IMG/VR virus record: IMGVR_UViG_2585427754_000003
Length of the DNA: 18,155 nucleotides
DNA from: a virus
Lineage: Duplodnaviria; Heunggongvirae; Uroviricota; Caudoviricetes
Reading direction: 5' to 3' (one strand)
The notes under the pieces are model-generated. The model did no database searches, was not told where the DNA came from, and was given only the letters and a program-made list of their open reading frames with translations. Position numbers and translations under genes: made by a program. Positions 1 through 18,155 of this stretch are shown one piece after another. Each line of letters opens with the position of its first letter. Positions within the stretch are counted from its first letter, which is position 1.

Positions 1-513
1 AGAGGGCTGGACAGGGCCCTCATCCGTTCACTCAGTCAGGGAAACTGGTTAACCCTGAAACAAAATATTTTACTGACCGGGGCCACCGGCAGCGGTAAAA
101 CGTTCCTGGCATGTGCACTTGGTCATAATGCCTGCCGACAGGGATACAAGGTCTACTATTATCGCCTTAAAGCGCTGATGGAACAGTGCTATCAGGGGCA
201 TGCTGATGGAAGATACAGCAAACTTTTGACCAGGCTGAATAATAGCGATCTGCTGCTTCTGGATGACTGGGGGCTGGAACCTCTCTCATCAGAACAGCGT
301 AGCGACCTGCTGGAAATAGTGGATCTGATGTACCAACGAGGCTCAATCATCGTAGTGAGCCAGTTGCCGGTGGAAAACTGGTACAAAATGATCGGAGACT
401 CCACACATGCGGATGCCATCCTAGATCGACTGGTTCATGGCAGTATCAAGATCGAACTTCAAGGAGAATCAATGCGGAAAATACAATCTCCGTTGACCGA
501 AGGAGATCAGTGA
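1..513 (+). CDS. istB: IS21-family transposition helper ATPase IstB, 5'-truncated by window edge
   Basis: Frame 1 is open from nt 1 to the stop at 511-513. Translation contains Walker A GATGSGKT, Walker B LLLLDDWG and the C-terminal ADAILDRLVH...ELQGESMRK motif typical of IstB/DnaC-like AAA+ proteins. The track ORF 178..513 is only the part after an internal Met. Confidence 0.85.
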   Translation, partial: RGLDRALIRSLSQGNWLTLKQNILLTGATGSGKTFLACALGHNACRQGYKVYYYRLKALMEQCYQGHADGRYSKLLTRLNNSDLLLLDDWGLEPLSSEQRSDLLEIVDLMYQRGSIIVVSQLPVENWYKMIGDSTHADAILDRLVHGSIKIELQGESMRKIQSPLTEGDQ

Positions 514-598
514 AGGTAATTTAAAAACGGTTCTGTGAAAGTGACACGAACCGATCTCCATCGATGTTACTCACCGATCTCCTTCACGGTAATACGCA
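1..598 (+). mobile_element. Right-hand portion of an IS21-family insertion sequence (istB 3' part plus right terminus), continuing upstream of the window
   Basis: istB ends at 513. The following ~85 bp carry repeated gatctcc-type motifs (499-508 inverted, 550-559 and 573-582 direct) and end in ...acgca at ~598, directly followed by lambda nu1 3' sequence from ~599. The exact end is uncertain by a few bp. Confidence 0.65.
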
Positions 599-624
599 GG
601 ATGAACTGATACCGGGGTTGCTGA

Positions 625-4331
<3,707 letters not shown>

Positions 4332-4351
<20 letters not shown>

Positions 4352-6689
4352 TCTCCCGCATATTGCCAGTATGGCCTTTAATGAGCCGCTGATGCTTGAA
4401 CCCGCCTATGCGCGGGTTTTCTTTTGTGCGCTTGCAGGCCAGCTGGGGATCAGCCGCCTGACGGATGCGGTGTCCGGTGACAGCCTGACTGCCGGAGAGG
4501 CACCCGCGACGCTGGCGTTATCCGGTAATGATGACGGGCCACGACAGGCCCGCAGTTATCAGGTCATGAACGGCATCGCCGTGCTGCCGGTGTCCGGCAC
4601 GCTGGTCAGCCGGACGCGGGCGCTGCAGCCGTACTCGGGGATGACCGGTTACAACGGCATTATCGCCCGTCTGCAACAGGCTGCCAGCGACCCGATGGTG
4701 GACGGCATTCTGCTCGATATGGACACGCCAGGCGGAATGGTGGCGGGGGCATTTGACTGCGCTGACATCATCGCCCGTGTGCGAGACATAAAACCGGTAT
4801 GGGCGCTGGCCAACGACATGAACTGCAGTGCAGGTCAGCTGCTTGCCAGTGCCGCCTCCCGGCGTCTGGTCACGCAGACCGCCCGGACAGGCTCCATCGG
4901 CGTCATGATGGCTCACAGTAATTACGGTGCTGCCCTGGAGAAACAGGGGGTGGAAATCACGCTGATTTACAGCGGCAGCCATAAGGTGGATGGCAATCCC
5001 TACAGCCATCTTCCGGATGACGTCCGGGAGACACTGCAGTCCCGGATGGACGCAACCCGCCAGATGTTTGCGCAGAAGGTGTCGGCATATACCGGCCTGT
5101 CTGTGCAGGCTGTGCTGGATACCGAGGCTGCAGTGTACAGCGGTCAGGAGGCCATTGATGTCGGACTGGCTGATGAACTTGTTAACAGCACCGATGCGAT
5201 CACCGTCATGCGTGATGCACTGGATGCGCGTAAATCCCGTCTCTCAGGAGGGCGAATGACCAAAGAGACTCAATCAACAACTGTTTCAGCCACTGCTTCG
5301 CAGACTGACGTTACTGACGTGGTGCCAGCGACGGAGGGCGAAAACGCCAGCGCGGCGCAGCCGGACGTGAACGCGCAGATCACCGCTGCGGTTGCGGCAG
5401 AAAACAGCCGCATTATGGGGATCCTCAACTGTGAGGAGGCTCACGGACGCGAAGAACAGGCCCGCGTGCTGGCAGAACCCCCCGGTATGACCGTGGAAAC
5501 GGCCCGCCGCATTCTGGCAGCTGCACCACAGAGTGCACAGGCGCGCAGTGACACTGCGCTGGATCGTCTGATGCAGGGGGCACCGGCACCGCTGGCTGCA
5601 GGTAACCCGGCATCCTTCATCACTAAAGGCCGCCTGTGCGGCTTTTTTTTACGGGATTTTTTTATGTCGATGTACACAACCGCCCAGCTGCTGGCGGCAA
5701 ATGAGAAGAAATTTAAGTTTGATCCGCTGTTTCTGCGTCTCTTTTTCCGTGAGAGCTATCCCTTCACCACGGAGAAAGTCTATCTCTCACAAATTCCGGG
5801 ACTGGTAAACATGGCGCTGTACGTTTCGCCGATTGTTTCCGGTGAGGTTATCCGCTCCCGTGGCGGCTCCACCTCTGAATTTACACCGGGATATGTCAAG
5901 CCGAAGCATGAGGTGAATCCGCAGATGACCCTGCGTCGCCTGCCGGATGAAGATCCGCAGAATCTGGCGGACCCGGCTTACCGCCGCCGTCGCATCATCA
6001 TGCAGAACATGCGAGACGAAGAGCTGGCCATTGCTCAGGTCGAAGAGATGCAGGCAGTTTCTGCTGTGCTTAAGGGCAAATACACCATGACCGGTGAAGC
6101 CTTCGATCCGGTTGAGGTGGATATGGGCCGCAGTGCGGCGAACAACATCACACAGTCCGGTGGTACGGAGTGGAGCAAGCGTGACAAGTCCACGTATGAC
6201 CCGACCGACGATATCGAAGCCTATGCGCTGAACGCCAGCGGAGTGGTGAATATCATCGTGTTTGATCCGAAAGGCTGGGCGCTGTTCCGTTCCTTCAAAG
6301 CCGTCAAGGAGAAGCTGGATACCCGTCGCGGCTCTAATTCCGAGCTGGAGACAGCGGTAAAAGACCTGGGCGAAGCGGTGTCCTATAAGGGGATGTATGG
6401 CGATACGGCGATCGTCGTGTATTCCGGACAGTACGTGGAAAACGACGTCAAAAAGAACTTCCTTCCGGACAACACGATGGTGCTGGGGAACACTCAGGCA
6501 CGCGGTCTGCGCACCTATGGCTGCATTCAGGATGCGGACGCACAGCGCGAAGGTATTAACGCCTCTGCCCGCTACCCGAAAAACTGGGTGACTACCGGCG
6601 ATCCGGCGCGTGAGTTCACCATGATTCAGTCAGCACCGCTGATGCTGCTGGCTGACCCTGATGCGTTCGTGTCCGTACAACTGGCGTAA
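4332..6689 (+). CDS. C: Prohead protease/scaffold C-Nu3 fused in frame to major capsid protein E (D gene deleted); ~785 codons from the C start
   Basis: C starts at GTG 4332 (MTAELRNLPHIASMAF...) behind SD ggagg at 4321-4325. The frame runs without a stop through the normal C/Nu3 C-terminal region (...AAGNPAS), then a 16-codon linker FITKGRLCGFFLRDFF read from former intergenic sequence, then the E ATG at 5664 and on to the E stop at 6689. The in-frame Nu3 start ATG is at 5046. The track ORF 4197..6689 is the same frame extended upstream into B. Confidence 0.75.
5625..5650 (+). promoter_or_regulatory. Terminator-like GC hairpin plus T-run immediately upstream of the E start, now inside the fusion reading frame
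   Basis: aaaggccgc ctgt gcggc followed by tttttttt: stem gccgc/gcggc (5629-5633 and 5638-5642), loop ctgt, then a T8 run (5643-5650). Confidence 0.45.
5664..6689 (+). CDS. E: Major capsid protein E (341 aa); also forms the C-terminal part of the C-Nu3-E fusion frame
   Basis: MSMYTTAQLLAANEKKFKFDPLFLRLFFRESYPF...DAFVSVQLA, 341 codons from ATG 5664, matching lambda gpE in length and almost all of its sequence. Confidence 0.9.
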   Translation: MSMYTTAQLLAANEKKFKFDPLFLRLFFRESYPFTTEKVYLSQIPGLVNMALYVSPIVSGEVIRSRGGSTSEFTPGYVKPKHEVNPQMTLRRLPDEDPQNLADPAYRRRRIIMQNMRDEELAIAQVEEMQAVSAVLKGKYTMTGEAFDPVEVDMGRSAANNITQSGGTEWSKRDKSTYDPTDDIEAYALNASGVVNIIVFDPKGWALFRSFKAVKEKLDTRRGSNSELETAVKDLGEAVSYKGMYGDTAIVVYSGQYVENDVKKNFLPDNTMVLGNTQARGLRTYGCIQDADAQREGINASARYPKNWVTTGDPAREFTMIQSAPLMLLADPDAFVSVQLA

Positions 6690-6691
6690 TC

Positions 6692-6709
6692 ATGGCCCTT
6701 CGGGGCCAT
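6692..6709 (+). promoter_or_regulatory. Stem-loop with UUCG tetraloop just downstream of the E stop codon
   Basis: atggccc ttcg gggccat: perfect 7-bp stem with ttcg loop, followed by T-rich tttctctctg. Lies between the E stop (6689) and the FI SD ggagga (6721-6726). Confidence 0.45.
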
Positions 6710-6730
6710 TTTCTCTCTGTGGAGGAGTCT

Positions 6731-7126
6731 ATGACGAAAGATGAACTGATTGCCCGTCTTCAGGTGCTGGGTGAGCAACTGAACCGTGATGTCAGCCTGA
6801 CGGGGACGAAAGAAGAACTGGCACTCCGTGTGGCAGAGCTGGAAGAGGAGCTTGATGACACGGATGACGCTGCTGGTCAGGACACATCTGTCAGCCCGGA
6901 AAATGCGCTGACCGGACATGAAAATGAGGTTGTATCAGCGCAGCCGGATACCGTGACTGATACGGCTGATCTGGTCACGGTCGTGGCACTGGTGACGCTG
7001 CATACTGATGCACTTCACGCCACGCGGGATGAGCCTGTGGCATTTGTGCTGCCGGGAACGGCGTTCCGTGTCTCTGCCGGTGTGGCAGCTGAAATGACAG
7101 AGCGCGGCCTGGCCAGAATGCAATAA
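6731..7126 (+). CDS. FI: DNA packaging protein FI
   Basis: MTKDELIARLQVLGEQLNRDVSLTGTKEELALRVAEL...ERGLARMQ, ATG 6731 behind a strong SD. The track ORF starts at 6692, an in-frame ATG inside the hairpin; 6731 is the start consistent with lambda FI. Confidence 0.9.
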   Translation: MTKDELIARLQVLGEQLNRDVSLTGTKEELALRVAELEEELDDTDDAAGQDTSVSPENALTGHENEVVSAQPDTVTDTADLVTVVALVTLHTDALHATRDEPVAFVLPGTAFRVSAGVAAEMTERGLARMQ

Positions 7127-7137
7127 CGGGAGGCGCT

Positions 7138-7491
7138 GTGGCTGATTTCGATAACCTGTTCGATGCTGCCATTGTTCGCGCCGATGAAACGATACGCGGG
7201 TACATGGGAACGTCAGCCACCATGACATCCGGTGAGCTGTCCGGTGCTGTGATACGTGGTGTTTTTGATGACCCTGAAAATATCAGCTATGCCGGACAGG
7301 GGGTGCGCGTTGAAGGCTCCAGCCCGTCCCTGTTTGTCCGGACTGATGATGTGCGGCAGCTGCGGCGTGGAGACACACTGACCATCGGCGAGGAAAACTT
7401 CTGGGTGGACCGGATTTCGCCGGATGATGGCGGAAGCTGTCATCTCTGGCTTGGGCGTGGCGTGCCGCCTGCCGTTAACCGTCGCCGCTGA
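7138..7491 (+). CDS. FII: Head-tail connector / head completion protein FII
   Basis: 117-aa ORF from GTG 7138 (MADFDNLFDAAIVRADETIRGYMG...), same length as lambda gpFII. Confidence 0.9.
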   Translation: MADFDNLFDAAIVRADETIRGYMGTSATMTSGELSGAVIRGVFDDPENISYAGQGVRVEGSSPSLFVRTDDVRQLRRGDTLTIGEENFWVDRISPDDGGSCHLWLGRGVPPAVNRRR

Positions 7492-7502
7492 AAGGGGGAT
7501 GT

Positions 7503-8081
7503 ATGGCCATAAAAGGTCTTGAGCAGGCCATTGAAAACCTCAGCCGTATCAGCAAAACGGCGGTGCCTGGTGCCGCCGCAATGGCCATTAACCGCGTTGC
7601 TTCATCCGCGATATCGCAGTCGGCGTCACAGGTTGCCCGTGAGACAAAGGTACGCCGGAAACTGGTAAAGGAAAGGGCCAGGCTGAAAAGGGCCACGGTC
7701 AAAAATCCGCAGGCCAGAATCAAAGTTAACCGGGGGGATTTGCCCGTAATCAAGCTGGGTAATGCGCGGGTTGTCCTTTCGCGCCGCAGGCGTCGTAAAA
7801 AGGGGCAGCGTTCATCCCTGAAAGGTGGCGGCAGCGTGCTTGTGGTGGGTAACCGTCGTATTCCCGGCGCGTTTATTCAGCAACTGAAAAATGGCCGGTG
7901 GCATGTCATGCAGCGTGTGGCCGGGAAAAACCGTTACCCCATTGATGTGGTGAAAATCCCGATGGCGGTGCCGCTGACCACGGCGTTTAAACAAAATATT
8001 GAACGGATACGGCGTGAACGTCTTCCGAAAGAGCTGGGCTATGCGCTGCAGCATCAACTGAGAATGGTAATAAAGCGATGA
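7503..8081 (+). CDS. Z: Tail completion protein Z
   Basis: 192-aa ORF MAIKGLEQAIENLSRISKTAVPGAAAMAINRVASS..., same length as and colinear with lambda gpZ. Confidence 0.9.
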   Translation: MAIKGLEQAIENLSRISKTAVPGAAAMAINRVASSAISQSASQVARETKVRRKLVKERARLKRATVKNPQARIKVNRGDLPVIKLGNARVVLSRRRRRKKGQRSSLKGGGSVLVVGNRRIPGAFIQQLKNGRWHVMQRVAGKNRYPIDVVKIPMAVPLTTAFKQNIERIRRERLPKELGYALQHQLRMVIKR

Positions 8082-8473
8082 AACATACTGAACTCCGTGC
8101 AGCCGTACTGGATGCACTGGAGAAGCATGACACCGGGGCGACGCTTTTTGATGGTCGCCCCGCTGTTTTTGATGAGGCGGATTTTCCGGCAATTGCCGTT
8201 TATCTCACCGGCGCTGAATACACGGGCGAAGAGCTGGACAGCGATACCTGGCAGGCGGAGCTGCATATTGAAGTTTTCCTGCCTGCTCAGGTGCCGGATT
8301 CAGAGCTGGATGCGTGGATGGAGTCCCGGATTTATCCGGTGATGAGCGATATCCCGGCACTGTCAGATTTGATCACCAGTATGGTGGCCAGCGGCTATGA
8401 CTACCGGCGCGACGATGATGCGGGCCTGTGGAGTTCAGCCGATCTGACTTATGTCATTACCTATGAAATGTGA
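8078..8473 (+). CDS. U: Tail tube terminator protein U
   Basis: 131-aa [51 protein letters not shown]...; ATGA overlap with Z; matches lambda gpU. Confidence 0.9.
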
Positions 8474-8480
8474 GGACGAT

Positions 8481-9221
8481 ATGCCTGTACCAAATCCAGT
8501 AATGCCGGTGAAAGGGGCCGGGACCACACTGTGGGTTTATAAGGGGAACGGTGACCCTTATGCGAACCCGCTTTCAGACGTTGACTGGTCGCGTCTGGCT
8601 AAAGTTAAAGACCTGACGCCCGGCGAACTGACCGCTGAGTCCTATGACGACAGCTATCTCGATGATGAAGATGCGGACTGGACTGCGACCGGGCAGGGGC
8701 AGAAATCTGCCGGAGATACCAGCTTCACGCTGGCGTGGATGCCCGGAGAGCAGGGGCAGCAGGCGCTGCTGGCGTGGTTTAATGAAGGGGATACCCGTGC
8801 CTATAAAATCCGCTTCCCGAACGGCACGGTCGATGTGTTCCGTGGCTGGGTCAGCAGTATCGGTAAGGCGGTGACGGCGAAGGAAGTGATCACCCGCACG
8901 GTGAAAGTCACCAACGTGGGACGTCCGTCGATGGCAGAAGATCGCAGCACGGTAACAGCGGCAACCGGCATGACCGTGACGCCTGCCAGCACCTCGGTGG
9001 TGAAAGGGCAGAGCACCACGCTGACCGTGGCCTTCCAGCCGGAGGGCGTAACCGACAAGAGCTTTCGTGCGGTGTCTGCGGATAAAACAAAAGCCACCGT
9101 GTCGGTCAGTGGTATGACCATCACCGTGAAAGGCGTTGCTGCAGGCAAGGTCAACATTCCGGTTGTATCCGGTAATGGTGAGTTTGCTGCGGTTGCAGAA
9201 ATTACCGTCACCGCCAGTTAA
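8481..9221 (+). CDS. V: Major tail tube protein V (with C-terminal Ig-like domain)
   Basis: 246 codons from ATG 8481 ([22 protein letters not shown]...EITVTAS). The track ORF starts 30 nt upstream at 8451, overlapping the U 3' end; 8481 corresponds to the lambda gpV start. Confidence 0.9.
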
Positions 9222-9236
9222 TCCGGAGAGTCAGCG

Positions 9237-9659
9237 ATGTTCCTGAAAACCGAATCATTTGAATATAACGGTGTGACCGTCACGCTTTCTGAACTGTCAG
9301 CCCTGCAGCGAATTGAGCATCTCGCCCTGCTGAAACGGCAGGCAGAACAGGCGGAGTCAGACAGCAACCGGAAGTTTACTGTGGAAGACGCCATCAGAAC
9401 CGGTGCTTTTGTGGTAGCGATGTCCCTGTGGCATAACCATCCGCAGAAGACGCAGCAGCCTTCCATGAATGAAGCCGTTAAACAGATTGAGCAGGAAGTG
9501 CTTACCACCTGGCCTACAGAGGCAATTTCTCATGCTGAAAACGTGGTGTACCGGCTGTCCGGTATGTATGAGTTTGTGGTGAATAATGCCCCTGAACAGA
9601 CAGAGGACGCCGGGCCCGCAGAGCCTGTTTCTGCGGGAAAGTGTTCGACGGTGAGCTGA
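9237..9659 (+). CDS. G: Tail assembly chaperone G
   Basis: 140-aa ORF MFLKTESFEYNGVTVTLSELSALQRIEHLALLKRQ...AGKCSTVS, matches lambda gpG; contains the slippery site near its 3' end. Confidence 0.9.
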   Translation: MFLKTESFEYNGVTVTLSELSALQRIEHLALLKRQAEQAESDSNRKFTVEDAIRTGAFVVAMSLWHNHPQKTQQPSMNEAVKQIEQEVLTTWPTEAISHAENVVYRLSGMYEFVVNNAPEQTEDAGPAEPVSAGKCSTVS

Positions 9660-10075
9660 GTTTTGCCCTGAAACTGGCGCGCGAGATGGGGCGACCCGAC
9701 TGGCGTGCCATGCTTGCCGGGATGTCATCCACGGAGTATGCCGACTGGCACCGCTTTTACAGTACCCATTATTTTCATGATGTTCTGCTGGATATGCACT
9801 TTTCCGGGCTGACGTACACCGTGCTCAGCCTGTTTTTCAGCGATCCGGATATGCATCCGCTGGATTTCAGTTTGCTGAACCGGCGTGAGGCTGACGAAGA
9901 GCCTGAAGATGATGTGCTGATGCAGAAAGCGGCAGGGCTTGCCGGAGGTGTCCGCTTTGGCCCGGACGGGAATGAAGTTATCCCTACTTCCCCGGATGTG
10001 GCGGACATGACGGAGGATGACGTAATGCTGATGACAGTATCAGAAGGGATCGCAGGAGGAGTCCGGTATGGCTGA
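9237..10075 (+). CDS. T: Tail assembly protein G-T, made by programmed -1 ribosomal frameshift from the G frame into the T frame (T frame 9641..10075)
   Basis: Slippery heptamer G GGA AAG at 9635-9641 in the G frame. The -1 frame continues GKVFDGELSFALKLAREMGRPDWRAMLAGMSS... to the stop at 10075 and matches the lambda T region. Confidence 0.85.
9635..9641 (+). promoter_or_regulatory. -1 programmed ribosomal frameshift slippery site (GGGAAAG) for G-T
   Basis: Heptamer gggaaag positioned as X XXY YYZ in the G reading frame, 6 codons before the G stop; same motif and position as the lambda G-T frameshift site. Confidence 0.85.
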
Positions 10076-12629
10076 ACCGGTAGGCGATCTGGTCGTTGAT
10101 TTGAGTCTGGATGCGGCCAGATTTGACGAGCAGATGGCCAGAGTCAGGCGTCATTTTTCCGGTACGGAAAGTGATGCGAAAAAAACAGCGGCAGTCGTTG
10201 AACAGTCGATGAACCGGCAGGCGCTGGCTGCACAGAAAGCGGGAATTTCCGTCGGGCAGTATAAAGCCGCCATGCGTATGCTGCCTGCGCAGTTCACCGA
10301 CGTGGCCACGCAGCTTGCAGGCGAGCAGAGTCCGTGGCTGATCCTGCTGCAACAGGGGGGTCAGGTGAAGGACTCCTTCGGCGGGATGATCCCCATGTTC
10401 CGGGGGCTTGCCGGTGCGATCACCCTGCCGATGGTCGGGGCCACCTCGCTGGCGGTGGCGACCGGTGCGCTGGCGTATGCCTGGTATCAGGGCAACTCAA
10501 CCCTGTCCGATTTCAACAAAACGCTGGTCCTTTCCGGTAATCAGTCAGGTCTGACGGCAGATCGTATGCTGGTCCTGTCCAGAGCCGGGCAGGCGGCAGG
10601 GCTGACGTTTAACCAGACCAGCGAGTCACTCAGCGCACTGGTTAAGGCGGGGGTAAGCGGTGAGGCTCAGATTGCGTCCATCAGCCAGAGTGTGGCGCGT
10701 TTCTCCTCTGCATCCGGCGTGGAGGTGGACAAGGTCGCTGAAGCCTTCGGGAAGCTGACCACTGACCCGACGTCGGGGCTGACGGCGATGGCGCGCCAGT
10801 TCCATAACGTGACGGCGGAGCAGATTGCGTATGTTGCTCAGTTGCAGCGTTCCGGCGATGAGGCCGGGGCATTGCAGGCAGCGAACGAGGCCGCAACGAA
10901 AGGGTTTGATGACCAGACCCGCCGCCTGAAAGAGAACATGGGCACGCTGGAGACCTGGGCAGACAGGACAGCGCGGGCATTCAAATCCATGTGGGATGCG
11001 GTGCTGGATATTGGTCGTCCTGATACCGCGCAGGAGATGTTGATTAAGGCAGAGGCTGCGTTTAAGAAAGCAGACGACATCTGGAATCTGCGCAAGGATG
11101 ATTATTTTGTTAACGATGAAGCGCGGGCGCGTTACTGGGATGATCGTGAAAAGGCCCGTCTTGCGCTTGAAGCCGCCCGAAAGAAGGCTGAGCAGCAGAG
11201 TCAACAGGACAAAAATGCGCAGCAGCAGAGCGATACCGAAGCGTCACGGCTGAAATATACCGAAGAGGCACAGAAGGCTTACGAACGCCTGCAGACACCG
11301 CTGGAGAAATATACCGCCCGTCAGGAGGAACTGAATAAGGCACTGAAAGACGGGAAAATCCTGCAGGCAGATTACAACACGCTGATGGCGGCGGCGAAAA
11401 AGGATTATGAAGCGACGCTGAAAAAGCCGAAACAGTCCGGCGTGAAGGTGTCTGCGGGCGATCGTCAGGAAGACAGTGCTCATGCTGCCCTGCTGACGCT
11501 TCAGGCTGAACTCCGGACGCTGGAGAAGCATGCCGGAGCAAATGAGAAAATCAGCCAGCAGCGCCGGGATTTGTGGAAGGCGGAGAGTCAGTTCGCGGTA
11601 CTGGAGGAGGCGGCGCAACGTCGCCAGCTGTCTGCACAGGAGAAATCCCTGCTGGCGCATAAAGATGATACGCTGGAGTACAAACGCCAGCTGGCTGCAC
11701 TTGGCGACAAGGTTACGTATCAGGAGCGCCTGAACGCGCTGGCGCAGCAGGCGGATAAATTCGCACAGCAGCAACGGGCAAAACGGGCCGCCATTGATGC
11801 GAAAAGCCGGGGGCTGACTGACCGGCAGGCAGAACGAGAAGCCACAGAACAGCGCCTGAAGGAACAGTATGGCGATAATCCGCTGGCGCTGAATAACGTC
11901 ATGTCAGAGCAGAAAAAGACCTGGGCGGCTGAAGACCAGCTTCGCGGGAGCTGGATGGCAGGCCTGAAGTCCGGCTGGAGTGAGTGGGAAGAGAGCGCCA
12001 CGGACAGTATGTCGCAGGTTAAAAGTGCAGCCACGCAGACCTTTGATGGTATTGCACAGAATATGGCGGCGATGCTGACCGGCAGTGAGCAGAACTGGCG
12101 CAGCTTTACCCGTTCCGTGCTGTCCATGATGACAGAAATTCTGCTTAAGCAGGCAATGGTGGGGATTGTCGGGAGTATCGGCAGCGCCATTGGCGGGGCT
12201 GTTGGTGGCGGCGCATCCGCGTCAGGCGGTACAGCCATTCAGGCAGCTGCTGCGAAATTCCATTTTGCGACCGGGGGATTTACGGGAACCGGCGGCAAAT
12301 ATGAGCCAGCGGGGATTGTTCACCGTGGTGAATTTGTCTTCACGAAGGAGGCAACCAGCCGGATTGGCGTGGGGAATCTTTACCGGCTGATGCGCGGCTA
12401 TGCCACCGGCGGTTATGTCGGTACACCGGGCAGCATGGCAGACAGCCGGTCGCAGGCGTCCGGGACGTTTGAGCAGAATAACCATGTGGTGATTAACAAC
12501 GACGGCACGAACGGGCAGATAGGTCCGGCTGCTCTGAAGGCGGTGTATGACATGGCCCGCAAGGGTGCCCGTGATGAAATTCAGACACAGATGCGTGATG
12601 GTGGCCTGTTCTCCGGAGGTGGACGATGA
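10068..12629 (+). CDS. H: Tail tape measure protein H
   Basis: 853-aa ORF (MAEPVGDLVVDLSLDAARFDEQMARVRRHF...GLFSGGGR), identical in length to lambda gpH; coiled-coil-rich, Ala/Gln/Lys-rich middle region. Confidence 0.95.
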   Translation: MAEPVGDLVVDLSLDAARFDEQMARVRRHFSGTESDAKKTAAVVEQSMNRQALAAQKAGISVGQYKAAMRMLPAQFTDVATQLAGEQSPWLILLQQGGQVKDSFGGMIPMFRGLAGAITLPMVGATSLAVATGALAYAWYQGNSTLSDFNKTLVLSGNQSGLTADRMLVLSRAGQAAGLTFNQTSESLSALVKAGVSGEAQIASISQSVARFSSASGVEVDKVAEAFGKLTTDPTSGLTAMARQFHNVTAEQIAYVAQLQRSGDEAGALQAANEAATKGFDDQTRRLKENMGTLETWADRTARAFKSMWDAVLDIGRPDTAQEMLIKAEAAFKKADDIWNLRKDDYFVNDEARARYWDDREKARLALEAARKKAEQQSQQDKNAQQQSDTEASRLKYTEEAQKAYERLQTPLEKYTARQEELNKALKDGKILQADYNTLMAAAKKDYEATLKKPKQSGVKVSAGDRQEDSAHAALLTLQAELRTLEKHAGANEKISQQRRDLWKAESQFAVLEEAAQRRQLSAQEKSLLAHKDDTLEYKRQLAALGDKVTYQERLNALAQQADKFAQQQRAKRAAIDAKSRGLTDRQAEREATEQRLKEQYGDNPLALNNVMSEQKKTWAAEDQLRGSWMAGLKSGWSEWEESATDSMSQVKSAATQTFDGIAQNMAAMLTGSEQNWRSFTRSVLSMMTEILLKQAMVGIVGSIGSAIGGAVGGGASASGGTAIQAAAAKFHFATGGFTGTGGKYEPAGIVHRGEFVFTKEATSRIGVGNLYRLMRGYATGGYVGTPGSMADSRSQASGTFEQNNHVVINNDGTNGQIGPAALKAVYDMARKGARDEIQTQMRDGGLFSGGGR

Positions 12630-12955
12630 AAACCTTCCGCTGGAAAGTGAAACCCGGTATGGATGTGGCTTCGGCCCCTTCTGTAAGAAAGGTGCGCTTT
12701 GGTGATGGCTATTCCCAGCGAGCGCCTGCCGGGCTGAATGCCAACCTGAAAACGTACAGCGTGACGCTTTCTGTCCCCCGTGAGGAGGCCACGGTACTGG
12801 AGTCGTTTCTGGAAGAGCACGGGGGCTGGAAATCCTTTCTGTGGACGCCGCCTTATGAGTGGCGGCAGATAAAGGTGACCTGCGCAAAATGGTCGTCGCG
12901 GGTCAGTATGTTGCGTGTTGAGTTCAGCGCAGAGTTTGAACAGGTGGTGAACTGA
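12626..12955 (+). CDS. M: Tail tip protein M
   Basis: 109-aa ORF MKTFRWKVKPGMDVASAPSVRKVRFGDGYSQRAPAGLNANLKTYSVTL..., matches lambda gpM; ATGA overlap with H. Confidence 0.9.
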   Translation: MKTFRWKVKPGMDVASAPSVRKVRFGDGYSQRAPAGLNANLKTYSVTLSVPREEATVLESFLEEHGGWKSFLWTPPYEWRQIKVTCAKWSSRVSMLRVEFSAEFEQVVN

Positions 12956-13653
12956 TGCAGGATATCCGGCAGGAAACACTGAATGAATGCACCCGTGCGG
13001 AGCAGTCGGCCAGCGTGGTGCTATGGGAAATCGACCTGACAGAGGTCGGTGGAGAACGTTATTTTTTCTGTAATGAGCAGAACGAAAAAGGTGAGCCGGT
13101 CACCTGGCAGGGGCGACAGTATCAGCCGTATCCCATTCAGGGGAGTGGTTTCGAACTGAATGGCAAAGGCACCAGTACGCGCCCCACGCTGACGGTTTCT
13201 AACCTGTATGGCATGGTCACCGGGATGGCGGAAGATCTGCAGAGTCTGGTCGGCGGAACGGTGGTCCGGCGTAAGGTTTACGCCCGTTTTCTGGATGCGG
13301 TGAACTTCGTCAACGGAAACAGCGACGCCGATCCGGAGCAGGAGGTGATTAGCCGCTGGCGCATCGAGCAGTGCAGCGAATTGAGCGCGGTCAGTGCCTC
13401 CTTTGTACTGTCCACGCCGACTGAAACGGATGGCGCTGTTTTTCCGGGACGTATCATGCTGGCTAACACCTGCACCTGGACCTATCGCGGTGATGAGTGC
13501 GGTTATAACGGTCCGGCGGTCGCGGATGAATATGACCAGCCGACGTCCGATATCACGAAGGATAAATGCAGCAAATGCCTGAGCGGTTGTAAGTTCCGCA
13601 ATAACGTCGGCAACTTTGGCGGCTTCCTTTCCATTAACAAACTTTCGCAGTAA
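12955..13653 (+). CDS. L: Tail tip protein L
   Basis: 232-aa ORF MQDIRQETLNECTRAEQSASVVLWEIDLTEVGGERYFFCNEQNEKGEPVTWQG..., matches lambda gpL; TGATG overlap with M. Confidence 0.9.
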   Translation: MQDIRQETLNECTRAEQSASVVLWEIDLTEVGGERYFFCNEQNEKGEPVTWQGRQYQPYPIQGSGFELNGKGTSTRPTLTVSNLYGMVTGMAEDLQSLVGGTVVRRKVYARFLDAVNFVNGNSDADPEQEVISRWRIEQCSELSAVSASFVLSTPTETDGAVFPGRIMLANTCTWTYRGDECGYNGPAVADEYDQPTSDITKDKCSKCLSGCKFRNNVGNFGGFLSINKLSQ

Positions 13654-13658
13654 ATCCC

Positions 13659-14402
13659 ATGACACAGACAGAATCAGCGATTCTGGCGCACGCCCGGCGA
13701 TGTGCGCCAGCGGAGTCGTGCGGCTTCGTGGTAAGCACGCCGGAGGGGGAAAGATATTTCCCCTGCGTGAATATCTCCGGTGAGCCGGAGGCGTATTTCC
13801 GTATGTCGCCGGAAGACTGGCTGCAGGCAGAAATGCAGGGTGAGATTGTGGCGCTGGTCCACAGCCACCCCGGTGGTCTGCCCTGGCTGAGTGAGGCCGA
13901 CCGGCGGCTGCAGGTGCAGAGTGATTTGCCGTGGTGGCTGGTCTGCCGGGGGACGATTCATAAGTTCCGCTGTGTGCCGCATCTCACCGGGCGGCGCTTT
14001 GAACACGGGGTGACGGACTGTTACACGCTGTTCCGGGATGCTTATCATCTGGCGGGGATTGAGATGCCGGATTTTCATCGCGAGGATGACTGGTGGCGTC
14101 ACGGTCAGAATCTCTATCTGGATAATCTGGAGGCCACAGGGCTGTATCAGGTGCCGTTGTCAGCGGCGCAGCCGGGCGATGTGCTGCTGTGCTGTTTTGG
14201 TTCATCGGTGCCGAATCATGCCGCCATTTACTGTGGTGATGGCGAGCTGCTGCACCATATTCCTGAACAACTGAGCAAACGAGAGAGGTACACCGACAAA
14301 TGGCAGCGACGCACACACTCCCTCTGGCGTCACCGGGCATGGCACGCATCTGCCTTTACGGGGATTTACAACGATTTGGCCGCCGCATCGACCTTCGTGT
14401 GA
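13659..14402 (+). CDS. K: Tail tip assembly protein K (JAMM/MPN plus NlpC/P60 two-domain protein)
   Basis: 247-aa ORF starting 5 nt after the L stop. JAMM signature HSHPGGLPWLSEAD (HxH-x7-S-x2-D) with an upstream Glu in ...PAESCGFVV; C-terminal NlpC/P60-like region with Cys in DCYTLFRDAY and His in HAAIYCGDG. An alternative internal start at ATG 13803, preceded by ggagg, would give 199 aa. Confidence 0.8.
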   Translation: MTQTESAILAHARRCAPAESCGFVVSTPEGERYFPCVNISGEPEAYFRMSPEDWLQAEMQGEIVALVHSHPGGLPWLSEADRRLQVQSDLPWWLVCRGTIHKFRCVPHLTGRRFEHGVTDCYTLFRDAYHLAGIEMPDFHREDDWWRHGQNLYLDNLEATGLYQVPLSAAQPGDVLLCCFGSSVPNHAAIYCGDGELLHHIPEQLSKRERYTDKWQRRTHSLWRHRAWHASAFTGIYNDLAAASTFV

Positions 14403-14971
14403 AAACGGGGGCTGAAGCCATCCGCGCACTGGCCACACAGCTCCCGGCGTTTCGTCAGAAACTGAGCGACGGCTGGTATCAGGTACGGATTGCCGGGCAG
14501 GATGTCAGCACGTCCGGATTAACGGCGCAGTTACATGAGACTCTGCCTGATGGCGCTGTGATTCATATTGTTCCCAGAGTCGCCGGGGCCAAGTCAGGTG
14601 GCGTATTCCAGATTGTCCTGGGAGCAGCCGCCATTGCCGGATCATTCTTTACCGCCGGAGCCACCCTTGCAGCATGGGGGGCAGCCATTGGGGCCGGTGG
14701 TATGACCGGCATCCTGTTTTCTCTCGGTGCCAGTATGGTGCTCGGTGGTGTGGCGCAGATGCTTGCACCGAAAGCCAGAACTCCCCGTACACAGACAACG
14801 GATAACGGCAAACAGAACACCTATTTCTCCTCACTGGATAACATGGTTGCCCAGGGCAATGTTCTGCCTGTTCTGTACGGTGAAATGCGCGTGGGGTCAC
14901 GCGTGGTTTCTCAGGAGATCAGCACGGCAGACGAAGGGGATGGTGGTCAGGTTGTGGTGATTGGTCGCTGA
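14300..14971 (+). CDS. I: Tail tip assembly protein I
   Basis: 223-aa ORF MAATHTLPLASPGMARICLYGDLQRFGRRIDLRVKTGAEAIRALATQLPAF..., matches lambda gpI in length; overlaps the K 3' end by ~100 nt in another frame, as in lambda. Confidence 0.9.
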   Translation: MAATHTLPLASPGMARICLYGDLQRFGRRIDLRVKTGAEAIRALATQLPAFRQKLSDGWYQVRIAGQDVSTSGLTAQLHETLPDGAVIHIVPRVAGAKSGGVFQIVLGAAAIAGSFFTAGATLAAWGAAIGAGGMTGILFSLGASMVLGGVAQMLAPKARTPRTQTTDNGKQNTYFSSLDNMVAQGNVLPVLYGEMRVGSRVVSQEISTADEGDGGQVVVIGR

Positions 14972-14989
14972 TGCAAAATGTTTTATGTG

Positions 14990-15010
14990 AAACCGCCTCC
15001 GGGCGGTTTT
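14990..15010 (+). promoter_or_regulatory. Terminator-like hairpin in the I-J intergenic region
   Basis: aaaccgcc tccg ggcggtttt: perfect 8-bp stem (14990-14997 and 15002-15009), 4-nt loop, trailing T-run; 22 nt upstream of the J ATG. Confidence 0.4.
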
Positions 15011-15031
15011 ATCGTTTATGGAGCGTGAGGA

Positions 15032-18000
15032 ATGGGTAAAGGCAGCAGTAAGGGGCATACCCCGCGCGAAGCGAAGGACAACCTGAAGTCCACGCAGCTG
15101 CTGAGTGTGATCGATGCCATCAGCGAAGGGCCGGTTGAAGGTCCGGTGGATGGATTAAAAAGCGTGCTGCTGAACAGTACGCCGGTGCTGGACAGTGAGG
15201 GGAATACCAATATATCCGGCGTCACGGTGGTGTTCCGGGCCGGTGAGCAGGAGCAGACACCGCCGGAGGGATTTGAATCCTCCGGCTCCGAGACGGTGCT
15301 CGGTACAGAAGTGAAATATGACACGCCGATCACCCGGACCATCACGTCGGCAAACATTGACCGTCTGCGTTTTACTTTCGGCGTGCAGGCACTGGTGGAA
15401 ACCACCTCAAAGGGTGACCGGAATCCGTCGGAAGTCCGCCTGCTGGTTCAGATACAACGTAACGGTGGCTGGGTGACGGAAAAAGACATCACCATTAAGG
15501 GTAAAACCACTTCACAGTATCTGGCCTCGGTGGTGGTGGATAACCTGCCGCCGCGCCCGTTCAGTATCCGGATGCGCAGGATGACGCCGGACAGCACCAC
15601 AGACCAGCTGCAGAACAAAACGCTCTGGTCGTCATACACCGAAATTATCGATGTGAAACAGTGCTACCCGAACACGGCACTGATCGGCGTGCAGGTGGAC
15701 TCGGAGCAGTTCGGCAGCCAGCAGGTGAGCCGTAATTATCATCTGCGCGGGCGTATTCTGCAGGTGCCGTCGAATTATAACCCGCAGACGCGGCAATACA
15801 GCGGTATCTGGGACGGAACGTTTAAACCGGCATACAGCAACAACATGGCCTGGTGTCTGTGGGATATGCTGACCCATCCGCGCTACGGCATGGGGAAACG
15901 TCTTGGTGCGGCGGATGTGGATAAATGGGCGCTGTATGTCATCGGCCAGTACTGCGACCAGTCAGTGCCGGACGGCTTTGGCGGCACGGAGCCGCGCATC
16001 ACCTGTAATGCGTACCTGACCACACAGCGCAAGGCGTGGGATGTGCTCAGTGATTTCTGCTCGGCGATGCGCTGTATGCCGGTATGGAACGGGCAGACGC
16101 TGACGTTCGTGCAGGACCGACCATCAGATAAGGTGTGGACCTATAACCGCAGTAATGTGGTGATGCCGGATGATGGCGCGCCGTTCCGCTACAGCTTCAG
16201 CGCCCTGAAGGACCGCCATAATGCCGTTGAGGTGAACTGGATTGACCCGAACAACGGCTGGGAGACGGCGACAGAGCTTGTTGAAGATACGCAGGCCATT
16301 GCCCGTTACGGTCGTAATGTTACGAAGATGGATGCCTTTGGCTGTACCAGACGGGGGCAGGCACACCGCGCCGGGCTGTGGCTGATTAAAACGGAGCTGC
16401 TGGAGACGCAGACCGTGGATTTCAGCGTGGGTGCCGAAGGGCTTCGCCATGTGCCGGGTGATGTTATTGAAATCTGCGATGATGACTATGCGGGGATCAG
16501 CATCGGCGGGCGCGTGCTAGCTGTGAACAGCCAGACCCGGACGCTGACGCTCGACCGTGAAATCACGCTGCCATCCTCCGGTACCACGCTAATAAGCCTG
16601 GTTGACGGAAGTGGCAATCCGGTCAGCGTGGAGGTCCAGTCCGTCACCGACGGCGTGAAGGTAAAAGTTAGCCGGGTTCCTGACGGTGTTGCTGAATACA
16701 GCGTGTGGGGGCTTAAGCTGCCGACGCTGCGCCAGCGCCTGTTCCGCTGTGTGAGTATCCGTGAGAACGATGACGGCACGTATGCCATCACTGCCGTGCA
16801 GCATGTACCGGAAAAAGAAGCCATCGTGGATAACGGGGCGCACTTTGACGGCGACCAGAGCGGCACGGTGAATGGTGTCACGCCGCCAGCGGTGCAGCAC
16901 CTGACCGCCGAAGTCACCGCAGGCAGCGGGGAATATCAGGTGCTGGCGCGCTGGGACACGCCGAAGGTGGTGAAGGGCGTGAGCTTCCTGCTCCGTCTGA
17001 CCGTAACAGCGGATGACGGCAGTGAGCGGCTGGTCAGCACGGCCCGGACGACGGAAACCACATACCGCTTCACGCAACTGGCGCTGGGGAACTACAGGCT
17101 GACAGTCCGGGCGGTAAATGCGTGGGGGCAGCAGGGCGATCCGGCGTCGGTATCGTTCCGGATTGCCGCACCGGCAGCACCGTCGAGGATTGAGCTGACG
17201 CCGGGCTATTTTCAGATAACCGCCACGCCGCATCTTGCCGTTTATGACCCGACGGTACAGTTTGAGTTCTGGTTCTCGGAAAAGCGGATTGCGGATATCA
17301 GGCAGGTTGAAACCACAGCCCGCTATCTTGGTACGGCGCTGTACTGGATAGCCGCCAGTATCAATATCAAACCGGGCCATGATTATTACTTTTATATCCG
17401 CAGTGTGAACACCGTCGGCAAATCGGCATTTGTGGAGGCCGTCGGTCGGGCGAGCGATGATGCGGAAGGTTACCTGGATTTTTTCAAAGGCCAGATAACC
17501 GAATCCCATCTTGGCAAGAAGCTGCTGGAAAAAGTCGAGCTGACGGAGGATAACGCCAGCAGACTGGAGGAGTTTTCGAAAGAGTGGAAAGACGCCAACG
17601 ATAAATGGAATGCCATGTGGGGCGTCAAAATTGAGCAGACCGAAGACGGCAAACATTATGTCGCGGGTATTGGCCTCAGTATGGAGGACACGGAGGAAGG
17701 CAAACTGAGTCAGTTTCTGGTTGCCGCTAACCGTATCGCGTTTATTGACCCGGCAAACGGGAATGAAACGCCGATGTTTGTGGCGCAGGGCAACCAGATA
17801 TTCATGAACGACGTGTTCCTGAAACGCCTGACGGCACCCACCATTACCAGCGGTGGCAGTCCTCCGGTATTTTCCCTGACATCAGACGGAAAGCTGACCG
17901 CTAAAAATGCGGATATCAGTGGCAGTGTGAATGCGAACTCAGGAACGCTCAACAATGTCACGATTAACCAGAACTGTACGATTAAGGGCATGCTGGAGGC

Positions 18001-18155
18001 GACCCAGGTCAGAGGGGATTTCGTTAAAGCTGTATCAAAAGCCTTCCCGAAAAAAGTCGGTACGTGGGGTAACACGGAAACACCAGACGGTACGGTTACA
18101 GTCACCATCAGCGATGATCATAACTTTGACCGCCAGATTATTATTCCGCCCATTA
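15032..18155 (+). CDS. J: Central tail fibre / host specificity protein J, 3'-truncated by window edge (first ~1041 codons)
   Basis: ATG at 15032 behind SD gaggaa; frame 2 stays open to the end of the window ([54 protein letters not shown]...). Colinear with lambda gpJ over most of its length. Absent from the ORF track only because no stop lies within the window. Confidence 0.95.

Follow-up and report, generated by a model that had tools for sequence, protein, structure and literature searches.

A probable ISEc12 insertion in the 3′ end of nu1 in a lambda-like prophage, viewed from a contig that ends inside the element

The closest described counterparts of the locus analysed here are the nu1–A operon of phage lambda (J02459; nu1, 191–736; A, 711–2636), simple insertions of ISEc12 such as the tssM::ISEc12 allele of Escherichia coli ST131 clade C/H30 (PMC10711316), and defective lambdoid prophages with Nu1 homologues (nohA in Qin and nohD in DLP12). 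The window, which is the whole stretch of 18,155 bp that we analysed, is the entire draft contig JORP01000097.1 of assembly GCA_000713265.1, from E. coli 6-537-08_S3_C1. From nt 599 onwards it is about 99% identical to lambda from position 685 and retains both the 26-nt overlap between nu1 and A and the GTG at which A starts; it differs in that this lambda relative, carried by a wild E. coli isolate, has lost gene D and has an nu1 that appears interrupted after codon 167. With tssM::ISEc12 it shares the element itself (at least 99% identity), the TG...CA ends, a gene split in two, probably a short target duplication, and draft contigs truncated at the IS, but here the target is prophage nu1 and the apparent duplication has 7 bp, not 5. 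As in the nohA and nohD prophages, packaging genes are decaying in the chromosome, and nohA or nohD is the name that RefSeq gives to uninterrupted alleles of the window nu1. Those remnants keep nu1 and have lost structural genes, whereas the window prophage has a nearly complete A-to-J module and an interrupted nu1. The case is one of ordinary prophage decay: a known IS, a known gene and known behaviour, viewed through a fragmented assembly. Biologically little is at stake: the IS probably inactivates its target in a prophage that has also lost a head gene.

The ISEc12 end and its junction with nu1

The left part of the window contains the following features, all on the + strand.

1–598, +: right-hand 598 nt of ISEc12 (IS21 family), with 99–99.7% identity to copies from complete E. 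coli genomes
1–513, +: 3′ part of istB, codons 79–248 and the TGA stop, encoding an AAA+ helper ATPase (translation, Pfam, NCBIfam and identity to the ISEc12 IstB)
551–582, +: two direct copies of CCGATCTCC, at 551–559 and 574–582, 23 bp apart (read from the sequence)
591–598, +: outermost 8 nt of the right inverted repeat, AATACGCA, of which the last two are the terminal CA (comparison with reference copies)
599–605, +: GGATGAA (lambda 685–691), right-hand copy of a putative 7-bp target-site duplication (right flank from lambda 685; hybrid protein)
600–650, +: 3′ stub of nu1, codons 166–181 and the stop, 100% identical to lambda
625–2550, +: intact gene A for the large terminase subunit, 641 aa from a GTG start (translation, Pfam domains and lambda comparison)

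Frame 1 is free of stops from nt 1 to 513 and encodes 170 aa with the motifs GATGSGKT, LLLLDDWG and ADAILDRLVH...GESMRK. An earlier note, made from the letters of the window, had called this an IstB-type frame of an IS21-family element. Translation, Pfam and NCBIfam agree: the fragment matches IstB_IS21 (PF01695) at E = 4.4e-52 and scores 209.7 bits against NF038214, the IS21 helper-ATPase equivalog, for which the curated cutoff is 200. The element can be named as ISEc12, because the fragment is identical at 169/170 positions to residues 79–248 of the 248-aa ISEc12 IstB, and near-identical nucleotide copies carry the RefSeq label ‘IS21-like element ISEc12 family’. Complete ISEc12 is about 2.58 kb long (2579 bp in strain G8). 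In all reference copies istA lies upstream of istB, and the window begins inside istB.

Alignment of the window with three other ISEc12 copies showed identity through ...GGTAATACGCA and unrelated sequence from the next base on, which places the IS terminus exactly at nt 598 (...CGCA), where the earlier note had put it approximately; a terminal CA is typical of the family. The same terminal bases also close four reference ISEc12 copies and two more contigs of the source assembly. The reverse complement of AATACGCA, TGCGTATT, forms the first 8 nt of the left end in reference copies, and the element is bounded by 5′-TG...CA-3′ terminal inverted repeats (right end from the window, left end from reference copies). 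IS21 terminal repeats contain R1 and R2 repeats spaced 23 bp (PMC10122671); the CCGATCTCC pair occupies the place where the right terminal inverted repeat of an IS21-type element is expected to carry its R2 and R1 repeats, which bind transposase, and we regard it as a putative pair of this kind.

Homology to lambda starts at nt 599, equivalent to lambda 685 (one position from the earlier expectation of about 686); megablast places the start at 595, or lambda 681, from three chance CGC matches. The only part of a lambda-type Nu1 (PF07471) in the window is codons 166–181, and neither the N-terminal winged-helix cosB-binding domain nor a full 181-aa open reading frame was found there. The 16-codon stub overlapping the start of A was thus correctly read at the outset, as was the integrity of A itself, whose two gpA Pfam domains are complete: GpA_ATPase (PF05876, E = 2.2e-50) and GpA_nuclease (PF20454, E = 1.3e-74) are matched near full length in one 641-aa open reading frame. 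The identical 641-aa gpA is also encoded on many other contigs. The IstB fragment, the IS terminus, the nu1 stub and the intact A are not attributable to chance. A 28-codon hybrid open reading frame (564–650), made up of MLLTDLLHGNTQ and the 16 stub residues, begins at an ATG inside the IS end, continues in the nu1 frame and overlaps the start of A; no obvious Shine–Dalgarno sequence was seen 5′ of it.

Searches for the exact junction between the IS and nu1 in 5,426 complete E. coli genomes, phage records, IMG/VR, JGI metagenomes and GTDB representative genomes gave no match. Its absence from all the collections searched indicates a lineage-specific event, though one of a familiar kind, and nu1::ISEc12 with GGATGAA flanks would be a usable typing marker for the lineage. 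Three G-series strains that seemingly cover 100% of the window have ISEc12 in lom, downstream of J, which is a different event.

A contig end inside the element and a probable left-junction protein

The 170-aa IstB fragment lies at the ends of three contigs of GCA_000713265.1, namely the window contig (097), JORP01000080.1 (080) and JORP01000038.1 (038). All three carry the same 598 nt of the IS with zero mismatches and begin at the same IS coordinate. Position 1 of the window is therefore an assembler break inside a repeat of at least three copies and no biological boundary. Because the contig stops in a multicopy IS, the missing istA, left IS end, 5′ part of nu1 and cos say nothing about the genome, and the earlier note did say that insertion and deletion could not be told apart from the window. 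The lesson for method is that, where a window starts inside a multicopy IS, its status as a whole draft contig should be checked before a deletion is inferred. The 3′ end of the window (18155) lies inside gene J, about 290 nt short of the J stop of strain G8, and both window ends are assembly breaks.

The other two copies have flanks of their own. Contig 080 (1–1800) belongs to an IncFII plasmid, on which the ISEc12 end lies about 260 bp from repA, and its flank is unlike that of the ISEc12 copy on plasmid p13P460A-1. On contig 038 (1–3412), ISEc12 interrupts the type VI secretion gene tssM/icmF after about codon 193; intact relatives carry WP_032172790.1 (1,129 aa). This tssM site differs from that of the ST131 clade C tssM::ISEc12 (PMC10711316) and looks like an independent hit in the same gene.

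A simple insertion predicts a left-junction protein that runs along nu1 through the duplicated bases and then reads through into the left end of ISEc12. Seven complete genomes are identical to the window over the 1,400 nt that follow the junction on its right, and their Nu1 alleles are WP_000453566.1, the commoner, or WP_072643792.1. The hybrid built on WP_000453566.1 with a 7-bp duplication matches a deposited protein of 171 aa exactly, Nu1(1–167) followed by CVFS and a stop, with accessions KEM69759.1, KEM75957.1, KEN11981.1 and MBN6582364.1, from four contigs of at most 12 kb each. Its coding sequence corresponds to nu1 through lambda 691 and then TGC GTA TTT TCA TGA of the ISEc12 left end. 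The hybrid falls within a Nu1 cluster of 2,868 members represented by a full-length protein, and it is recorded in at least three submissions and in at least two assemblies besides the source. KEM69759 falls between KEM68412, from the window contig, and KEM75163, from contig 038; given the serial numbering of GenBank accessions, KEM69759.1 presumably belongs to the source assembly. Accession numbers for proteins of the three contigs run from KEM68412 to KEM75163, a range of at least 6,750 that exceeds a normal E. coli proteome, and the hybrid has two accessions in the KEM series; the assembly may thus be too large, as a mixed culture or duplicated contigs, for instance, would make it.

A left junction after lambda 691 and a right junction before lambda 685 have 7 bp in common, GGATGAA, as a single transposition would leave. 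The case for a GGATGAA duplication, which we consider the likely product of the insertion, combines the DNA of the right junction, the exact protein match for the left junction and the accession range. The match was at 7 bp only: exact protein look-ups of hybrids with 4-, 5- and 6-bp duplications on eight Nu1 alleles found none on record, and a later round added 3-, 7- and 8-bp duplications. The same look-up failed to find the left hybrid of the tssM copy (4–6-bp duplications, alternative start), which served as a positive control, so negatives of this method are uninformative. A left-junction 32-mer that assumed a 5-bp duplication, in hindsight the wrong length, was absent from metagenomes and representative genomes.

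All four reference ISEc12 copies are simple insertions, three with a 5-bp duplication and one with 5–6 bp, and tssM::ISEc12 of EC958 has a 5-bp duplication (PMC10711316). The 7 bp at nu1 exceeds the 5–6 bp of the other copies examined, which is a point against it. The duplications comprise ATATG, GATGA and CCGCT (5 bp), ATAAAC (5–6 bp) and, putatively, GGATGAA (7 bp, nu1), and the length of the ISEc12 target duplication appears to be variable.

Proposed event and competing explanations

We propose that an ISEc12 copy entered the nu1 gene of a lambda-like prophage by transposition, landing in the 3′ end of the gene and facing the same way as the late operon, and would thereby have duplicated 7 bp of target, GGATGAA (lambda 685–691). 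A simple insertion of this kind, with cos and nu1 codons 1–167 kept upstream, is in our judgement the probable explanation by a wide measure. The genome order would then most likely be cos, nu1 codons 1–167, ISEc12 (about 2.58 kb), nu1 codons 166–181, A, W, B and so on to J, and the left junction would be expected to read ...GCGCTGGATGAA followed directly by TGCGTATTTTCATGA. Short-read assembly broke off inside the multicopy IS, and the right junction alone lies in the window. Most likely, cos and 167 of the 181 nu1 codons (92%) thus remain about 2.6 kb upstream. That the two junctions are joined across one and the same IS copy we infer, since contigs break inside identical copies, and this linkage is the main residual uncertainty.

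Alternatively, after a simple insertion, homologous recombination among the identical ISEc12 copies in nu1, in tssM and on the IncFII plasmid might have inverted or otherwise rearranged the genome, so that nu1 codons 1–167 with the left IS end and the right IS end with the nu1 stub and A are no longer adjacent. Three copies or more agree at every one of the 598 nt seen, and every contig breaks inside the IS, which leaves linkage across any copy unobserved. We nevertheless consider such a rearrangement unlikely, because no observation requires it, an unrearranged insertion would yield just such a pair of matching junctions, overlapping by 7 bp, and two or more other assemblies contain this hybrid Nu1 too. 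Less likely again is the reading in the title of the earlier note, in which the IS replaces cos and almost all of nu1, that is, an IS-mediated adjacent deletion took cos and nu1 codons 1–165 and the left end of the IS abuts unrelated DNA. The window has no sequence to the left of the IS, and the right junction is missing from the 5,426 complete genomes, with no complete relative showing the full structure. Yet the upstream sequence is missing since the contig ends in a repeat; a protein that is possible only where nu1 codon 167 abuts the ISEc12 left end exists, with an accession in the range of the assembly; and all reference ISEc12 copies checked are simple insertions. With this reciprocal protein on record and the 7-bp duplication that it implies, the apparent replacement is best regarded as an artefact of a contig end in a repeat.

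An assembly chimera, in which the join of IS and nu1 is not present in the cell, might be suspected of a draft short-read assembly with duplicated repeat ends on its contigs. The join, however, coincides to the base with the CA that terminates the IS inverted repeat, and the reciprocal left junction, 7 bp away, is recorded in four contigs from at least three submissions; a mis-join would not mimic transposition chemistry, and we give this explanation almost no weight.

Terminase function, late transcription and the loss of D

If nu1 was interrupted by simple insertion, its product would be Nu1(1–167) plus CVFS, which would keep the cosB-binding and self-assembly parts and lose the last 14 residues. 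Lambda TerS binds TerL through its C-terminal region (PMC9611059, citing Frackman 1985 and Yang 1999). Loss of 14 residues in this gpA-binding region would probably abolish holoterminase assembly, and cos cleavage and packaging by the prophage's own enzyme are probably lost with it. The earlier suggestion that the prophage cannot package its own DNA is in this respect plausible, given that the gpA-binding tail and D are lost, but not for the reason advanced, absence of cos and nu1. The truncated protein might instead be retained for a function of its own, in which it occupies the cos sites of lambdoid phages that enter the cell or already reside there and hinders the packaging of these phages. 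That three or more independent submissions contain it would fit retention, although we rate such a role as very improbable.

Gene A retains its own start and upstream bases. Neither a sigma-70-like promoter nor a + strand terminator was found between istB and A, and no outward promoter was found in the IS end. If A to J are expressed, this would be through transcripts that read through the IS. Transcription of A would then depend on the Q-antiterminated late transcript or on istAB.

A second lesion lies further along the operon. At the junction of window positions 5614 and 5615 the prophage lacks 385 bp that every close relative has, and microhomology there amounts to 1 nt only. The deletion takes the last 12 codons of C (hence of the nested Nu3), all of D (head decoration) and 6 nt beyond. 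It thereby fuses the C protease/scaffold frame, via the D–E spacer, in frame to the major capsid gene E.

4332–6689: 785-aa C–E fusion open reading frame, KEM68416.1, annotated ‘clp protease family protein’, with the E start codon kept

The fusion protein is on record for the window contig only, and the nu1 hybrid occurs in other submissions as well, which makes the IS insertion probably the older of the two lesions. The remaining genes from W to I have the same lengths as in relatives.

Follow-up and report, generated by a model that had tools for sequence, protein, structure and literature searches.

Protein K (gpK) of bacteriophage lambda is required for tail assembly (PMC12617516). It was listed among the JAMM proteins in 2003, in a paper that gives the definition of the JAMM motif (PMC300881). 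The architecture in which a JAB domain is joined to an NlpC/P60 domain, and its linkage to the ubiquitin-like (Ub-like) N-terminal domain of gpI, were described by Anantharaman and Aravind (2003) and Iyer et al. (2006) (PMC1779556). In the 2006 study it was predicted that the JAB domain frees the Ub-like domain by a cut at its C-terminal glycine (PMC1779556). More recently, a 2025 conference summary of work in the Davidson laboratory reported that the Ub-like (Ubl) domain of gpI is cleaved by gpK, and that cleavage takes place only once gpI has joined other tail-tip proteins, so that the order of assembly is enforced (PMC12908700). Mass spectrometry found no gpK in virions, and only residues 135–223 of gpI are resolved in the virion tail tip (PMC10721106).

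Both domains of gpK have relatives among well-described enzymes. Pyrococcus furiosus JAMM1 (5LD9/5LDA), Haloferax desampylase, 2KKS and 2KCQ are stand-alone archaeal or bacterial JAMM/MPN+ enzymes with the complete E...HxH...S..D motif, as in K. They would also have their substrate logic in common with K, namely a cut after a ubiquitin-like beta-grasp domain; 5LDA is the complex of PfJAMM1 with the ubiquitin-like SAMP2. K differs from them in its fused NlpC/P60 domain, and identity is about 24%. K reached 29.7 bits with the NCBIfam desampylase model, whose cut-off is 130, and is thus not a desampylase equivalog. Rpn11, CSN5 and AMSH, the eukaryotic JAMM deubiquitinases, have the same catalytic motif and core fold as K (13–22% identity), but K is without their Ins-1, Ins-2 and MPN- partner subunit. 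On the C-terminal side, Escherichia coli MepS/Spr and Clostridioides difficile Acd33800 have the papain-like fold and the Cys-His-His triad found in K (17–21% identity). These two are cell-wall endopeptidases, whereas gpK is cytoplasmic and is not part of virions.

The stretch of DNA analysed here (the window; 18,155 nucleotides) comes from a lambda-type E. coli prophage, of which it is the left (morphogenetic) arm, with approximately 97–98% identity to lambda, 434 and related phages. Its K gene is the same gene as that of lambda gpK (NP_040598.1, annotated with 199 aa), in the same L-K-I-J order and with 97.6% nucleotide identity, and the annotated lambda protein corresponds to residues 49–247 of the window protein. 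The difference is a G at position 13793, which the window has in common with most resequenced lambda; the reference gpK is without residues 1–48, including Glu19. The window ORF is very probably the true full-length K, a 247-residue, 28-kDa non-virion tail-tip assembly protein with a JAMM/JAB and an NlpC/P60 domain, and the 199-residue K an annotation artefact. A 247-codon, two-domain K is already known, each of its elements being known or annotated elsewhere. Nor is the finding new: the role of K had been put forward as a prediction in 2006 (PMC1779556), and a 2025 talk reported it as shown by experiment (PMC12908700).

Extent and domains of K

The features of the locus are collected in Table 1. 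According to the window ORFs and Pfam, K is flanked upstream by L (Phage_tail_L) and downstream by I (Lambda_tail_I, Ub-like), which J follows. The L-K-I order was also found in five of five divergent enterobacterial loci and in annotated phages. An earlier note on this DNA, made from the letters alone, had proposed a 247-codon ORF beginning 5 nt after the L stop, and this was borne out. All four motifs that it had quoted (PAESCGFVV, HSHPGGLPWLSEAD, DCYTLFRDAY and HAAIYCGDG) were present where it had placed them. NCBI lists the exact 247-residue protein under the name 'C40 family peptidase [Escherichia coli]'; it occurs on 25 contigs, and its 90% cluster has 12,883 members. In lambda-type tail assembly proteins K (TAPK), JAB and NlpC/P60 domains are fused in a single polypeptide of approximately 230–260 aa. 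The window K has the identical two-domain architecture of the family described in 2006, beside a Ub-like TAPI (gpI) and TAPJ, and is a typical member.

Table 1. Features of the K locus in the window
Feature	Position	Strand	Remarks
Gene L (Phage_tail_L)	12955..13653	+	putative upstream partner in translational coupling; window ORFs and Pfam
L stop TAA (13651-13653) and spacer	13651..13658	+	5 nt (ATCCC) ahead of K ATG
Gene K, full-length ORF	13659..14402	+	247 codons and TGA; ATG start; predicted 28.2 kDa
Prok-JAB / JAMM (MPN+) metalloprotease domain	13665..13970	+	residues 3-104; Pfam PF14464
Glu19 codon	13713..13715	+	Glu of E-x(n)-HxH-x7-S-x2-D, in PAESCGFVV; upstream of classical start
SD-like GGAGG (13787-13791) and in-frame ATG (13803-13805, Met49)	13787..13805	+	classical 199-aa start
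G absent from J02459/NC_001416	13793	+	would come after reference position 14266; 10 nt before Met49
H68-S-H70-x7-S78-x2-D81	13860..13901	+	zinc-ligand part of JAMM motif; HSHPGGLPWLSEAD
NlpC/P60 (C40) papain-like domain	13989..14330	+	residues 111-224; Pfam PF00877
Cys121 (in DCYTLFRDAY)	14019-14021	+	NlpC/P60 triad
His187 (in HAAIYCGDG)	14217-14219	+	NlpC/P60 triad
His199	14253-14255	+	NlpC/P60 triad
Gene I (Lambda_tail_I)	14300..14971	+	other frame; covers last 103 nt of K
MTQTESAILAHAR			N-terminal peptides predicted for the 247-aa K form

The domain matches of K are far beyond chance. With the 247-residue form, the Pfam Prok-JAB profile (gathering score 25 bits) matched at 52.3 bits (E=6e-14) over positions 3–112 of 114. 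The 199-residue form gave a sub-threshold 23.3 bits and covered positions 63–112 of 114 only, and the 48-residue extension matched positions 3–41 on its own. The earlier note had named an MPN domain complete inside the 199-residue product as the case that would speak against it; the two domains were complete in the 247-residue form only. The JAMM motif consists of E19, H68-S69-H70, S78 and D81 with exact spacing. Glu19 is invariant in 14 of 14 close relatives and kept in 49 of 50 distant ones. In the same distant relatives H68, H70 and D81 are present in 50/50 each, and position 78 is Ser in 47/50 and Thr in the other three.

An AlphaFold2 model built from the alignment of the 50 distant relatives reached a pLDDT of 96.7 and a pTM of 0.91. 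Its first 48 residues contain a helix (3–15), two core strands (21–27 and 30–36) and the catalytic Glu19, as the earlier note had anticipated for the strands and the Glu. In a PDB search with a profile from these 50 relatives, the JAMM proteins 2KKS and 2KCQ aligned to K residues 3–102. Foldseek matched the N-terminal half of the model to PfJAMM1 5LD9/5LDA (TM 0.67, rmsd 2.5 A, 107 columns) and also to Rpn11, CSN5 and AMSH, all with a probability of 1.00. A structure search of BFVD returned nothing beyond the result of the PDB search. In NCBIfam, no K equivalog model was found, and the matches to desampylase and phage_NlpC_fam were all sub-threshold. Pfam, the profile alignment, AlphaFold2 and Foldseek thus all indicate that the 199-residue form would truncate the MPN fold and lose Glu19.

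The NLPC_P60 profile (gathering score 23 bits) was matched over its whole length, positions 1–105 of 105, at 49.2 bits (E=6e-13). Cys121 is present in 49 of the 50 distant relatives, and His187 and His199 in all 50. Foldseek matches of the C-terminal half were MepS/Spr, Acd33800 and 4HPE. The conserved triad makes a catalytic function of this domain in assembly probable. Its substrate is unlikely to be peptidoglycan, since gpK, a cytoplasmic protein, is missing from virions (PMC10721106). A role of the domain as a peptidoglycan hydrolase during infection was considered and rejected on the ground that gpK was not detected in virions.

The missing base in the lambda reference

In an alignment of 191 columns with the window, NC_001416, resequenced lambda, lambda imm434 and PhiR46, the sole difference was one G missing from the reference (GGAGGC-TATTTCC). 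Translation from the reference ATG at 14133 gives the same first 45 residues (MTQ...GEPEA), after which the frame shifts, and it stops after 76 codons. K in NC_001416 is annotated at 14276..14875 with 199 aa, and 14276 is the first usable ATG of the downstream frame. Since the missing G puts codons 1–45 out of frame, the long ORF is absent from J02459/NC_001416. The earlier note had taken the short start for the one usually annotated for lambda K, which is correct for NC_001416; it follows from the lack of the G in the reference and was not a choice of the annotators.

Most other lambda-type records that were checked carry the G, namely lambda from an MG1655 lysogen, imm434, Lambda_AGU and KT232076. 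Lambda_AGU, at 48,503 bp, is 1 bp longer than the reference. In DE3, presence of the G is implied by the length of the match. The documentation of a commercial supplier of lambda DNA presumably also places an inserted G at 14266. No exact match to a 37-nt probe lacking the G was found in 2.9 million IMG/VR contigs and 241 million metagenome records; a 38-nt probe with the G had at least 120 exact matches in each of these two collections.

Among the records checked, the G was otherwise missing only from OR474059 and OR974322. OR474059 is marked UNVERIFIED (construct), and OR974322, an isolate from a chicken cloacal swab, has coordinates identical to those of the reference. This suggests a reference-derived origin, and the two records may be reference-derived or reference-guided and would then not count as independent confirmation. 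The simplest reading of these comparisons is that the missing G is an error of the 1982 lambda sequence, a mutation specific to the sequenced clone being formally still an alternative. A literature search for an explicit correction of the K start codon returned only a table on the MutaMouse lambda-gt10 transgene, which lists 14266 C>CG with K uncommented (PMC6760142).

The truncated K model has been copied by homology from the G-less reference into other records. HK630 (NC_019723), Gifsy-1 (NC_010392) and lambda imm434 (OM418626) are annotated with 199 aa although the G is present. The lambda imm21 record also has a truncated 199-residue model, and in KT232076 K is annotated with 211 aa from a GTG at codon 37. 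Beneath the truncated annotations of HK630, Gifsy-1, lambda imm434 and KT232076 lies an intact long ORF of 245–247 codons. Some of the truncated-K records bear the note 'similar to phage lambda protein'. Ab initio or PGAP annotation gave 247 aa in PV340536 lambda, PhiR46, phage 21, Stx phages and the prophage of E. coli Z1002.

The value of these results is mainly curatorial. NC_001416/J02459, in wider use than any other phage reference, still contains the one-base error, which costs gpK its catalytic Glu and one third of the JAMM domain, and cloning, modelling or mutating 'lambda K' from the reference coordinates would yield a broken enzyme. In the PHROG database, phrog_7305 ('unknown function', 76 profile positions) was found to match K residues 1–76 (window 13659-13886). 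Its 76 positions equal the 76-codon ORF of the frameshifted reference. This family may consist of N-terminal K fragments seeded by the reference error.

Coding status of the extension and start of translation

Selection on the extension was estimated with ten relatives, comprising phage 21, Stx and other E. coli phages, Gifsy-1 and prophages of Citrobacter, Salmonella and Edwardsiella. These annotated phages and encoding contigs were used because the related IMG/VR loci were all at least 97% identical and therefore unsuitable for dN/dS. In the eight pairs with unsaturated dS, dN/dS was 0.06–0.32 for codons 2–48 and 0.09–0.22 for codons 49–213; the ratio was omitted for the two most distant pairs (L094 and L095), in which dS was saturated. 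Over 47 codons of the extension, 43 third positions varied, compared with 24 first and 23 second positions. This pattern of substitution indicates that the first 48 codons of K are under purifying selection.

The position of the start is also shared. The gene begins approximately 4–25 nt past the L stop in nine of the ten relatives, the exception being L095, where a GTG some 100 nt further downstream is called as the start. An exhaustive HMMER search identified 2,770 relatives of K, and the full-length ones (230–260 aa, 31–59% identity) align from approximately query residue 4–10. The N-termini of the 50 aligned relatives in this range of identity coincide with the long start, with a median of about 11 residues ahead of the H11 column compared with 10 in the window. 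Among 172 distinct related sequences from viral and metagenome contigs, 161 have the intact 247-codon ORF with an ATG at the post-L position. In contrast, codon 49 is ATT or ATC (Ile) in five of the ten closer relatives, and residue 49 is Met in six and Ile in 35 of the 50 distant ones; where it is Ile, initiation at this codon is impossible.

The long start of K has no Shine-Dalgarno (SD) sequence, its best anti-SD duplex being +0.7 kcal/mol; the corresponding duplexes of L, M, H and I range from -7 to -11 kcal/mol. The missing SD and the 5-nt gap after the L stop support translational coupling, and the long form of K is most likely translated by re-initiation of ribosomes that end at the L stop. 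The coupling suggested in the earlier note fits both features, the step itself being an inferred one. The internal ATG that it had described, with a good SD-like GGAGG, is present as codon 49. The GGAGG lies 11 nt upstream, and the anti-SD duplex is -9.5 kcal/mol, a range (-8 or below) reached by 7.5% of background windows.

The strength of this duplex gives some weight to a reading in which phages of the lambda group make two nested products, the 247-residue protein and a 199-residue one from Met49, in the manner of the nested genes C/Nu3 and S107/S105, the short form being an NlpC/P60 protein without JAB activity. Both the ATG and the GGAGG are retained in lambda, phage 21, Gifsy-1 and the window, and Iyer et al. 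noted phages with an NlpC/P60-only TAPK (PMC1779556). However, Met49 is replaced by Ile in the many relatives counted above, and the GGAGG persists in Stx phages that lack the ATG and can therefore be explained by the conserved E-P-E-A codons. The 11-nt spacing is also above the optimum. In addition, Pfam and the AlphaFold2 model suggest that only about half of the JAB domain would remain in the short form; the first helix and two strands would be lost, and misfolding is probable. With an unconserved ATG and a product that has only half an MPN domain, internal initiation is rated low, and nested products are improbable. Slightly less probable again is that the subgroup with GGAGG and ATG at codon 49 makes, next to full-length gpK, an N-terminally truncated 23-kDa isoform whose only functional domain is NlpC/P60, the ratio of the two tuning gpI processing against a second assembly step. 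The classical model, with a 199-residue protein only and 13659-13802 as an untranslated spacer open by chance, is what J02459/NC_001416, HK630, Gifsy-1 and lambda imm434 and imm21 have annotated and would make use of the good SD-like motif, but it is hardly credible, and appears effectively refuted by the comparative data: purifying selection in codons 2–48, the JAB match of the 48-residue segment alone, an invariant Glu19, the ORF intact in nearly all sequences, homologues with Ile at codon 49 that cannot initiate there, and short annotations that trace to a base-deficient reference.

Role of gpK, gene I and other features of the window

In the mechanism proposed for the 247-residue K, its JAB domain would act on gpI like a deubiquitinase, cutting the N-terminal Ub-like domain from the C-terminal domain, which would stay as a plug in the tail tip. 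The Lambda_tail_I (ubiquitin-like) domain of gpI covers residues 14–97 in Pfam and ends at VPRVAG-A, followed by KSGG. Within VPRxxGA, the G-A is invariant over ten relatives. This stretch is the likely region of the scissile site of gpI. A deubiquitinase-like enzyme and a ubiquitin-like domain in phage tail assembly are of interest, and have already been predicted and are under experimental study elsewhere. The earlier note had called the role of K incompletely understood; a role was predicted in 2006 and reported as experimentally shown in 2025.

A different main role of the JAB domain would be counter-defence, by removal of Bil-conjugated ubiquitin-like proteins from the central tail fibre gpJ. 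From lambda genetics, K is an essential tail gene on hosts without Bil, which argues against this. Counter-defence was speculated by Hor et al. for DUB domains in siphophage tail assembly (bioRxiv 10.1101/2023.09.04.556158), and K does work at the tail tip, the site of gpJ. However, K is required for tail assembly (PMC12617516) and strictly linked in cis to the Ubl-bearing gpI, and the activity reported is on gpI (PMC12908700). Counter-defence as the main role is accordingly quite unlikely, and an anti-Bil role of gpK would be at most secondary to the processing of gpI.

The start of gene I is ambiguous. The ATG at 14300, with an SD duplex of -9.3 kcal/mol, would yield a product of 223 aa. The Ub-like domain begins at Met14 (ATG 14339), from which one Salmonella relative is called. 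In PV340536 and PhiR46 gene I is annotated with 190 aa from a start that overlaps the K stop; part of the Ub-like domain would then be lost. The overlap of K and I (14300-14402) takes up the last 34 codons of K. There, dN/dS of K (0.10–0.41) is mostly above that of the gene body and dS is frequently reduced, a pattern that dual coding would produce. The C-terminal tail of K, FTGIxNDL, is conserved in enterobacterial relatives and missing from many distant homologues.

Elsewhere in the window, reference positions 5701-6085 (385 bp) are absent at a junction between 5614 and 5615. The loss comprises the last 12 codons of C/Nu3, all of the head-decoration gene D and 6 nt beyond. This junction was not found in any of the phage records, IMG/VR contigs or 5,426 complete E. 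coli genomes examined, and D is present in every one of them. The deletion may mark a defective prophage, have been engineered to remove D, or be an artefact of assembly. Across the junction, the C/Nu3 frame stays open through a 19-residue linker, SFITKGRLCGFFLRDFF, and runs on into E, the gene of the major capsid protein, and this read-through involves a run of eight T in the D-E spacer. The resulting ORF (4197..6689, + strand) carries both Peptidase_S49 and Phage_cap_E.

Follow-up and report, generated by a model that had tools for sequence, protein, structure and literature searches.

Gene J of this prophage very probably consists of a lambda-like body that carries, as its C-terminal receptor module, the allele of phage 434 (h434), as judged from DNA and protein alignments. 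The 434/h434 allele of J is a classical one: its sequence is already available, and published work already connects it with OmpC. The finding holds up, but it is an ordinary one. For annotation purposes, we suggest that the J of this prophage be labelled a 434/h434-type allele that is predicted to use OmpC, rather than a LamB binder of the lambda kind. The evidence comes from the whole stretch of 18,155 nucleotides that was analysed, referred to here as the window, and from its comparison with lambda, with phage 434 and with complete E. coli genomes.

Gene J and its departure from lambda

J opens with an ATG at position 15032 on the plus strand and no stop codon occurs up to the last base of the window, leaving 1041 codons in view; the first-pass annotation had rightly placed the end of the window ahead of the J stop. 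If J is 1137 residues long, as it is in identical relatives, about 96 of its codons are absent from the window. From the N terminus to the C terminus the visible protein contains the Pfam domains FNIII-A_GpJ, Phage-tail_3, Ig_J, Ig_J_second, Phage_Tail_Tip (residues 845-972) and Ig_GpJ_C, all six exceeding their gathering scores and the last one being clipped by the window end. This is the domain set of a lambda-like tip attachment protein J. Upstream of it, the lambda-type tail genes H, M, L, K and I occupy positions 10068-14971, so that the order H-M-L-K-I-J is preserved. In complete genomes that have an identical J the next gene encodes the Lom protein WP_001230353.1, and the lom side of the window's own J lies beyond the contig end. 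The features of J that are discussed below are the following.

15032-18155, plus strand: J, tip attachment protein or central tail fibre, complete at its 5' end and cut at its 3' end by the end of the contig
15032-17857, plus strand: lambda-like J body, residues 1-942, of which 921 agree with lambda gpJ and 929 with 434 J
17852-18155, plus strand: tract of 304 nt with 100% DNA identity to J of phage 434 and J of lambda h434 imm21
17858-17884, plus strand: first small group of changes from lambda to 434-type residues (N943S, A946V, P951S)
17885-17940, plus strand: block of 56 nt in which the window, lambda, 434 and E. coli AR_452 do not differ; J body and receptor module were probably joined here by recombination
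17951-18154, plus strand: visible part of the 434-type receptor module, residues 974-1041, with 68/68 residues identical to 434 J and 35/68 to lambda
18032-18154, plus strand: first 41 residues (1001-1041) of the PF12421 Ig_GpJ_C domain, profile positions 1-42 of 135, E = 3.1e-08
18065-18070, plus strand: Trp-Gly insertion of 6 nt relative to lambda J, also present in 434

Over the body of J, where the hub domains, the FNIII/Ig domains, the helical shaft and the greater part of the beta-prism fibre are located, the identity to lambda gpJ (NC_001416) amounts to 97.8%. Residues 943-973 are still close to lambda, with 28 of 31 identical and the three changes N943S, A946V and P951S, whereas in residues 974-1041 the identity falls to 35/68 and a two-residue insertion (W1012, G1013) appears. 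The same transition is seen in the DNA, where 56 mismatches to lambda in the 1400 nt of 16532-17931 (4.0%) are followed by 94 in the 224 alignment columns of 17932-18155 (42%). A maximum chi-square test of the window against lambda sets the breakpoint at ~17965 with chi2 = 360, far beyond chance. Divergence is weak from ~17850 on, with the first changes at 17853-17884, and strong from about 17941-17951; its strong onset, at residue 974 (nt 17951), falls two residues past the end of Phage_Tail_Tip (972). The first-pass annotation had claimed a departure from lambda near nt 17850 that becomes strong from ~17945, and both coordinates proved right; its translation of J was exact, and the lambda sequence that it gave also matches the actual one. 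At the window end the visible protein reads ...CCGCCCATTATTTTTAACGGTATAGCG.... A lambda-type LamB-binding module would be expected to show high identity to gpJ residues 974-1132, and the identity of 35/68 together with an indel is far from this.

One other open reading frame in this region was considered, a frame of 132 aa at 17710-18108 on the minus strand, and it was rejected as a gene: a stop interrupts it in phage 434. High third-position GC in a gene would favour chance open frames on the strand opposite to it, and the gene that this frame faces has a third-position GC of 0.68, making the frame very likely a chance one. No Rfam family was found within 14900-18155.

The phage 434 allele and the families of receptor modules

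Among phage records, the best megablast matches of the window end are phage 434 (OL657226, OL657227) and lambda h434 imm21 (OM418627). The final mismatch of the window to either of them stands at 17851, with none beyond it, so that the visible part of the module agrees with 434 J in 68/68 residues and 304/304 nt. Both 434 J (UMO75286.1, OL657226) and the h434 allele (OM418627) have the same Trp-Gly insertion relative to lambda, and 434 J also resembles the J of the window in its lambda-like body (929/942) and in its location after L-K-I; the two differ by 13 substitutions scattered over residues 1-942. An alignment with 434 had been proposed in the first-pass annotation as a check, and it settles the identity of the module. 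The further claim made there, that the receptor-recognition part of J is unlike that of lambda, is supported, since the divergent DNA is that of 434 J and of lambda h434 and the region is covered by PF12421.

What follows the visible part can be read from relatives of this J. All 1041 visible residues are identical to RefSeq WP_047656194.1 (1137 aa, E. coli AR_452), and the window DNA from 16532 to 18155 is identical to the J of the finished AR_452 chromosome. WP_047656194.1 occurs in many E. coli chromosomes (strains AR_452, CRE1540, ET300 and AH25, for example), in prophages that retain gene D and are overall 98.7% identical to the window. Between residue 974 and its C terminus, the AR_452 J agrees with 434 J at 160 of 164 residues and with lambda at about 42% (65 of 153 aligned positions, with 17 gap columns). 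The differences between this nearest full-length relative and 434 are G1099R, V1108I, H1110Q and R1115G, and the 434-type J, 1137 aa long, ends in ...IFNGIAYDDPGSGNNPGG...KKAASGISIR. PF12421, described as 'C-terminal receptor binding domain', covers residues 1001-1136; in the full-length identical relative it is matched over profile positions 1-134 with E = 4.9e-25. The 434-type module also aligns end to end with the sequences of the solved lambda J and A8 gpJ structures.

Ten loci encoding a gpI identical to that of the window (L006-L015) were assembled into a panel, with lambda and 434 added. The J proteins of the ten loci are 1131, 1132, 1159, 1160 or 1165 residues long, and the receptor modules of the panel fall into four discrete families, namely lambda, the 434 type, the A8 type and a fourth type (L007, L013). 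Within a family the modules are 91-100% identical (93-100% for the 434 type), and between families 40-48% for most pairs and 63-66% for the A8 type against the fourth type. The 434 type is 40-48% identical to any of the other three families; for the A8 type, which is that of L006, the figure is 46-48%, and the window module is not of this type. By eye, the A8 module (PDB 9WCA) reads the same as the module in L006, L009, L010 and L015; the A8 and 1A2 sequences were not found in the supplements of PMC11338833, either as protein or as DNA. Two upstream shaft types assort independently of the four receptor modules, and in L010 the 434-type motif SPPVFSLTS stands ahead of an A8-type module. The occurrence of four discrete receptor families next to an identical gpI points to routine module exchange, and the pattern of J modules, as far as the alignments go, is one of ordinary lambdoid mosaicism.

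The block at 17885-17940 encodes most of a 22-residue peptide that is near-invariant in 14/14 aligned J proteins, and it is here that recombination probably joined the J body to the receptor module. Engineers of J chimeras join at the same conserved stretch, at lambda residue 964 (PMC11338833). According to the mechanism we propose, homologous recombination in the conserved block, within residues ~952-973, would have joined the receptor module to the J body, and such joining is the usual lambdoid route of host-range swapping. The case illustrates a known rule, by which lambdoid phages exchange host range through the C-terminal module of J, at a joint that is short and conserved, and the same joint now serves the retargeting of lambda particles for DNA delivery.

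Prophage state and alternative readings

The window is the entire draft contig JORP01000097.1 of assembly GCA_000713265.1. It begins and ends in repeats: its 5' end falls in an IS and its 3' end in the J receptor module, which is multi-copy. A contig that ends in multi-copy sequence points to an assembly break as the cause of the J truncation. How widespread the module is was seen when the 306-nt segment 17850-18155 was compared with 5,426 complete E. coli genomes. It matches 2,972 of the 5,426, and in 2,097 (~39%) 80% or more of its length is matched, a coverage that at megablast stringency is attainable by the 434 family only. Genomes having the segment carry a median of 2 copies and a maximum of 9. 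It is also found, at ~95% identity, in long-tailed Stx1a- and Stx2c-converting phages.

Two lesions suggest that the prophage is damaged. The first is at the very start of the window:

1-594: 3' part of an IS21-family element (istB, PF01695; ISEc12-like), adjoining lambda coordinate ~680, inside Nu1

Of the small-terminase gene Nu1, the contig keeps no more than the final ~57 nt, and Nu1 is probably disrupted by the IS. The second lesion is a deletion of 386 bp at 5613/5614, corresponding to lambda 5700-6085, which takes away 12 codons at the end of C/Nu3 and all of D, the head-decoration gene. Together with one extra T in a downstream T-run, it produces an in-frame fusion of 785 aa (ORF 4332-6689) that consists of C residues 1-427, a linker of 17 residues and the full-length major capsid protein E. 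This exact C-E fusion protein is on record only for JORP01000097.1, the exact junction of the D deletion is absent from viral and species-representative genome contig collections, and among the matches listed, all of the best-matching complete E. coli genomes keep gene D. The loss of D may be a genuine, inactivating event, or it may come from faulty assembly. Judged by its sequence, with Nu1 hit by an IS and D missing, the prophage appears to be defective.

The 434-type module might thus be a relic in a dead prophage, without present function and with a specificity that is a matter of history, and we give this reading an even chance. The IS21-family element inside Nu1 and the loss of D and of the end of C/Nu3 speak for it. 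At the same time no stop interrupts the 1041 visible codons of J, and this J is identical to that of other genomes, so that any decay is recent, and the tail genes of a defective prophage can be rescued by recombination with incoming lambdoid phages. The relic reading bears on the current use of the module, and it is in no conflict with its identification as 434-type.

Another reading takes the visible part as the 434-type start of a new chimera, in which the distal two-thirds derive from another or a new family and the specificity is neither that of lambda nor that of 434. The contig does stop within the receptor domain, at residue 1041; its break could mark the point at which paralogous prophage copies diverge, and the variable residues of the 434 family cluster in a part beyond the window (1099-1115). 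This reading is nevertheless quite improbable, as none of the ten identical-gpI loci switches family inside the receptor domain (0/10), and as complete genomes in which 17850-18155 is matched at 100% keep to the 434 type beyond it. Five such genomes were sampled, and each of the five has a J of 3414 nt (1137 aa) followed by the same Lom, the J being WP_047656194.1 in 4/5. Given that the segment is multi-copy, a repeat-caused assembly break is the simpler explanation of the contig end. That the last ~96 residues of J, which make up ~70% of the receptor domain with most of its distal loops and lie outside the window, form a new variant or an intra-domain chimera is likewise very improbable. If the J end were other than plain 434 and its variable residues tuned the recognition of natural OmpC variants, it would represent a naturally retargeted tip, useful for mapping specificity towards OmpC variants.

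It is hardly credible that the C terminus is a drifted LamB-binding allele of lambda, within the normal variation of LamB binders. It does belong to the same fold family (PF12421), and about half of its visible residues (35/68) are common with lambda. The receptor modules, however, form discrete families, with 93-100% identity within the 434 family against 40-48% to any other; the visible residues of this module (68/68) are all those of 434, a reported OmpC user, and over the full module of identical relatives the identity to lambda is 40-41%. In addition, the abrupt rise in mismatches from 4% to 42% argues for recombination and not for drift. There is also next to no chance that the switch from lambda to 434 is an assembly artefact made of the reads of two prophages joined near the contig end, for although this is a draft assembly, with a window that is a whole contig ending in multi-copy sequence and that has an odd 386-bp deletion found nowhere else, the region 16532-18155 is 100% identical to the intact J of the finished AR_452 chromosome, four more complete genomes match 17850-18155 at 100%, and phage 434 itself joins the same lambda-like body to the same module.

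In strain G8 the same IS family is found in lom instead of Nu1. Strains G6/7, G8 and G1/2 seemed to cover the whole window (100%), but this figure came from adding up separate pieces.

Predicted receptor and mode of action

The receptor of phage 434 is reported to be OmpC and not LamB (PMC3509688, PMC11101478, PMC12502783), and two of these three papers add that lambda equipped with the 434 tail-fibre gene uses OmpC in place of LamB. For lambda J, the last 249 residues are enough for LamB binding (PMC3509688). In the J gene of lambda h434 imm21, lambda DNA gives way to 434 DNA at codons 705-711, and the 434 sequence then extends over the rest of J and over lom, stf and tfa. From the position of this switch, the 434-derived segment of the hybrid includes the receptor module; since the hybrid also has the lom, stf and tfa of 434, it does not by itself map the use of OmpC to the tip of J. 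The primary source for the 434 receptor (protein Ib, which is OmpC) is said to be Hantke 1978.

By analogy with 434, we infer that the copy of the module in the window binds OmpC and works likewise. This conclusion follows from the identity to 434 and not from the divergence from lambda. The first-pass annotation had taken the divergence as a sign of a different receptor specificity; its reading of the specificity is supported through the identity to 434, but the divergence alone is no proof of it. Indeed, the A8-type module is also reported to bind OmpC (PMC11338833). With the 434 and A8 types 46-48% identical and both reported as OmpC binders, divergence alone predicts no new receptor, and caution is called for wherever a new receptor is to be predicted merely from the distance to lambda.

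Two of the closest known systems have solved structures. Lambda gpJ (NP_040600; 8IYK, 8XCJ, 8XCK), which binds LamB, has the same domain architecture as the J of the window and a receptor domain of the same fold family; it differs from the 434-type relatives by indels in the module and by the reported receptor, LamB as opposed to OmpC. The A8 gpJ chimera (PDB 9WCA/9WCB; Brodel et al., Nature 2024) was engineered for OmpC and combines the lambda J body with a natural prophage module. Its joint lies at the conserved block (lambda residue 964), as is probable for the J of the window, and its module family differs from the 434 type.

In lambda, four loops of the receptor-binding domain of J insert into the LamB trimer; this binding parts the bottoms of the domains and twists the beta-prism fibre, whereupon the helical shaft flips, the FNIII domains come free and the tail tip opens (PMC11101478). 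With this in mind, one may propose a similar sequence of events for the 434-type J. J would act as a trimer, and the central tail fibre would carry at its tip an Ig-like receptor-binding domain made up of the last ~135 residues of J. In the 434 version this tip would dock on the OmpC porin instead of LamB. As in lambda, binding would open the receptor domain, and the change would then pass up the fibre until the tail tip opens for DNA ejection. A lambda-type triggering with OmpC as the docking partner is, by homology, the best-supported reading, because the PF12421 match is full-length and the module aligns end to end with the solved J fragments.

Variation within the 434 family may bear on the finer specificity of this tip. 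In the six members compared (L001, L002, L008, L011, L012, L014), 4 of the 11 variable residues, the last four, fall in one stretch of 17 residues. These sites, located beyond the window end, are 1099 (G/R), 1108 (V/I), 1110 (H/Q) and 1115 (R/G/W). The 1099-1115 stretch may be a loop in contact with the receptor that diversifying selection adapts to OmpC variants, and residues 1099, 1108, 1110 and 1115 may tune the recognition of natural variants of this porin. The four differences between the full-length relative and 434 at these positions could alter which variants of OmpC are recognised.
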